The translations under genes were made by a program, and so were the position numbers. DNA of 64,000 nucleotides, taken from NCBI GenBank assembly GCA_021203345.1, contig JAJQBJ010000068.1, positions 9,336 to 73,335 on the forward strand, given 5' to 3'. The notes under the pieces were generated by a model. It did no database searches, was not told the DNA's origin, and saw nothing but the letters and a program-made list of their open reading frames with translations. How positions within the stretch are numbered: position 1 is the first letter of the stretch; each line of letters opens with the position of its first letter. This DNA comes from Oscillospiraceae bacterium. Its GTDB lineage: Bacteria; Bacillota; Clostridia; Oscillospirales; Oscillospiraceae. Below are positions 1-64,000 of the stretch, one piece after another.

Positions 1-168
1 GTGCGGCTGGAGTCCAGACCCATCCCGGAGCATAGCTGGGAGTATATGTTCTTTACGGAGTTTTTGGGGAACCTGACAGACCCGGAGATGGACGGCGTGA
101 TGCACGAGCTGACCCAGACCACCGAGGATTTGCGGGTGTTTGGAAACTTTCAGGCAAATTTGGATTGA
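1..168 (+). CDS. pheA: prephenate dehydratase-like protein, C-terminal ACT-domain fragment (5' end outside window)
   Basis: Frame-1 reading frame is open from the window edge to TGA at 166-168. The translation ...SWEYMFFTEF...LRVFGNFQANLD resembles the PheA regulatory C-terminus. The stop overlaps the next start (TTGA). Confidence 0.45.
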   Translation: MRLESRPIPEHSWEYMFFTEFLGNLTDPEMDGVMHELTQTTEDLRVFGNFQANLD

Positions 169-686
169 CGGGAGAGGTATTCTTGAAGAATATTGTTTTA
201 ATCGGCATGATGGGCTGCGGCAAAACCACCTGCGGCCAGATGCTCAGTGAAAGGCTGAACCGGCCTCTGGTGGATACGGACACCGTGATTATCCAGCGGG
301 AGGGCCGTTCCATCAACGACATTTTCGCCGCAGAGGGGGAGGAATACTTCCGCCAGCGGGAAATGGAGGTCGCCCGGGAGCTGGGCGGACAGGAGAACCT
401 GATCATCGCCACCGGCGGGGGCCTGCCCCTGCGGTGGGAAAACGCCGAGGCGCTGCGGCAAAACGGCGTTGTGGTCTGGCTGAAACGCGACCCGGCCTCC
501 ACCTTCGCTTCGGAGTCCATGGAAGGGCGGCCTCTGGCACAGGACGGGCAGGACGCCTTTGTCCAGCGGTTCCTCGACCGCTCGCCCAAATATGAACGGG
601 CCAGCCATGTAATCATCGAGGACTTTACCACGCCGGAAATCACGGTGGGCCTGATTCTACAGGCGGTCAGCGAGCAGAGTAAATAA
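165..686 (+). CDS. aroK: shikimate kinase
   Basis: 173-aa ORF with Walker A GMMGCGKTT and an LVDTD motif. Lies between pheA-like and aroE. The start may be TTG at 165 or TTG at 183. Confidence 0.88.
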   Translation: MTGEVFLKNIVLIGMMGCGKTTCGQMLSERLNRPLVDTDTVIIQREGRSINDIFAAEGEEYFRQREMEVARELGGQENLIIATGGGLPLRWENAEALRQNGVVVWLKRDPASTFASESMEGRPLAQDGQDAFVQRFLDRSPKYERASHVIIEDFTTPEITVGLILQAVSEQSK

Positions 687-720
687 GTATCATTTATTAT
701 CTATACAACAAAGGAGCGTA

Positions 721-1587
721 ATGAAAATGGCACAAAGAATTACAGGCCATACGGAGATGATCGGTCTGATTGCAACGCCGATTCGGCACAGCAAGTCCCC
801 CATGATGCACAACACCGCGTTTGAGGCCCTGGGGCTGGACTATGTGTATCTGGCCTTTGACGTGGCCCAGGAGCAGCTGGACGCTGTGGTGAAGGGCCTG
901 CGGGCCATGGAGGTGCGGGGCTTTAATGTCTCCATGCCCTACAAGACGGAGATTTTGAACTATCTGGATGAGATCGACTCCAGCGTGAAGCTCATCGGTT
1001 CCTGCAACACCGTGGTCAACGAGAGCGGGAAATTCTACGGCTACAACACCGATGGCATGGGCTATATGGCCGGTTTGAAGGACAACGGTTTTGACCCCGT
1101 TGGGAAAAAGCTGACGGTTCTCGGCTCCGGCGGCGCGGCCACCGCCATTGTGATGCAGGCGGCGCTGGACGGCGTGGCTGAAATCTCCATCTTCAACGGG
1201 AACGACCCCTTCTTTGCCCGGGCGGAACACAACGCCCAGGTCATCAACGAGAACACCGGCTGCAAGGCGGTGGTGTACAGGCTGGAGGATACCCAGCGGC
1301 TGAAGCAGGAAATTTCGGAGTCCTACATTCTGGCTAACGCCACCAATGTGGGCATGGGCGCTCTGGAGGGACAAAAGCTGATTCCGGATACCTCCTATCT
1401 GTATCCGGAGCTGATTGTCACGGATGTGGTCTATTCCCCGGCGGAGACGGCACTACTGAAAATGACGAAGGAGTATGGCTGCCGCACCATGAACGGTCTG
1501 CCCATGATGCTCTATCAGGGAGCCGCGGCCTTTAAGCTGTGGACAGGGAAGGATATGCCCATCGACGCGGTGAAGGCGGTTATCTGA
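721..1587 (+). CDS. aroE: shikimate (quinate) dehydrogenase
   Basis: 288-aa ORF with N-terminal IATPIRHSKSPMMHN and a GSGGAA dinucleotide loop, the typical AroE layout. Confidence 0.88.
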   Translation: MKMAQRITGHTEMIGLIATPIRHSKSPMMHNTAFEALGLDYVYLAFDVAQEQLDAVVKGLRAMEVRGFNVSMPYKTEILNYLDEIDSSVKLIGSCNTVVNESGKFYGYNTDGMGYMAGLKDNGFDPVGKKLTVLGSGGAATAIVMQAALDGVAEISIFNGNDPFFARAEHNAQVINENTGCKAVVYRLEDTQRLKQEISESYILANATNVGMGALEGQKLIPDTSYLYPELIVTDVVYSPAETALLKMTKEYGCRTMNGLPMMLYQGAAAFKLWTGKDMPIDAVKAVI

Positions 1588-1785
1588 TGAAATAACGGGA
1601 ACGGGGTTCGCTTTCTGCCAGATAGAGGGCGAACCCTGTTTTGAAAAATGGAGTGGAAGAACCTTACCGGAGGGCGCGTAAATCAATCTTTGTGACGGAA
1701 GAAAAAAGTGCTTGCCTTTTTGAAAAATTGTGTTATAATACTGTCTTGGAGATGCAAGGGAGCCTTTGCATACAAGAAAATATAT

Positions 1786-1861
1786 GGGCCTGTAGCTCAG
1801 CTGGGAGAGCGTTCGGTTCGCATCCGAGAGGTCGAGAGTTCGAGTCTCTTCAGGTCCACCA
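1786..1861 (+). tRNA. tRNA-Ala (anticodon CGC)
   Basis: 76-nt cloverleaf folded by hand. G3:U70 in the acceptor stem, anticodon loop TTCGCAT, T-loop TTCGAGT, encoded CCA. Confidence 0.9.
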
Positions 1862-1863
1862 TA

Positions 1864-1921
1864 ACCGGACACTGATTCTGATACCATGGGTATCGGAGTT
1901 GGTGTCCGGTTTCTTTTTTTG
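1864..1921 (+). terminator. intrinsic terminator after tRNA-Ala
   Basis: ACCGGACAC...GTGTCCGGT stem followed by TTCTTTTTTT. Confidence 0.7.
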
Positions 1922-1939
1922 CAGAGCGGGGGAAAATAC

Positions 1940-2295
1940 CCCTGGCAACCAACTCCGGCAACCAGGGGTAAAAAACCTCTCAACTAAACTCCGACATTTG
2001 TTTTCGCTCTGTTTTTGCGTTTTGCTTTTTCTTTAAAAAGTTGGTTGCTTTGGTTGCCGTTATCAACCAACTATTAAAATAATAATTAAATTTAATTTAT
2101 TTTAAAGGTTTTGGGAACTTATTTGCATAAAATGCTGACCTGTCCCGGCAACCAAGTCGGCAACCAACCCGGCAATCATCCCGGCAACCAACTGCACAAA
2201 TCATGTCGTTCACTCCTGCGGCATCTCCGGCTGTTTGACTTCTTCGGTCAATTCCCGGAATTTGTCGCTCGTTGTCGGAAGTTGGTTGCAGGGGG
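1940..2295. repeat. iteron-like field of GGCAACCAA(C/G)T motifs flanking an AT-rich block
   Basis: At least 9 copies or near-copies on both strands. These include four tandem 12-nt units at 2146-2193 (GGCAACCAAGTC/GGCAACCAACCC/GGCAATCATCCC/GGCAACCAACTG) and inverted copies near 2041-2059 and 2281. An AT-rich tract spans 2075-2110. Confidence 0.6.
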
Positions 2296-2520
2296 GGAAA
2301 CACATTCATCACATTCAACTTCCCGGAAAATAAAAGGCACCTGACCTTCATCAGATGCCTCGCTGGTAATGCAAGAAACCCAAGCGCTTGTTGTTGAGTG
2401 CCTGGGTTTCCTGTATGTTATCATGTATTCAATTTTCGGCGCGATAAACTGGAGCCTTCTTTAATTTCTGTCCCTGCATGTAGCCATTTGTTGCTATTGT
2501 TACCGTGACAGGCTTATTTT

Positions 2521-2997
2521 TCATTGACCGACTGCTTTGCTTGCAAAGCCCTTGTAACCTTCATCCATTGCCGTTTTAAGCGCAATATCTCCACCTTTCA
2601 GCCACAGACTTGCAAGGTAGAGCATCCCGCACATACAGGCGAACTTGTCATAATAATTTCCATAATTCGCCTCATATATGAATTGATTCTGCTTCGTAAT
2701 ATCCTGTTCAACAAGCGCAGATTTAAGCTTTTCTCTGCTTCGTTCAAACACAGCCAAAAGCTCCTTGCTTTGCCAATCCACCGTGTCAATATCTTTTGCA
2801 TCGTATGAAAGCAGGTGTGCAAACCCCTCATCAAATGTAATGGCATCCAGACTCTCTCGATAATCCGCCCCTTTCAGGACTTCTGTTAAACCTTCTGAAT
2901 GAGAATGAAGCAGCACATGGCACAGTTCGTGCGACAAAAGATTCTGGGTAACCTGTGCAATATCGCAGTTGCCGATATATTTTGTCCAGCAAACCAA
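2521..2997 (-). pseudogene. HExxH zinc-peptidase-like protein, probably N-terminally truncated
   Basis: 158-aa ORF with an HELCH motif near its N-terminus. An in-frame TAG lies 21 nt upstream of the TTG start. The ORF begins 46 nt from the degenerate terminal CRISPR repeat. Confidence 0.35.
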
Positions 2998-3042
2998 GTG
3001 GGGGCGACAAGTAAACTAAAATCAGATGAAAATATATGTACT

Positions 3043-3619
3043 AATTTCAATCCGCGATTCCCGTGAGGGGAGCGACGCGGGAACACCGTCTACATCTTCC
3101 CATCGCAGCTATTTCAATCCACGCTCCCCGTGAGGGGAGCGACGGCGTGGCCATCGACGATTACCGTTTCACGATCATATTTCAATCCACGCTCCCCGCG
3201 AGGGGAGCGACTATTGCGGCGGATGAGGAGGCCGCAAAGCTGTTTGAATTTCAATCCACGCTCCCCGCGAGGGGAGCGACAGTCCACGCCGCTCATATTT
3301 GCGCTCCACATTTTGTATTTCAATCCACGCTCCCCGCGAGGGGAGCGACGCAAGCACCCTTGTATCAGGGGCGGCGACGTTCCAATTTCAATCCACGCTC
3401 CCCGCGAGGGGAGCGACATGATGTTTTGGTATGGTGGAGGGTTTTCCCGGTATTTCAATCCACGCTCCCCGTGAGGGGAGCGACCCAGGTCACGGTAGGC
3501 CACCACCTGCTTTCGGTTATTTCAATCCACGCTCCCCGTGAGGGGAGCGACCAGATTGAGTTGATGATGCGGCAGGTGAAGCTGGGCATTTCAATCCACG
3601 CTCCCCGTGAGGGGAGCGA
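3043..3619 (-). CRISPR. type I-C CRISPR array, 9 repeats / 8 spacers (34-36 nt)
   Basis: The 33-nt repeat read on the minus strand is GTCGCTCCCCTCACGGGGAGCGTGGATTGAAAT, the I-C signature with a 7-bp hairpin and ATTGAAAT tail. Repeats start (plus strand) at 3043, 3110, 3178, 3247, 3316, 3384, 3451, 3518 and 3587. The cas-distal repeat at 3043 has 3 mismatches. Confidence 0.97.
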
Positions 3620-3800
3620 CAGCAAAAATGCACAAAAATCATTGGAAAAAGAAGTGCATTTTTGCGACAAATAATTGGCCGAAGGGTCAAAGCAGCGGCG
3701 GAAACTGAGAAAAAAAGTTCCCAAACCGGCCTGTTTCAACCGTTCAGACCGCGCGAACGGGGCGGTGTTTTCATGTTCGCTTGCCGTTCGCGCCCGGGGC
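3620..3800 (-). promoter_or_regulatory. CRISPR leader
   Basis: 181-bp non-coding stretch between the cas2 stop and the first repeat. It contains an AAAAATGCAC...GTGCATTTTT inverted repeat. The promoter was not confidently located. Confidence 0.5.
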
Positions 3801-4091
3801 TCAGAGAATCAGCGGCCCGGCGGCATCATAGCCGCACTTGGCCCCAAAATGCTCGATCCGATTGTGGTAGTTGTTTCCAAGATTATAAAAGCGAAGGCTG
3901 TCTCGCTCCATATCAATGATATCACAGAGCTTTGCTTTGAGCAATCGGTATTGAGCCGCATCCAAGGAACATTCAAATACCGAATTTTGCACCCGTTGAC
4001 CGTAATTGACGCACTGCTTGGCCAGCTTACGCAGGCGGCGCTGTCCGGAAGCATCCTCAGTGTTCACGTCATAAGCAATCACAACAAGCAT
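3801..4091 (-). CDS. cas2: CRISPR-associated endoribonuclease Cas2
   Basis: MLVVIAYDV... N-terminus typical of Cas2; 96 aa. Follows cas1 directly. Confidence 0.9.
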   Translation of the reverse strand: MLVVIAYDVNTEDASGQRRLRKLAKQCVNYGQRVQNSVFECSLDAAQYRLLKAKLCDIIDMERDSLRFYNLGNNYHNRIEHFGAKCGYDAAGPLIL

Positions 4092-4098
4092 GGCAACC

Positions 4099-5130
4099 TC
4101 ACTTCCACAAAAACGGCGGATATCCGTCCAAATCATCCCGGAGATACCGGGCTAGCAATAGCGCCTGCACATAGGGAACCAGTCCCCAGGGCAGCTTTTC
4201 CTTTAGAAACGGATGAGTAATGACAGTCTGCTTCCGCTCCTGCCAGGCCCGTTGTACCTTCTTGCGGCCATCTCCGGCCAGAAAAACAGCGCCGTTTTCC
4301 TGCTCCTCAAAATCCTTCTCGGATATCTCCTGATTGTTGATGAGGGTCAGTACAAACCGGTCTGCCATACAGGGCCGCAGTTCCTCCAGCAGATCCTGTG
4401 CCAGGGAGGTTCGGCCGGGGCGATCCCGGTGGAGGAAGCCTACATAGGCGTCCAGCCCCACCATTTCCAGCGCCGAAGCACATTCATTGCCCAGCATGGT
4501 GTAGACAAAGGACAGCAGCGCATTGACCCGGTCAAGCGGCGGGCGGCGGCTCCGTCCGTGGAAGAAAAAATCCTCCTTGTTGCGTAAAATCATGTCATCG
4601 AACAGACCAAAATACAGGTTGGCTCCAGCACCCTCCAGCCCCCGCAAAGCATCCAGGGAGGTTTCATCCATCACCTGAGGCAGCAGTCCCCGCATTTGGT
4701 CGGAAACGGTCAGGAACTGCTGGGTATCCAGCCGGGGCGCATGATCCCGGCGTGCCCGATCCAACACCTGGCGGGCGTTGCTCAGCTTGCCGAAAATCAT
4801 GTTCCGGGCGATACGGCAGCTCTGTAAAGGGTCGTCCGCCACCCGGTATTGGGTTCAGCGCAGAAGCACATTCCCCTGGCTCATGCCGCAGGTTCGGGCC
4901 AGAAACCGACCCCGCGGGGTCAGAAAGACCAGATTCACGTTTTCCCGGGCGCATTTGCCCATCAGAGCGGGGGAGGCTCCGGGGTAAGTGAACAGGAAAA
5001 TACCCTCCAAAATGTGCAGAGGAAACCGACCAAGAATTTCCTCACCCTTGCGAATCACCACGTTTTCCCCGTCCAGCGTGGCGTAGGCGTCCTCCACGGT
5101 GACGAACAGCGTGTTCAGCAAATGTCTCAC
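4099..5130 (-). pseudogene. cas1: Cas1 (I-C) interrupted by a single in-frame TGA (codon 92, coordinates 4855-4857)
   Basis: The GTG start at 5130 overlaps the cas4 stop (GTGA). The 343-codon frame reads ...GNVLLR*TQYRVADDPL... and is otherwise intact, matching Cas1 length and N- and C-terminal motifs (LLNTLFVT ... YPPFLWK). Confidence 0.85.
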
Positions 5131-5786
5131 GGTTCCTTCAGCTCCCCTCTCAGATACTCTGTTACACTGGGGCTTTTTGCCAGACGTGGCAGGCACAAAT
5201 CCTTCAAGGAACAGGCATTGCACCCCTTTGACGGCTTGCTCCTGGGCGTATATCCCCGCTGGAACAGCTGGTGCATTTCCGCAGCTGATTGTTCCACCAA
5301 AGTCCGCAACTCCGGGGTGAAGGACACCTCCTGCCGCCGCCGGGGCTGCCCGTAAAACAGCGCCCCCGCCGGGATGGTGCAGCACAGCATTTCCTCCAGA
5401 CATATCGCCTGGGCGCAGAGCTGTGCTTCATCGCAGGCGGTGGGCTTTGCCTTGCCCCGCTTGTATTTAACGGGGTAAGGATTCCAAAGCCCCTTGGCCT
5501 CTGCCAGCGGCACGCCCTCCGGTGAGCGCCGGAATTCCACCACGTCGCACTCCCCGGACAGACCCAGCCGGGCCGAGTGAACCCGCATGGCCCGCACTGT
5601 CAGCAAATCTCCCCGAAGGGTGCGTAGTTCTCCGTCGTGGGCGTTCTTGTGCAGTAAATCGCCCTCCACCGTGCGGATGTTTTCCGCCCACTGCTGTTCC
5701 AGATGAATCAATGCCCATTGGCGGCGGCAAAAGACAAAGTGCTGGATGCCGGAGAGGGGGAGGTAGTCGGATTCGTCAAATGCCAT
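5127..5786 (-). CDS. cas4: Cas4 RecB-like exonuclease
   Basis: 219 aa with a C-terminal Cys cluster (CNACSLKDLC) and an N-terminal FVFCRRQW motif. Position matches the I-C operon. Confidence 0.9.
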   Translation of the reverse strand: MAFDESDYLPLSGIQHFVFCRRQWALIHLEQQWAENIRTVEGDLLHKNAHDGELRTLRGDLLTVRAMRVHSARLGLSGECDVVEFRRSPEGVPLAEAKGLWNPYPVKYKRGKAKPTACDEAQLCAQAICLEEMLCCTIPAGALFYGQPRRRQEVSFTPELRTLVEQSAAEMHQLFQRGYTPRSKPSKGCNACSLKDLCLPRLAKSPSVTEYLRGELKEP

Positions 5787-6612
5787 CGATCACTTCCGGC
5801 TCCAGACCGGGCAGCGGCTCCAAAGTGATTTCATAGTCCTCCACCGAAGTAGGCAGGGCAGAGGGATCTCTTTGAACCACTTTGACGGAACGATGTACCC
5901 GGGCAGAGGAATACTGCCCCTCTTTGCAGTTGTGTTCCCACCAATAGAGCTGTACGACCTCCATGGAGCCATCCGGACGGGCAGAAGAGGCGTCGTTGAC
6001 AAATAGCGTCCGCAGACACTCCTTGACGGTTTCAGCATCATTCTGGGTGAAGCCCGTCTTTTCTGCCAGCTGCACATTGATGGAGCCTTTGACCTTGTAC
6101 AGACCGAAGCGCACAAAATGCTTCATGCCCATACGGTCAGAGGACAGCTTCTCCTTCTTTTCTCCGTTGACACTTTTGGTGATCTGCATATCAGCCACCT
6201 GAATGGGAGAAGCGCTGACTGCCTGATGGATGGAGACGGGGCCGCGAACCCCCACGGAAACGCCCTTGGCATCCCCAAAGGCAAACACCTGTCCAAAGGA
6301 ACGCACATCCAGCCAGGTTTCACAGGCTTTTTTTGCATAGGCCTCCCGGTCAGTCATCTTGCCCAGCTTACTTGCCCGCTCACTGAGACTTTTGCAGCCA
6401 TCGGCGCACCGTTCCTCCGACTGGACAAAAATCGGGTTGCCCAGATCCTGCATCCGATTGCGGATTTTCCGCTTGATGCACACGTCAGACATCTCGCCAT
6501 ATCCGTTGTAATCGGTGCGGGGGCTGTTGCCGTTCAGGGGATCGCCGTTGGCGTTGGCCATAGTCACGGAGAGCAGGGCCACAAAGTCGATTTTATGCTC
6601 TAATACGCTCAT
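5776..6612 (-). CDS. cas7: Cas7 (Csd2), type I-C backbone subunit
   Basis: 278 aa with an ...ANANGDPLNGN... N-terminal motif typical of Csd2/Cas7. Confidence 0.9.
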   Translation of the reverse strand: MSVLEHKIDFVALLSVTMANANGDPLNGNSPRTDYNGYGEMSDVCIKRKIRNRMQDLGNPIFVQSEERCADGCKSLSERASKLGKMTDREAYAKKACETWLDVRSFGQVFAFGDAKGVSVGVRGPVSIHQAVSASPIQVADMQITKSVNGEKKEKLSSDRMGMKHFVRFGLYKVKGSINVQLAEKTGFTQNDAETVKECLRTLFVNDASSARPDGSMEVVQLYWWEHNCKEGQYSSARVHRSVKVVQRDPSALPTSVEDYEITLEPLPGLEPEVIDGI

Positions 6613-6626
6613 GTTCTGTTACCTCC

Positions 6627-7028
6627 TTATTGTTCTTCCGCTGTCACTTCGGCGGTGGGTTCGTTTGCTTCTTCCTTGGGTTTCCGGTAGGCTCGCTGAT
6701 TATGGTACCCTAACACATAGGTATCCTCCAGCTTTCGATTCAGATTCTCGTCATGCAAGGAGAAATTATCCATAATTTCATCAACCTGGTTCTTGTAATA
6801 TGCACGCAGACGTGACGGCAGCTTCTGATAATAGGGACGTAAACGCTCCTCCAAAACGACCCAAGTGTGCATTGGCTGCTGTACAAAGATCGATTGCAGT
6901 CGGATGGCGTTGGGTTGACGGCTCTCCTTATCCTTGTCGTCATAGGTGCTCCATTCTACAGCCTCCGCAATAGCCAGCAGACGGCCAAAGAGATAGCTTC
7001 GATCAGTTTCATTTTTGTCCAAAGACAT
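6627..7028 (-). CDS. cas11: candidate Cas11c small subunit from an internal start within cas8c
   Basis: In-frame ATG at 7028 is preceded by AGGAGG (7042-7037) with 8-nt spacing. The product would be 133 aa (MSLDKNETDRSYLFG...). Internal cas11 translation is established for I-C. Confidence 0.5.
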   Translation of the reverse strand: MSLDKNETDRSYLFGRLLAIAEAVEWSTYDDKDKESRQPNAIRLQSIFVQQPMHTWVVLEERLRPYYQKLPSRLRAYYKNQVDEIMDNFSLHDENLNRKLEDTYVLGYHNQRAYRKPKEEANEPTAEVTAEEQ

Positions 7029-8429
7029 CCCGTATTCCTCCTTTGTGGTGTCAAAATGGTATTTTCGGATGGCTGCACAGGTGAGAAACAGCAGCCGTTG
7101 GCGTTCTTCACGAGGCAGCAGCTGCAAGTTGGATGCCCGCTGCACCAGCAGACGTTCTATATCCACCGGGAAAATTGCCCGGTCTACCCGGCAGGACACC
7201 AGCCGCTGAACCTGTTGCTTCAAAATCCTGTCGTCCACGACCCATTTGTTTTCCCGGTAATTGCCGAACGCGCAGGTTACCAGCCAGTACAGGGCGGGGG
7301 ACTGAATACCAAATATGCCATTTACCCAGCAGCAGCTGGCATCCCAATCGTACAAACGTTGCAGAAAGTCCGAGGCCAGAAGCTCGTTGTAATAGGTCAG
7401 CGCCAGCCGCCCTGTGGTGGCTGCATCAAAGGCAGCAATGACTACGCCTGCATTTTCCGGTAAATCTGTTTGCCAGCCGGAGAGGGTTTCCCGTAGCTGC
7501 TTTTGATATTCGGTGGGATTTTTGGCACTGGGCTGATTTCGACGGTCCGGCCGGGTCATTGCGTTGGTAGGGGCGGGAACCGGCTTGCCCTGGGGATTCC
7601 AGCAGAGGAAGGTGCGTCCGCCCATGGTTACCCCTTGGTTGTCCGCCAGCCAGCGCAGGGCGTTGTGGGCTTTTTGAGAGGCGGTATACCCTACGGTGGC
7701 TGCTTGCCAGCTCTCGTCAAAGCGCCCCCGGTAGGTAAAGCCGCTGCTGTCATTGGCGGAGATTAGCTTGGCGTTACCATTGGCAGGGATGATACCCTTG
7801 ATGTGCTGTTTGGCCAGCACATCCCAGTCCCCGGAAATCATGCAGAGGTTTTGTGTCCAGCCCTCTTTTCGACTGGCGTAATATTGGCTGAAGGACTCCA
7901 TCAGCCCCCGATTTGTCCAGCACGGCCCACTGTCAGCAGCGTCCAGCCCCAGTATCACCCAGCGCACCAGTGCCTTTTCATTTTTCGGATACCCCTTTTC
8001 GTCCAAGGTAATCACACCTGCCCGTACAAGGTCATCCAAAATGGTTTCTCCCTGAATATAGGTCAAAACCGGCTGCAACTGAGGGTGGGTGTAAGGTGAT
8101 GCAGCCCAGTCCGCCAGCTGCTCCACATACAGCGTATGTTTTTTCTCCACGCAGGGAGCCAGGTAAGCCAGCTGGTCGCACAGCGGATGAGCGCAGGCGG
8201 CACTGGTGCGTCCGGCAGAGTCCTCCGTTACAGGAATGACGATTTTAGGCTCTGTTTTTTCCACTGCTCTGGCGGACAGGAAGTGACCGTCCTGATCCAG
8301 TGTGATTTCGATGTCTGCCCGGGTGGTAATATACCCCAGAGGAGCCAGAGTGACTTTATCCTGGTATTCTACACCGGCCAGATATTGAAAGGTATCGTAG
8401 GTTTCACAGGCTTTTTGCAATAATCCCAT
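6627..8429 (-). CDS. cas8c: Cas8c (Csd1), type I-C large subunit
   Basis: 600-aa ORF between cas5c and cas7. Size and position are diagnostic for I-C. Confidence 0.88.
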   Translation of the reverse strand: MGLLQKACETYDTFQYLAGVEYQDKVTLAPLGYITTRADIEITLDQDGHFLSARAVEKTEPKIVIPVTEDSAGRTSAACAHPLCDQLAYLAPCVEKKHTLYVEQLADWAASPYTHPQLQPVLTYIQGETILDDLVRAGVITLDEKGYPKNEKALVRWVILGLDAADSGPCWTNRGLMESFSQYYASRKEGWTQNLCMISGDWDVLAKQHIKGIIPANGNAKLISANDSSGFTYRGRFDESWQAATVGYTASQKAHNALRWLADNQGVTMGGRTFLCWNPQGKPVPAPTNAMTRPDRRNQPSAKNPTEYQKQLRETLSGWQTDLPENAGVVIAAFDAATTGRLALTYYNELLASDFLQRLYDWDASCCWVNGIFGIQSPALYWLVTCAFGNYRENKWVVDDRILKQQVQRLVSCRVDRAIFPVDIERLLVQRASNLQLLPREERQRLLFLTCAAIRKYHFDTTKEEYGMSLDKNETDRSYLFGRLLAIAEAVEWSTYDDKDKESRQPNAIRLQSIFVQQPMHTWVVLEERLRPYYQKLPSRLRAYYKNQVDEIMDNFSLHDENLNRKLEDTYVLGYHNQRAYRKPKEEANEPTAEVTAEEQ

Positions 8430-8432
8430 GCA

Positions 8433-9158
8433 TCACGCCTCCTTAAATTCCGTCAGTCCGGAGAAATTATCCTGTTCGACACCGAAGGGCTTGATCTCCA
8501 TGGAGCGCAGCGGCTTGGTCAGGGGACATTCCTCAGGCCGGACAAAAGAAATTATGCCTTTTTTCATGGTGGGATACCAGAATCGGGCAGTCATTTGGTT
8601 GGCTGTTTCCGGAGAATAGGCTTCGTCGGCGTAGGTAATGCCGTGGTACATCAGACCAAAGCTCAACTCCGGCAGTTCGTCGTAGGCGCCAGACCCTTCC
8701 CCGAACACACAAGGCTCCACATAGCCCTGACACTCCCGGGCACCCAAAAAGATATCTCTCCGGCCCCCTTTTTGAATCATCCGTTTGGCGATGTTGTGAT
8801 GTTTTTCCTCGTTGCGGTCCCCAGCAAGCTCCGGGCGATTCTCGTTCCATTCAAAGTGGGCGCGTACCTGATAGCGGCAGTTTTTCAGGTAGGTGTAGAA
8901 GGACAGATCGTTGCTGCCACTTGTGTATTTGATTGGGCGGATGCCCTTGACCTCTGTCTGGATCTGGTTCATCACGCGGACTGCATCCACGATCCATATA
9001 AGGGTGGGCTTCCAATATGTGGAAGATAATATACCCTTCAGTCCTTCATAAGTGGGCACCTGGTAGGTATATTTCTCTCCGCCTACCCGCATGATCGGGT
9101 CAGAGAATAGAGCGTAGTCGCCAGAGACTTCAAACTCTACGACGTTCGGATACTTCAT
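8433..9158 (-). CDS. cas5: Cas5c (Cas5d) pre-crRNA endoribonuclease/Cascade subunit
   Basis: 241 aa with MKYPNVVEFEVSGDYALFSDP... typical of Cas5d. It is the first gene after the cas3 gap. No cas6 is present, as expected for I-C. Confidence 0.9.
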   Translation of the reverse strand: MKYPNVVEFEVSGDYALFSDPIMRVGGEKYTYQVPTYEGLKGILSSTYWKPTLIWIVDAVRVMNQIQTEVKGIRPIKYTSGSNDLSFYTYLKNCRYQVRAHFEWNENRPELAGDRNEEKHHNIAKRMIQKGGRRDIFLGARECQGYVEPCVFGEGSGAYDELPELSFGLMYHGITYADEAYSPETANQMTARFWYPTMKKGIISFVRPEECPLTKPLRSMEIKPFGVEQDNFSGLTEFKEA

Positions 9159-9190
9159 TGCATGGATACGCCTCCAATTACTTTTTTTGT

Positions 9191-9210
9191 TTCATTTGAT
9201 GGGCTGTATA
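9191..9210 (+). promoter_or_regulatory. TTC-PAM plus 17-nt partial protospacer matching the crRNA-like RNA; overlaps the cascade-operon TSS
   Basis: TTC (9191-9193) is followed by ATTTGATGGGCTGTATA (9194-9210). The spacer of the crRNA-like gene reads ATTTGATGGGCAGTATA. That is 16/17 identity, with the only internal mismatch at position 12. Confidence 0.6.
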
Positions 9211-9213
9211 AAA

Positions 9214-9242
9214 ATTATACGGCAAAATAACAGGGATGTCAA
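9214..9242 (-). promoter_or_regulatory. consensus sigma-A promoter of the cas5c-cas8c-cas7-cas4-cas1-cas2 operon
   Basis: The minus strand reads TTGACA (9242-9237), a 17-nt spacer, then TATAAT (9219-9214). The predicted TSS is near 9207. GGAGG and the ATG of cas5c lie about 48 nt downstream. Confidence 0.7.
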
Positions 9243-9334
9243 CTGTAACTTCAACTTTTTTACAATCATTCCAGTTTCTTGGATGATTTGATGTGAGCCA
9301 TACGAACTTTTTCGCTAGCTTTTCTCTTTTTTAC

Positions 9335-9363
9335 TTGCGGCTTTTACACGCAGGAGGTATAAT
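9335..9363 (+). promoter_or_regulatory. promoter of the crRNA-like RNA
   Basis: TTGCGG (9335-9340), a 17-nt spacer, then TATAAT (9358-9363). The predicted TSS near 9370 coincides with the GTC that begins the degenerate repeat. Confidence 0.55.
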
Positions 9364-9369
9364 AGCTAA

Positions 9370-9457
9370 GTCAGTGCAAGCTGTGGATTGAAATATTTGA
9401 TGGGCAGTATATGTTTCTGTACCCGGTGAAGCTATGCTTCACCGGGCTTCTCTTTTT
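9370..9457 (+). ncRNA. crRNA-like (CreR/CreA-type) RNA: degenerate repeat + partial self-targeting spacer + terminator hairpin
   Basis: GTCAGTGCAAGCTGTGGATTGAAAT (9370-9394) shares the first 3 and last 12 nt with the array repeat. The spacer starts at 9395. An 11-bp hairpin CCCGGTGAAGC-TAT-GCTTCACCGGG (9422-9446) is followed by CTTCTCTTTTT. Confidence 0.6.
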
Positions 9458-9535
9458 CACGCCCCGTTATAGCGAAGCTACTGTTCCGTCAATCGGACTA
9501 TTTACGATTTCCCTATTTTGAAATGGTTTGCTACA

Positions 9536-11941
9536 TTACTCCACTCCCAGATAAGGCATCGAACCGGGTTGTTCCTCTAACGTAAAGCCGATTTGTTCAT
9601 CATAATGTCCAATCAACGCCATTGCACCACAGTTTAATGGCAGTAGCCCGCCCTCCTTCTCTAACTGCTCTATCTGATAGCGGTAGAGGGAAACGGAATA
9701 GGGCTTGGCTTGTTGTATCAAATGTTTTGCGTATGTCAGGTCGTACTCCGCCCGGCTGCTATTCAACTCATGAATTAACTCTGTTCCCTTGTCATAGGGA
9801 ACGATGACATCAATAGAGTCCTCATCGAACACCTCGAACAGCGATCCTGCCAGTCGAAACGCCTGGCAGAAATAGTAGGGGTGCGATTTTTTCCGCTCTA
9901 TTTCGTTTAGGGAGAGCAGCGAGAATAATGTCATTGGTTGGCCTTTGACTGTGATAGGGCCATCCTGTGCGCCTATCGGCATCCGAGCATAGAACTGCTG
10001 ATAGTAATATCGTATGGATTCATCAGAAGCTAAGTCATTCCCAAAGAACTCTGGGCTCTGCCGGAAGGCGTGAAACAACGCAATGGTCGCGTCTTTTCCT
10101 CGTTGGATATCGGGTAGTTTTCCCAGCTTTTCGCCTTTGCATTGAACCACAAGGACAGGAGCAACAGTGCCAGAGCCAGCTTCACCGTTCCGGTTACATC
10201 GGCCCGCTGTCTGAATTGCACTGTCCATGCCAGCGGCGAGCCGAACCCCGCGGCCAAAGGAGATGTCCACTCCCGCCTCCACTACCTGGGTGGAGACACA
10301 TAGGGTTTTATCACTTTCTTTGTTGTCCAACGCAGCGTTGAGCGCTTCCAGCACATTCCGCCGGTGGGCGGGGCACATGGCTGCGGATAGGTGGAAGCAC
10401 GTTCCACTAATATTCTTCAAGCTATGGAACAGCGTCTGTGCTTGCTCCTTTTTGTTGCACACCACCAGCAGGCTGTCTGTTTCCTCCAGCAGATTTTGGG
10501 ACAATGCGGCAATCTCGTCCAAAGAAGCACTGCCGCCATCCTGAATTTCCGTTCGACGAAAGATTGCCCACAAAGCCGGGTCATAGGGCAGAAGTTCTCT
10601 GATCGGACTGTGAAGGGGGTGGGGTGTCTGTTCGATACAAGGTTGTGTGGCGGAGCATAGAACTACTGTGGCGTGACAAAACTCGGCCAGGAAGTTCACC
10701 GCCAGCGAGAACAGAGACAACAGCTTCACTGGCACAGTCTGCACCTCATCAATGATAATCACGCTGTTGCACAGTGCCTGAAACCGACGCACTGCGCTCA
10801 TTTTCCCAGAAAAGAGGGTGTTCAGTAATTGCACCAGGGTGGTGATGAGGATGGGGGCGTCCCAATTTTCGGTTAGGAGTTCCCGTTTGTCCAGATGTTC
10901 GGGAGCGGTTTCTTCTCTCACCAGATTGGAATGGTGTTCCAAAATCAAACTGTCATCTTGAACATAGTCCCGAATTACCTTGGCGTTCTGATCCAAAATG
11001 GTCAGCAGGGGAGAGACGAAAATGATGCGGCGTTTCCCGCTGGCCTCTGCATGAGCCAATGCGAAGCGCAGGGATGAGAGCGTTTTGCCGCCGCCGGTCG
11101 GGGCGTTTAGCCGGAAAACACCGCCGGATGAGGCAGCGCCAGCCTTACATCGATCGGAAATTTCCCGCCTGGCCCGATCAATTTCCGAGGCGTGTGGCAA
11201 CTTGTTCAGCTGTTGCTCATCTCGGGCTAAACAACCAGGCCAAAGGTCTTTCAACTCCGCATCTGTCCGGCGAGGGGCAAGACGTATCCCCTGCATGAAC
11301 TCGGTCGTGTCCCGACGATCTCCTTCCACTACGGCGGAGAGCATCAGACGGGCCAGCAGCCCGGCATAAAAGGCTGTCTCGTTGCCATATTGATCGGAAT
11401 CTCCATCTGTCATGTAGCAGATTCGCTCCAGCGCAGGACACAGCTCCGCCGATGCCGCTTCAAAGAGGTGATCCAACTCCGCTGGGGATATGGCAAAGCT
11501 GAAAAAGTTTTCTCGGGCTTCCTCATAGTCGATATCTGCTTTTGTCAGGCGGTGCTGAAAGCCGGATTTCCCGTGCTCGTCCACGCAGTCGAACCAACCG
11601 TGGTGACCACCTACCGCCAAGGCAAGTACCTCGCACGCCACATCTGAACGCTCCAGACTATCGTGGTGATAGCACTCCAGCAGGAGCCGCACTCCGGCAA
11701 AGGTGTGGTTGACGGAACCTCGGTGAACAGGCTCTCCCTGAACGGAGCGAATGAGGTAAGTTTGATATGCCTGGGTCAATTTACCGCAGTCGTGGAGCAG
11801 TCCGGCCAGGCGGGCGCTCTGGGATAATCCGACACATTCCAATGCATCGGCAGCGTAGATAGCCGTCCCCTCCAAATGGGCCTTTACAGTCTGTGTGCGT
11901 CCATCCTCTGTCCGATGGGCGATGTATTCAGTTTTTTCCAT
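9536..11941 (-). CDS. cas3: Cas3 HD nuclease/SF2 helicase
   Basis: 801 aa with an N-terminal HD domain (LLHDCGK), Walker A NAPTGGGKT and a DExQ box (IIIDEVQ). Confidence 0.95.
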   Translation of the reverse strand: MEKTEYIAHRTEDGRTQTVKAHLEGTAIYAADALECVGLSQSARLAGLLHDCGKLTQAYQTYLIRSVQGEPVHRGSVNHTFAGVRLLLECYHHDSLERSDVACEVLALAVGGHHGWFDCVDEHGKSGFQHRLTKADIDYEEARENFFSFAISPAELDHLFEAASAELCPALERICYMTDGDSDQYGNETAFYAGLLARLMLSAVVEGDRRDTTEFMQGIRLAPRRTDAELKDLWPGCLARDEQQLNKLPHASEIDRARREISDRCKAGAASSGGVFRLNAPTGGGKTLSSLRFALAHAEASGKRRIIFVSPLLTILDQNAKVIRDYVQDDSLILEHHSNLVREETAPEHLDKRELLTENWDAPILITTLVQLLNTLFSGKMSAVRRFQALCNSVIIIDEVQTVPVKLLSLFSLAVNFLAEFCHATVVLCSATQPCIEQTPHPLHSPIRELLPYDPALWAIFRRTEIQDGGSASLDEIAALSQNLLEETDSLLVVCNKKEQAQTLFHSLKNISGTCFHLSAAMCPAHRRNVLEALNAALDNKESDKTLCVSTQVVEAGVDISFGRGVRLAAGMDSAIQTAGRCNRNGEAGSGTVAPVLVVQCKGEKLGKLPDIQRGKDATIALFHAFRQSPEFFGNDLASDESIRYYYQQFYARMPIGAQDGPITVKGQPMTLFSLLSLNEIERKKSHPYYFCQAFRLAGSLFEVFDEDSIDVIVPYDKGTELIHELNSSRAEYDLTYAKHLIQQAKPYSVSLYRYQIEQLEKEGGLLPLNCGAMALIGHYDEQIGFTLEEQPGSMPYLGVE

Positions 11942-12016
11942 GTTTGCCTCCTGACTGACCGACTCGTAATGAGATTACATGATCGTACTCTGAAAATGCT
12001 CTATTTATCCAAAAAT

Positions 12017-12045
12017 ATCATACACTGATTGCTGTAAATTGTCAA
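12017..12045 (-). promoter_or_regulatory. near-consensus promoter upstream of cas3
   Basis: The minus strand reads TTGACA (12045-12040), a 17-nt spacer, then TATGAT (12022-12017). Confidence 0.55.
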
Positions 12046-12159
12046 ATATTTCTACTTCCATAATTGAGAAGCGGAATGCTTGTGTCTGACGACTTTGGAA
12101 ACAGGACCCTGAAGAACAACGTAATCACAACGAAGGATCTTCTCGATACCCCCACCCCA

Positions 12160-12207
12160 ACACAAACAAACGGGGCGCGTTACAGTCTACACTCTGTAAC
12201 GCGCCCC
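12160..12207 (-). terminator. intrinsic terminator of the DUF2798-like gene
   Basis: 14-bp stem GGGGCGCGTTACAG/CTGTAACGCGCCCC, followed on the minus strand by GTTTGTTTGTGTT. Confidence 0.65.
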
Positions 12208-12238
12208 AATCAATTTTATGATCGCCAGTGGCAGAAAA

Positions 12239-12796
12239 TCACTCTGCCGAGGCTTTATTCTTCCGCCCGAAAAGCGCCTTAAACACCGTCCGGATGAACG
12301 GCTGAATGAAGAACAGCTGCGTAAAATACGCAAAGGGGAAGTTATAGCAGACCAGCTTGAGCCAGTTGGCCAGGAAGGTCAAAACGTGGAATCCCTCGTA
12401 GTACGGATAATAGAACAGCGCGGCCAGAAAGCTCATGGCGGGACACATCAGCCCTACGGTGGCGCAAATGATCGCGGTTTCAAACAGAACCGGATGGGTC
12501 GTCCTGGGGTCAAACACCTTGCTGGCGAGCTTGAAGGAGCTGGGACTTCCCATGACGCACTCCAGCGTATAGGCAAAGCAGAACTCGATCAAAATGACAG
12601 CCCATATGGGGAGCATATGACCGAACATATAAACGCCGCCCTGGGCCTGGATTGCGTGAAGGACGGAATCCGCACCGGTGACGGATTTCAGGGTCGCTCC
12701 GTTGACAACGTACAGGCTGTAAAACACATAGGCGTGAACCGTCACCAATACGGTCAACAGGGCGAAAATCATTCTTTGTGCTTGGTTTTTGGGCAT
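12239..12796 (-). CDS. DUF2798-like integral membrane protein
   Basis: ATG at 12796 with AGGAGG upstream. 185 aa and multi-TM. Resemblance to DUF2798 proteins is from memory only. Confidence 0.5.
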   Translation of the reverse strand: MPKNQAQRMIFALLTVLVTVHAYVFYSLYVVNGATLKSVTGADSVLHAIQAQGGVYMFGHMLPIWAVILIEFCFAYTLECVMGSPSSFKLASKVFDPRTTHPVLFETAIICATVGLMCPAMSFLAALFYYPYYEGFHVLTFLANWLKLVCYNFPFAYFTQLFFIQPFIRTVFKALFGRKNKASAE

Positions 12797-13096
12797 ATTT
12801 TTTCCTCCTGAAGAACGCAAAAAGACACAGGCAACAAGTACGAAACCTGTTCCGGATTCCTTGCAAGAAGCAGAGAATATGTTCCGTAATCAGCTTTACG
12901 TGCCATGCACTACCTGTGTCATCATATTTGCGTATTGTTTTGTGCCTGAATATTGTACCACATGGGATGAAAAAATGTCAAATGTTTTTTTGCGTCCTTT
13001 TCGGCGGGCAGCTTCGCACATACAATAGGGGTTTACGATTTCTTTAATTTATGATACACTAAAGACAGCAAAATCTGACTTCCGGAGGAGACAGAT

Positions 13097-14389
13097 ATGG
13101 AATATACCTACTTAGAACTTTTATGCTACCTGCTGATCTACTCCTTCCTCGGCTGGGTGGCGGAGGTGCTGTTCATCTCGGTCAAGGATCGAACGCTGCG
13201 GAACCGTGGCTTTTTCAATCTGCCCTTCTGCCTGTCCTACGGCGTGGTGATGGATATTCTGGTGGTGATTTTACCCACCATGAAGGGATACCTGGTGGCC
13301 CGGTATCTGACCGCCCTGGCTGTGTCCTCAGTGGTGACATTTTTATCGGGCGGCCTTTCCAAGCGGTTCAGCCGCAAGTCCCTGTGGAAATATCAGGAGA
13401 ACAACCTGTTTACCGGCGAAAAGCGCCCACTGCTGCTGGGCCTGGCCCAGGGCCTGCTGTTTCTGGTGGCGGCGCAGGTGCTGCATCCCCTGATTTTTGC
13501 GCTGGTGGCCCTGATTCCCGACCTGGCGAAAATCATTGCCTGTGCGGTTCTGTGCGGTCTGCTGCTGGTGGATTTCATCGTGATTATGAACGCCCTTCGC
13601 AGAAGCAAAACCGAGGAAGAGGTTCAGGCGCTCCTGGCCCGGCGGACGGAGGGCAAGCGCAGCTTTGGCGAGCGGGTCAACGCCGTGGTCTGGAAGCGAA
13701 TCAACCGCGCTTACCCCAATCTGGATCACATGGCCCCGGCGGAAAAGACGGTGTTTGCCCGGGGCATCTGCTGGGACAAGCTGGTATGGGTGTTTCTGAT
13801 TACCGCTCTGCTGGGGGACTTCATCGAGACGGTGTTCGTCCGCTACACCGCAGGCGTGTGGATGAGCCGCTCCAGCCTGATTTACGGCCCGTTCAGCGTA
13901 GTGTGGGGCTTCGGTGCGGTGCTGCTGACCGTGGTGCTGCAAAGGCTGGCGGACAAAAAAGACCGCTATGTATTTCTGGCCGGCTGTTTGATTGGCGGCG
14001 TATACGAGTATATGTGTAGCGTAGCCACGGAGGTGCTGTTCGGCACGACCTTTTGGGACTACAGCGATATGCCATTTAACTTCGGCGGGCGGACGAACCT
14101 GCTGTTCTGTATTTTCTGGGGCCTGTTGGCTGTGGTATGGCTGAAGGGCATCTACCCCTATCTCAGCCGGTGGGTCGAGAAGATTCCCCCGGTGGCGGGC
14201 AAAATCCTCACTTGGCTGATTCTGGCGTTCTTCCTTCTGGACGGGGCGATTTCCGCAGCGGCCATGCTCCGCTATGTGGAGCGTATCACCAGTCCCGAAG
14301 CGCAGAATATCATACAGCTGTTTTTGGATCAGACCTATCCGGACAGCCTGATCGAACAGGTGTGGCCGAACCTCCGCATCTCCGGCTGA
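13097..14389 (+). CDS. polytopic membrane protein, tandem 'putative ABC-transporter type IV' (CmpB-like) domains
   Basis: 430 aa. The IYSFLGWVAEVLF motif near the N-terminus recurs in the second half (LLGDFIETVF). Many TM segments. Confidence 0.5.
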   Translation: MEYTYLELLCYLLIYSFLGWVAEVLFISVKDRTLRNRGFFNLPFCLSYGVVMDILVVILPTMKGYLVARYLTALAVSSVVTFLSGGLSKRFSRKSLWKYQENNLFTGEKRPLLLGLAQGLLFLVAAQVLHPLIFALVALIPDLAKIIACAVLCGLLLVDFIVIMNALRRSKTEEEVQALLARRTEGKRSFGERVNAVVWKRINRAYPNLDHMAPAEKTVFARGICWDKLVWVFLITALLGDFIETVFVRYTAGVWMSRSSLIYGPFSVVWGFGAVLLTVVLQRLADKKDRYVFLAGCLIGGVYEYMCSVATEVLFGTTFWDYSDMPFNFGGRTNLLFCIFWGLLAVVWLKGIYPYLSRWVEKIPPVAGKILTWLILAFFLLDGAISAAAMLRYVERITSPEAQNIIQLFLDQTYPDSLIEQVWPNLRISG

Positions 14390-14625
14390 CGGCGTAGCCG
14401 GTCGGCGTGGAATGGCCCGGTTGCAAGTCTGACGAAAAACGGCGGGAAGAAGCGTCTCGAATGTATGAACGAAACAAAATTCATAACTTTTCTAAAAAAT
14501 CTGGTTTACATTTCTGTGAAAAGCTGATAATATGGTAGTATCTACGATGAGATCGTGTGATTATCGTGAGGTTAGATATTCGGGCAGATTGTAAGTCTGC
14601 CCATGATTAAGGAGGAAACGAAAAC

Positions 14626-17600
14626 ATGGCTCGCAAATTAAAAACCATGGACGGCAATACCGCCGCGGCCACCGTATCCTATGCGTTTACGGAAGTCGCT
14701 GCGATTTATCCCATCACGCCGTCCTCCGTCATGGCGGAGCTGACCGACGACTGGTCGGCCCACGGTCTGAAGAATATCTTCGGACAGACGGTCAAGATCG
14801 CAGAGATGCAGTCCGAGGGCGGCGCTGCCGGCGCAGTACACGGCTCCATCACGGCCGGCGCTCTGACCACCACCTATACGGCATCTCAGGGCCTGCTGCT
14901 GATGATTCCCAATATGTACAAGATTGCAGGCGAGCTGATGCCCGGCGTGATCAACGTATCCGCCCGCGCACTGGCAACCCACGCCCTGTCCATCTTCGGC
15001 GACCACTCCGACGTGATGGCCTGCCGGCAGACCGGCTATGCAATGCTTGCCTCCACCAATCCCCAGGAGGCAATGGATCTGGGCGCAGTGGCGCATCTGT
15101 CCACCATCAAGGGCAGCATCCCCATCATTCACTTCTTTGACGGTTTCCGTACCTCCCATGAGATTCGCAAGGTCGCCGTGTGGGACTATCAGGATCTGGC
15201 TGAAATGGTGGATTGGGACGCCATCGCCAACTTCCGCGCCCGCGCTCTGAACCCGGAGCATCCCGTGCTGCGCGGCTCCTCTCAGAACCCGGATATCTTC
15301 TTCCAGACCCGCGAGGCAGCCAACAAGTTCTATGATGCATTCCCCGATGTGGTGCAGGGCTGCATGGATCAGGTGAACGAGAAGATCGGCACCAACTACA
15401 AGCTGTTCAACTATTACGGCGCACCCGACGCCGAAACCGTTCTGGTGGCCATGGGTTCCGTCTGCGACGCTGCGGAGGAAACCATCGACTATCTGACCGC
15501 CAAGGGGGAGAAGGTCGGTCTGATCAAGGTTCGTCTGTATCGTCCCTTTGCCTCCGCCAAGTTCGTGGAGGCCATTCCCGCCACCTGCAAGAGCCTGGTG
15601 GTGCTGGATCGCTGCAAGGAGCCTGGCGCACCCGGCGAGCCTCTGTATCTGGACGTATGTTCCGCCGTTCGCGGCTCTGCCTTCGCGGATATCAAGGTCT
15701 GCGGCGGCCGTTACGGTCTGGGCTCCAAGGACACCACCCCCGGCGGCATTATTGCGGCGTTCAAGAACGGCCAGCAGGACAAGCCCGTCAATTCCTTCAC
15801 CATCAACATGGTGGACGATGTGACGAATCTGTCTCTGCCCGTGGAGGAGGAGCCTGACGTGGTTCCCGACGGTACGACCTCCTGCAAGTTCTGGGGCCTC
15901 GGCTCCGACGGCACCGTGGGCGCCAACAAGAACTCCATCAAGATCATCGGCGACCACACTGATTTGAAGGTGCAGGCTTACTTCCAGTACGATTCCAAGA
16001 AGTCCGGCGGCCTGACCATCTCCCACCTGCGCTTTGGCCCCCAGGAGATCAAGTCCACCTACTATGTCAAGCAGGCTGACTTTGTGGCCTGCCACAACCC
16101 TGCCTATCTGGAGAAGTATCAGATCGCCCAGGATATCAAGCGGGGCGGCGCATTCCTGATTAACACCGATATGGACGTGGAGGCCTTGGGCAAGGTTCTG
16201 CCCGCCGCCGCAAAGCGCCATATCGCCAACTACAACGTCCATGTGTATACCTGCGACGCCATCAAGCTGGCCCGGGATATCGGCCTGGGCGGACGCACCA
16301 ACATGGTTCTTCAGGCCGCCTTCTTCAAGCTGTCCAACATCATCCCCATCGACGATGCCGTGGCCTATATGAAGAGCGCCATTGAGACAACCTACGGCTC
16401 CAAGGGCCAGAACATTGTGGACATGAACAAGCAGGCTGTGGACGCTGGCCTGAACGCTACCATCGAGCTGGAGATTCCCGCCGACTGGGCGAACGCCGTG
16501 GATGGCCCCGCTCCCTCTGCCGGAACCTCTGACCGGGCCGATGTCCAGACCTATCTGGATACCGTGATGCTGCCCGCTGCCGCTCAGGAGGGCGACGTGC
16601 TGACCACGTCTCAGCTGCTCCCCGGCGCAGACGGCACCATTCCCTCCGGTACTGCCGCTTACGAGAAGCGCGGCACCGCCGTCACTGTTCCCAGCTGGGA
16701 CGCTACCACCTGTGCCCAGTGCAACCAGTGCGCGATGGTCTGCCCCCATGCCGTGATTCGTCCTCTGGCTGTCACGGACGAGGAGATCGCAGCGGCTCCC
16801 GCCGCCCTCAAGACCGTGGACTTCCGCAACAAGAAGTTCAAGGAGAAGGGGCTGAAATACGCCATGATCGTCTCCCCGATGGACTGCTCCGGCTGCGGCT
16901 CCTGCGCCAATGTCTGCCCCACCAACTCCCTGAAGATGCTGCCGCTGGCCTCCCAGATGGAGCAGCAGGAGGTCTTTGACAAGACCGCTTATATCGTCAC
17001 CGAGAAGGATATGGGCCCCATCACCACGATTTCCGCCCAGTTCAAGCAGCCTTTGCTGGAGTTCTCCGGCGCCTGCGGCGGCTGCGGCGAGACGCCCTAT
17101 GCCAAGCTGGTGACCCAGCTGTTCGGCGACCGGATGTATATCGCCAACGCAACGGGCTGCTCCTCTATTTGGGGCTGCTCCGCACCCTCCACGCCCTACA
17201 CGGTCAACCAGAAGGGACAGGGCCCCGCTTGGGAGAACTCCCTGTTCGAGGACGCCGCCGAGTTCGGCTACGGCATGAATCTGGCCGTGACCCAGCGCCG
17301 GGCCAAGCTGGTGGACACCGTGAAGGAGCTGGCTGCGCTGCCCTTCGCAGACGAGGACGTTGTGGCCGCCTGCAACGCATGGCTGGAGAGCAAGGATAAT
17401 CCTGCGGCGTCCCGCGCTGCCGGGGACAAGCTGGTGGCTGTGATCGAGGACTTCTTCGCCCATCAGGATCAGACCGGCACGCCCTTCGAGGCACAGTGGC
17501 TTGCTAACGGCAAGAAGTGCGGCTGTCCCGCCTGCACCGCCGCCCGCTCCATCCTGGAGCAGAAGGATCTGCTGACCAAGAAGTCCATCTGGATCTTCGG

Positions 17601-18231
17601 CGGCGACGGATTCGCCTATGACATCGGTTACGGCGGTCTGGATCACGTTCTGGCCTCCGGCGAGAATGTGAATGTGTTCATCTTCGATACCGAGGTGTAC
17701 TCCAACACCGGCGGACAGTCCTCCAAGTCCACGCCCACCGGCGCTGTGGCCCAGTTTGCCGCTGCCGGTAAGGCCGTGAAGAAGAAGGATATGGCCTCCA
17801 TCTTCATGCAGTATGGCTATGTCTATGTGGCTCAGGTCGCAATGGGCGCCAACTACAACCAGACCCTCAAGGCCATTCAGGAGGCCGAGGCCTATGACGG
17901 CCCCTCCATCATCATCGGCTACGCCCCCTGCATCAACCATGGTATCAAGAAGAAGGGTGGCATGGCCAACGCCATGCAGGAGATGAAGGACGCTGTGGCC
18001 GCTGGTTACTGGCACCTGTTCCGCTATGATCCCCGTCTGGCCGACCAGGGGAAGAACCCCTTCCAGATGGATTCCAAGGCGCCGACTGCCGACTACCTCC
18101 AGTTCATTCAGGGCGAGACTCGTTACGCCTCCCTGAAGATCGCCTTCCCCGAGCGCGCCGAGACGCTGTTCGCCAAGGCCGAGGCCGATGCCAAGCAGAA
18201 GTACGAGAAGCTGGCCAACAGAGCAAAATAA
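14626..18231 (+). CDS. nifJ: pyruvate:ferredoxin (flavodoxin) oxidoreductase
   Basis: 1201 aa. N-terminus MDGNTAAATVSYAFTEVAAIYPITPSS, two ferredoxin motifs (CAQCNQCAMVCP, CSGCGSCANVCP) and a GGDG TPP loop. Confidence 0.95.
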   Translation: MARKLKTMDGNTAAATVSYAFTEVAAIYPITPSSVMAELTDDWSAHGLKNIFGQTVKIAEMQSEGGAAGAVHGSITAGALTTTYTASQGLLLMIPNMYKIAGELMPGVINVSARALATHALSIFGDHSDVMACRQTGYAMLASTNPQEAMDLGAVAHLSTIKGSIPIIHFFDGFRTSHEIRKVAVWDYQDLAEMVDWDAIANFRARALNPEHPVLRGSSQNPDIFFQTREAANKFYDAFPDVVQGCMDQVNEKIGTNYKLFNYYGAPDAETVLVAMGSVCDAAEETIDYLTAKGEKVGLIKVRLYRPFASAKFVEAIPATCKSLVVLDRCKEPGAPGEPLYLDVCSAVRGSAFADIKVCGGRYGLGSKDTTPGGIIAAFKNGQQDKPVNSFTINMVDDVTNLSLPVEEEPDVVPDGTTSCKFWGLGSDGTVGANKNSIKIIGDHTDLKVQAYFQYDSKKSGGLTISHLRFGPQEIKSTYYVKQADFVACHNPAYLEKYQIAQDIKRGGAFLINTDMDVEALGKVLPAAAKRHIANYNVHVYTCDAIKLARDIGLGGRTNMVLQAAFFKLSNIIPIDDAVAYMKSAIETTYGSKGQNIVDMNKQAVDAGLNATIELEIPADWANAVDGPAPSAGTSDRADVQTYLDTVMLPAAAQEGDVLTTSQLLPGADGTIPSGTAAYEKRGTAVTVPSWDATTCAQCNQCAMVCPHAVIRPLAVTDEEIAAAPAALKTVDFRNKKFKEKGLKYAMIVSPMDCSGCGSCANVCPTNSLKMLPLASQMEQQEVFDKTAYIVTEKDMGPITTISAQFKQPLLEFSGACGGCGETPYAKLVTQLFGDRMYIANATGCSSIWGCSAPSTPYTVNQKGQGPAWENSLFEDAAEFGYGMNLAVTQRRAKLVDTVKELAALPFADEDVVAACNAWLESKDNPAASRAAGDKLVAVIEDFFAHQDQTGTPFEAQWLANGKKCGCPACTAARSILEQKDLLTKKSIWIFGGDGFAYDIGYGGLDHVLASGENVNVFIFDTEVYSNTGGQSSKSTPTGAVAQFAAAGKAVKKKDMASIFMQYGYVYVAQVAMGANYNQTLKAIQEAEAYDGPSIIIGYAPCINHGIKKKGGMANAMQEMKDAVAAGYWHLFRYDPRLADQGKNPFQMDSKAPTADYLQFIQGETRYASLKIAFPERAETLFAKAEADAKQKYEKLANRAK

Positions 18232-18264
18232 GCCGTTGTGCCGGAAACAACGCAATCATGCAAC

Positions 18265-18292
18265 GAGCCGCCCGTGGAAACACGGGCGGCTC
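18265..18292 (+). terminator. hairpin H1 (first copy of the nifJ terminator stem-loop, now lacking its T-tract)
   Basis: GAGCCGCCCGTG-GAAA-CACGGGCGGCTC. It is followed directly by the end of repeat element copy A rather than by a T-run. Confidence 0.6.
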
Positions 18293-18597
18293 AGTCTGTC
18301 AAAAAAGTCTATCTGAAAAAAGAAAAACAGACGAAAAGTTCAGGAAGCCCTCCGCAGGAGTTTTGTTGCGAAGCAACAAAATAAAGTGAAATACGTCTTT
18401 TTAGCCGGGCGTGTACCGGCAAAAAGACACAGGGAGGCGACACTGTTGCATAAGAAAAGACACCGCCCGCAGGCGGTGTGCAATGTGCAACCACGCGAAG
18501 CGCGGCTCTTAGCGCATTGCAGTGCGGAGAGGAGCCGCATATATTCGACCCAAATGCACGCATTTGGGTCGAGAGCCTGTCGTTTTACGACAGGCTC
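18292..18597 (-). repeat. structured repeat element, copy A (306 bp, minus orientation)
   Basis: About 90% identical over shared segments to 34419-34661 in reverse complement, with an extra ~60-nt internal segment. Bounded by ...GAGCCTGTC and GACAGACTG ends. Confidence 0.8.
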
Positions 18598-18599
18598 AA

Positions 18600-18630
18600 C
18601 CGCCCGTGGAAACACGGGCGGCTTTTGTTG
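18600..18630 (+). terminator. hairpin H2 with T-tract (second copy; functional nifJ terminator)
   Basis: CCGCCCGTG-GAAA-CACGGGCGG followed by CTTTTGTTG. The 24 nt CCGCCCGTGGAAACACGGGCGGCT is identical to 18268-18291. Confidence 0.65.
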
Positions 18631-18640
18631 CGAATGAATT

Positions 18641-18668
18641 GAGCCGCCTGTGAAAACACAGGCGGCTC
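18641..18668 (-). terminator. hairpin H3 downstream of purD
   Basis: GAGCCGCCTGTG-AAAA-CACAGGCGGCTC. A paralogue of H1 with a compensatory C:G to T:A change. The T-tract on the minus strand is weak. Confidence 0.45.
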
Positions 18669-18677
18669 GTAAATTGC

Positions 18678-19931
18678 TTAAACTCTGCCGATATCGGGGC
18701 GATAGTGCATATCCTTCCAGGAGATCGGCTTGGCCGACAGATAAGCCTGGTCGATGGCCTCCTCCAGCGTGGGGGCGACGGCGGTAACGCCCAGCACCCG
18801 GCCACCGTTGTTGACGAACTGACCCTGTTCGTTCCGCTTCGTACCGGCGTGGAACACCACGGCTTCCTCCACCTGATCCAGACCGGTGATGGGATAGCCC
18901 TTTTGATATTGGACGGGATATCCGCCCGAGGCCAGCACCAGACAGCAGGCGGCGGCATCCTTCCACTTGATTTCCACCTGGTCCAGGGTTCCGTCAATGC
19001 AAGCATTGAAGATTTGGAACAGATCCGAGTCCAGCAGGGACAGGACGGGCTGTGTCTCCGGGTCGCCAAAGCGGGCGTTGTACTCCACCACCTTCGGGCC
19101 GTCTGCGGTCAGCATCAGACCGAAATACAGCACGCCCTTGAAGGTACGGCCCTCGGCGTTCAGCGCGTCAATGGTGGGCTGGAAAATCTCCTTCATACAG
19201 CGCTCCGCGATCTCCGGGGTATAGTTGGGGGAGGGGGCAATCGCACCCATGCCGCCGGTGTTCGGCCCCTGGTTGCCGTCGTAGGCCCGCTTGTGGTCCT
19301 GGGAGGACACCATGGGCTTGACGGTTTTTCCGTCCGTAAAGGCCAACACAGAGACTTCGGGGCCGGTCATGCACTCCTCGATGACTACGGTGCCACCGGC
19401 GGAGCCGAACTTGCCGCCAACCATCATGTCCTTCAGGGCGGACAGAGCCTCATCCACCGTGGCGGCTACGGTAACGCCCTTACCCAGAGCCAGACCGTCC
19501 GCCTTGACGACAATGGGCGCACCCTGCTCCTGAATGTAAGCGGCAGCGGCATCATAGTCGGTAAAGGTGGCGTATTTGGCGGTGGGGATATGGTATTTCT
19601 TCATCAGCTCCTTAGAGAAGGCCTTGGAGGCCTCGATGATGGCGGCGTTCTTGTGGGGGCCAAAGGCCCGGATACCGGCTTCTTCCAGCGCATCCACCAT
19701 GCCTAAGGCCAGCGGGTCGTCCGGCGCAACCATGACGAAATCCATTTCATTTTCCTTGGCGCACTGCACCATGCCCGCCACATCCGTGGCGGCAACCGGC
19801 AGACAGGTGGCGATTTGGGCGATTCCCGCATTGCCAGGGGCACAGTACAATTCCGTCACCTGGGGGGATTGGGCCAGCTTCCAGCAGATCGCGTGTTCCC
19901 GTCCGCCGCCGCCGACAACTAAAACTTTCAT
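18678..19931 (-). CDS. purD: phosphoribosylamine-glycine ligase
   Basis: 417 aa with N-terminus MKVLVVGGGGREHAICWKL and an ATP-grasp layout. Confidence 0.95.
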   Translation of the reverse strand: MKVLVVGGGGREHAICWKLAQSPQVTELYCAPGNAGIAQIATCLPVAATDVAGMVQCAKENEMDFVMVAPDDPLALGMVDALEEAGIRAFGPHKNAAIIEASKAFSKELMKKYHIPTAKYATFTDYDAAAAYIQEQGAPIVVKADGLALGKGVTVAATVDEALSALKDMMVGGKFGSAGGTVVIEECMTGPEVSVLAFTDGKTVKPMVSSQDHKRAYDGNQGPNTGGMGAIAPSPNYTPEIAERCMKEIFQPTIDALNAEGRTFKGVLYFGLMLTADGPKVVEYNARFGDPETQPVLSLLDSDLFQIFNACIDGTLDQVEIKWKDAAACCLVLASGGYPVQYQKGYPITGLDQVEEAVVFHAGTKRNEQGQFVNNGGRVLGVTAVAPTLEEAIDQAYLSAKPISWKDMHYRPDIGRV

Positions 19932-19959
19932 AAAGGCGTACCTCCTTGCTCAATGCCGG

Positions 19960-21138
19960 TCAGTGATGGAACAGCCGGATGCCGTTGAAGCACATGACCA
20001 TACCATACTTGTTAGCGGAGTTGATCACCGCGTCGTCCCGGATGGAGCCGCCCGGCTCCACCACATACCGGACGCCGGAGCGGTTGGCCCGGTCGATGTT
20101 GTCCCCGAAGGGGAAGAAGGCGTCAGAGCCCAGCGCCACATCGGTCATACCGGCGATCCAGGCCAGCTTTTCCTCTTTGGTGAGGGGTTCCGGCTTGACC
20201 CGGAAGGTCTGCTCCCACAGTCCATCGGCCAGCACGTCCTGGTCGTCGTCGGAAATATAAACGTCAATGGCGTTGTCCCGGGCGGGGCGCTTGATATTGT
20301 CCAGGAAGGGCAGAGCCAGAACCTTGGGATGCTGGCGCAGCCGCCAGTTGTCCGCCTTGGAGCCGGCCAGCCGTACACAGTGAACCCGGCTCTGCTGGCC
20401 TGCGCCCACGCCGATGGTCTGGCCGTTCTTCACGAAGCAGACGGAATTGGACTGGGTGTATTTCAGCGTAATCAGCGAAACGATCAGGTCGATTTTCGCC
20501 TGCTGGGGCAGCTCTTTGTTCTCGGTGACGATATTGTTCAGCATATCGGCGTTGATTTCCAGATTGTTGTGTCCCTGCTCAAAGGTGATGCCGAAGATGG
20601 TGCGGCGCTCGACGGGGTCGCACTCATAGTCCGGGTCAATGGCGATGACGTTGTAATTGCCCTTCTTCTTGGTTTTCAGAATGGCGAGGGCCTCGTCCGT
20701 ATAGCCGGGGGCAATCACGCCGTCAGAAACCTCCGCTTTCAGATAGGTGGCGGTGGCGGCGTCGCACACATCGGACAGCGCAGCCCAGTCCCCGTAGGAG
20801 CAGAGCCGATCTGCACCCCGGGCGCGGATATAGGCGCAGGCCAGGGGCGTCAGCTCCTGTTCAGGGGCCACAAAATAAATCTGCTTCTCCACTTCGTTCA
20901 GGGGCAGACCGACGGCGGCACCGGCAGGGGAGACGTGCTTAAAGGAGGCCGCGGCGGGCAGACCGGTGGCCTTTTTCAGCTCCCGAACCAACTGCCAGGA
21001 GTTCAGAGCGTCCATAAAGTTGATATAGCCGGGGCGACCGTTCAGCACGGTGACGGGCAGCGCAGCGCCTCCCTCCATATAGATACGGCTGGGCTTCTGA
21101 TTGGGGTTGCAACCGTATTTCAGCGCGAGTTCATCCAT
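19960..21138 (-). CDS. purH: AICAR formyltransferase (PurH transformylase domain only)
   Basis: 392 aa. Matches only the C-terminal AICARFT part of bifunctional PurH (FKHVSPAGAAVG...). No MGS-like IMP cyclohydrolase domain. Confidence 0.88.
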   Translation of the reverse strand: MDELALKYGCNPNQKPSRIYMEGGAALPVTVLNGRPGYINFMDALNSWQLVRELKKATGLPAAASFKHVSPAGAAVGLPLNEVEKQIYFVAPEQELTPLACAYIRARGADRLCSYGDWAALSDVCDAATATYLKAEVSDGVIAPGYTDEALAILKTKKKGNYNVIAIDPDYECDPVERRTIFGITFEQGHNNLEINADMLNNIVTENKELPQQAKIDLIVSLITLKYTQSNSVCFVKNGQTIGVGAGQQSRVHCVRLAGSKADNWRLRQHPKVLALPFLDNIKRPARDNAIDVYISDDDQDVLADGLWEQTFRVKPEPLTKEEKLAWIAGMTDVALGSDAFFPFGDNIDRANRSGVRYVVEPGGSIRDDAVINSANKYGMVMCFNGIRLFHH

Positions 21139-21190
21139 ATAAAAAACCTTCCTTACATTAAAATCAAAATCATCAAAATCCTTGCAGAGT

Positions 21191-21907
21191 TCACTTTGTC
21201 ACTTCGTACTTGTTGGTCAGAACCGTGTCCGACTTGCCGGTGGACAGATTGATATAGGACACATACAGGGACACCTTGTTGTCCTCGTTCAGGTTTGCCC
21301 ACAGAAGCTGAGAGAATTCCTGGGCGGTGGCGCAGTCGATCCCAACCAGCTCCGGCTCGCCCTCGAAGGTGGGCAGGGGGTTCCCGTCCCCCATATAGGT
21401 GTGGATAAAGTGGCCGTAGCCCGGCTGGGGATTGTCATACTCATAGAAGTACCGGTTGTTGCAGTCCGGGTTGCCGTAAAAGCTCTTTAAAATAGACAGG
21501 GCATAGGAACCGTCCTGCTCCAGAATACCGGAGATTCTGGGCGTATAGTTCGGGGGGTCAGGCTCGAAGCAGCGGGTGCGGAGCGCCTCAATATAACTCT
21601 GACCGTCCTCCAGCCCGTCCCGAATGGTGTCCGTCTGGTCGCCGTTGGTGACGATCAGGTGGTTGACGAACTGACGAACAGGGTGATAGATAATCAGAGA
21701 CGGATCCTCCAACTTGGCGGGATCGGCGGCCTCCGTGCGGATGCCGTCCAGCGTGGTGGTGAAAACCCGGTTGCGGCTGTTGGCAGAGCGGCCCATGATG
21801 AAATAGGCCACCACAGCGCAGGTGTTGTCCGCAGAGCGGCCCAGAATAATCCCCCGGCCGGGGTACGGATTTCCGCTGAGCAGGTCAGCGATGTTAAGAA
21901 CGTTCAT
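21191..21907 (-). CDS. purO: IMP cyclohydrolase, PurO (archaeal) type
   Basis: 238 aa. The YPGRGIILGRS...VVAYFIMGRSANSRNR pattern resembles PurO. It sits where the missing PurH half would be needed. Confidence 0.75.
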   Translation of the reverse strand: MNVLNIADLLSGNPYPGRGIILGRSADNTCAVVAYFIMGRSANSRNRVFTTTLDGIRTEAADPAKLEDPSLIIYHPVRQFVNHLIVTNGDQTDTIRDGLEDGQSYIEALRTRCFEPDPPNYTPRISGILEQDGSYALSILKSFYGNPDCNNRYFYEYDNPQPGYGHFIHTYMGDGNPLPTFEGEPELVGIDCATAQEFSQLLWANLNEDNKVSLYVSYINLSTGKSDTVLTNKYEVTK

Positions 21908-21946
21908 TACCAGACCTCCTATAGATATTTTTGGGAAATGCGTTTT

Positions 21947-22573
21947 TCAGGGAAGAATATGCACGATGCGGCCCTCCACCCGGAGGCGATCCTGACAGAA
22001 CAGGCTGACCGCCTGGGGCAGGAGCTTCCACTCCGCCTGCTCCATGATGCGGCGCTGGAGCAGGGAGGGGGTGTCGCCCTCCTCCACCGGCACCGCCTTT
22101 TGCAGGATGATTGGCCCGCCGTCACATTCTGCGGAGACAAAATGAACCGTAGCGCCGGAAACCTTAACGCCGTATGCCAGCACCTTTTCGTGGACGTGAA
22201 GGCCATAGGCCCCCGGCCCGCAGAAGGAGGGAATCAGCGCCGGGTGGACGTTGATGATGGCGTTGGGATAGGCGTCCACCAGCTCCTCGGTCAGGATATA
22301 CAGAAAGCCTGCCAGCACCACCAGGTCGATTCGGGCCTGGGTCAGCTGTTCCGTCAGGGCGACGGTCATAGCGCGGCTGTTGGGATAGTCCGCCTTGTTG
22401 ACGACAACAGAGGGGATATTGGCCTGCCTGGCCCGCTCCAGAGCGTAAGCGTCCGGGGAGGAGGAAATCACCAGAGAGATTTCACCGCCCAAAATCTCCC
22501 CCCGGCCCTGAGCGTCAATCAGCGCCTGCAGGTTGGTTCCGCCACCGGAAACCAGAACGGCGATGCGTTTCAT
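21947..22573 (-). CDS. purN: phosphoribosylglycinamide formyltransferase
   Basis: 208 aa with N-terminus [20 protein letters not shown]. Confidence 0.9.
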
Positions 22574-23628
22574 AGGCCCAGCACCTCAACGCCGTCGGTC
22601 CCCTTTACCACGGAGCCGATGCAGTAGGCCTGCTCCCCGGCTGCGTTCAGAAGGGAGACAGCCTGTTCAGCCTGTTCGGCGGGAACGGCGGCAATCATGC
22701 CGATGCCCATGTTGAAGGTGTTGTACATATCCCGGATGGGAATGTTCCCGTCCTTTTGAATGATGTCAAAGATGGGCAGCTTGGGGAAGGTGTCCAGCTG
22801 AATCCGGGCGCACAGGCCCTCAGTCATCATCCGGGGGACGTTCTCATAGAAGCCGCCGCCCGTGATATGGCTGACCGCCTTCACCGCAATGCCGCCGTTC
22901 AAAAGGGCCTGAATTGCCTTGACATAGATGCGGGTGGGGGTCAGCAGCGCCTCGCCCAGCGTACAGCCCAGTTCGTCATAGTAGACCTTCACCGTCTCCT
23001 CGTTGATGCCCAGCACCTTGCGAACCAGAGAGAAGCCGTTGGAGTGAACGCCGGAGGAGGCCAGACCGATCAGCGCGTCGCCCTCCTGCAGGCTCTTGCC
23101 GTCGATGATGTTGTCATAGTCCACCAGACCCACGGTAAAGCCCGCCAGGTCGTATTCGTCCACGGGATAGAAGCCGGGCATTTCGGCAGTCTCGCCGCCA
23201 ATCAGGGCGCAGCCCGCCTGCTTGCAGCCGTCCGTGATACCCTTGACGATCTGCTCGATGCGGGCGGGGTCATTTTTGCCGCAGGCGATGTAGTCCAGGA
23301 AGAACAGGGGAGAGGCCCCGCCGCAGACCACGTCGTTGACGCACATGGCTACGCAGTCAATGCCCACGGTATCATGCTTGTCCATCAAAAAGGCCAGCTT
23401 GAGCTTGGTGCCTACGCCGTCGGTGCCAGAGACAAGCACCGGCTTTTTCATCCCGGACACGTCCGGGGCGAACAGGCCGCCGAAGCCGCCCAACCCGCCC
23501 AGCACGCCGGGGATATTGGTGGAGGCTACCAGAGGCTTGATACGGTTCACCGCCTCATAACCGGCGGTCACGTCTACGCCGGCTGCGGCGTAGGAGTCGG
23601 ATTTAGAAAGGTTGCTCATATTCATCAT
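22570..23628 (-). CDS. purM: phosphoribosylformylglycinamidine cyclo-ligase (AIR synthetase)
   Basis: 352 aa with SYAAAGVD and [10 protein letters not shown] motifs. Confidence 0.93.
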
Positions 23629-23646
23629 TCCTCCATGTTGTTGGGA

Positions 23647-25116
23647 TTAAACGGCCTTGCCTGTCGTATCCCTTGGAATCGGCAGGACATAGTGACCGGT
23701 AAAGCACGCATCGCACACGCCCATGTGCAGACCGTCCATTAAATCCTTCAGGTCTGTCACGGACATATATTGCAGAGAGTCCGCCCCAATCATCTCGCAC
23801 ACTTCCTCGGTGGTGCGTCCGTAGGCGGCCAGCTGGCTGCTGTCCGGGATGTGGGTGCCGAAATAGCAGGGATTCAGGAAGGGCGGGGCCGTTACCTTCA
23901 TATGAACCTCCGTGGCCCCGGCGTGACGCAAAATCTTTACGATACGCTTACAGGTGGTGCCCCGGACGATGGAGTCATCCACCAGAATAATCCGCTTTCC
24001 CCGCACCACGGCGGCCAGGGCGTTGAGCTTGATGCGAACCGACTTGTCCCGCTCCCACTGCTGGGACTGGATAAAGGCCCGCTGAATATAGCGGTTTTTC
24101 ATCAGGCCAATGCCATAGGGAATTCCGGATTCCTTGGAAAAGCCCATGGCGGCCGCCAGGCCGGAGTCCGGTACGCCGATGACCAAATCGCCCTGAGCGG
24201 TGTTCCGCCGGGCCAGCATCCGCCCGGCCTGCTCCCGGAAGTGTCCCACCGAAACGCCGTCGATGATGGAGTCCTGCCGGGTGAAATAAATCAGCTCGAA
24301 CATACACAGGGAGGACTTAGCCAGGATGCCGCAATGATAGCTGTCAATGCGGCCCTTCTCGGCCACAATGACCTCGCCCGGCTTCACGTCCCGAATCAGA
24401 TATCCCCCCAGCGCCTGAATGGCGCAGGATTCCGAGGCAAAGACGATGGAATCGCCTACCTTCCCCATGCACAGGGGGCGGAACCCGTTGGGGTCCCGGG
24501 CGGCAATCAGCCGGGTCTGGTCCATGACAATCAGGGAGAACGCGCCGATCATGAACTGCATGGCATTCAATACCGCGTCCTCCAGGGTGTTGGTACGCAG
24601 ATGCTCCCGGACGATCATATAGGAAATGACCTCCGCATCGTTGGTGGTGCGGAAGATAGCGCCCCGGTTTTCACACTCGGTTCGCAGCGCCTTGCTGTTC
24701 ACCAGCTTCCCGTTGTAACACAGGGCCATGGAGCCGGAGGCGTGGTGAACGATGATGGGCTGGGCGTTGGTCACGGTGCGGAGGCTGTTGTCGGCGGCAT
24801 AGCGCACATGACCAATGGCCATCTGCGCCCCGGACAGCGCCTCCAGATGCTCCTTGGAGAACACATCCGGCACCAGACCGGTGTCCTTATGCTGTAGCAG
24901 ATCCCCGTCCCGGTTGACGGTGATGCCGCAGGATTCCTGGCCCCGGTGTTGCAGGGCGAACAGGGCGTTGTAGGCGGCCAGAGCGGGATCTCTGTCCTCG
25001 TTGGGAGGACAGGACATGCCGAAAATACCACATTCCTCGTGGAGCTTGTCATCGGTACATAGACAGTTCAGGGGAAGTCCCTCCTTTTTCTGTGGGCCGA
25101 TGGAGCGGCGCGTCAC
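23647..25116 (-). CDS. purF: amidophosphoribosyltransferase
   Basis: Ntn Cys in EECGIFG and PRPP loop ILVDDSIVRGTT. Proposed GTG start at 25116 overlaps the purE stop (GTGA). The longer listed ORF (to 25572) overlaps purE. Confidence 0.88.
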   Translation of the reverse strand: MTRRSIGPQKKEGLPLNCLCTDDKLHEECGIFGMSCPPNEDRDPALAAYNALFALQHRGQESCGITVNRDGDLLQHKDTGLVPDVFSKEHLEALSGAQMAIGHVRYAADNSLRTVTNAQPIIVHHASGSMALCYNGKLVNSKALRTECENRGAIFRTTNDAEVISYMIVREHLRTNTLEDAVLNAMQFMIGAFSLIVMDQTRLIAARDPNGFRPLCMGKVGDSIVFASESCAIQALGGYLIRDVKPGEVIVAEKGRIDSYHCGILAKSSLCMFELIYFTRQDSIIDGVSVGHFREQAGRMLARRNTAQGDLVIGVPDSGLAAAMGFSKESGIPYGIGLMKNRYIQRAFIQSQQWERDKSVRIKLNALAAVVRGKRIILVDDSIVRGTTCKRIVKILRHAGATEVHMKVTAPPFLNPCYFGTHIPDSSQLAAYGRTTEEVCEMIGADSLQYMSVTDLKDLMDGLHMGVCDACFTGHYVLPIPRDTTGKAV

Positions 25117-25613
25117 AGGGCAGCCACCTCGGTCTGGAGCTTGGACTCCTTGGCGGCGATTTGCTCTACCATTTCCGTCCGTCCGGTGTCCAGCTTTGCG
25201 GCCAACTGAGGGTCGGAAACCGCCAGAATCTGCACAGCCAGCACGGCGGCGTTTTTGGCCCCGTTCAGGGCCACGGTTGCCACGGGAATCCCGGAGGGCA
25301 TTTGTACAGTGGCCAGCAGCGCATCCAGTCCATCCATGGCCCCGCCCTTCAGCGGGATACCGATGACGGGAAGGGTGGTGTTGGCGGCAAAGGCCCCGGC
25401 CAGATGAGCCGCCATGCCCGCCGCGCAGATAATGACGCCGAACCCGTTGCTCCGGGCGGTGCGGGCAAACTCCGCAGCGGCGGCGGGGGTGCGGTGGGCG
25501 CTCATGATATGCGCCTCGTAGGGAACACCGAATTTGTTCAGCTCGGTGCAGGTGGCCTTTACTGTGGGCCAATCGCTGTCGGAGCCCATGATAATTGCTA
25601 CTTTTTTCGACAT
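25113..25613 (-). CDS. purE: N5-carboxyaminoimidazole ribonucleotide mutase
   Basis: [15 protein letters not shown]... with GGAGG 8 nt upstream of the ATG at 25613. Confidence 0.9.
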
Positions 25614-25625
25614 TTCAAAAACCTC

Positions 25626-25663
25626 CAAAACGAAAGCAGGAAGCATGGGGAACTGCTTCCTGC
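25626..25663 (-). terminator. leader terminator/attenuator immediately upstream of the purE RBS
   Basis: The minus strand reads AGCAGGAAGC-10 nt-GCTTCCTGCT followed by TTCGTTTT. It lies inside a ~190-nt 5' leader. Confidence 0.6.
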
Positions 25664-25814
25664 TGAAATTTTATGCGTACATACGGATGGGCGCAAAGAT
25701 ACCCTGGGAAAAACCGCCGGCATAACCAATGAAAATCGGATCCATCCTTGCACCCCTTTTCCTGCGATACCCGGCCCAAAGCCGAGGGCCTTTGGCCTTT
25801 GATGTGTTTACATT

Positions 25815-25843
25815 TATTTTACCGGAAAGACCGGAGAAATGCA
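25815..25843 (-). promoter_or_regulatory. candidate pur operon promoter
   Basis: The minus strand reads TTGCAT (25843-25838), a 17-nt spacer, then TAAAAT (25820-25815). Confidence 0.45.
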
Positions 25844-25935
25844 AGCCTGCCCGACGGGAAAAGTCAAATTTTCTGCGGTTGCACCAGAGAGAATGAAAAA
25901 AAGGACGGTGCTTTTATCGCTTTTTGTCAGTCGCC

Positions 25936-27084
25936 CTATTTGAACCAATCCCGCCCGTCGTCGATGGAGCGGGTCAAATCCAATTCCTCCAGAAGCTTGC
26001 TGTCCTCCACGGCCTGCTGAACCTGACGGCAGCGATTCGACCAGTCGGAATCGGCGGCGATTTTGTGACGGGCTACCTTTTTCTCCGTGGGGTCGTGCTG
26101 CACGATTTTTTCGCACATCTCCACAAAGCGGGGGATGGAATAGGCGGAGTCGATCAGGGTGGGGTAGACCTCCTTTTGCAGATGGTGGTACATGGCGGCC
26201 ACCGGCAGGCCCTGGGCGAAATACTCATAGACCCGGGGGGAGAGAATGTCGTTGTCCTCCATGCCGTCCCGCAGAAGCATCATCCCGGCGGTCATATGGC
26301 GCAGATAGGGGGGGATGTCCGCGGCCCGCTTTGGCCCCAGAAAATAGACGTTGGGCAGCTTGCGGACGCTGGAAACATAGCGGTTGTGCCGACTGACCAG
26401 CCCCAGAAAGACAAAGCTCCACTCCGGATGGGCGGTGGCCGCCGCCTCCACCGGTGTCAGATTCAGGTTGGGCCAGACGGTGCCGACATAGCCGAATATG
26501 GGGGACGCACAGCGGGCCATATCCAGAGGACAGAGAAACGCATCCGTGCGAACCGCGTCATATCGCTCAAAGGGGATGCCGTTGGGCACCACCACAATGT
26601 TGTGATTACAGGGGGAGAGGTGCTCCTGCAAGCCGGGGGAGGCGGCGAATACAATGTCCGCCCGGCAGGTGAGCTGACTTTCCAGCAGGATGGGCAGCCG
26701 CGACCAGTCCTGATCGCAGTCATAAATCAGGCCGGAGTGGGGAATCTCGTCCACCAGCTCGTCATAGATCGGGGAGCAGACCCACAGAAGGGGCTGCTGA
26801 AACAGATGGTGACGCATGGCGTCCACAATAATATGGAGCAGCTTCCGATGGTTGGCGGCGCTGAGCCGGGGCCGTTCCTCTATGATGGGCGGGATAGGGG
26901 GGAGGGTGTACAGATAGGTCATGGGGCGTATCCGTTCCCCGTTCCGGCGGGGAGGTCTGGGGGTATGCGGCTCGAAAAAAAGCACCTCCGCATCGGAGAA
27001 AACCTCCAAAAACCGCTGGGTGCGGGTGGGGGAAGTCCGCCAGGGTGAGGCGGCGAGGCATAGAATCTGCTTCAAAGGAATCAC
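25936..27084 (-). CDS. GT-B fold glycosyltransferase (TuaH-like)
   Basis: 382-aa ORF. The C-terminal half has a GT1/GT4-like pattern (FGYVG...L...VYFLGPK...P.YL). Assignment is from motif resemblance only. Confidence 0.5.
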   Translation of the reverse strand: MIPLKQILCLAASPWRTSPTRTQRFLEVFSDAEVLFFEPHTPRPPRRNGERIRPMTYLYTLPPIPPIIEERPRLSAANHRKLLHIIVDAMRHHLFQQPLLWVCSPIYDELVDEIPHSGLIYDCDQDWSRLPILLESQLTCRADIVFAASPGLQEHLSPCNHNIVVVPNGIPFERYDAVRTDAFLCPLDMARCASPIFGYVGTVWPNLNLTPVEAAATAHPEWSFVFLGLVSRHNRYVSSVRKLPNVYFLGPKRAADIPPYLRHMTAGMMLLRDGMEDNDILSPRVYEYFAQGLPVAAMYHHLQKEVYPTLIDSAYSIPRFVEMCEKIVQHDPTEKKVARHKIAADSDWSNRCRQVQQAVEDSKLLEELDLTRSIDDGRDWFK

Positions 27085-27258
27085 CTGTCACATCATGATA
27101 AGCTGATATTACCTGAATTTTAGGGAGAATGCAAGGGGGAAATGGGGAATTGCAGCTTTTTCCTACGACTGCCTTGCTACAAAGTGAAAAATATCTTGTA
27201 TTTCATCAAATTGTGTGTTATGATTTACATTAAGGCCGCATACGAAGCTTGAGGTGGG

Positions 27259-28176
27259 ATGTCCATGACCGAGGAGAAATTGCAGCAGGATGCACTGCTC
27301 CAGCAGTTGCAGCGAAAACAGGCTCTGAAACAGCAGTGTCTCCGGCAGGCAGAAGCATCTCAGCCTGACCCGGTAACGACGCTATTTTACAAAAACGCGG
27401 TACTCCTTGCCACACAGCGGCGGGCAGATTTGTTTTCGCTACTGCGTCAGCTGCGATATACTGCTCCGGAGGGGAGCTCGCCACTGGACAGCGGCATCTC
27501 CGCCATAAGGCTCGTGGCAGAGTTGTTGCGCGTGGAGCCATGTACCCTGCTCCTTGAGGACAGGCCCCAGACAGAATATCTTGTATCGCAGCTTCTCCGA
27601 GATCTTGACGGCTGTGACGCGTGGCAGGATGTCACCACGACACCTTCGGCCAGCAGCTTTACTTTGCCCGGCTATGACTATGCTCTACGCATGACGGAGA
27701 CGCCTCATGCTACCCTGCTTTTTTCCATGACACAATCCGGCTTTGCACTGGAGGTTTTGGGCAGCGACCTTCCCGGTACTGTTCCGCTTTGGCAGGAGCA
27801 ATCGGGGCTGCTACAGGAATTCATGGAAACTGTATTCGTCACTTATGCGGAGGGCGAGGAACACAGGAAAATCAAAGCGGAGCTGACACGGCACGCGCAG
27901 ACCATGAAGGATTTGGCTGCGGCAGCCAGGGAGCAGCCGGACGCTTTTCGGCTGGATGCCTTTTTGCAAAAGGAGGCGCTCCAGTTGACGGAGCTTCGGG
28001 ATACTCTGAGAAACCAGTTGACCCAGCACCCGGATAACCGGGATGCCGTGTTGCTTTTGAGCGGCGCAGTCGGACAGCTGCGCTCCGGCACTGTTGACGC
28101 GCTCCAGGAAGCGGCCTATCTTGTGCAGGGTGCGGCAGATACCATAACATCATCACCCCGGCGCGTTGCGCCTTAG
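27259..28176 (+). CDS. hypothetical protein (Q/L-rich, predicted helical)
   Basis: 305-aa ORF with GAGGTGGG upstream of the ATG. No recognisable motif. Confidence 0.45.
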   Translation: MSMTEEKLQQDALLQQLQRKQALKQQCLRQAEASQPDPVTTLFYKNAVLLATQRRADLFSLLRQLRYTAPEGSSPLDSGISAIRLVAELLRVEPCTLLLEDRPQTEYLVSQLLRDLDGCDAWQDVTTTPSASSFTLPGYDYALRMTETPHATLLFSMTQSGFALEVLGSDLPGTVPLWQEQSGLLQEFMETVFVTYAEGEEHRKIKAELTRHAQTMKDLAAAAREQPDAFRLDAFLQKEALQLTELRDTLRNQLTQHPDNRDAVLLLSGAVGQLRSGTVDALQEAAYLVQGAADTITSSPRRVAP

Positions 28177-28192
28177 AATTTAGGAGGTAACT

Positions 28193-29209
28193 ATGGCAAA
28201 AGATTATAGTAAGCAGATGGTTCCCTATGTGGAACTGCCCAAGTTTGAGGAGTACAAGGAATGGTTTAAGAACTATGCCGAACTGACCCGTGAGGACGGT
28301 ATTTTGCAGGTGGCTATTCGCACCGGCGATCACAAGCCCTACTGGTCCGGCGGTATGCACCGCGCCATGGGGCAGTTGTCCCGCATCATCTCCATGGACC
28401 ACGAGAATGAGGTGGTTATCTGAACCTCGGCCACCGAGGACTGGATTCAGGATCAGGACCCCAACGGCTGGGATCGCTATGCAGATGAGCGCTTTGAGCA
28501 TCAGTATTATGATGACGTGAACCTCATCAAGAACATGGTGTTCGATTTGGATGTTCCTACGATCGGCGCTATGCCCGGCCCTGGCTTCCACTGGGATGCA
28601 CCCTGCCTCTGTGACATCACCATCATCTCCGAGGATACTTACTTTGACGATCCTCACCTGTCCTCCGGCATGGTTTCCGGCGACGGCATGGGCCTGCTGC
28701 TTCAGCAGATGATTGGCCTCAAGCACGCCAACTATCTGATCCTCACCGGCGGCCAGATCGACGCCAAGACCGCATACGACTGGGGTATGGTTTCTGAGGT
28801 CGCGCCCAAGGGTAAGGTTCTGGAGCGTGCATGGGAGTGCGCCCGTATCATCAAGTCCGCTCCTTATCATGCCCGCTGCGTGGCCTCCGCCCTGTGCAAG
28901 CGGCCTATGCAGAGAGCTCTGATGAATGATCTGCGGGTCAACACCCTGTCTGAGGCATATTCCACGCAGATTTCTCTGAACTATGGAAACTACGGTGGCA
29001 CCGAGAACGATCAGGTGGACGAGCGCTTCTCCGGCATCTGGTGGAGATGGCGCTGCTCCAAGGACTCCGACGAGGAACTGCTGAATCCGAGAACCTATGC
29101 TGGTAAAATCCACGACCGCGTCACTGCGGTAGAGTGGTTCAAGGAGAAGCACCCCGAGGAGTATGCAGAGCTGGCAAAGGATCTGGACGGCGACCACGAT
29201 TACAAGTAA
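28193..29209 (+). pseudogene. crotonase-fold (enoyl-CoA hydratase/isomerase family) protein interrupted by an in-frame TGA at 28421-28423
   Basis: ORFs 28193-28423 and 28517-29209 share one frame. Read through, the translation is ...ENEVVI*TSATEDWIQ...GPGFHWD...LILTGGQIDAKTAYDWGMVSEV..., a crotonase-like pattern. Confidence 0.7.
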
Positions 29210-29298
29210 GCTCGTTCTTAGCAGTCTGTGCTTGTATTGGTGCGGCGTTTGCGCCTAATGTAATACAATAGGTTTATACCTTAATCTCTAAATCTTAG

Positions 29299-29339
29299 TT
29301 GGCCCCGTCGGTGGTTTTCCATCGGCGGGGCCAATTTTC
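29299..29339 (+). terminator. intrinsic terminator after the crotonase-like gene
   Basis: TTGGCCCCGTCG...CGGCGGGGCCAA followed by TTTT. Confidence 0.7.
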
Positions 29340-29458
29340 ATTATATATCTTATGATGATTGACTTCCCTGCGGTAGTCGGCAGGAGAGTTTACGCTTACG
29401 AGCAAAGGAAATAACCAGCAGGCCACCACGATTTTCTGTGACGACCTGCCGGTTTAGG

Positions 29459-29900
29459 CTACCTGTTCGGATTATACTGTTCCTGCTGTTTTCTACGTTT
29501 ATCTCGCCCCTGCATTACGCCAAAAATCGGCTTGATATTTTGGGGGGGCAATGAGATAGTCTTACATCTGTTTTTTGCATTTTGGCACTCCACATAGGCT
29601 GCTATCTTTCCACTTAGTACTTGGGTGTACTCCCGATTGGACTGCCTGATGATGGGAATTTTGGTTTTTCCTTTTCTATGAGTGCCAGTGTGTCGCCAAT
29701 ATGATTGAACGCTGCGTTTGCCTTGAGCTCCCTTTGACTTCAATATTGACCAAAAGCTAGAACTTTGGCGGTGCTGCGGCGAACTGTTTTCCTTTGCACT
29801 ACTAAATCCACGCCATCATCAGAGAAACGAGAGTACCACTCACAGCAAACAGGGGTAGCATCGGAAGCATGGCCTTCACATGGAATCATTTTCGATGATA
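29459..29900 (-). pseudogene. degraded reverse-transcriptase-like remnant (group II intron/retron type)
   Basis: Minus-strand frames give ...CCEWYSRFSDDGVDLVVQRK..., resembling an RT motif-5 YxDD block, and a downstream ...EKEKPKF... segment. These are broken by stops and frameshifts. The local sequence looks AT-richer than its flanks (by eye; GC not computed). Confidence 0.3.
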
Positions 29901-30158
29901 TTCTCTATCCATGCGCTCCGTTTCAAGCAAGCGCACCTGCTTAATATAGTATCCCGTCGAGAAAACAGGTGTTGAGCATTGTCAGCTCAATCAGGTAGCC
30001 GAATGAGAGCAGAAGTCCTTCCACAAAACTTTCCGTTCCTGACTGATGAGCTATCCAAGTAAACAAAAGTAGAAATATAAAAATAGCAATAGCTTTTCTA
30101 AGGCAACGCCGCACAAAAATAAAGGGGAAAAAGACACCAAATATGGTAAAATCAGATT

Positions 30159-30345
30159 ATGGATAAACTGAGTAGTCTGTCTGTCCTGAATGACGAATTA
30201 GCCTGGGTGCAGACAAAAAAGAAAGAACTTCTCGAGCAGATTGAGCGTATGGTTCCCTAGAGAGAATGAATTTCCATAACCCCTATGGCCTGGAACTGAT
30301 GTTGCGACTTATCTATATAACCTGTCTGTCCCACGGTTGCTGAGG
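30159..30345 (+). pseudogene. N-terminal fragment of an IS5/IS1182-like (DUF772) transposase
   Basis: MDKLSSLSVLNDELAWVQTKKKELLEQIERMVP* is followed out of frame by ...PYGLELMLRLIYI... No DDE domain follows. Confidence 0.4.
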
Positions 30346-30646
30346 TGATTAGCAGTCGTACTTTCTCGAATTCCTGCGGTGTAGACTCAAGTAATTAGGT
30401 TCCAAACGGCGATATATAGGGCCGTTTTCGTAATATCCTGGTGGAGAATCAGCTACAGGAAAAGTTTTTTGCTCTCTTTATTTTTGCGCGGTGTTGCTCT
30501 AGGATTGTGGTGATTTGTTTAAAAGGTATGTGGATATTTTTTGGAGCAAAGCCCCAATCTAAAGAATAGAAAATATCCACATATCCTTTAACCCCCGAAG
30601 CCAGGCGCAAACCTGACTCCGGGGGTTCAGTGCTGTTAACAATCAA

Positions 30647-33147
30647 TCAGTAAACGACCACGGTGGTATTCACCGGGACATAGTTATAGATGTAGGTCAC
30701 ATCCGGGGTGAGCATCCGAACGCAGCCGTGAGAGATGGGATAACCAATGGAGGCGTCCTTCAGCGTGGAGGAGCCGGGGTAGTACAGACGGGAGTGGAAC
30801 GCATAGCCGGAACCGGGGTAGAACCGCACCACTGGGGCCACCGTATAGGAGGAGGTATACCAACCGGACTGCTTATAGGTGATATAGGTCACGCATACCG
30901 GCGTGGGGGAGCTGCTCTTGCCCGTGCCGCAGATGAAGGTTTTGCTCAGCTTCCAGTTGCCCTTAGAGCGGTGAAGATATAGACCTTCTGGCAGGCGCGG
31001 CTGACCCAGATCAGGTAGCCGGTGGAGCTGGAATAGCCCTTGCTGTTGACGTAGTTTTCCTTGGCCGTGTTGGAGTAGTCCACGTTATAGCTGTGCGTAT
31101 AGTTCCCGGAATAGGTGGAGGAATAGCTGAGAATGATGGTGGCGGCGTTTACCACGCTGTCAGAGCTTTCCCAGTTCACTGTGCCGGTGGAGGTATGGGT
31201 GTAGGATGTCCAGGTTTCCGACTTGCCGCTGCCGGTATAGGTATGGCTTGTGGCGGCCTCCATCACGGCTACAAAGGCCCAGTGGGAGGAGCTGAGGTCA
31301 GAGAAGGTGTACCGGGAATCCATCGCGTTTTCTGCGGAGCTGTCGCCGTAGCGGTTCATGATCCGGTTGAAGATGGTGACTGCCTGAGCGCGGGTCAGGG
31401 CGCTGTCCGGGGAGAAGGTTCCGTCGCCCATACCATTTACCCAGCCCTTGGCGCTGACCGTAGAGATGGCATAGTAGTAGGGGTTGGATTCATCCACATC
31501 CGTGAAGCTGTTGCTGCTGTGAGACAGAGTCGTCAGACGGGAGATCATCTCCACAAACTCGCCCCGGGAGATCGTCTCGTCCGGGTAATAATTCCCGCCG
31601 GTTGCGGTAATGATATTCAGGGACGCTAGCGTGGTGATGGCCTCATAATACCAGGAGTCGGAGGCCACGTCTGCAAACGTGGTGGCATAGGAGCCGCGGC
31701 TCTGGCTGCTCAGAAGGGAATAGAGCATCTGGCAGGCCTCTGCGCGGGTCAGGGAGTTATCCGGGCGGAAGGTTCCGTCGCTGTAGCCGTTGATATAGAC
31801 CACATGGCTGGTGACCAGGGAAGGGGAGTACCAGGCGGTATAGGACACATTGGCAGTTACTTCTGTGATGTAGGGGTCAGCCATGGTATTGGTTCCGGTG
31901 ATGACCCAGCGGGCAATGGATTTGCCGGAGGCGTTGGTGGTGGGGATGCCGCTGCTCCCGGCCGTTTCACCGGGATAGACATACATGGTCGTGGCGTTGC
32001 CGTCCACCAGGAAGGTGACGGTGTAGGAGTGAGTATAGGAAGTCCAGACCTCCGCTTCGCCGGTGGTGTCGGCTTCATGGTCGATGGTGGCCTCCATAAT
32101 GGCGGCGTAGAACCAGCTCCCGGTGGATACGTCTGTAAAGGAGCGCAGCCCCTCGCCGGAGGCAATCACAGAGGTGTCGGCGGAGCGCCCCAGGATGCGG
32201 TTGAAGATGGTGACTGCCTGTGCCCGGGTCAGACCGGTATCAGGGGAGAAGGTGTCCTCCGTCATGCCAGTTACCCAGCCCAGAGCGTAGGCGGTCATGA
32301 TAGCCTCATAATAGGGGTCAGACTCCGATACGTCGTTGAAGGGATTCTCTGCCTCTACGCTGTTGACCAGACGGGTGACGATTGCGACGAACTCAGCGCG
32401 GGTGATGGCCTCGTCCGGGCCAAATTCCCCACCGTCGCAGTCAAGCAGTCCCAAAGAGGCGACAGTGGTGACAGCGGTATAATACCAGGCGTCGCTGCTG
32501 ACATCGGAATAGGTGCAGGGGAACGAACCGGCGGACGTGTCCACCAGCAGGTTATAGAGAATCTGCGCTACCTGTGCGCGGGTCAGGGAATTGTTCGGGC
32601 CAAAGGAGCCGTCTGAATAGCCGCCCATATAGGCGGAGTGGTCGGAGATCAGCGTCGGGGCGAACCAGGCCACCAGCGTGATATCCCCGGTCAGGGTCAG
32701 CTCGGAAGGCTCCACCACCGCACTGAGGTCGGAGGAATACCAGCGAATGACGGCGTTGCCGTCCTCGTCCTCGGTGGGAACCGACTCTGCGGGAATCACA
32801 GTGTCCTCTCCGTCCTCTGCCTCCACCTCAATCGTGATCTGGCTTTCGCCCAGGATAAAGGTGACGGTGTATGTGGTCGGTTCCTCGGGCGTTTCCGGGT
32901 CAGGCTCCTCCGGCGTCTCCGGTTCGGGATCCTCGGAGGGTTCCGGGTCGGGTTCCTCGGAGGGTTCCGGTTCGGTTTCCTCGGAAGGCTCCGGGTCGGG
33001 CTCCGTGGTATCATCCTCGTCCATGATAACGGTTGTGACCGCTGCCTGAGTGTCGGCGGAATCCTCCTGCACGGCGGCATAGGCCGGTGTCACGCCGATC
33101 AGCATGGCAAGAACGAGAATGGCGCAAATCAGCTGTTTCTTTCTCAC
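30647..33147 (-). pseudogene. secreted SLH-domain cell-wall protein with C-terminal L,D-transpeptidase (YkuD) domain, frameshifted at about 30958-30975
   Basis: Signal peptide, an acidic PEPSEE linker and two blocks of three SLH repeats (FSDVSSDAWYY..., FNDVSESDPYY..., FTDVSTGSWFY...). The YkuD domain is split: ...QKVYIFTALRATGS* and then, in another frame, SKGNWKLSKTFICGTG...SHGCVRM. Confidence 0.75.
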
Positions 33148-33448
33148 ACTAATTGTCCTCCTTTAAATTATAATATCCTCAAATTCTTGAACTACCAATA
33201 AAGATAACACAATCCGGGAGTCGGGTTCAAGATATATTTGGAAAAAGAGGGTTACAAGTGGTGACAAAAGGATACAAATCCCTGCCGATGCAGCAACAGA
33301 ACCATTTTTCGGGTAAAAATGCGAGAAAAACTTCATTTGTATGATTGACTTTTTGTCAAGGATGGATTATATTAGCAGTGTAGAAAATGAACGGGAAGCG
33401 CCTTTTCCCAGGGCGACTTTGTAAAAAATCAAGAGGAGCTGGAAGAGT

Positions 33449-34366
33449 ATGTACAAGACCAATTTTGATTTTATCGTTGACAAGGCCAAGGAGCTGAAAC
33501 GGCCCCTGCGGGTGGTCATCGTGGACGCGGCGTGCGAGAATATTTTGCAGGGCGCGTTTGAAGCCGAGGAGCGGGGCATTGCCGAGCTGATTCTCCTGGG
33601 CGACGAGGCAAAGATCACCACGATGCTGAAGGATCTGGGCCTGATCAGCCGGAAATACACCTTGAAGGCCGTGCCCGAGGGGATAAATATCACCCAGATG
33701 GCCATTGATATGGTACACGACGGTCTGGCGGACGCTCTGATGCGCGGCAACGTGCAGACGAGGGAGTTCCTGCTGCCCATCATCGACTCGAAGAACCATC
33801 TGCGTACCGACAAGCTGATTACCCAGGTCACGCTGCTGAAGTTCCCGGGCTATGACCGGGTGCTGGCGGTTTCCGACGTGACCGTGGTGGTGCAGCCCGA
33901 CGTTCCCCAGCGGAAGAAGATCGTGCAGAACATGGTCGGTTTGCTGGAGGTTCTGGGCTATGAGCATCCCAATATCGCGCTGCTGGCCCTGACCGAGCGG
34001 CCCGCGTTCCATATGCCCGACACCATCGAGGCCCAGAACATCGTCCGTGACCAGAAGGAAAAGCCCTTTGTGGACGCCAATCTGGTCGGCCCCATCTCCT
34101 ATGACCTGATCGTCTCCAAGGAGGCCGCACGGCTGAAGGGCTATGATTGCCCCATCTGCGGCGAGTTTGACGGCATTGTGGTGCCTACGCTGCTGACCGG
34201 CAATCTGCTGGTGAAGTCCCTCCAGATGAACGGCCACGCCTCCGCCTGCGGCGTCGTGGTGGGTGCGAAGATTCCCATCGCCCTGACCAGCCGTTCCGAT
34301 ACCAAGGAGCGTGCGTTCCTGTCCCTGTGCGCCTGCGCTGCCATGGCCGCTGACGAGCAGAAGTGA
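33449..34366 (+). CDS. ptb: phosphate butyryl/acetyltransferase family protein (PTA_PTB)
   Basis: 305 aa. A Ptb-like layout runs through the protein (VVIVDAACENIL..., ...IALTSRSD...). Confidence 0.75.
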   Translation: MYKTNFDFIVDKAKELKRPLRVVIVDAACENILQGAFEAEERGIAELILLGDEAKITTMLKDLGLISRKYTLKAVPEGINITQMAIDMVHDGLADALMRGNVQTREFLLPIIDSKNHLRTDKLITQVTLLKFPGYDRVLAVSDVTVVVQPDVPQRKKIVQNMVGLLEVLGYEHPNIALLALTERPAFHMPDTIEAQNIVRDQKEKPFVDANLVGPISYDLIVSKEAARLKGYDCPICGEFDGIVVPTLLTGNLLVKSLQMNGHASACGVVVGAKIPIALTSRSDTKERAFLSLCACAAMAADEQK

Positions 34367-34390
34367 ACCGGATAGAATAAGTTTATAGAG

Positions 34391-34418
34391 AATGGCCCCT
34401 ACGCTGGCAGGGGCCATT
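34391..34418 (+). repeat. left copy of the duplicated ptb terminator hairpin
   Basis: AATGGCCCCTACGCTGGCAGGGGCCATT, 26/28 identical to 34662-34689. No T-tract follows. Confidence 0.7.
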
Positions 34419-34661
34419 GAGCCTGTCATAAAACGACAGGCTCTCGAACCAAATGCTTACATTTGGTTCGAATATGCGGCTCCTCTCTGCATTCGCTTCG
34501 CTCGCACAGTCGTCGCCTCCCTGTGTCTTTTTGCCGGTACACGCCCGGCTAAAAAGACGTATTTCACTTTATTTTGTTGCTTTGCAACAAAACTCCTGCG
34601 GAGGGCTTCCTGAACCTTTCGTCTGGTTTCCTTTTCGTAGATAGACTTTTTTGACAGACTG
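34419..34661 (+). repeat. structured repeat element, copy B (243 bp, plus orientation)
   Basis: Homologous to the reverse complement of 18292-18597. Same GAGCCTGTC...GACAGACTG ends. Contains at least 4 hairpins, one with a compensatory pair change between copies. Confidence 0.8.
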
Positions 34662-34695
34662 AATGGCCCCTGCGTTGGCAGGGGCCATTTTTGCG
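34662..34695 (+). terminator. right copy of the ptb terminator hairpin with T-tract
   Basis: AATGGCCCCTGC-GTTG-GCAGGGGCCATT followed by TTTGCG. Confidence 0.65.
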
Positions 34696-34882
34696 ACAGC
34701 ACGAAAATTTGCAGAAATATGCACCAAATTTACGCTTGAAATCTTGACTCTTTTTGTGTTTTGAATATAATGGAGATGGAAAAATCCCCAGACAGAATAC
34801 GCGCCGCCCTCCGGAGAGAACGGCGCGTTTCTGAAAAGAAAAGAATTGGGTATCAGCGGATTGAAAAGCTGCTCCCCGCGTT

Positions 34883-35548
34883 TCAGGATTCCGCTTTGGA
34901 AGCGGAGGAGCTGAAAAACGGCGGCATTTTGATTTGGGGCAGAACCTTAAAGGACAGCCCGACAAAGCGCCCGGTCAACAGCACCGAGGCGATAGAGCTG
35001 ATGCCCACGCTGGCCAGAGAATGGGTGGAGATCAAATTGATGACGATGGCGACGACCACATAAACCGCATCCGCGCACATCTTCACATTGGACAGCTTCT
35101 TGTGATAGATTTGGCTGAACACGTTGTTGAATTCGTCCGGGGCGGGCAGCATCAGGTCGCAGCCGCTGATGAGTGCAACGCCGAAGCCCTGAATTGCGAT
35201 TCCCAGCACAAGGGCAATGCACTTCTGCCAAATCACCAGCGAGGGCGACCAGAGCCACATAAAGAAATCCACCAGATAGCCGAAGGGAACGCCCACGCAC
35301 ATGGTCAGGACGCTTTTCAGCGTCACCCTTTTCTGCACAATGATTTGAAGAATGACGCAGACCAGATGGAGAAGAATCGTGGCGTTGCCCAGCGTCAGGG
35401 GCGTAATATTGGCCACCGCATCCGGAACAGCCGTGATGGGGGAAACGCCCCAGTTGGTGCGCTTTAAAAGCACAAGGCCGATAGCCATGCAAATCAGCCC
35501 GCAGATGTATTGAAGAATTCTGCGGGTCAGACCGGAACTCTTTTTCAT
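34883..35548 (-). CDS. YczE/YitT-like membrane protein
   Basis: 221 aa with about 6 TM segments. N-terminus ...RRILQYICGLICMAIGLVLLKRTNWGVSP... is typical of YczE-like proteins. Confidence 0.5.
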   Translation of the reverse strand: MKKSSGLTRRILQYICGLICMAIGLVLLKRTNWGVSPITAVPDAVANITPLTLGNATILLHLVCVILQIIVQKRVTLKSVLTMCVGVPFGYLVDFFMWLWSPSLVIWQKCIALVLGIAIQGFGVALISGCDLMLPAPDEFNNVFSQIYHKKLSNVKMCADAVYVVVAIVINLISTHSLASVGISSIASVLLTGRFVGLSFKVLPQIKMPPFFSSSASKAES

Positions 35549-36004
35549 AGATCAGAAACCTCCCAAATATGTTGTAAACGATAAAAGCAACCTACTCCAC
35601 TCTTTATCATAGCAAACTGCTCGAAGAACGGAAACACCGAAAAAAAGTTTTGTCACAACCAAACGGCTGTGACAAAACCGCCAAAAACCCCGTAAAATCG
35701 GGAAAAACGGAGGATTCGGATTTATGACCGAATATTGGTTCGGGCTCCGTTACAAAAAATTCCGATTGACATTGGAGCCGTTCCATGGTTTAAAATACAA
35801 TTTGTGAAGGAAGGGTGTTATTGCGCCCTTTTGGACGGGCAAGGGACTGCAAAAAACAGGCCCCGCGAAGCAGAACCGCGGGGCGGAGACGAAGCCTGTG
35901 GTGGGGTGCGCTCCCGGCGGATTTCAAATCCGCCCGCTGTGTGGGAACCAGCCCGGTACCCTATTTTAGGAAACATAGGAAACGGAGGTGTTTTGGAGTA
36001 AGGT

Positions 36005-36469
36005 ATGAGCGAGGAACAAAAGCCCGGAGCGCGTAAAAGCAAGGAACGCCGGAACAGGGAGGATCATGCCAATGATATCCGCCTGCGGCTGCTGAAAAAG
36101 GACAAGGACAAGCTGATGCTGGCCCTGAACAGCGCCAAAATGGTAGGGATTCTGTCCAAAATGGAGATCATGTATGTTTTCCTGTTTCGGGATCAGTATC
36201 AATGCTTTATCCACCCCCTGGACGCAGAGGAGGGGCGGCACAAGGCCTGGCCGGTGAACGAGGCCACGACCGCCATGATTAAAAACCTGACCGAGCTTGC
36301 GGATCAGCTGTTTGAGATCACTCCCAAGGCCAACATGGACCCCATGGGCGTCATGGTGGCGGCGGAACGGGGAATCATCGCGTATCTGGACACAACGGGA
36401 CAGCTCCCCGCCGAGGATATGGATTTCATGTCCTGGCAGGACGGTTCCGCTGCGGAAGAAAAGAAGTAA
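36005..36469 (+). CDS. hypothetical protein (basic N-terminus), first gene of the Mo-enzyme operon
   Basis: 154-aa ORF with GGAGG upstream. Same strand as, and tightly spaced with, the downstream genes. Confidence 0.5.
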   Translation: MSEEQKPGARKSKERRNREDHANDIRLRLLKKDKDKLMLALNSAKMVGILSKMEIMYVFLFRDQYQCFIHPLDAEEGRHKAWPVNEATTAMIKNLTELADQLFEITPKANMDPMGVMVAAERGIIAYLDTTGQLPAEDMDFMSWQDGSAAEEKK

Positions 36470-36525
36470 CGGGGGAGAGGACTGGCCTGTGCGGTCAGGG
36501 ACTTTCCCAACAGGGAGGCTTAAAC

Positions 36526-36723
36526 ATGAAGACCTATAAGTTTGTATGTAGAAGCACCCGCCGGGGCTTTCTGGAATGGGCGAGCGTCTGTGAGGACGGC
36601 GTCGAGGTCAGACGGATTGACCGCGACGTCTGGCAGGAGACAGTCCGTCAGTTCCGGGAGCGTGTCGGCGCCCAGCTGGAGGCCGAGGGCTACCAGATGG
36701 AAGAGCATCAGTACACGCTTTAA
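36526..36723 (+). CDS. hypothetical small protein
   Basis: 65-aa ORF with GGGAGG 8 nt upstream. Confidence 0.4.
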   Translation: MKTYKFVCRSTRRGFLEWASVCEDGVEVRRIDRDVWQETVRQFRERVGAQLEAEGYQMEEHQYTL

Positions 36724-36751
36724 GTGTGCTGACGAGTGAGGTGTACACGAT

Positions 36752-37216
36752 ATGAAATATATTTCTGTCCTGATTCAACACCACGCCGGCCCCACCGGTA
36801 ATGTGCTGATCGGAAAAAACAGCGGCGGCGTGTGGGAATTCCCCCATGGCGTCCAGCGCACCAATGAAACCGGCGAGGAGGTTGCCGAGCGCATCGCCTG
36901 GGAGCAGCTGGGGATGAAGATCACCGTGGACAAGCTGACCATGACCGGTCACAAGCGGCCCACGGACGGCACTGTGGAGCATATCGCCTGCGGCAATATC
37001 ACCCACAACACCCATACCAAGTGCGACTATCATAATTATTATGAGGCGGTCAACAAGTGGCAGTCCGAGCCTGCCGGCACGGTTTACACCGAGTACAAGT
37101 GGGTGCATCCCTCTGAGTTGGGTCAGTATACCTTTGCCGGGGACGACGAGAATTTCATGGCAAAATACGATCCCTGGATCAATGGCCGGTACATTCCGGA
37201 ATGCCGGATGCCGTAA
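36752..37216 (+). CDS. NUDIX-fold protein with degenerate Nudix box
   Basis: GGVWEFPHGVQRTNETGEEVAERIAWEQLGM fits GX5EX7 but has RIAWEQ in place of REUxEE. Confidence 0.5.
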   Translation: MKYISVLIQHHAGPTGNVLIGKNSGGVWEFPHGVQRTNETGEEVAERIAWEQLGMKITVDKLTMTGHKRPTDGTVEHIACGNITHNTHTKCDYHNYYEAVNKWQSEPAGTVYTEYKWVHPSELGQYTFAGDDENFMAKYDPWINGRYIPECRMP

Positions 37217-37229
37217 GGAGGGTGCTGTC

Positions 37230-37532
37230 ATGAAGAAAAAGTATTATTGCGAGGCGGACAAGCGCCTGCTGGATCGGCCCACAGAGCCGCTGTACCGGTT
37301 TGTCACCACGGCAAAGACCTGGGTGGTTGCGGAGAGCGAGGAAGAAGCACTGGTTCTGGCGAAGGAAAACCTGGATCAGAAGTATCACGGCTCCGGTACC
37401 GTCCTGGGTCAGTCCCGGGTGACGAAGGTCGTAGATCTGCCCGTGGACTGGAGCTACGGTTATGACGGGGAGCGTCAGAGCGGCCCCACCGCCTCCATTT
37501 CCGACCTTGTGGGCAACCACGTCATTCGATAA
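37230..37532 (+). CDS. hypothetical protein
   Basis: 100-aa ORF starting MKKKYYCEAD with AGGAGG upstream, 13 nt after the previous stop. Confidence 0.45.
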   Translation: MKKKYYCEADKRLLDRPTEPLYRFVTTAKTWVVAESEEEALVLAKENLDQKYHGSGTVLGQSRVTKVVDLPVDWSYGYDGERQSGPTASISDLVGNHVIR

Positions 37533-37544
37533 GGGGGCTGTAAT

Positions 37545-38069
37545 ATGGATCTGGTAAAAAAGTATTTGCTCCGCCTGCCGGATGGGAATGTTACCATGCT
37601 GAAGGAGGAGCTGGTTCAGCGCGTGAAGGATGCGCTGAAGAATCACCCCAGCGAGCATATGTGCGCGTATCGCGTCTGGTACGAGGATTTTGAGGGCTGT
37701 GGTATGCCCGGTACCGACGTTTATGATGTGATCGTGGAGACGATGAACTCCATGACGGATGACTGGAAGAATATCGGCCCCATGCGCTGGGAGCGCTATG
37801 GCGTCGTCAACCCCAGCTTCCTGAACCTGCACTACGCCGAGGCACAAAAGACCTGGCACGGCGAGGGCGGCGACATTGAGCTGCTCCAGCACCAGTTCCA
37901 CCTGGGCAAGCATTACATGGGGCCGGATGGTCGGGTGTTCTGGATCCCGATCATCGAGGATTTTGACATGCGCTGCTTCGAGCGGAAGGACGGCAAGTAC
38001 GTCGGCAGCATGGTAGAGATCGATCCCCGTTCCGACTATGCCCGCCAGATGGTGGAAGTAACGGTATGA
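37545..38069 (+). CDS. hypothetical protein
   Basis: 174-aa ORF 12 nt after the previous stop. No recognisable motif. Confidence 0.45.
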   Translation: MDLVKKYLLRLPDGNVTMLKEELVQRVKDALKNHPSEHMCAYRVWYEDFEGCGMPGTDVYDVIVETMNSMTDDWKNIGPMRWERYGVVNPSFLNLHYAEAQKTWHGEGGDIELLQHQFHLGKHYMGPDGRVFWIPIIEDFDMRCFERKDGKYVGSMVEIDPRSDYARQMVEVTV

Positions 38070-38084
38070 GGAGGTAAGGATTCT

Positions 38085-40817
38085 ATGAGTTTTGAAATAC
38101 CAATGCGTTCCGACAGCAAGCGGGAAAAGATCTCCCACAGCGTTTGCGTGGGCGGTCCCATGACGCTGCACACCATCGACGGTGTGATTCGCCGGGTGCG
38201 CCCCATCGTGTTTAACGACGACGACCCCGCCGGATGGGTCATTAAGGCCCGGGGCAAGGAATATACCCCCCAGCGCAAGATGACCATGTCCCTGCTGGGC
38301 TATTGCGAGAGAGATAAGACCTATGCCTATGACCGTCTGAAATATCCCATGATCCGCGAGGACTTTGTGGAGACGCCGGACGGCAAGAACCGCAACACCG
38401 AGAACCGGGGCAAGTCCGGTTATCGCCGCGCCTCCTGGGACGAGGCTCTGTCTCTGGTGGCCCGGGAAATCAAGCGTCTGCAAAAGACCTACGGCAAAGA
38501 GACAATCACCGCCTGCACCTCCTCCCATCACAGCTGGGGTCTGGTCGGCTACAAGATTTCTCTGTTCAACCGCTTCTTTACCATGCTGGGCTACACCCGC
38601 ATTGCGGATAACCCCGACTCCTGGGAGGGCTTCCACTGGGGCACCCCTCACTCCTATGGTTACTACTGGCGGCTGGGCGGCCCGGAGCCCTATGATATGC
38701 TGGAAATGGCCATGCAGAACACGGAGACGATTATCTGCTGGTCTACCGACCCGGATACCAGCCGCGGCGGCTACTCCGCCCAGGAGTCCGCGCTGTGGCG
38801 CTGGTGGATGAAGGAGATGGGCATCGAGTTCATCTACATCGACCCCTTCAACAACTACACCTCTGTCAAGCAGGCGACCAAGTGGATTGGGCCCCGGATG
38901 GGCACCGACGCCGCCATTCTGGAGGCCATTGCCTATGTCTGGCTGACGGAAGGCACCTATGACACCAAATACATCGCACAGCACGCCCACCGTTTCAATG
39001 AGTTCCGGGATCACATCCTGGGCCTCGGCCCGGACGGCACCCCCAAGACTCCCAAGTGGGCGGAGGAGCTGTCTCTGGTTCCCGCCATGGACATCAAGGC
39101 CATCGCCCGGCGCTGGGCCTCCTCTGTGACCACCGGCGGCTCCGGTATGCGCGGCGGCTTCGGCGGCGCGTGCCGCCACTCCAACGGCACCGAGTATGCC
39201 CGTCTGATGACGCTGCTGTTCGCCATGCAGGGCATGGGCAAGCCCGGCCGCGCCTTCTGGTCCCCCGCCGTGGGCGCACCCATGAACTATAACTTCTGGT
39301 TCGGCGGCTATTCCGACCCGCTGGCCTCCATTGCCAAATACCCCATCTGCGACGATATGCCCGCCAACCCGGTGGAGCAGGTGTTGTATCGGCCCAACCT
39401 GCCCGACGCCATCCTGGACGGTCATTACGAGTGGTACGGCGAGGGCTTCTGCGGCGGCGGCGTGGATCTGGAGTTCACCCGGCACGTTTATCCCGCGCCC
39501 GGCTATAACAAGGTTCACTGCTTCTGGCGGTACGGCGGCTCCTTCTTTGGAACCATGCTGGACACCAACAAGTGGGCCAAGATGTATAAGAGCCCCGAGC
39601 TGGAGTTCGTCATCAATCAGGACATCTACCTGACCCCTGAAACCCGTCATGCGGACGTGATTCTGCCCGCCTGCTCCAACCTGGAGCGCGTTGATATCGG
39701 CGAGGTCGGCTCCTCCGGCAACGGCGGCTACTGCTCGCACTCTCAGACTGGCAACTCCTGGCAGCTGATCGTTTTCCAGGACAAGGCCATCGAGCCGCTG
39801 TGGGATTCCCGCTCCGACTATTGGATCTTCTCTCAGGTGGCGGCCCGGCTGGGCTTCGGCGAGCGCTTCACCGAGGGCCGGACAGAGGAACAGTGGGCCA
39901 AGCGCTTCTGGCAGTTTTCCGACCTGCCCAAGTACATCTCCTGGGAGGACTTCAAGAAGAAGGGCTACTTTGTCCCGCCTGTGTCCGACCATGAGGAGGA
40001 CAAGGACCCCAAGACCGGCCTGTATGAGAATTGGGATCGCTATCCGGGCTTCCAGTGGTTCGCGGAGAACCGTCCCTGCGACACCATGAACCATAAGGTG
40101 TTCCAGGAGGAAGGAAAGCTGGGCACCTTCTCCGGCAAGTTCGAGTTCGTGTCCGAGTCCCTGACCTATTGGGCACCCGACGACGAGGCCCGCCGTCCCA
40201 TTCCCCAGTATCAGGACTCCTGGGAGGGCTTCAAGTCCCTGTCTGCGGACAAGTATCCCTTCGGCATGATTTCGCCCCATCCGCGCTTTGACTATCATAC
40301 CCACTACAATCAGCACGCCAAGTGGCTGTGGGAGATTCCCAAGAACCGGGTAATTATCAATGGCAACCCCTATCTGGTCTGTCACATCAACCACAAGCTG
40401 GCTGAGGAGCGCGGCATTAAGGACGGCGACGTGGTGCGTATCTTCAATGACCGCGGCAGCTGCCTGATGGTGGCCCGTGTCACCTATCGAATCAACTACG
40501 AGACGATTCATGCCTACACCTCCTCCGGTATCTATAACCCCATCGAGTACGGCAAGTACAAGAGCTGGGACAAGGGCGGCAGCATCAATGTGCTGACCCC
40601 CGGCCGTCTGATTGGCGACTATGTTCCCGCCATGGCTCCCTACAGCTGCAACATCGACATCGAGAAGTGCGATCCCGATCCGAACTTCGGTCAGGGCTTC
40701 GAGCATATTCTGGACGCCGTGGACAAGCAGCAGCTGGAGACGGAGCGGCCGATTCGTACCTCTGAGCAGGCGGATCTGCTGTGGGGGCCCAACAGTTTGA
40801 AGAAGGAGGCTGTCTGA
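38085..40817 (+). CDS. athL: DMSO-reductase-family molybdoenzyme, pyrogallol-phloroglucinol transhydroxylase large-subunit-like
   Basis: 910 aa with no Tat signal and no N-terminal FeS Cys motif. Blocks TSSHHSWG, DSWEGFHWG, YPAPGYNKVHCFWRYGG, ILPACSNLER and KYPFGMISPHPRF resemble Pelobacter AthL as recalled. Confidence 0.75.
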   Translation: MSFEIPMRSDSKREKISHSVCVGGPMTLHTIDGVIRRVRPIVFNDDDPAGWVIKARGKEYTPQRKMTMSLLGYCERDKTYAYDRLKYPMIREDFVETPDGKNRNTENRGKSGYRRASWDEALSLVAREIKRLQKTYGKETITACTSSHHSWGLVGYKISLFNRFFTMLGYTRIADNPDSWEGFHWGTPHSYGYYWRLGGPEPYDMLEMAMQNTETIICWSTDPDTSRGGYSAQESALWRWWMKEMGIEFIYIDPFNNYTSVKQATKWIGPRMGTDAAILEAIAYVWLTEGTYDTKYIAQHAHRFNEFRDHILGLGPDGTPKTPKWAEELSLVPAMDIKAIARRWASSVTTGGSGMRGGFGGACRHSNGTEYARLMTLLFAMQGMGKPGRAFWSPAVGAPMNYNFWFGGYSDPLASIAKYPICDDMPANPVEQVLYRPNLPDAILDGHYEWYGEGFCGGGVDLEFTRHVYPAPGYNKVHCFWRYGGSFFGTMLDTNKWAKMYKSPELEFVINQDIYLTPETRHADVILPACSNLERVDIGEVGSSGNGGYCSHSQTGNSWQLIVFQDKAIEPLWDSRSDYWIFSQVAARLGFGERFTEGRTEEQWAKRFWQFSDLPKYISWEDFKKKGYFVPPVSDHEEDKDPKTGLYENWDRYPGFQWFAENRPCDTMNHKVFQEEGKLGTFSGKFEFVSESLTYWAPDDEARRPIPQYQDSWEGFKSLSADKYPFGMISPHPRFDYHTHYNQHAKWLWEIPKNRVIINGNPYLVCHINHKLAEERGIKDGDVVRIFNDRGSCLMVARVTYRINYETIHAYTSSGIYNPIEYGKYKSWDKGGSINVLTPGRLIGDYVPAMAPYSCNIDIEKCDPDPNFGQGFEHILDAVDKQQLETERPIRTSEQADLLWGPNSLKKEAV

Positions 40818-40819
40818 TC

Positions 40820-41692
40820 ATGCTGAAAAAACCGATGAAAAAGCCGGGAATTGCCATCAATTCCGCCCGGTGCATGGCCTGCTACGCCTGCTTTATGGCC
40901 TGCAAGGACGAGCATTGCGGCTGGGATACCGCCCTGTCCAAGTCTCAGCCTGAGATGGGCCAGTATTGGATGAATATCGTGGAATGGGAGCGCGGCGACA
41001 ACGAGCGCCGTATCAAAACCGCCACCGTCCCCACCCCCTGTTCCCACTGTGACAACCCCGCCTGTATGGCGGCGGCCAAGGACGGCGCTGTCTATCAGCG
41101 TCCCGACGGTATCGTGATTATCGACCCGGAGAAGGCCAAGGGCCAGAAGCAGATCGTGGAGGCCTGTCCCATCCATGCGGTGTACTGGAACGAGGCGCTG
41201 CAGCTCCCCCAGAAATGTACCATGTGCGCGGAGCTGCTGGATGACCCCGATTACCCCGGCTTCGAGCCCCGGTGCGTGGAGGCCTGTCCCAACCAGGCGT
41301 TGGTGTTCGGCGATCTGGCCGACCCGGAAAGCACCGTCAGCAAGCTGATCGCCGCCAACGAGGTCACGCCGCTGGAGGGACTGAAAAGCCCCGGCAACGT
41401 GGTGCATCTGAATATCCCCTCCCGGTTCCTGGCCGGCACGGTTGCCTATCCCAAGGAGCTGGAGGAGGTCTGCATCGGCGCAAAGGTGAAGATCACCTGC
41501 GAGGCCGATGGCACCACCTGCGAGACGGTAACCAACTGGGCCGGCGACTGGGAATTTGAGAATCTGCCCAAGGCCGCGTCCTATACTGTGGAGATTACCA
41601 TGGAGGGCTTCAAGCCCGTGGTCTACACCGGTGAGCGCACCGACCATGACCACTATGTAGGCATCACCTACCTGGAGCCGGTCGAAGAATAA
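40820..41692 (+). CDS. bthL: 4Fe-4S ferredoxin-type beta subunit with C-terminal beta-sandwich domain (BthL-like)
   Basis: 290 aa. Cys clusters (CMACYACFMAC, CSHCDNPAC, CTMCAELL) are followed by a C-terminal region read as carboxypeptidase-regulatory-like (fold inferred from resemblance). GAAGGAGG lies 10 nt upstream. Confidence 0.7.
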   Translation: MLKKPMKKPGIAINSARCMACYACFMACKDEHCGWDTALSKSQPEMGQYWMNIVEWERGDNERRIKTATVPTPCSHCDNPACMAAAKDGAVYQRPDGIVIIDPEKAKGQKQIVEACPIHAVYWNEALQLPQKCTMCAELLDDPDYPGFEPRCVEACPNQALVFGDLADPESTVSKLIAANEVTPLEGLKSPGNVVHLNIPSRFLAGTVAYPKELEEVCIGAKVKITCEADGTTCETVTNWAGDWEFENLPKAASYTVEITMEGFKPVVYTGERTDHDHYVGITYLEPVEE

Positions 41693-41779
41693 TATCAAAA
41701 CTCCCCGCACTGCTTACCAGGCGGTGCGGGGAGAGAAAAAGATTGAAGTTTTAATTTTGGAAAGGAAGTAATTTTCACA

Positions 41780-43033
41780 ATGGAAACGAAAAATGTCGTG
41801 CTCGTGGAGGCCTGCCGCACGGCTGTGGGCAAGTTTGGCGGGGCCCTGAAGCCCTGCTCCGCCTACGATCTGGCCTGCTGCGTGATGCAGGGCATCCTGG
41901 ACCGCAGCAAGGTTGACCCCGCTGTGATTGACGAGGTCATCATGGGCCAGTGCCGCCAGACCTCTGACGAGCCGAATATCGCCCGCGTGGCCGCGCTGAA
42001 GGTGGGTATCCCCGCCTCTGCCTCCGCTCACACCGTCATGCGCCAGTGCGCCTCCGCTATGACCGCCGTGCAGAACGGCGCCATGCAGATCATGACCGGT
42101 CTGTCCGACGTGGTGCTGGCAGGCGGCACGGAGTCCATGTCCAACGCGGTGTTCTATCTCCGCAATGCACGCTGGGGCGTTGGCACCGGCAACACGGAGC
42201 TGGTGGACGCTGTGACCGAGGGTCAGTTCAAGTCCCAGCCCGAGGAGATTTATGGCCGCTACAACATGGGCGCTACCGCCGAGAACATCGCTGAGACGCT
42301 GGGCATCACCCGGGAGGAGCAGGATGCGTTTTCCATGGAGTCCCAGCGGAAGGCCATCGAGGCCATCGACGCGGGCCGCTTCAAGGAGGAAATCGTTCCC
42401 ATTACCGTACCCCAGGGCCGGAAAAAGCCCCCCATCGTGTTTGACACCGACGAGTTCCCCAAGCGCGACACCAGCCTGGAGAAGATGGGCAAGCTGAAGC
42501 CCTGCTTCAACATCACCCACACCGAGGACGAGCGTCTGTTCAACACCAGCGAGCTGACCGGCACAGTCACCGCCGCCTCCAGCTCCGGACGGAACGACGG
42601 CGCCTCCGCCGTGCTGATGATGAGCGAGGAAAAGGCTCAGGAGCTGGGTCTGAAGCCCATTTGCCGGATCATCGGCATGGGTACTGCCGGCTGCGATCCC
42701 CGCACCATGGGCCTCGGCCCGGTGTATGCGGTGCCCAAGGCGCTGAAAAACGCCGGCCTTACCATGGATGACATTCAGCTGATCGAGCTGAACGAGGCCT
42801 TTGCCGCCCAGTCTCTGGGCTGCATCAAGCTGCTCCACTGGGAGGACAAGATGGACATCATCAATGTCAACGGCGGCGCTGTGGCTCTGGGCCATCCTGT
42901 CGGTTCCTCCGGCTGCCGTATCCTTGTGACCCTGATGTACGAGATGCGTCGCCGCGGCCTGAAATACGGCCTTGCCACCCTCTGCATTGCAGGCGGCATG
43001 GGCCAGGCTACGGTCATCGAAATGTGCGATTAA
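41780..43033 (+). CDS. acetyl-CoA C-acetyltransferase (thiolase II)
   Basis: 417 aa with a VNGGAVALGHP motif and a C-terminal CIAGGMG motif. Confidence 0.9.
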   Translation: METKNVVLVEACRTAVGKFGGALKPCSAYDLACCVMQGILDRSKVDPAVIDEVIMGQCRQTSDEPNIARVAALKVGIPASASAHTVMRQCASAMTAVQNGAMQIMTGLSDVVLAGGTESMSNAVFYLRNARWGVGTGNTELVDAVTEGQFKSQPEEIYGRYNMGATAENIAETLGITREEQDAFSMESQRKAIEAIDAGRFKEEIVPITVPQGRKKPPIVFDTDEFPKRDTSLEKMGKLKPCFNITHTEDERLFNTSELTGTVTAASSSGRNDGASAVLMMSEEKAQELGLKPICRIIGMGTAGCDPRTMGLGPVYAVPKALKNAGLTMDDIQLIELNEAFAAQSLGCIKLLHWEDKMDIINVNGGAVALGHPVGSSGCRILVTLMYEMRRRGLKYGLATLCIAGGMGQATVIEMCD

Positions 43034-43090
43034 ATAGTGTCCCAATACTATCCATAAAAGCGTTAACAGTTGTGAAAGGAGATTCCTACC

Positions 43091-43993
43091 ATGTCCAAGT
43101 CCAATAAAATCATGATTCAGGTCTGCCTGTGCGGCGCCGGCACCAAGAAGGCCCAGGCTCCCACCGTTCCCTACACCGCCGACGAGCTGGCGGAGCAGAT
43201 CGTTGCCTGCGCCAAGGCCGGCGCTTCCATCGCCCACATTCATGTCCGCGAGGACAAGCTGGTGGACGGTGTGATGCAGATCGGCTACAAGTCCATGAGC
43301 CTGGAGAAGTTCACCGAGGCCGTGGAAAAGACCCGCGCCCTGTGCAAGCAGGAGGGTGTGGATATCATCATCAACCTGACCACCTCCGGCGGCGAGTACG
43401 AGGATTACAAGCGGCTGCAGCACCTGGGCGCACTGAAGCCCGAGATGTGCTCCTTCGACCCCAACACCCTGAACTGGTCCAACAGCTATATCTTCGAGAA
43501 CTCCCCCCGTTTCCTGAACCTGCTGTCTCAGGAGGTTGTCAAGCAGGATGTCAAGCCTGAGTTCGAGGTGTTCGACACCGGTCACATCGACTCCGTTATG
43601 TACTATGTGAACAAGCACGGTATCCCCAAGCCCCCCCACATTCAGTTTATCATGGGCGTGGGCGGCTCTATGCCCGGCACCGCCGAGAACCTGGCCTTCC
43701 TGGTGGGCAAGCTGCCCGAGGGCGCGACCTGGTCTGTCTCCGGTATCGGCAAGGCCCATATGCCCATGATGCTGGCCGGCCTGGCCCTGGGCTGCGACGG
43801 TTTGCGCGTGGGCCTGGAGGACAACATCCTCTATGGCAAGAACCCCGATGGCAGCAAGATCATCGCCACCAACGTTCAGCTGGTAGAGCGGGCTGTGGCC
43901 CTGTCCAAGCTGGCCGGTCGTGAGATCGCCACCGCGCAGGAGGCCCGCGAGATCCTGGGCATCACCCGGAACTGCATCTGGGACGAGGCGTAA
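43091..43993 (+). CDS. BKACE-family beta-keto acid cleavage enzyme (DUF849; Kce / triacetate-lyase-like)
   Basis: 300 aa with ...IAHIHVRE..., ...NLTTSGG... and RVGLEDN motifs typical of the 3-keto-5-aminohexanoate cleavage enzyme family. Confidence 0.8.
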   Translation: MSKSNKIMIQVCLCGAGTKKAQAPTVPYTADELAEQIVACAKAGASIAHIHVREDKLVDGVMQIGYKSMSLEKFTEAVEKTRALCKQEGVDIIINLTTSGGEYEDYKRLQHLGALKPEMCSFDPNTLNWSNSYIFENSPRFLNLLSQEVVKQDVKPEFEVFDTGHIDSVMYYVNKHGIPKPPHIQFIMGVGGSMPGTAENLAFLVGKLPEGATWSVSGIGKAHMPMMLAGLALGCDGLRVGLEDNILYGKNPDGSKIIATNVQLVERAVALSKLAGREIATAQEAREILGITRNCIWDEA

Positions 43994-44056
43994 AAGAAAG
44001 CCGAAAAAACGCTTGTGCTTTTCCTTTAAATCGGGTACAATAGACTATCATGACGA

Positions 44057-44212
44057 AACTCCCTGTGGCGTATCCCGCCACGGGGAGGGTCGTGCTTCTC
44101 CGAGCCGCGGAGACTAAGGGCGGAGCCTATGCCGCCGCGGCCTGGCGTTTTGCCACCGGGCCAGTTGGGAAACCGGCTGACCTTCCCGCTTGAAAAGGAG
44201 AGCAAACACGTC
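44057..44212 (+). promoter_or_regulatory. Moco (molybdenum cofactor) riboswitch-like leader
   Basis: Contains CTCCGAGCC, GGGAAACC and AAAAGGAG blocks in the order recalled for the Moco RNA motif, plus several helices. Lies upstream of the moeA/moaA operon. Confidence 0.6.
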
Positions 44213-44218
44213 GTTTTA

Positions 44219-44262
44219 GAAGACCTGTTCTGCTTTTTGAGCGAGAACAGGTCTTTTTTCGT
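44219..44262 (+). terminator. riboswitch expression-platform terminator
   Basis: AGACCTGTTCT-12 nt-AGAACAGGTCT followed by TTTTTC. Confidence 0.7.
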
Positions 44263-44335
44263 GAGACTTACAAATTTAAATGCGTAATATTGATTTGCGT
44301 TCCGGGGGAACGCGATAAGTTTGGAGTGAATCACC

Positions 44336-45553
44336 ATGCGGACAGGGTTGGATTATCAGGAGGCGCGGGCGCTGCTGTTGGAGCAGGTGCGCCCCGTGGG
44401 AATAGAGCGTGTGCCGCTGGAGGATGCGGACGGGCGTATTCTGGCGGAGCCAGTGACAGCCGTAGGGGACGTCCCCCCCTTTGACCGTTCGCCCTATGAT
44501 GGCTATGCGTTCCGGGCGGAGGACACGGCGCAGGCCAGCCGGGAGCAGCCGGTGACGCTGCGGATTCTGGAGGAGGTTCCCGCCGGTTCCATGTGGAGCC
44601 GGGAGGTCACCTCCGGCACGGCCACCAAAATCCTCACCGGCGCACCCATCCCGCCGGGGGCCAACGCCGTCACCAAATACGAGGATACGGAGTTTACCGC
44701 AGAGACGGTGAAGATTTTTGCCCCCTCCCGGCCCGGCGACAACGTGGTGCCCCGGGGAGAGGACGTACTCTGCGGGCAGCAGCTGGCTCAGGCGGGCACT
44801 GTGATCGACAGCGCTCTGTTGGGGACGCTGGCGGCTCAGGGCGTGACGTTCCCGCTGGTATACCAACAACCCACAGTGGGGATCTTATCCACCGGCAGCG
44901 AGCTTGTAGAGGCCGGAGAGGCCCTTTCCGGCGGAAAGATCGTCAACACCAACCGGCACACGTTCACGGCGGCGGTGCGCCATGCGGGCTGCATCGCCCG
45001 GAACTACGGCATCGTCGGGGATGACCCGGAGGCCATTGCCGCTGTCATCGTCCGGGCCATGGAGGAGTGCGATTTGGTGATCTCCACCGGCGGCGTGTCC
45101 GTGGGGGACTATGACTTCACTCCGGACGCCATGGAGCGGGCGGGCGTGACGATGCTGATTCGCTCCCTGAAATTGAAGCCGGGCGGGGCCTCCGCCTACG
45201 GCGTGAAAAACGGCAGACTGTACTGCGGCCTGTCCGGGAATCCTGCCTCGGCGCTGGTGAATTTCTATGCCGTGGTGCTGCCTGCGCTGCGGAGGCTTTT
45301 GGGCCACGGCCAGCCCCTGCTGCCGGAGCTGATCGTCACGCTGAAGGAGGATTTTCCAAAGCGCAGCCCCCGCACCCGGCTGATTCGCGGAAGTCTGGAT
45401 TTGTCGGACGGAACGGCCAGAATGCAGGTGAACCGGGGCCAGGGCAACGGCGTGTTGCACAGCCTGATCGGCTGCAATCTGCTGGCGGAGATTCCGGCGG
45501 GAAGTCCAAAGCTGCCCGCCGGGACAAGGCTGAACGCCTGCCTGATTCCATAA
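44336..45553 (+). CDS. moeA: molybdopterin molybdenumtransferase
   Basis: 405 aa with the ...PPFDRSPYDGYA... motif typical of MoeA. Confidence 0.85.
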   Translation: MRTGLDYQEARALLLEQVRPVGIERVPLEDADGRILAEPVTAVGDVPPFDRSPYDGYAFRAEDTAQASREQPVTLRILEEVPAGSMWSREVTSGTATKILTGAPIPPGANAVTKYEDTEFTAETVKIFAPSRPGDNVVPRGEDVLCGQQLAQAGTVIDSALLGTLAAQGVTFPLVYQQPTVGILSTGSELVEAGEALSGGKIVNTNRHTFTAAVRHAGCIARNYGIVGDDPEAIAAVIVRAMEECDLVISTGGVSVGDYDFTPDAMERAGVTMLIRSLKLKPGGASAYGVKNGRLYCGLSGNPASALVNFYAVVLPALRRLLGHGQPLLPELIVTLKEDFPKRSPRTRLIRGSLDLSDGTARMQVNRGQGNGVLHSLIGCNLLAEIPAGSPKLPAGTRLNACLIP

Positions 45554-45572
45554 GGAGAGAAGGGGAATAGCT

Positions 45573-46598
45573 ATGAAAAAAGTAAAAACAGAGGACGCTG
45601 TGGGCCTGATTCTCTGCCACGACATCACCGAGGTTCGGGACGGGTTTAAGGGCCGCGCCTTTCAGCGGGGCCATGTGGTCACACAGAGCGATATTCCCCA
45701 TCTGCTGAATCTGGGCAAGAGACACCTTTATGTCTGGGAGGAAAACGCCGGAGAAATCCATGAGGAGGACGCGGCGCTGCGGCTGTCCCGGCTGGCGCAG
45801 CTCCCCAATGCGGCCTATTCCGGCCCCAGCGAGGGCAAGATGTCCCTGACCGCCCAGGAGGACGGCCTGTTCCGGGTGAACCGGCCGCTGCTGGACCGGC
45901 TGAATCAAATCGGGGACATCACCATCGCCACCCTGCCCGACCACTACCCGGTCAGGGCGGGGATGCAGCTTGCCGGGGAGCGTATCGTGCCCCTGGTCTG
46001 CCCGGAACGAGAGATCGAGGAGGCGGAGGGGCTGGTCGCTCAGGCAGACCAGCCCCTGATGGAGCTGATTCCCTACCGGAGACATCTGCCTGTGGGAATC
46101 ATAGTCACCGGCAGCGAGGTCTATACCGGACGCATCAAGGATAAGTTTGAGCCGGTGGTGCGGAAAAAGCTGGCGGCCTTTGACGCAGATATTCTGGGAA
46201 CCATTTTCTGCGACGATGATTTGTCCATGCTGACCTCCGCCATTCATCGGTGGGTCAGCCGGGGGGCTAAGCTGATTTTGATGACCGGCGGCATGAGCGT
46301 TGACCCGGACGACCTGACCCCCACTGCGATCCGGGACAGCGGGGCGGAGGTCGTCACCCAGGGCGTTCCCGCCCAGCCGGGGAATATGTTCACCGTTGCC
46401 TATTTGGAGGATGTGACCATCCTGGGCGTGCCGGGGGCGGCCATCCACTCGGAGACTACCATGCTGGACGTGGTGCTGCCCCAGACCTTTGCCGGGGTGC
46501 GGTTCACCCGGGAGGAGCTGCGCCGTTTGGGTGCGGGAGGTCTATGTCAGGGCTGTAAGGTCTGCCATTGGCCGAATTGTACGTTTGGAAGGTATTAA
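45573..46598 (+). CDS. MoeA-related molybdopterin-binding (MoCF_biosynth) domain protein
   Basis: 341 aa with a central ...GIIVTGSEVYTGRIKD... MoCF-like domain. Lies between moeA and moaA. Confidence 0.6.
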   Translation: MKKVKTEDAVGLILCHDITEVRDGFKGRAFQRGHVVTQSDIPHLLNLGKRHLYVWEENAGEIHEEDAALRLSRLAQLPNAAYSGPSEGKMSLTAQEDGLFRVNRPLLDRLNQIGDITIATLPDHYPVRAGMQLAGERIVPLVCPEREIEEAEGLVAQADQPLMELIPYRRHLPVGIIVTGSEVYTGRIKDKFEPVVRKKLAAFDADILGTIFCDDDLSMLTSAIHRWVSRGAKLILMTGGMSVDPDDLTPTAIRDSGAEVVTQGVPAQPGNMFTVAYLEDVTILGVPGAAIHSETTMLDVVLPQTFAGVRFTREELRRLGAGGLCQGCKVCHWPNCTFGRY

Positions 46599-46606
46599 GC
46601 GATAGT

Positions 46607-47554
46607 ATGAAGGATCAATATCAAAGAGAGATCACCTATTTGCGGGTATCTGTGACTGACCTGTGCAATCTGCGGTGCCGGTACTGTATGCCCGACGGGG
46701 TCTGTCAAAAAGCGCATCAGGACATCCTCTCCTTTGAGGAGATCACGGAGATCGTGACGGCTGCCGCCCGGTTGGGGATCAGAAAGGTTCGCATCACCGG
46801 GGGAGAGCCTTTGGTGCGCCGGGGCATTGTGTCGCTGTGCCGGATGATTGCCGACATTCCCGGGATTCAGGAGGTGGTCATGACCACCAACGGAATTTTG
46901 CTGGAGAAATACGCCCAGGAGCTGAAACAGGCGGGGGTCAGTCGGGTGAATATCAGTCTGGACACCCTGAACCCGGAGAAATACCGGAAAATCACCGGAG
47001 GCGGGGAGTTGGACGCGGCGCTGGCGGGCATTCGGGCCGCCCGGGCGGCGGAACTGAACCCCATCAAGCTGAACGTGGTTTTGATTGGCGGGTTCAACGA
47101 TGACGAAATCCCCGCCTTTGTGGAGCTGACCCGGGACAACCCCCTGGATCTGCGCTTTATCGAGCTGATGCCCATGGGCGGCGAATTCGGAAAGGCGGCG
47201 TACCTGCCCGGCGATACGGTGCTGGAGCGGGTGCCTTCCCTGGTGCCCGAAGCGGGGGAGGACGGCTCCGTGTCCCGGATGTTTCGACTGCCCGGTGGTC
47301 AGGGCCGGGTGGGGCTGATTTCCCCGTTGAGCCGGCATTTCTGCGGCACCTGTAACCGCCTTCGCCTGACCAGCGAGGGGCATTTGAAGCCCTGCCTCCA
47401 CTCCAATCAGGAGATTCCCGTGCGGGGCAAGCACGGGGAGGAGCTGCTGGAAACCCTGCGTACCACCATCCGGGCGAAGCCCCGGCAGCACGGGGTACTG
47501 GATGCGGAGCATCTCAGCGAGGCAGGCCGGGCCATGAACACGATTGGAGGGTGA
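46607..47554 (+). CDS. moaA: GTP 3',8-cyclase (radical SAM)
   Basis: LRVSVTDLCNLRCRYCMP radical-SAM motif and a C-terminal CGTCNRLRLTSEG motif. Confidence 0.92.
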   Translation: MKDQYQREITYLRVSVTDLCNLRCRYCMPDGVCQKAHQDILSFEEITEIVTAAARLGIRKVRITGGEPLVRRGIVSLCRMIADIPGIQEVVMTTNGILLEKYAQELKQAGVSRVNISLDTLNPEKYRKITGGGELDAALAGIRAARAAELNPIKLNVVLIGGFNDDEIPAFVELTRDNPLDLRFIELMPMGGEFGKAAYLPGDTVLERVPSLVPEAGEDGSVSRMFRLPGGQGRVGLISPLSRHFCGTCNRLRLTSEGHLKPCLHSNQEIPVRGKHGEELLETLRTTIRAKPRQHGVLDAEHLSEAGRAMNTIGG

Positions 47555-47558
47555 CAGT

Positions 47559-48053
47559 ATGGCGATTGCGGAGGATTTTACCCACTTTGACGCCCAGGGC
47601 AACGCCCGTATGGTCAGCGTCGGGGACAAGCCGGAAACCCAGCGGACAGCGGTTGCAGCGGGCCGGGTGCTGGTGAATCAAAAAACCTTTGACCTGATTC
47701 GCTCCGGCGGCGTGAAAAAGGGAGACGTTCTCACCGTGGCCCAGGTGGCCGGAATCATGGGGGCCAAGCGCACCCCGGATTTGATTCCCATGTGTCACCC
47801 CATCCTTTTGACCGGGGTGGATTTGGAGCTGACCCTGAACGAGGCGGATTTGGCGGTGGAGATTCAGGCCACCACGAAATGCAGCGGCGTGACCGGGGTG
47901 GAGATGGAGGCGCTGACGGCGGTGACGGCCGCGGCGCTGACGGTGTATGATATGTGCAAGGCGGTGCAGCGGGATATGGTGATTTCGGACATTCGCCTGC
48001 TGAAAAAGACCGGCGGACAGTCCGGTGATTTTGCGCGTCCGGAAACGGAATAG
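47559..48053 (+). CDS. moaC: cyclic pyranopterin monophosphate synthase
   Basis: FTHFD...MVSVGDK...IPMCHPI... are MoaC motifs. Confidence 0.9.
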   Translation: MAIAEDFTHFDAQGNARMVSVGDKPETQRTAVAAGRVLVNQKTFDLIRSGGVKKGDVLTVAQVAGIMGAKRTPDLIPMCHPILLTGVDLELTLNEADLAVEIQATTKCSGVTGVEMEALTAVTAAALTVYDMCKAVQRDMVISDIRLLKKTGGQSGDFARPETE

Positions 48054-48069
48054 AGAGAGGATGATTACG

Positions 48070-48609
48070 ATGGAATGGAATGCAGCGGTGATTACCGTCA
48101 GTGACAAGGGCAGTCAGGGCCTGCGGGAGGACACCTCCGGACCGGCCCTGTGTAAGCTGCTGGAGGAAAACGGCTATCAGGTGGTCTATGTGGCCATCGT
48201 GCCCGATGAGCTTGAGAAAATTCAGGCGGAGCTGCTTCACTGCGCGGATGAATTGAGGGTCAGTCTGATTCTGACCACCGGAGGCACCGGCTTTTCCAAG
48301 CGGGATGTGACCCCGGAGGCCACGGAGGGGGTGCTGGAGCGCCGCACGCCCGGCATCCCGGAGGCTATGCGGGCGGAGAGTATGCGTATCACGCCCATGG
48401 GCTGCCTGTCCAGAGAGACGGCGGGGATTCGGGGCGATTCGCTGATTATCAACCTCCCCGGCAGCAAAAAAGCGTCCACCGAGAATTTTAGTGCGGTACT
48501 TCCCGCCGTGTGGCACGGTTTGGAGACATTGTACGGCATTTCGGAGGACTGCGCCCGGATTCACAGACATGAACATTCGCACAGCGGGGAGGGACATCAT
48601 CATGGGTAA
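48070..48609 (+). CDS. mog: MogA/MoaB-type molybdopterin adenylyltransferase
   Basis: AAVITVSDKGSQG...TTGGTGFSKRDVTPEAT... with a His-rich tail. The start could alternatively be ATG at 48061. Confidence 0.8.
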   Translation: MEWNAAVITVSDKGSQGLREDTSGPALCKLLEENGYQVVYVAIVPDELEKIQAELLHCADELRVSLILTTGGTGFSKRDVTPEATEGVLERRTPGIPEAMRAESMRITPMGCLSRETAGIRGDSLIINLPGSKKASTENFSAVLPAVWHGLETLYGISEDCARIHRHEHSHSGEGHHHG

Positions 48610-49051
48610 GGTTTTAGCGGTCTGCACCAGCGCGGTGAAAGGGATCCAAAAGACCCCCGTGGAGCAGGCGGAGCTGCGGGTCGATCACGGCATCGTCGGG
48701 GACGCCCACGCAGGTAACTGGCACCGGCAGGTGTCGCTCCTGGGGAAGGAGAGCGTGGATAAGCTCCAGGGGAAGCTGGACTTCCAGCTGAAACCCGGCG
48801 ACTTTGCGGAGAACATTCTGACCGAGGGTATCTGCGTCTATCAGCTGCCTGTGGGTACCCTGCTGCGGCTGGGAACCGCCCTGTGTCAGGTGACGCAGAT
48901 TGGCAAGACCTGTCACTTTGACTGTGCCATTCGCCAAAAGGCCGGGGACTGCGTTATGCCCCGGGAGGGCATCTTTGTCAAGGTGCTGGAGCCGGGCGTG
49001 GTGAAGGCCGGCGATCAGGTTACGGTGGTAGAACAACCAAAAGAGGAATAG
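48602..49051 (+). CDS. MOSC domain protein
   Basis: 149 aa with ...GIVGDAHAG...RQVSLL... typical of MOSC. Confidence 0.75.
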   Translation: MGKVLAVCTSAVKGIQKTPVEQAELRVDHGIVGDAHAGNWHRQVSLLGKESVDKLQGKLDFQLKPGDFAENILTEGICVYQLPVGTLLRLGTALCQVTQIGKTCHFDCAIRQKAGDCVMPREGIFVKVLEPGVVKAGDQVTVVEQPKEE

Positions 49052-49428
49052 GAAAGACGGAGGCCGTATGACCTCCGCCTTTTTGTATATCCGGTCGAAA
49101 TTAAGCTGAATTTGGCTTTCAGAAATCCTTTGTTCTGTGAACAATTTATGAAGAAACGGTTGCTCCTTGTAAAGAATTCATGAATTTTTGGTCGGATATA
49201 TTGACAACACGGAAAATAAAAATTATCATAGGTTTAGCGTAAGGTTTAAAAGCATCGATTTGTGTTTCGTGTGTCTCCCATTTCGACGTGGCGCGCGGAA
49301 TATGGTACATCGCGTATGTGGAAGGGCCGTATGCGTCGGGAAAAGCAAGGGCTTTCTGTCGTTTTCCGCCCTCTGTCTGGCCTGCACCGGCGGAGGAAAA
49401 TTATCATTTTAGATTGGAGGTGCCAGGA

Positions 49429-49866
49429 ATGGCGCTGGAAAAGGAAATACTAAAGGAATATCTGAGCGTGACCCATGAGGTCAGCCATCAGTTCCGTGCA
49501 CACTATGGAAAGATCAATCTGACCTTCCCGCAGGCAATGGTGCTTTCTCTGCTGGAGACGGAGGGGATTATGCCGATCAGTGCGCTGGCTGAGCAGATGG
49601 GCAGCGCGAACAGCACGATTTCCGGTGTTGTGGATCGTCTGGAGCGGATGAACTTTGTACGTCGGAACCGCTCTGAGATGGATCGCCGGGTAATCTTCGT
49701 GGAGATCACGGAGCATTATCAGGAGGTGCGCGATGAAAATGCGGCCAACGTGGCGGGGTTCTTCGGAAAGATTCTGGAAGAACTGAACACGGAGGACCAG
49801 GAGACGGTTTTGAAGGGCCTTCAGATGCTGAACAGTGCGTTGGAGAAGCATACGGAGGACGATTGA
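49429..49866 (+). CDS. MarR-family transcriptional regulator
   Basis: 145 aa. A winged-HTH pattern (LTFPQAMVLSLLETEG...ISALAEQMG...STISGVVDRLERMNFVRR) is present. Confidence 0.8.
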   Translation: MALEKEILKEYLSVTHEVSHQFRAHYGKINLTFPQAMVLSLLETEGIMPISALAEQMGSANSTISGVVDRLERMNFVRRNRSEMDRRVIFVEITEHYQEVRDENAANVAGFFGKILEELNTEDQETVLKGLQMLNSALEKHTEDD

Positions 49867-49978
49867 TTTTTGAGCAACTAAGAAGCGGCGGGCACTTTAC
49901 GAAGGTGACCGCCGCTTTTGTATTGCCGCCTACAGCAATGTTGCTAACCTTGTCCCGCCGATTTTGGCGGTTTGACTG

Positions 49979-50007
49979 TTGACGCTGCTCTCCGGTTGTG
50001 CTACAAT
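49979..50007 (+). promoter_or_regulatory. strong promoter, module 1
   Basis: TTGACG, a 17-nt spacer, then TACAAT with an upstream TG (TGCTACAAT). Confidence 0.55.
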
Positions 50008-50132
50008 TATTTAAACAGTGAATCCGCTTCAACAGATGTAGTTGGCGCCGACGCAGGGACGGGCGAACTTCGTGAATTCGTAAGCCTCCCCTTTGGCTGT
50101 TGAGCGGATGCACCGTTTTTGTAGCTTGACCG

Positions 50133-50161
50133 TTGACATTAATTTCCGGTTGTGCTACAAT
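50133..50161 (+). promoter_or_regulatory. strong promoter, module 2 (duplicate of module 1)
   Basis: TTGACA, a 17-nt spacer, then TACAAT. The 17-nt block TCCGGTTGTGCTACAAT is identical to module 1. Confidence 0.55.
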
Positions 50162-50378
50162 AATGACAAAGAATGAATCCTGCGCAAGCTCGTTTTGGAC
50201 GTTATGCTTGGGGACGAAGGACGCTTCGGAATCAAGCTCTTGTTGCGGGTTCTTGCCTTTTTACGGTGTATCAGCATACATATTCATCAGCATAGGTCCG
50301 CAATTGTTCTAGCGGGTGCCGAACTGATGTCTGTGTTGCTGATACATCTTTTGTTTCCTGATTCTATAAGCGTATGAA

Positions 50379-50415
50379 AGCGGCGAACGCCTTACAGGGG
50401 GTTCGCCGCTTTTTC
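50379..50415. terminator. bidirectional terminator between the promoter modules and the MacB-like gene
   Basis: AGCGGCGAAC-12 nt-GTTCGCCGCT followed by TTTTC on the plus strand. It lies 26 nt past the minus-strand gene's stop. Confidence 0.65.
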
Positions 50416-50440
50416 TGTTGCTGTCTTTGCAAAAGACCGC

Positions 50441-53400
50441 TCAATCCGTCCGCAGCGCGATAACGGGGTCGCTCTTGGCCGCCTTGCGGGAGGGAATCAG
50501 CCCACCGATTAAAGTCAGCACCATACTGAGCAGAACCAGAATCAGCGCAGGAAGGGGATTCAGGACTGCATTGATGGAGGTGCTGCCTGCCAGCCGGTGA
50601 ATGACCGCATTGCCGGGAATCAGCGCCAGCAGAGAAATTCCAATCCCGAGCAGGCCCGCGCACAGGCCGATGATAAAGGTTTCCGCATTGAACACCTGGG
50701 AAATGTTCCGCTTGGAGGCTCCAATAGCCCGCAGGATGCCGATTTCCTTTTTCCGTTCCAGCACGCTGATATAGGTGATAACGCCAATCATGATGGAGGA
50801 AACCACCAGAGAAATCGCAACAAAGGCGATGAGAACATAGCTGATGATATCAATGATCTCCGTGACGGAGCCCATCAGTGTCCCCACCATGTCCGTGTAA
50901 GTGATGGTCTGCTCATCCTTGCCCTCCGCCTCCATCCGGGCGTTGTATGCGTCCAGAATGTCCACCACGGCGCTCTTGCTGTCAAAGTCGATGGGATAAA
51001 TGTCAATTTCGCTGGGTTCATCAAAGTCCGCCCAGCCCATGGACTCCAGATTGCTGTCATAGGTGGCGCTGGCCGAGGAAGAAAGGCTCACCAACAGCTC
51101 TGCCAGCTCGGTGCTGTCCATGGTCATCTGGAAGGCCTCCTGAAGGCTGTCAGCGTCCAGCGCCAGGGACTTGCTCAGGGTGTCGCCCAGGCCGCTCATG
51201 GCCTCAGACAGGGCAGAGGTCAGCCCCTCTGTGATTTGTTCGGTCAGCTGGCTCATGACGGAGGACAGCTGTTCCTCTATCACGGAGGAGATCGCCGTGC
51301 CGTAGCTGCTCATGATTTGGGTCATGTAGCTTGTCAGAAGTGAGGATATCTGGGATTCCAGGCCGCTGATATCCAGCATTTCACTGACGCCGGACAGAAT
51401 CAACGCCTGTGCTTCATCGCTGGACAGGTAATCGGAAAAGCCTGCGCTGATTTTGTCGGGGTCGGACAGGCCGTTTTCCTGTGCATAGGTCTGGTAGCCC
51501 GCCGCCAGGTCAGCGGCTACCTGGCTGAGCCACTCCTGAGTGATTTCCACATCTGTGTCGAATTGCAGATTTTCCGCCGCCCACTGGTTCAATACCTGCT
51601 GGGCGTAGCTCGATTGCAGATATTCCAGCAGATAGGTGTCAAACAGGGAGGAATCGGTGTACCCCTGCTGTTCTGCGTAGCTCTGATAGCCGCTCATGAC
51701 CTGTACGACAAGGGCCTGCAAATCCGCCGTGGAAACGGTGGGGCCGTTGATACCGGATAAAAGCTCCTGAATATGGCTCTCTAAAATCCCCGCAGCCGTA
51801 TCGGAGGTGAGGTAGGTCGTAAAGTCCGCCGCCAGGCTGGAATAGTCCGCCTCGGGATGCTCTGCCACATACGCCTGATAACCGGACAGCAGACCGGCAC
51901 CCAGGGCGGAAAGCTGCTCCGTTGTGGCGGTGATTTCCACGCTGCCGAGCAGATCTGCCAGGCTGATGGAGCCAAGATCCATGCTTGACGTGCCGATGTC
52001 GATGCTGCCCAGGTCGGCCATGCTGCTTAAATCCAGAGAGCCGCTGTCCAGGTCAAGGCCTTCGGACAGATCCAGCGCATCGGACATGGCGGATTCCAAA
52101 TCCTCAGTGTCAAAGGTGAACAGCTCCTCCAGCGCCTCCTCATCAAAGGAAAACAGGCTGCCCAAATCCAGCTCGCTGCTGTCGCTGTCGATGCCGAAGG
52201 CCTCACCGGTAAATACATTGACAGAGGGCTGGGACAGCTGGCTTTGCACGATTTCGCTGTCCTCCGACTGCCCGACCATATACTCAATCAGCGCATCCGT
52301 GTAGTAAATGCCCGTGGTGAGGATGGCGGTGCTGCTGTCCTCCGTGGGCTGCACAACGCCCACGATTTTCAGCTCTGTACCGTTCTCCACCAGATTTTCC
52401 AGATAGGAGGAATCATCGGATTTATCCACCCATACCTCATATTCGCTGTCATAGACATAATAGTCGGAGGCGTTGACCAGCCGGAAGGTGACGTTCATCA
52501 AATCCTCATAGGTATAGGTGCCGAGGTCGTCCGGGGTCTGAATTTCTCCGCCGTCGATGAATTGCTGAATCATTTCGCTCAGCTCCAGGCTGTCCCGGAG
52601 GCCCAGAGAGTAGAGCATGAAGTCGCTGATTCCGCCGCCGGAGGTCAGCACCACCACGCACTCATCATAGGACTCAGGCCAGCGGCCCGCCATCACCTCA
52701 TACTGATTTTCATACAGCTTGGAGGCGGTGGGGAGCTGATAAAAGACATCGGTACTCATCATACTGCTCATCAGGCTGCTGGAGCTGGCGGAGCTGCCCA
52801 GTCCCAGCGAGGAAAAGGAGGAATCCGGGTTGACCTGACGGACGGAGCCATCCTCATTCTGGAGGAAAATCTGGGGTGAGACATCATAGGTGTATTCGAT
52901 GGAGTTGACATACGGCTCGATACCGCTAGTGCCGCTGTCAAAATACGCTTTCAGGGAGGCCAGGTCGTTGGAGTCCATGGTGGAAAACATGGTCGCCACC
53001 ATCTGAATGACGTTGACCTCCCCTTCCTCCGCTTCGTCGGCGGTGAGGAGGCCGGTGCTGGAGGCCAGCAGACTGGTCATATCAAAGCCCGTGCTGGAGA
53101 TTTCCAGCGGATATTCTGACAGGGTATCCTCCTCGATATATTGAATATAGTCGTTAACCCCCGTGGACAGAGCCAGAATCAGCGCAATGCCGATGATGCC
53201 GATGCTCCCGGCAAAGGAAATCAGCAGCGTGCGGGCCTTTTTGGTGCGGAGATTGTTGAAGCTCAGAGCCACGGCGGTGAGAAAGCTCATGGAGGATTTC
53301 CCCATGTTCTTATGCACCGGGGGAGCCATGGCGGTGCTGTCAATGACATAAGGGTTGGAGTCGGAAATGATTTTGCCGTCCCACAGATTCACAATGCGGG

Positions 53401-54022
53401 TGGCGTATGCGTCCGCCAGCTCCGGATTGTGGGTCACCATCACCACCAACCGGTCCTTTGCCACCTGTTGCAGCAAATCCATGACCTGCACGCTGGTTTC
53501 GCTGTCCAGTGCGCCGGTGGGCTCGTCCGCCAGCAGAATGTCCGGGTCGTTCACCAAAGCGCGGGCAATGGCGACGCGCTGCATCTGACCGCCGGAGAGC
53601 TGGTTCGGGCGCTTTTCCACCTGATCGCCCAGCCCCACCTGCTCCAGGGCTGCCCTGGCCCGGCGGCGGCGTTCCGCCTTCCCGATGCCGGAGATAGTCA
53701 AAGCCAGCTCCACGTTGGACAAAATGGTCTGGTGGGGAATCAGGTTATAGCTCTGAAAGACAAAACCGATGGTGTGATTGCGATAGGAGTCCCAATCCCG
53801 ATCCTGGTATTGCTTGGTTGAAATCCCGTTGATGATCAGATCCCCGCTGTCATAGCGGTCAAGACCGCCGACAATATTCAGCAGCGTGGTTTTGCCGGAA
53901 CCGCTGGGGCCGAGAATGGCCACAAACTCGTTGTCGCGCAGATTTAAGCTGACATCGTCCAGGGCCTTTTGTACCAGCTTGCCGGTGTGATACTCCTTGC
54001 GGATGTGTTGTATTTGAAGCAT
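50441..54022 (-). CDS. MacB-like ABC transporter, fused ATPase + FtsX permease with a very large extracytoplasmic domain
   Basis: Start MLQIQHIRKEY at 54022. Walker A GPSGSGKTT, signature LSGGQMQR and a C-terminal FtsX-type TM bundle. About 1193 aa. Confidence 0.85.
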   Translation of the reverse strand: MLQIQHIRKEYHTGKLVQKALDDVSLNLRDNEFVAILGPSGSGKTTLLNIVGGLDRYDSGDLIINGISTKQYQDRDWDSYRNHTIGFVFQSYNLIPHQTILSNVELALTISGIGKAERRRRARAALEQVGLGDQVEKRPNQLSGGQMQRVAIARALVNDPDILLADEPTGALDSETSVQVMDLLQQVAKDRLVVMVTHNPELADAYATRIVNLWDGKIISDSNPYVIDSTAMAPPVHKNMGKSSMSFLTAVALSFNNLRTKKARTLLISFAGSIGIIGIALILALSTGVNDYIQYIEEDTLSEYPLEISSTGFDMTSLLASSTGLLTADEAEEGEVNVIQMVATMFSTMDSNDLASLKAYFDSGTSGIEPYVNSIEYTYDVSPQIFLQNEDGSVRQVNPDSSFSSLGLGSSASSSSLMSSMMSTDVFYQLPTASKLYENQYEVMAGRWPESYDECVVVLTSGGGISDFMLYSLGLRDSLELSEMIQQFIDGGEIQTPDDLGTYTYEDLMNVTFRLVNASDYYVYDSEYEVWVDKSDDSSYLENLVENGTELKIVGVVQPTEDSSTAILTTGIYYTDALIEYMVGQSEDSEIVQSQLSQPSVNVFTGEAFGIDSDSSELDLGSLFSFDEEALEELFTFDTEDLESAMSDALDLSEGLDLDSGSLDLSSMADLGSIDIGTSSMDLGSISLADLLGSVEITATTEQLSALGAGLLSGYQAYVAEHPEADYSSLAADFTTYLTSDTAAGILESHIQELLSGINGPTVSTADLQALVVQVMSGYQSYAEQQGYTDSSLFDTYLLEYLQSSYAQQVLNQWAAENLQFDTDVEITQEWLSQVAADLAAGYQTYAQENGLSDPDKISAGFSDYLSSDEAQALILSGVSEMLDISGLESQISSLLTSYMTQIMSSYGTAISSVIEEQLSSVMSQLTEQITEGLTSALSEAMSGLGDTLSKSLALDADSLQEAFQMTMDSTELAELLVSLSSSASATYDSNLESMGWADFDEPSEIDIYPIDFDSKSAVVDILDAYNARMEAEGKDEQTITYTDMVGTLMGSVTEIIDIISYVLIAFVAISLVVSSIMIGVITYISVLERKKEIGILRAIGASKRNISQVFNAETFIIGLCAGLLGIGISLLALIPGNAVIHRLAGSTSINAVLNPLPALILVLLSMVLTLIGGLIPSRKAAKSDPVIALRTD

Positions 54023-54327
54023 CTGATGCCTACCTTTCGTTTCGGAAGAAAACTGTTTGAAAGCATTGTAGTACGTTCCGGCATGGAGTACAAGTCTTAA
54101 TTTGTGAACTTTTTGCGATGGTGGGATTTTTGGGGCGCTGACAGGCTCATCCACCACCTTTACAACTTCATCTTTTTTTGATAAAATAGTCGGACAAAGC
54201 AAAAGGGGAGAGGTACCATGACACCATTTGCGGGCAATTCAATCACGCCGCCATAGGGCGGCTTTTCGTGCTTGCAGGCTCACGAAAAAGAGCTGCAAAT
54301 CTGAATCGCAAAAGGAGAAATCATTTT

Positions 54328-55128
54328 ATGAAGGGAACCAAACGCGACATGATCTTCCGGTTCCTGGAGGGCAGCAAGCGCTGGTTCGTGCTGGCGATTA
54401 TATTGGGGATGCTTCAGGCGGGGCTATCCATGCTCAACCCCCGTATTGTGCAATACACCGTGGACGGGATTCTGGGCGGAACCGGCAGCGGGAAAAGCAC
54501 TCTGGTACATCTGCTGAACCGGCTGTATGACCTGCCCCCGGAGGGTGGCCGCATCACAGTTGGCGGCGTGGACATCGCGGAAATGAAGCTGGACTGGGTA
54601 CGCAGCCATGTGGGAATGGTTTTGCAGGAGCCGATGCTGTTCAGCAACACCCTGTCCGAAAATATCGCTATGGGCGCACAGAACGCAACTCTGGAGGATG
54701 TACGGGAGGCGGCGCGTCTGGCCTGCCTGGACGACTCCGTACAGGGCTTTGCCCGGGGCTATGATACCATTGTGGGGGAGCGGGGCGTGACCCTCTCCGG
54801 CGGACAGAAGCAGCGTGCGGCTATCGCGCGGATGCTGCTGCAAAAAACGCCCATCATGGTATTTGACGACTCCCTTTCCGCCGTGGATGCGGAGACGGAC
54901 AGCAAAATTCGCGCTGCCCTGCACACGCAGATGAAGGAGGCCACCTGTATTCTGATTTCACACCGCATTTCCACTCTGATGGACGCTGACCAGATCATTG
55001 TGCTGGGGCAGGGGCGTATTCTGGAGCGGGGCAGCCATCAGGAGCTGCTGGCGCAGAATGGCTTGTATAAGCGAATCTACGACGCGCAGCTTGCCTGCGA
55101 GGACGAGGGGGTGGACCCCGTTGCGTAA
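54328..55128 (+). pseudogene. ABC exporter subunit with in-frame loss of almost the whole transmembrane domain
   Basis: The first ~45 aa (TM1) run straight into Walker A: ...VQYTVDGILG|GTGSGKSTLVHLL... The remainder is an intact NBD (LSGGQKQR, MVFDDSLSAVD). Confidence 0.65.
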
Positions 55129-56952
55129 GGAGCGGAACAAAGAAAAAACGGAGCGCCTGCCCTGGTTCGGCCTGGGCTTTCTGAGGCCGGTGATGCGGGA
55201 ATACCGGGGCTTGCTGATTGCCATGGTGATTTCCGGCGCACTGTGCAGCGCCTTTGACGCGGTTCTGCCGCTGTATCAGCGGTACGCCGTGAACCACTTT
55301 ATCGGCGGGGGAACGTTGAAGGGCCTCCGATGGATGGTGCTGGCCTATCTGGGTACGCTGCTTTTGAAGGAGCTTTTTGAGATGTGGTCGGCCTACGACG
55401 CCAGCAAGATGGAGGTCGATGTGGGTTATTCCCTGCGGAAGCGGGTGTTTGACCACCTTCAGGAGCTTTCGTTGAGCTATTATAATCAGAACGGCGTGGG
55501 CTATATCCACGCCCGGCTCATCAGCGACGTGGACCGTATCGGCTCCCTGTGCAGCTGGACGCTGATGGAGCTGGTGTGGGACGGCGGCTATCTGCTGTAT
55601 GTCATCGTCATTATGCTGTCCATCAACTGGCGGCTGGGGCTGCTTCTGCTACTCCTGACGCCGGTGGAGATTCTGATTTGCTTTTACTTTATGAACAACA
55701 TCACCCGGGCCAATCGCGAGGTGCGGGAGATCAACAGCCGCATCACCTCCCGCTACAACGAGGGCGTCACCGGCGCGAAAACCATCAAAACGCTGGTGGC
55801 CGGCCCCAGAGTGGAGCGTGCTTTCGTGGACGAAACGGGAAACATGTATCACGCCGCCGTCCGGGTGGGCCATTTCCGGGGGATGCTCCGGGCCATAGGC
55901 GATTTGGCCGCCAGCGTGAGCCTGGCGCTGGTGCTGTGGCGGGGCAGCTCTTTGAGCATGATTGGGGGAATCGACCTGGCTACCCTGTCTGCGTTCACCG
56001 TCTATGCCATTTACATGACGGAGACAGTCCCCAGCATTTCGGAGGTCATGCAGAGCCTCATCAACGCCCAGGTGAATATCGAGCGGGTGAGCGGCCTTGT
56101 GAATACCCAGCCGGATGTGGTGGACACCCCGGAGGTGATTGCCAAATACGGCACCTCTTTGGAGCCGAAGCGGGAGAACTGGGAGCCGCTTTATGGAACC
56201 GTAACCTTCCGGGATGTGACCTTCCGCTATCCGGACGGACAGGAAACGGTGCTGTCCCACTTCAATCTGGAGGTTCCCCAGGGCGCAAGGGTCGCCATTG
56301 TGGGCGAAACCGGCGCCGGAAAAGTACGCTGGTGAACCTTGTGTGCCGGTTCTTCGAGCCGACCTCCGGACAGGTCCTGATTGACGGCCGGGATGTCCGG
56401 GAGCGCAGCCAGCTGTGGCTTCACTCCAACATCGGCTATGTGCTGCAAACGCCCTATCTGTTCAGCGGTACGGTGCTGGAGAATCTGCGCTACGGCAAGC
56501 CGGACGCCACCATGGAGGAGGTAGAGGAGGCCTGTCGCCGGGTGTGCGCCGACCAGGTGATTGCCCGGATGGATCACGGCTATGACAGCCAGGTGGGGGA
56601 GAGCGGCGACCTGCTCTCCACGGGAGAAAAGCAGCTGATCAGCTTTGCCCGGGCGATTCTGTCTGACCCCAGGATCCTGGTGCTGGACGAGGCCACCAGC
56701 AGCGTGGACACCCTCACGGAGCAGATCATCCAGACCGCCATTGCGGAGGTCACGCGGGGAAGAACCAGCTTTATCATCGCGCACCGCCTGTCCACCATCC
56801 GGGATGCGGATACGATTCTGATGATGCGAGACGGAAAAATCATCGAACGGGGCGCCCACCGGGAGCTGATGCGTCTGCGGGGAGCGTACTACAACCTGTA
56901 CACCACCCAATTCGCACAGAATACCCTGAATCAGCTGACGGAGGGGGCCTGA
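55121..56952 (+). pseudogene. ABC exporter subunit (TMD-NBD) with a -1 frameshift inside Walker A
   Basis: Frame A reads ...IVGETGAGKVRW*. Frame B continues STLVNLVCRFF...LSTGEKQL...LVLDEATSSVD. The shift is in the A-run at 56320-56323 (GGAAAAGT where GGAAAAAGT is expected). Confidence 0.8.
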
Positions 56953-57301
56953 CAGGGCGGATACATCATCTGTTCACAATTCTGTCGCAGAAAGTTAGAA
57001 ATTTATACACCACTCCTTCCTTGTAAAACGTGTAAAATAATTGTTACACTGAGGTCAGGTCTGGCCATCGTCCGGAGCGCGTCTGCCCGATTCGGGTATT
57101 CGCTGCTCCGGATGATTGAAATTTTATATGCAAGAAGGGTTGATTTATGCCGCAAATCGGGGTATATTGGGAGATGCTACATCTGCGGCATACAGGCGCT
57201 ATACATAGAACGGAACACAGTTCCACATCATCATCTGCGGTGCGGACACAGGGGCAACGGGTTGTCTGCAAGCTGCCGCAGGAGGAATAAGAGGGATCTC
57301 T

Positions 57302-58210
57302 ATGCAGGAATTATCTCATTTGGATAAGCTGGAGGCGGAAGCCATCTATATCATTCGGGAGGTGGCTGCAGAGTGCGAAAAGCCGGTGATGCTCTACTCC
57401 ATCGGCAAGGACAGCTCTGTGATGCTGCATCTGGCACTGAAAGCCTTTTACCCGGAGAAACCGCCCTTTCCCTTTTTGCACATTGACACCACCTGGAAAT
57501 TCCACGAGATGATTGAATTCCGGGATCGCATGGCCGAAAAGTATGGCCTGGAGATGCTGGTGTATACCAACGAGGAGGGCGTCAAGCAGGGAATCAACCC
57601 CTTTGACCACGGCTCGGCCTATACGGATATCATGAAAACCCAGGCCCTGAAACAGGCCCTGACCAAATACGGCTTTACAGCGGCCTTTGGCGGTGGTCGC
57701 CGGGACGAGGAAAAAAGCCGTTCCAAGGAGCGCATTTTCTCCTTCCGCAACTCTGCCCAGGCTTGGGGCCCCAAAAACCAGCGGCCCGAGATGTGGAAGC
57801 TGTACAATACCCGCATCCATCAGGGCGAGAGCATCCGGGTTTTCCCCATCTCCAACTGGACGGAAAAGGATATCTGGCAGTATATCCGCCGGGAGCAGAT
57901 TGAAATTGTCCCCCTGTACTTTGCCAAGGAGCGCTCGGTGATTTACCGGGACGGGGATATCATCATGGTGGACGATGACCGAATTTTGCAGCATCTTCGC
58001 CCCGGCGAGGAGGTCGTGACGAAAAAGGTGCGGTTCCGCACCCTGGGCTGTTACCCGCTGACCGGCGGGGTGGAGTCCCAGGCCGACACGCTGGATGCCA
58101 TCATTCAGGAGACGCTTAGCGCAGTGGAGTCGGAGCGTACCAGCCGGGTCATCGACCACGACGGAGGCTCGGCCAGTATGGAGAAGCGGAAAAGAGAGGG
58201 CTATTTCTGA
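57302..58210 (+). CDS. cysD: sulfate adenylyltransferase subunit 2
   Basis: 302 aa with [12 protein letters not shown]...[16 protein letters not shown]-reductase-fold motifs. Confidence 0.93.
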
Positions 58211-59793
58211 TGAACGGACTGCTGAAATTTATCACCTGCGGCAGCGTGGACGATGGAAAGTCTACGCTGATCGGTCATATTCTGTATGATGCAAAGCTGC
58301 TGTACGCAGACCAGGAAAAGGCCCTGCTGCTGGACAGCAAGGTTGGCTCCCGCGGCGGGAAGCTGGACTATTCCCTGTTGCTGGACGGATTGATGGCCGA
58401 GCGGGAGCAGGGTATCACGATTGACGTGGCCTATCGGTATTTTACCACAGACCAGCGGAGCTTTATTGTGGCGGATACCCCTGGCCACGAGGAATACACC
58501 CGCAATATGGCGGTGGGGGCCTCCTTTGCGGAGCTGGCGGTGATTTTGATTGACGCCACCCAGGGTGTTCTGGTGCAGACCCGCCGCCACGCCCGCATTT
58601 GCGCCCTGATGGGCATTCGGTATTTTGTCTTTGCGGTCAACAAGATGGACTTGGTTGATTACAGTCAGGAGCGGTTTGAACAGATTTTGGCACAGATTCA
58701 GGAGCTACAGGAAACGCTGGGGCTGCGGAACGTGGTGACGATTCCTCTGTCCGCCACGGAGGGCGATAATGTGACCCGGCGTTCTGAGCATCTGGACTGG
58801 TACGACGGCCCGGTGTTGCTGGATTATCTGGAGCAGGTGGACGTGGAAACGGAGCCGGAGGAGGGTTTCTATCTGCCCATCCAGCGGGTATCCCGGCCTG
58901 ACCGCACCTTCCGGGGCTTTCAGGGACAAATCGAGGCCGGGGAAATCTCGGTGGGAGATCAGCTTCTGGCTCTGCCCAGCGGGGAACAGGCCCATGTGAA
59001 ATCCATCTATGTGGCGGGTGTTCCCGCCGAAAGCGCCTGCAAGGGCCAGCCCGTTTCCATCCAGCTGGATCGGGAGGTAGACGTGTCCCGGGGCTGTGTG
59101 CTGGTGAAGGATACCAGACCGGCGCTTTCCGACCGGTTTGAAACCACGCTGCTCTGGATGGACGACGAGGAGCTGACAGAGGGCAAAAGCGTTTTTGTGC
59201 GGCTGGGCACCAATCTGCTCCCCGGGCAGGTATCGAAAATCCTCTATTCCATCCAGGTGAATACAGGGGAGACGCGGCCTGCTGACCACCTGAAAAAGAA
59301 CGAGATTGCCCGGTGCCAGATCGTTCTCGCGGAACCCTGTGTGATAGATACCTTCGCGCGTCACAGGGCGCTGGGTGAGCTGCTTTTGATTGACCGAATC
59401 ACCAACGCCACCAGCGCCTGCGGCGTTGTGGAGGAGGTGCAGGAACACGCAGAGGACGTGCTGGCAGAGGTCACGCCCCAGGTACGCGCCGACCAGAAGG
59501 GGCAGCAGCCCTATGTGGTTCTCACAGAGTCCCTGTCCAAGGCCAGGGAGATGGAGCGCCATTTGATGCTTTGCGGAAACCACACCATGACGCTGGAACG
59601 GGCAGAGAACCTGCTGTTTTCCGTGGAGCTGCTTCGGCAGGCGGGGCTGATTGTCCTTGTGCCGAAGGAACTGCTGGATGAGGAAACCTACGCCGCTTTG
59701 AAAGCCCGGATTCCGGCGGAACAGCTGTTGGAGGGGCAAGACCCCGCCGAGCTGAGCCTCCGCCGGGCGGTTCTACAGACGCATTTGAAGTAA
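58210..59793 (+). CDS. cysN: sulfate adenylyltransferase subunit 1 (GTPase) with degenerate APS-kinase-like C-terminal extension
   Basis: G1 GSVDDGKST, DTPGHE and NKMD motifs. 527 aa. The last ~100 aa align in pattern to APS kinase but lack the P-loop. Confidence 0.88.
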   Translation: MNGLLKFITCGSVDDGKSTLIGHILYDAKLLYADQEKALLLDSKVGSRGGKLDYSLLLDGLMAEREQGITIDVAYRYFTTDQRSFIVADTPGHEEYTRNMAVGASFAELAVILIDATQGVLVQTRRHARICALMGIRYFVFAVNKMDLVDYSQERFEQILAQIQELQETLGLRNVVTIPLSATEGDNVTRRSEHLDWYDGPVLLDYLEQVDVETEPEEGFYLPIQRVSRPDRTFRGFQGQIEAGEISVGDQLLALPSGEQAHVKSIYVAGVPAESACKGQPVSIQLDREVDVSRGCVLVKDTRPALSDRFETTLLWMDDEELTEGKSVFVRLGTNLLPGQVSKILYSIQVNTGETRPADHLKKNEIARCQIVLAEPCVIDTFARHRALGELLLIDRITNATSACGVVEEVQEHAEDVLAEVTPQVRADQKGQQPYVVLTESLSKAREMERHLMLCGNHTMTLERAENLLFSVELLRQAGLIVLVPKELLDEETYAALKARIPAEQLLEGQDPAELSLRRAVLQTHLK

Positions 59794-59803
59794 ACAATGA
59801 CGA

Positions 59804-59865
59804 AAAAAGGCTTTGCAGCAAGAAGCACCGGAACCTCCGGTACATCTGCCGCAGAGCCTTTTTTG
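59804..59865. terminator. bidirectional terminator between cysN and the DUF45 peptidase gene
   Basis: AAAAAAGGCTTTGCAG...CTGCCGCAGAGCCTTTTTT, an imperfect long stem with A- and T-tracts on either side. Confidence 0.45.
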
Positions 59866-59873
59866 ATAAGCGA

Positions 59874-60449
59874 TCAGGTGGAGCCTCCCAGCTCCATGCG
59901 ATAAATCAGTGCGCCGCCATGCTCGTTTAACCAGCGTTTTGGCGTTTCGTAATCGGGCAGGATTTGAGCGACCTCTGCCCAGAATTGAGGGGAGTGGTTC
60001 ATTTCCTTCCGGTGGCACAGCTCATGCACCACCACATAATCCTGCACCTCCGGCGGGGTGAGCATCAGCAGACAGTTGAAGTTCAGGTTTCCCATGGAGG
60101 AGCAGCTGCCCCAGCGGGAGGTTTGGTTCCGAATGGTGATACGCCCGTAGGTGACGCCGATTTTTGGCGCGTAGTAGGCTACCCGCGCGGGCAGAATTTT
60201 CAGTGCCTGCCGAGCCAGCGCACGAAGGTCATCCATGCTGAGCGGCCCCTCGGCCTCGGAATCCCGGCGGCGGGCCCGACCTATCGCCTGATGCCGCTCA
60301 ATCCAGTCCTTCTTTTCCAGAATAAATCGGTTGATCGTCTCCTCGGATACATGGTAGGGCGCGCGAACCAAAAGGGTGCCGTCCTTGGTAATTTCCAACG
60401 CCAGCGTTTTCCGGTTGCTGCGAATCATGCGGTATTCGTACTTGTTCAT
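59874..60449 (-). CDS. YgjP-like (DUF45, M48-related) zinc metallopeptidase
   Basis: 191 aa with ...RWGSCS... and HELCH...H motifs. Confidence 0.8.
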   Translation of the reverse strand: MNKYEYRMIRSNRKTLALEITKDGTLLVRAPYHVSEETINRFILEKKDWIERHQAIGRARRRDSEAEGPLSMDDLRALARQALKILPARVAYYAPKIGVTYGRITIRNQTSRWGSCSSMGNLNFNCLLMLTPPEVQDYVVVHELCHRKEMNHSPQFWAEVAQILPDYETPKRWLNEHGGALIYRMELGGST

Positions 60450-60579
60450 GCTGCCTCCTTTCTTGGGTGCTGATAGAGTAGCATAGAATGACCGGTGGTG
60501 TCAAGCTGGCGTGTCAATTTGGAATACAGAAACAGCAAAAGCAGGAAATCCACGCAAGATTCCCTGCTTTTACTATTTT

Positions 60580-61254
60580 TTATTTCCCAATATGAATTGT
60601 ATGCAACGCCCTCTGTGCGACCACAACCATATAGACCGCCATTACGGATATCACCAGGCAGACGCCGGTTCCGGTCAGCACGGTCATGGTCTGAAAAAAA
60701 GACCAATCCTCTCCAAAATGCAGAATCATGGCGATTTCCAGTGACAGCATGGAAACCATGGCGGAAACAAAGCTGATGACCTTGGAGCCGGCCAAAATTG
60801 GCTCATGGAAATTCCGGTATTTGACGAGGCTCCTGATGGCAATCACGATTTTGCAAGTGGTGTATGCGGCCATTGCGTAGATTAAATATCCGGCATAATG
60901 GGAGCCCTGGTGATTTCGCACGGCTAACACAACAATACCGGTCAGGATGAGATTCAGGAATAGCAGCAGGATACCGCAGGCGCGGTATCTTTTCCATTCC
61001 GCCTGCCGGGCCGCTTTTCTTCCGCGGGCTTCGCGCAGCAGAAGCAGGCGAGCCAGTGTCAGCAAAATATAATAGCATCCCAGCGTAACGAACCAGTACG
61101 ACTGATAGTAAATGCCGCAGATCATTTCCCAGACTGCGTACAGCACGTTGAAGGTCAATGAGCTGACTAGGGAAACGAAAACCTTCAGCAAATCGTCTGA
61201 CAGGTATCTGTGGATGACCGGATGGCTGTGGAGAATTTTTTGCACCCGTTTCAT
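60580..61254 (-). CDS. hypothetical polytopic membrane protein
   Basis: 224 aa with about 6 TM helices. Lies immediately downstream of tetR. Confidence 0.5.
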   Translation of the reverse strand: MKRVQKILHSHPVIHRYLSDDLLKVFVSLVSSLTFNVLYAVWEMICGIYYQSYWFVTLGCYYILLTLARLLLLREARGRKAARQAEWKRYRACGILLLFLNLILTGIVVLAVRNHQGSHYAGYLIYAMAAYTTCKIVIAIRSLVKYRNFHEPILAGSKVISFVSAMVSMLSLEIAMILHFGEDWSFFQTMTVLTGTGVCLVISVMAVYMVVVAQRALHTIHIGK

Positions 61255-61257
61255 TGC

Positions 61258-61845
61258 TCACCGCCTGACGACAACCATCATAATTCTGGCAATATCGTCA
61301 ATGGAATCCTTGCAGTCCGATTGTAGCCAGCGCTTGACAATTCCCATCATGCCATCTATGTAGAAGGAGAGGACATACTCCCGTTCTCCCGCAGGAATTT
61401 CATATCGCTTCAATATTGGGTCAAGTATATCACGGTATAAGGTGGCGTATGCTCTGTCCGCCTGCATAACCTCGGGCTTGGCAAGGACAACCTTGAAAAC
61501 AGTTCTGTTATCTGATATATAGGTCAGGTATGGAATTAACTGTTCCGGCGTAATCAGAAACAGCTGTTCCAGAGACGCTGTCCTGATGCGCTGCTGAAAC
61601 TCCAAGGATGTTTCCTTGAAGTAGGTCAGGAATTGTTGATTCATTTGCTCTACGCACTCAGACAGCAAATCTCCGATGGTTTCATAGTGCAGATAGAAGG
61701 TGGAGCGGTTGACGCCGGCCTTCTCACAGATCTCCTTGACCGTAATGTACTCGAAATCCTTCTTTTCTATCAGGGCAAGAAAGGCCTCGTCCATTTTCCG
61801 GGCGGTATTGAAATATTTGCTCTCTGCTTTTGTCATATGCTCCAC
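61258..61845 (-). CDS. TetR/AcrR-family transcriptional regulator
   Basis: N-terminal HTH region ...ITVKEICEKAGVNRSTFYLHY... Confidence 0.85.
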   Translation of the reverse strand: MEHMTKAESKYFNTARKMDEAFLALIEKKDFEYITVKEICEKAGVNRSTFYLHYETIGDLLSECVEQMNQQFLTYFKETSLEFQQRIRTASLEQLFLITPEQLIPYLTYISDNRTVFKVVLAKPEVMQADRAYATLYRDILDPILKRYEIPAGEREYVLSFYIDGMMGIVKRWLQSDCKDSIDDIARIMMVVVRR

Positions 61846-61866
61846 CTCCTGATATACACCGTTTTC

Positions 61867-62220
61867 TCAGCTGCCGCTGATCTCCTTTGCAAGCTCCATA
61901 ATTTCAAAGGCATACTTTTTCTTGCCCTTTTCCAGCAACCGCTTGTAGATGGGATAATTGACCGATACGGCAAGGAACCCAACCACGCCGATGACAATGC
62001 CTGCTGCCATCGTTCCCGTACCCGGAGAACCGATCACCTGCATGGACAGGCACATCCCAACGCCTGCCACCAAAGTCCCGATGATGCCAAAGGTGTACGC
62101 GAAGACGGTGGACGGCAGCTTTGCTTTTCTGTCCAGCTTTTTCAGCGCGACGACCTTAGACGTGTCCTTGGGGGCGTACTCGTTGGCGAGGGCCTCTGCA
62201 AAAATCTTGTCCGTGTTCAT
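61867..62220 (-). CDS. small two-TM membrane protein
   Basis: Starts MNTDKIFAEALANEY. 117 aa. First gene of the tetR operon. Confidence 0.45.
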   Translation of the reverse strand: MNTDKIFAEALANEYAPKDTSKVVALKKLDRKAKLPSTVFAYTFGIIGTLVAGVGMCLSMQVIGSPGTGTMAAGIVIGVVGFLAVSVNYPIYKRLLEKGKKKYAFEIMELAKEISGS

Positions 62221-62489
62221 TCTGATGAACCTCCTTCGTTTTGATGCTTTTATGATAGGAGATTCGGACGGTGAACGGAACAACAAAAATTGCAAATCGT
62301 GTTGTTTTCAACACATGGTTTTGATACGTCTCATCATAGCACAAGTTTCGGTGCCAATCCAGAGGCGCATTTTCCTGTTTCCGAATCTGGTTCGCCTTTT
62401 TTTGCAACAGAGCTTGTTCTCCGGGGCAGGTTGTGCTAAAATAAACGTCAAGTGAAAGAGAAGCTAAGCCTGAAAAGGAGGACGTTGCA

Positions 62490-63557
62490 GTGGAGTTTCG
62501 GCATTTGATTGACTTTGACGACCTTAGCCGCGAGGAATGGGAGGAGTTATATCAGCACGCCAGCGATATCATCGACCACCCGGAGAATTATGTGGAGGCT
62601 TGCAAGGGCAAACTGGCGGCCTCGCTGTTTTACGAATCTTCTACCCGAACCAACTTTTCCTTCCAGGCGGCAATGCTCCGGCTGGGGGGAAGCGTATTCG
62701 GCTTTGCAGACCCCAATTCCTCCTCCACGGCCAAGGGAGAAACCCTGAAGGACACCATCAAAATGGTGTCAAGCTATGCGGATGTCATCGTCATGCGGAA
62801 CCCCCGGGAGGGGGCGGCCAAGGCCGCTTCGCTGTACTCCCATGTGCCGGTGGTGAACGCAGGCGACGGGGGACACATGCACCCCACCCAGACCCTTGCG
62901 GATCTGACCACCATCACCCGGCTCCACGGTACGGTGGATGGTTTGACCATCGGCTTGTGCGGCGATTTGAAATATGGCAGAACCGTTCACTCGCTGATTA
63001 AGGCGCTGGCAAAGTTCAACGATATTCGCTTCTTCCTGATTGCGCCGCGGGAGCTGGCGATTCCGGAGTATATGCGTTCCTTTATGAAGGCGCACAATAT
63101 GCGCTTTGTGGAGGTGACGGGCCTGGAGCCGGCCATCCCCCAGCTTGATGTGCTGTACATGACCCGGATTCAGCGGGAGCGGTTCATTGACCCGCTGGCC
63201 TACGAGCGGGTCAAGGGTATCTATATTTTAAAGCGTCGGATGCTCTCCCGGGCGAAGGACAGCCTGCTGGTGCTGCACCCCCTTCCCCGGGTGGACGAGA
63301 TCGCCCAGGATGTGGACGACGACCCCCGCGCCGTGTACTTCGACCAGGCACGGTACGGGATGTTTGCCCGGATGGCGCTGCTGGACTATCTGGCACACCT
63401 GCCCCGACTGGAGCGGACGGAGCCGGTGGAGATCGGATCTGCGCCTGTCTGCACAAACCCCAAGTGCATCTGCCAGACGGAGCATTATCTCCCGCCGCTG
63501 GTGAAAACAATCGGCGGTGTGGACTACTGTGCGTTTTGCGACAGTATTCTGCGCTGA
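62490..63557 (+). CDS. pyrB: aspartate carbamoyltransferase catalytic chain fused to a PyrI-type zinc domain
   Basis: STRTNFSF, HPTQ and HPLPR motifs. The extra ~45 C-terminal aa carry CTNPKC...CAFC. GTG start. Confidence 0.88.
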   Translation: MEFRHLIDFDDLSREEWEELYQHASDIIDHPENYVEACKGKLAASLFYESSTRTNFSFQAAMLRLGGSVFGFADPNSSSTAKGETLKDTIKMVSSYADVIVMRNPREGAAKAASLYSHVPVVNAGDGGHMHPTQTLADLTTITRLHGTVDGLTIGLCGDLKYGRTVHSLIKALAKFNDIRFFLIAPRELAIPEYMRSFMKAHNMRFVEVTGLEPAIPQLDVLYMTRIQRERFIDPLAYERVKGIYILKRRMLSRAKDSLLVLHPLPRVDEIAQDVDDDPRAVYFDQARYGMFARMALLDYLAHLPRLERTEPVEIGSAPVCTNPKCICQTEHYLPPLVKTIGGVDYCAFCDSILR

Positions 63558-63606
63558 CGCATACAGAGCGGCGAGATGCTTTTTTTGAAAAAACGAAAAA
63601 AAGCAG

Positions 63607-63635
63607 TTGACAAACACACAAAATTGAGGTATGAT
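63607..63635 (+). promoter_or_regulatory. promoter of the tRNA cluster
   Basis: TTGACA, a 17-nt spacer, then TATGAT, ending 21 nt upstream of tRNA-Gly. Confidence 0.6.
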
Positions 63636-63656
63636 ATCAAGGCTGGTTCGTGATAT

Positions 63657-63730
63657 GCGGGTGTAGTTCAATGGTAGAATCCCAGCCTTCCAAGCTGGTC
63701 GCGCGGGTCCGATTCCCGTCACCCGCTCCA
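63657..63730 (+). tRNA. tRNA-Gly (anticodon UCC)
   Basis: 74-nt cloverleaf with anticodon loop CTTCCAA and encoded CCA. Confidence 0.88.
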
Positions 63731-63734
63731 CTAT

Positions 63735-63811
<77 letters not shown>

Positions 63812-63843
63812 CTCTATGCAGAGACAACCGGCAGGTGCAGTAT

Positions 63844-63921
<78 letters not shown>

Positions 63922-64000
63922 CTTATTTTTTCCCAAGCCTGTAGCGGCCACAACGTCTGCAGAACACCCCTGTTCGGAAGATGGGAAGTCAAATCGGCAG

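Follow-up and report, generated by a model that had tools for sequence, protein, structure and literature searches.

In subtypes I-B, I-E, and V-A, small RNAs of the CreR type have been shown experimentally to repress cas promoters to which they are partially complementary (bioRxiv 10.1101/2023.03.10.532045; mLife review PMC13131331), and the resulting feedback is relieved in these other subtypes by the competition of crRNAs or by anti-CRISPRs (bioRxiv 10.1101/2023.03.10.532045; review PMC12737573). For subtype I-C, CreA-like elements have been noted by manual search (bioRxiv 10.1101/2023.03.10.532045, section 8), and I-C CreA/R queries have been used to find viral mimics in a study that also describes a single-repeat-plus-terminator architecture for CreR (bioRxiv 10.1101/2024.10.29.618823). 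The Cascade of subtype I-C recognizes a 5'-TTY PAM, and cryo-EM of the complex from Neisseria lactamica revealed a stable partial R-loop state, with Cas3 binding the full R-loop only (bioRxiv 10.1101/2023.08.05.552134). The type I-C locus analyzed here, which is located in a 64,000-nt stretch of DNA (referred to as the window), contains a segment on the plus strand (positions 9335–9457) that is very probably a crRNA-like gene of the CreR type and would, judging from its sequence, autorepress the Cascade operon.

The locus is complete and occupies the minus strand of the window, and its genes were confirmed by NCBIfam matches (Table 1). An operon extending from cas5c to cas2 had been proposed in the first-pass annotation; its gene content was borne out, with the amendment that cas1 is frameshifted. 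The Cas5c of the window has a match of 100% identity among the proteins annotated from an Oscillospiraceae metagenome-assembled genome. The gap between cas3 and cas5c measures 377 nt, and a promoter scan recovered the perfect-consensus promoter that had been placed ahead of cas5c on the minus strand, which reads directly into the gene after a 49-nt leader. The scan also recovered a separate promoter of cas3; there is no PAM-plus-seed site in its vicinity, again in line with the initial reading. With its own promoter, cas3 would not be under the control of the RNA. No clear terminator is present on the minus strand after cas3, and read-through from cas3 might feed the cas5c operon as well. The hairpin at 9422–9446 was considered as a terminator of cas3 but rejected, because the minus strand lacks a T-run after the hairpin.

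Table 1. Positions of the cas genes, the small-RNA gene, and its putative target in the window.
Feature	Position	Strand	Basis or remark
CRISPR array, 9 repeats, 8 spacers, repeat GTCGCTCCCCTCACGGGGAGCGTGGATTGAAAT	3044–3620	minus	source of competing crRNAs
cas2	3801–4136	minus	NCBIfam
cas1	4099 to about 5130	minus	NCBIfam; frameshifted in window
cas4	5127–5786	minus	NCBIfam
cas7	5776–6612	minus	NCBIfam
cas8c	6627–8429	minus	NCBIfam
cas5c	8433–9158	minus	NCBIfam
Putative regulated operon cas5c-cas8c-cas7-cas4-cas1-cas2	3801–9158	minus	NCBIfam
TTC PAM, non-target strand	9191–9193	plus	sequence; I-C PAM
17-nt target ATTTGATGGGCTGTATA	9194–9210	plus	on predicted start point of cas5c promoter
Predicted promoter of Cascade/adaptation operon, TTGACA (9242–9237), 17 nt, TATAAT (9219–9214)	9214–9242	minus	12/12 consensus
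Predicted small-RNA promoter, TTGCGG (9335–9340), 17 nt, TATAAT (9358–9363)	9335–9363	plus	sequence and consensus
Degenerate repeat (psiR) GTCAGTGCAAGCTGTGGATTGAAAT: GTC, mini-hairpin, handle	9370–9394	plus	sequence
Mini-hairpin of psiR, GCAA tetraloop	9372–9383	plus	sequence; fold in relatives
11-nt 5' handle TGGATTGAAAT	9384–9394	plus	last 11 nt of array repeat GTCGCTCCCCTCACGGGGAGCGTGGATTGAAAT
Pseudo-spacer (psiS) ATTTGATGGGCAGTATAT, 27 nt	9395–9421	plus	positions 1–11 and 13–17 match target
Intrinsic terminator: 11-bp stem, 3-nt loop (9422–9446), T-run	9422–9457	plus	terminator scan; in place of second repeat
cas3	9536–11941	minus	NCBIfam; outside putative regulated unit
Predicted promoter of cas3	12045–12017	minus	consensus scan, 11/12

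The anatomy of the small-RNA gene closely matches the initial description, and all coordinates given there for the features of the locus proved right when the sequence was read again. The repeat-like element begins 6 nt after the TATAAT of the small-RNA promoter and retains, as had been pointed out, the entire 5' handle of the I-C repeat (11/11 identity to the end of the array repeat). Apart from the array, psiR contains the only copy of this handle in the window. The mini-stem had been read as three base pairs (CAG/CTG); the C-G, A-U, and G-C pairs are correct, and a U·G wobble and a GCAA tetraloop have to be added. In the relatives described below, the mini-stem consists of four Watson-Crick pairs in register with the stem of the array repeat, and the predicted fold leaves exactly 11 nt unpaired, like that of the array repeat. 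When the 25-nt psiR of the window is folded alone, the minimum-energy structure is another pairing and not the mini-hairpin. With a mini-hairpin of only 4 bp that includes a U·G wobble and is not the minimum-energy fold, processing by Cas5c is not assured.

The pseudo-spacer extends over 27 nt up to the terminator hairpin, compared with 34–36 nt for the spacers of the array. The terminator hairpin and its T-run were located by a terminator scan exactly where they had been annotated, and the RNA fold of the segment 9370–9457 has an energy of −29.8 kcal/mol (z = −3.4). In silico, the unit possesses transcription signals of its own, a predicted promoter and a strong predicted terminator, which are conserved in the relatives. 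A search of positions 8900–9800 against Rfam at a permissive threshold gave zero matches. Its single repeat is shortened and its match spans only 17 nt, so that the unit lacks the two full repeats and the full-length spacer match of a functional array unit or a self-targeting spacer.

The putative target of the pseudo-spacer is located about 200 nt to the left of the unit, between cas5c and the −10 box of the cas5c promoter, and hence on the predicted transcription start site, as had been recognized from the outset. Also the reported 16/17 match between the target and positions 1–17 of psiS was reproduced; position 12 is mismatched, as is position 18 (16/18), and there is no likeness beyond. 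Positions 6, 12, and 18 are flipped out and unpaired in the R-loops of type I effectors. The −10 box of the cas5c promoter corresponds to protospacer positions 21–26, which lie within the footprint of Cascade and outside the paired part. Shuffling the gap 20,000 times never produced a TTC-flanked match of 16/18 (the maximum of 15 matches occurred once), which excludes a chance match. There is no second PAM-plus-seed site for psiS in the 64-kb window.

A genome scan with Cas5c yielded 80 type I-C loci. Only nine loci, which together form a family, have a gap of 340–390 nt between cas3 and cas5c: that of the window and those of its eight closest relatives (Cas5c 88–91% identical). Six of the relatives were obtained by the scan, all from Clostridiales genomes; the remaining two (L143/L190 and L144) were fetched through look-ups of proteins. 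Across 73 further I-C loci, the two genes abut, with gaps of −22 to +32 nt. Being restricted to the window family, the long gap is a lineage-specific insertion, by which both the promoter and the small-RNA gene arrived.

Within this family, the TTC is invariant in all nine loci. The handle and the terminator, like the TTC, are kept in each of the eight relatives, and all except L001 have the full psiR and its promoter. The TATAAT of the small-RNA promoter and its 6-nt spacing to psiR are conserved in eight of the nine loci (L001 lost both by a deletion), and the −35 box of the cas5c promoter is likewise invariant in 8/9. Conservation within the gap is highest in six blocks: the ribosome-binding region, the TTC, the cas5c promoter's −35 box, the −10 box of the small-RNA promoter, psiR, and the terminator stem. 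The sequence between the blocks varies freely, and the part from the target to the small-RNA promoter is the least conserved of all.

The alignment of the related cas3–cas5c gaps, which the first-pass annotation had proposed as a check, revealed that psiS and target co-vary at seven positions. The compensated states (psiS/target) are A/A or G/G at position 1, G/G or A/A at position 5, A/A or T/T at position 6, G/G or A/A at position 10, C/C or T/T at position 11, G/G or A/A at position 13, and A/A or G/G at position 15. Of the seven distinct psiS/target pairs of the family, none matches at position 18 and only one at position 12; the group of L003 has mismatches at exactly positions 6, 12, and 18, and pairing never continues past position 17. 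The strength of the pairing is not uniformly maintained, because the target of L004 has diverged to 11/18 matches. In L001, a deletion of 35 nt has removed the −10 box of the small-RNA promoter together with the 5' part of psiR, and its target and the −35 box of its cas5c promoter are degraded too. Such a coupled decay is as expected for a functional pair of psiS and target. Locus L190 lacks cas3, yet its unit is intact.

The same device occurs in about ten other I-C lineages, in which a hairpin adjoining TGGATTGAAAN and an unrelated pseudo-spacer are located upstream of cas3 (L010, L015, L018, L029, L036, L038, L051, L062, and L077). Each of these pseudo-spacers has a partial match flanked by TTC or TTT near the cas3 promoter. 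When matches were counted per position across nine independent lineages (L036, which was found later, was left out), positions 1–5 matched in 9/9, position 6 in 5/9, positions 7–11 in seven to nine, position 12 in none, and positions 13–17 again in seven to nine of the nine lineages; from position 18 onward, matches dropped to a background of two to four. An obligatory mismatch at position 12 of I-C CreRs, considered in view of the count of 0/9, was dropped, because L036 has 17 consecutive matches. Altogether, a crRNA-like gene of this kind is present in at least 16 of the 80 I-C loci (20%).

The units upstream of cas3 share with those of the window family the handle, the hairpin abutting it, the TTC or TTT PAM, and the end of pairing at positions 16–18, except in L077, where pairing runs to position 22. 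By contrast, the units upstream of cas3 would control the whole operon from cas3 to cas2, whereas the unit of the window family, inserted along with a new consensus promoter at the junction of cas3 and cas5c, would leave cas3 out.

A scan of metagenomes with the 18-mer of psiR (GCAAGCTGTGGATTGAAA) gave 58 hits, nearly all of which were in unrelated coding sequence; among the latter was a repeated co-chaperone-like gene. The only relevant hit, L128, combines an identical psiR with an unrelated psiS and lies outside any cas context; for this psiS, no meaningful target was found among the fetched loci. L128 may represent a mobile copy resembling Cracr/Racr RNAs but with the same psiR. Scans of viral contigs with GCAAGCTGTGGATTGAAA and with handle plus seed (GGATTGAAANNTTTGNTGG) did not yield a phage-borne mimic, and all hits were due to chance or in coding sequence.

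We infer that the small RNA is transcribed, processed by Cas5c, bound by Cascade, and used to repress the cas5c promoter. The RNA would be transcribed from its own predicted promoter, starting at about 9370. Cas5c would recognize the mini-hairpin and the handle and trim the transcript at the base of the hairpin to leave the 11-nt 5' handle, and Cascade would then assemble on psiS, with the terminator hairpin substituting for the 3' repeat hairpin. The complex is predicted to recognize the TTC and to form an R-loop of three segments (1–5, 7–11, and 13–17) on the start point of cas5c, while the remainder of Cascade would cover the −10 box. As pairing halts at position 17, the full R-loop that recruits Cas3 would not be reached, and the outcome would be a repression of the genes from cas5c to cas2 without cleavage. 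Binding without cleavage is supported by the requirement of Cas3 for a full R-loop (bioRxiv 10.1101/2023.08.05.552134). Repression would ease whenever Cascade is scarce, titrated by the crRNAs of the array, or blocked by anti-CRISPRs, which would establish a negative feedback from which cas3 would escape. The autorepression of Cascade by the CreA/CreR logic, as originally suggested, finds support in the invariant TTC, the co-variation, and the same pairing rule in independent I-C lineages.

The unit would have a different meaning if it were the antitoxin (CreA) of a module resembling CreTA or CrePA, with the gap or the cas5c leader coding for a toxic small RNA or peptide, and the repression of cas genes only a secondary effect. 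CreA and CreR are alike in build, and some targets of CreA are located at cas promoters (bioRxiv 10.1101/2023.03.10.532045). There are short ORFs in the gap, and the cas5c leader contains a strictly conserved mini-ORF of two codons (ATG CAA TGA, 9163–9155) behind a strong GGAGG. However, this mini-ORF is the only ORF of the gap downstream of the repressed promoter; it lacks the run of rare codons typical of CreT and rather resembles a device for translational coupling. No toxin gene (creT) was found to be driven by the repressed promoter, whose leader contains only the two-codon mini-ORF, and the gap holds neither a conserved ORF nor an Rfam family, although an RNA toxin might escape detection at the level of sequence. 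Moreover, transcription from the repressed promoter would reach cas5c after only 49 nt, and the region between target and small-RNA promoter is the least conserved of the gap, which renders an antitoxin very unlikely. It is hardly more plausible, and if anything slightly less so, that the RNA serves as a sponge for Cas5c and Cas7 that limits interference, or as a guide to a target elsewhere, with the match to the promoter being secondary. Related RNAs on mobile elements act in part as competitors of crRNAs for Cas proteins (bioRxiv 10.1101/2024.10.29.618823), the cas3-less L190 has kept the unit, and the search for other targets covered 64 kb of the genome. Nevertheless, the sole PAM-plus-seed site in the window is that at the cas5c promoter, and it is specifically this site to which psiS is bound by co-variation.

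The least probable explanation, to which we give almost no credence, is a decaying remnant of a repeat and spacer whose 17-nt likeness to the promoter arose by local duplication and has no regulatory role. The degenerate repeat, the absence of a second repeat, and the short psiS would be compatible with decay, and partial extra copies of the motif in the gap (9286–9299 in the window; 2888–2868 in L003) could reflect duplication. By contrast, a remnant would not explain why the start of the likeness coincides precisely with the handle in one copy and with the TTC in the other, why it stops at position 17, and why the mismatches fall on unpaired positions. It is also at odds with the compensated double changes at seven positions across the relatives and with the −10 box, the 5' handle, and the terminator stem being among the best-conserved blocks of the gap (the deletion in L001 aside). 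Finally, the pairing rule also holds in independent lineages whose sequences are unrelated.

A broader scenario is conceivable, in which a transferable cassette of small-RNA gene and promoter split an ancestral cas3–cas5c operon and placed Cascade, but not Cas3, under feedback, either for a control of genes by Cascade that is independent of Cas3 or in exchange with mobile elements that use the cassette as an anti-CRISPR mimic. We consider this scenario rather unlikely as a whole, but a transferable cassette fits with its retention by L190 in the absence of cas3 and with the psiR of L128 outside a cas context. The limit of 17 nt in three segments, which recurs in nearly all I-C lineages examined, may likewise represent a selected safety rule that keeps binding apart from the licensing of Cas3 in subtype I-C.

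As a clean case of RNA-guided Cas autoregulation in subtype I-C that is backed by co-variation, the unit is of interest also because type I-C is a compact system used in genome editing and CRISPR interference. A natural design of guides that would bind without licensing Cas3 bears on the engineering of such tools; it combines a three-segment match of 17 nt with a GNRA mini-hairpin of 4 bp that replaces the repeat stem and with a terminator as 3' end, and the unit bears on the responses of I-C systems to anti-CRISPRs. The units that would include cas3 in their control and those that would exclude it represent a natural experiment on the separate regulation of nuclease and surveillance complex.

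The CreR class is established and I-C candidates have already been reported, so that the unit in the window is a well-supported I-C example rather than a surprise. A literature search did not find experimental work on an I-C CreR. What the unit adds to the class is the record of co-variation, the very short GNRA mini-hairpin, the I-C rule of 17 nt in three segments, and the operon split that apparently exempts cas3.

CreTA of Haloarcula hispanica (I-B) is similar in that a crRNA-like RNA directs Cascade to repress a promoter by means of a partial match, but no toxin gene is recognizable at the I-C locus, and the promoter that would be repressed drives cas5c. The tracr-L of Streptococcus pyogenes (II-A) is also a natural guide that uses a short match to direct the effector to its own promoter; here, however, the effector is Cas9, the RNA scaffold is another one, and there is no homology to the unit in the window. 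The Cracr and Racr RNAs of phages and plasmids share the solitary repeat-like element followed by a terminator, and some possess a psiS that matches a promoter. Whereas these RNAs are located on mobile elements and act against the host, the unit of the window family resides within the host's cas locus, where it separates cas3 from cas5c in each of nine chromosomal contexts, and is not encoded by a phage or plasmid.

The strongest resemblance is to the CreR of Salmonella enterica (I-E) and its counterparts in I-B and V-A (bioRxiv 10.1101/2023.03.10.532045). Like the CreR of Salmonella, the unit is a degenerate mini-CRISPR in a cas locus that has kept the nucleotides of the 5' handle, and it shares with all three a psiS whose match is partial and PAM-proximal and lies, flanked by the cognate PAM, at the promoter of the effector genes, without an evident toxin. 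The relief of feedback by crRNA competition or anti-CRISPRs, known from these CreRs, is proposed likewise for the window. By contrast to the system of Salmonella, the I-C system of the window lacks Cas6, so that Cas5c would have to process the RNA, and the unit has a single repeat with a 4-bp stem and a GNRA loop, followed by a terminator instead of a second repeat. The I-E CreR unit of Salmonella is also located between cas3 and the Cascade operon, and the placement in the window is therefore not new in principle. The two also differ in their pairing, which comprises 15 consecutive nucleotides in the CreR of Salmonella, whereas that predicted for the unit in the window covers 17 nt, is split into three stretches of 5 nt, and leaves positions 12 and 18 mismatched.

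The predicted CreR-type small-RNA gene in the cas3-cas5c gap and its partly matching target at the cas5c promoter can be followed in family members with altered loci, among the window and its eight closest relatives with gaps of 340-390 nt. One of these relatives, L190 (GCA_001941165.1, contig MSHF01000063.1, 4667-6000), is without cas3, the expected place of which is taken by a transposase of the IS630 family together with unrelated genes for sugar metabolism. Its small-RNA gene, target, and the genes from cas5c through cas2 are all intact; the target departs from the pseudo-spacer at positions 12 and 18, counted from the PAM side, and nowhere else. In a second relative, L001, a 35-nt deletion removes the -10 box of the small RNA together with the 5' part of its repeat-like element; the target is mismatched at 5 of 18 positions, and the -35 box of cas5c is altered. 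Judged from these sequences, the small RNA, its target, and the cas5c promoter of L001 appear to be decaying as one unit.

Three comparison loci carry a second TTC/TTT-flanked site in the middle of the gap (TTC ATTTGATGGGAACTATGC), which is closer to the window-type pseudo-spacer than to the pseudo-spacer of its own locus. A relic of this site without a PAM, ATTTGATGTGAGCC, is present in the window. Such mid-gap sites may be a trace of the origin or exchange of pseudo-spacer/target pairs.

The leader of cas5c contains a two-codon mini-ORF (ATG CAA TGA) that begins 7 nt past a GGAGG motif. In the window, its stop codon overlaps the cas5c ATG (ATGA), and the true cas5c start lies 12 nt from GGAGG. 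None of the nine family loci departs from this layout, which has the look of a translational coupling device. At the other end of the gap, a conserved block separates the small-RNA terminator from the cas3 stop codon. Its versions in L144 and L004 form a long hairpin with a T-run behind it and would act as a second terminator on the plus strand; a clear minus-strand terminator downstream of cas3 was not seen in the gap sequence of the window or the family alignment.

Coordinates of features in the window and in comparison loci
Feature	Locus	Positions	Strand
Mid-gap site	L003	2888-2868	minus
Mid-gap site	L005	2888-2868	minus
Mid-gap site	L006	2032-2012	minus
Mid-gap relic	window	9286-9299	
Mini-ORF	window	9155-9175 region	minus
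Conserved block	window	9462-9510	
Small-RNA gene	L190	5795-5771	
Target	L190	5973-5953	
Deletion	L001	about 2804-2824	
Split cas1	window	4099-5403, break near 4845-4857	minus
TGA closing first cas1 frame	window	4855-4857	minus
Second cas1 ORF	window	4099-4842	minus
Tandem repeat	window	32875-33004	
Repeat-like element	L128	785-809	minus
CreR-like genes	L010, L015, L018, L029, L036, L038, L051, L062, L077	about 250-520, upstream of cas3	

The cas1 gene of the window is split in two frames. Positions 2-89 of the Cas1c profile fall in a frame closed by TGA and positions 96-340 in a separate ORF: either adaptation is disabled by a genuine frameshift, or the break is an assembly error. Elsewhere in the window, a tandem repeat, made of 5.5 copies of the 24-nt unit GGTCGGGTTCCTCGGACGGTTCCG with matches at about 80%, is unconnected with the CRISPR locus.

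The repeat-like element of the window family (GTCAGCGCAAGCTGTGGATTGAAAC) recurs in L128, a 1050-nt, AT-rich metagenome contig (Ga0172381_10416387) without cas genes. There, a consensus-like promoter precedes the element, and behind the element come an AT-rich pseudo-spacer of unrelated sequence and then a terminator. No target for this pseudo-spacer was found among the fetched loci. The contig also encodes what we take, by eye from the translated sequence, to be a DUF262-like ORF, and the unit could be a mimic carried by a mobile element.

Independent CreR-like genes occur in nine loci of other type I-C lineages; in a further locus, L064, a repeat-like element is present and a convincing target was not found. 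The pseudo-spacers of the nine are unrelated, and each has a TTC/TTT-flanked partial match close to the cas3 promoter, with pairing at positions 1-5, 7-11, and 13-17 that ends at position 16-18, except in L077, where it extends to position 22.

Follow-up and report, generated by a model that had tools for sequence, protein, structure and literature searches.

Genomic context of the element behind nifJ

The window, i.e., the whole stretch of 64,000 nucleotides that was analysed, belongs to contig JAJQBJ010000068.1 of an Oscillospiraceae genome. A short non-coding element lies in it between a nifJ-like ORF and the convergent gene purD (locus A), and a second copy lies further along in inverted orientation. 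The features referred to below are as follows.

14626 to 18231, plus strand: nifJ-like ORF of 1201 aa, taken as context from the ORF list and named as in an earlier note on this DNA; its terminator is the insertion target
18265 to 18292, plus strand: H1, left copy of the terminator stem-loop (GAGCCGCCCGTGGAAACACGGGCGGCTC), without a T-tract; the duplicated 24 nt are 18268 to 18291
18292 to 18597, plus strand: copy A of the element, 306 bp, non-coding, starting with CAGTCTGTC and ending with CGACAGGCTC
18292 to 18307, plus strand: left terminal inverted repeat CAGTCTGTCAAAAAAG, which holds an outward-facing TTGACA on the minus strand
18442 to 18520, plus strand: optional internal module made of palindromes, standing in place of 18 nt of the common ~243-bp form
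18546 to 18571, plus strand: subterminal palindrome H5 (CGACCCAAATGC-ACGC...), which differs among copies and is nearly always perfectly paired
18573 to 18597, plus strand: right end GAGCCTGTCG-TTTTA-CGACAGGCTC, a 25-nt palindrome of two facing inverted-repeat cores
18600 to 18629, plus strand: H2, second copy of the 24-nt stem-loop (18600 to 18623) with its T-tract, from the terminator scan
18641 to 18668, no strand assigned: downstream hairpin H3 (GAGCCGCCTGTGAAAACACAGGCGGCTC), 17 nt after H2 and beside purD
18678 to 19931, minus strand: purD, convergent, with GARS domains by Pfam families (context)
34419 to 34661, minus strand: copy B of the element, 243 bp, inverted relative to copy A

The 3′ end of nifJ aligns at 84-89% with the congeners G001 and G002. 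Behind it H1 runs directly into CAGTCTGTC with no T-tract, and the 24 nt CCGCCCGTGGAAACACGGGCGGCT at 18268-18291 are seen again at 18600-18623, where TTTTGTT follows (direct-repeat alignment score of H1 and H2, 24). The earlier note had described a 306-bp element between two copies of the 24-nt nifJ hairpin, and this arrangement can be read directly in the sequence. A terminator scan found H2 to be the only intrinsic-terminator-like site on the plus strand at locus A. Since H1 is without a U-tract, the upstream transcript would be expected to run through the element to H2, and a longer 3′ UTR is a probable effect of the element on genes like nifJ. The downstream hairpin H3 differs from H1 and H2 at three positions, which amount to one paired stem change and one loop base; it could be the terminator of purD itself or the relic of an earlier insertion-and-loss cycle.

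The homology of copy A to the inverted copy B, also claimed in the earlier note, holds with ~95% identity over positions 1-153 and ~90% over the last 77. Copy B has the hairpin of another terminator, that of ptb, on each side, at 34390-34418 and 34662-34689 (2 mismatches). Copy A is longer than copy B and most other copies by the ~60 nt which the internal module adds. The same module is present at locus L113, where both of its arms have changed together.

Copy number and the hairpin duplication footprint

We counted 15 copies of the element in the source genome (2.15 Mb, 160 contigs). An exact-pattern scan of one genome per species added at least 110 loci elsewhere, a lower bound, in MAGs of Candidatus Onthomonas and other Clostridia. 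To define the footprint, both ends were anchored by motif and the 50-nt flanks of 41 complete copies from the source and other genomes were compared, with 2000 shuffled flank pairs as the control (median score 6, 99th percentile 10, maximum 13). A locus-specific direct repeat scoring above the control 99th percentile was present in 32 of the 41 copies, and the median flank-to-flank score was 23 against the control maximum of 13. The earlier proposal of a mobile insertion that duplicated the whole stem-loop is thus borne out across loci, and at locus A also by the T-tract, which is absent at H1 and present at H2.

The direct repeats are 11-38 bp long (median 28, ~71% G+C), with identical members in 18 of the 32 pairs. 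Each repeat begins at the base after ...GGCTC, stops 0-1 nt before AGNYTGTC, and ends within 0-1 nt of the feet of the best (GC-rich) palindrome. Because the repeat ends coincide with the palindrome feet, the duplicated unit is the stem-loop itself, a different one at each locus. Orientation relative to the T-tract was one way in nine cases, the other way in six, and ambiguous in 15 with two-sided terminators; such a lack of orientation bias is as expected for a symmetric DNA target. A clear duplication is absent in nine of the 41 copies, and on a by-eye reading of the flanks those at C90, C13, and C61 look like collapsed palindromes or internal/microhomology deletions.

A candidate for a 1.2-kb longer version of the element (L114, 5800-7150, minus strand) was rejected, as the copy there is split by an unrelated ~1-kb element encoding a zinc-ribbon transposase. 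The inserted element has the direct repeat AAAATTAAATATG on its flanks, the outer copy keeps its duplicated 29-nt hairpin, and from the sequence our guess is that the interrupting element is IS1595-like. In a related MAG (L144), an M-box (magnesium) riboswitch at 5572-5733 lies ~200 nt from a copy of the element (97 bits, gathering cut-off 44).

Terminal repeats and a probable partner in the IS1182 family

The element has the ends CAGNCTGTCAAAAAAG and GAGCCTGTCGTAAAAC, which agree with the inverted repeats of insertion sequences of the IS1182 family. The terminal inverted repeats reported in the earlier note are real, but they extend over ~16 bp and not 11 bp. The left repeat CAGTCTGTCAAAAAAG matches the IS ends CAGTCTGTCAAAGAAC and CAGCTTGTCAAAAAAC of the same genome and CAGCCTGTCAAAAAAG of the MAG locus L168. 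The right repeat is the outer core of the right-end palindrome; read as GAGCCTGTCGTAAAAC, it agrees with the IS repeat variant CAGCCTGTCGAAAAAC at 14 of 16 positions. The right end GAGCCTGTCGTAAAAC and the left end CAGTCTGTCAAAAAAG were also compared with the IS end CAGCCTGTCGAAAAA, and the ends matched. The earlier note had foreseen that a known IS family might account for the ends and so speak against its reading; the IS1182 inverted repeats explain the element rather than refute it.

The outward TTGACA noted before is present as a part of the left repeat. It stands without a partner -10, and a promoter scan of copy A found no promoter. Neither the aligned copies nor the ORF list contains a conserved ORF, in agreement with the earlier note, which had based this on the ~60-nt indel between copies A and B; here it follows from 2- and 4-nt indels within subfamilies. 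A small ORF behind a conserved GGGAGG-N8-GTG was considered and rejected, as these indels break its frame.

The partner was found by a whole-genome search with Pfam DDE_Tnp_1_6, which returned, besides four decayed copies in the source genome, a single intact gene from a MAG in which the element is also present (L168). The decayed copies (C154:36-1539, C156:1868-3070, C144:2215-end, and C160:11631-end; ends CAGTCTGTCAAAGAAC and CAGCTTGTCAAAAAAC) each adjoin a GC-rich hairpin and have broken or shortened frames; no intact transposase was found in the source assembly, which is 98.6% complete. At L168 the IS follows immediately upon the upstream gene's terminator hairpin, with CAGCCTGTCAAAAAAG as its start and ...CTTTGACAAGCTG as its end. 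Its intact transposase of 476 aa is a full-length equivalog match for the IS1182 family (NCBIfam model NF033551, 381 bits against a cut-off of 270, residues 14-450 of 476) and also matches Pfam DUF772, DDE_Tnp_1, and DDE_Tnp_1_6. Only the terminal ~16-20 nt are common to the element and the IS, and the interior of the element is unrelated to the IS.

In the loci and genomes examined, no longer form with a coding region between two long left-type repeats turned up; the search returned only a second small element at L065 and the mini-palindromes of G017. The former (2982-3195) is a different 214-bp MITE whose two ends bear the long repeat (CAGACTGTCAAAAAAG ... CTTTTTTGACAGCCT) and whose interior is unrelated; it too lies between duplicated hairpins (GAGCGTGTCGACAAAGTCGACACGCTC). 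The latter, from another genus of the same family, are 41-54 bp long and consist of two facing CAGTCTGTCAAAAAAG... repeats (locus L032; C60:4531-4584, C9:17677-17717, and C56:6587-6627); the one on C60 directly follows a terminator hairpin and T-run, without duplication.

Hairpins at the ends of full-length IS relatives

Transposase relatives are encoded at 80 metagenome loci. We scored a set of 51 full-length IS, i.e., 50 metagenome loci with both ends and flanks plus an IS from an Enterococcus faecium plasmid. A palindrome adjoins the left end in 49/51 and the right end in 48/51. The same hairpin of 20-45 bp stands on both sides in 14 of the 51, and these flank pairs are direct duplications, since their loops read alike in direct orientation. 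The full-length IS thus leave the same footprint as the small element.

The two ends bear different hairpins in the other 37/51 contigs (from the metagenome loci L173-L252). We suspect these to be repeat-induced chimeric short-read contigs or products of recombination between copies, because L200 and L201 have a common left flank and different right flanks, and because a 1.5-kb repeat exceeds short-read inserts. For one case the doubt about assembly is removed, since NZ_LR134109.1 is the finished record of the E. faecium plasmid and its annotated IS1182-family IS, whose protein is 44.5% identical to that of L168, has ATAGAGCTTTTCAGCTCTAT on both flanks.

Of 62 IS copies, 52 have a subterminal palindrome next to one inverted repeat and 51 next to the other, the figure for internal control windows being 0%; H5 of the small element resembles these palindromes. 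In the first 70 nt of several IS copies (e.g., L175, L181, and L182), the left subterminal palindrome has TATAAT in its loop, and the GGGGG just before the ATG of the IS falls within its 3′ arm. The ribosome-binding site of read-through transcripts could be masked in this way.

State of the target before insertion

The duplicated hairpins might be older than the insertion, i.e., tandem hairpins pre-existed or arose by slippage and the element entered between them without duplicating anything. The third related hairpin 17 nt downstream at locus A and the many full-length IS contigs with unlike hairpins on their two sides would suit such an origin. Against it, the same hairpin stands on both sides at 32/41 independent loci (18 pairs being 100% identical), and the repeat always starts at the last base of the element and ends 0-1 nt before its first. 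The orthologous terminators of relatives bear on this directly. Those of nifJ and of ptb in G001 and G002 are single hairpins, and at the C136 site G046, G052, and G001 likewise have a single hairpin for either flank; the twin hairpins which the earlier note would have counted against a duplication were therefore not seen in these relatives. The single orthologous hairpins together with the 32 locus-specific duplications rule out pre-existing twin hairpins as a general explanation, and we consider this origin very improbable.

A strict empty site (the same flanks with one hairpin and no element) was not found. When joined flanks were compared with seven related genomes, all matches lay in coding sequence (70-88% identity) and none crossed a junction, as these relatives are too diverged for an empty-site comparison. 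Exact-protein look-ups with purD and ptb returned one other assembly of this organism (SRR15221335), in which the site is filled or the sequence breaks inside the element.

DNA palindromes or a folded RNA

The element is a chain of local hairpins, and its two strands do not differ in how well they fold (z about -11 for each). In the four best-defined internal stems of all copies there are ~1075 Watson-Crick pairs, 5 G:T, and 3 A:C; of the other 30 mismatches, 28 fall in internal stem H3 (distinct from the downstream hairpin of that name) and are read as one constant bulge. In H5, 35 unique variants give 352 Watson-Crick and 2 non-Watson-Crick pairs of 354. In RNA helices, evolution normally proceeds by way of G:U. 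Since G:T is nearly absent and both strands fold alike, the structure is better read as DNA hairpins, and perfect palindromy on two strands fits these better than a folded RNA. The earlier description of a structured element is accordingly retained as to structure, which consists of near-perfect palindromes of the DNA type; evidence for a folded RNA was not found.

This bears on the possibility that the conserved core is a functional structured RNA (e.g., a 3′-UTR-borne sRNA) delivered behind strongly expressed genes and ended at H2, which would be compatible with a mobile origin. In the central core, stretches such as AGCCCTCCGCAGGAGTTTTGTTGC are invariant in 22 aligned copies from the same genome and several MAGs, and the core is better conserved across species than the terminal repeats, which reading the element as a MITE does not explain. 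A functional RNA would also agree with stem pairing kept through changes on both sides, with the very stable fold (z = -11), and with the T-tract being absent at H1 and present at H2, since the loss of the U-tract at H1 would allow co-transcription with the upstream gene. However, the opposite strand folds equally well, G:U makes up only 5 of ~1100 pairs without a trace of the wobble intermediates by which RNA helices typically evolve, and copies lie in both orientations to the terminator, so that half would be antisense. Nor does the element have a promoter of its own or a relevant match in Rfam, where the earlier note had suggested looking for a known RNA: the Rfam 15 scan of copy A (E ≤ 1) gave nothing relevant, group II introns and HEARO/omega RNA included, and neither did the scan of four other loci (E ≤ 0.01). 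An RNA function thus appears unlikely.

As for the upkeep of the palindromes, it could be due to transposition-level selection for a cis-acting structure or to template-switch correction of quasi-palindromes. At C136:54580-54826 (G000, L015), the loop is the main difference between the two 33-nt flanking hairpins; that of the right copy fits the left loop better as a reverse complement (1 mismatch) than in direct reading (3). Loop inversion of this kind is typical of template switching within palindromes, and the inverted loop points toward template-switch correction.

Proposed origin and mechanism

In our reading, the element is a non-autonomous MITE with IS1182-family ends, moved in trans by the DDE transposase of that family and duplicating the whole target hairpin, to which we give a probability of about 0.8. 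It has ends that match the IS, it is small, multicopy, and devoid of a transposase gene, and its target and footprint are those of the full-length IS. The target would be picked by DNA shape and not by sequence, as a GC-rich palindrome, typically an intrinsic terminator, which is probably extruded as a cruciform. The two 3′-OH ends of the element would each be linked to a different strand, one at either 5′ foot of the stem, and gap repair of the two single-stranded stem-loops would then copy the entire hairpin onto both sides. Joining at the stem feet with gap repair would make the target-site duplication as long as the hairpin (11-38 bp), and the same joining would account for the variable duplication length, its coincidence with the stem boundaries, and the absence of a target consensus and of an orientation bias. 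The earlier note had placed the insertion at the hairpin/T-tract junction; an insertion it is, and staggered joining at the two palindrome feet describes it better. The palindromes inside the element, especially that beside the right end, most probably act in cis as DNA hairpins, with a role like that of the subterminal palindromes next to both inverted repeats of the IS. Going one step further, the transposase of this IS1182-family clade may be a structure-specific, junction-recognising integrase that also reads the palindromes of MITE and IS ends as cis-acting DNA hairpins, a suggestion which we regard as evenly poised between belief and doubt. Such an enzyme would give a mobile element a sequence-independent route to safe sites behind genes.

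The MITE reading would account for duplications of 24-38 bp, which are far longer than normally expected of a DDE transposase. The dozens of natural MITE and full-length IS junctions at which the duplication equals the stem-loop are direct comparative support for cruciform-targeted strand transfer, and the ends with the subterminal palindrome offer a ready substrate design for testing strand transfer. For annotation, this is a repeat family of gut Oscillospirales-type Clostridia which breaks assemblies and creates twin terminators.

Comparison with known systems

Hairpins also guide other kinds of mobile DNA. IS1397 and ISKpn1 home to REP loops, class C group II introns insert just after terminators, and members of IS1111/IS110 are hairpin-homing as well. 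The MITE has in common with them a preference for intergenic palindromes or terminators as safe landing sites; they differ in enzymes and chemistry, and we know of none among them that duplicates an entire hairpin. IS200/IS605 PATEs and REP/RAYT elements have no terminal inverted repeats, make no duplication, and insert 3′ of a fixed tetra- or pentanucleotide, whereas inverted repeats and duplications are present here and the flanks have no common sequence. An origin from a single-strand or hairpin-dependent system (IS200/IS605 PATE, REP/RAYT, IS91-like, IS110 bridge-RNA, or a group IIC intron fragment) could be imagined from the hairpin at one end of the element, from its position always just 3′ of a hairpin, and from its many palindromes. 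We find it hardly credible, as a DDE-type IS1182-family element has identical terminal inverted repeats, target duplications are made, unlike in those systems, the targets have no common sequence and hence no guide-type specificity, and Rfam shows no intron or omega-RNA/HEARO match.

Classical MITEs (e.g., Correia/NEMIS, ERIC, and BrickBuilt) are likewise small, non-coding, multicopy, intergenic, and rich in stem-loops, and have terminal inverted repeats in common with resident IS (PMC4596501, PMC3184786). They differ from the present MITE in their short, fixed duplications of 2-9 bp, in place of which a whole palindrome of variable length is duplicated here, and the interior here is unrelated to the parent IS.

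The ISfinder table for the IS1182 family gives direct repeats of 0-60 bp, a range into which hairpin-length duplications would fit. Captured family members such as ISPse1 make 4-bp duplications (PMC3281130), and Siguier et al., as quoted in two later papers, state that some members target palindromes (PMC4923244, PMC5678879). In our literature search, we found no paper documenting hairpin-length duplications or a MITE of this family. Among the closest systems are IS1272 and TnSha1 of staphylococci, which belong to the IS1182 family; IS1272, the member studied best, targets terminator hairpins (PMC4923244). They have the same transposase family and short terminal inverted repeats, and they too enter terminator-like hairpins that are chosen by structure, in both orientations and without a consensus in sequence (PMC4923244, PMC5678879). 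IS1272 uses the other feet for joining, and the hairpin is lost, a 'stem-loop replacing' without duplication (PMC4923244, PMC5678879). Thus, it removes part or all of the stem-loop, whereas the MITE and its full-length relatives duplicate all of it; an IS1272-type deletion without target-site duplication does not describe the MITE copies, 32/41 of which have the hairpin duplicated. The MITE is also unlike IS1272 in being a non-coding derivative of 243-306 bp. Duplication of a whole stem-loop was drawn by Wan et al. as a possible pathway b of cruciform-targeted joining that was unobserved for IS1272 (PMC5678879). In essence, hairpin targeting by the IS1182 family is already published, and whole-hairpin duplication is found in the literature searched only as a hypothesis. 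The footprint described here is tied to an IS family for which the only documented form of hairpin targeting so far is hairpin deletion (IS1272) and, if the transposase does act as a structure-specific integrase, would constitute the first natural data set for the hypothetical pathway b.
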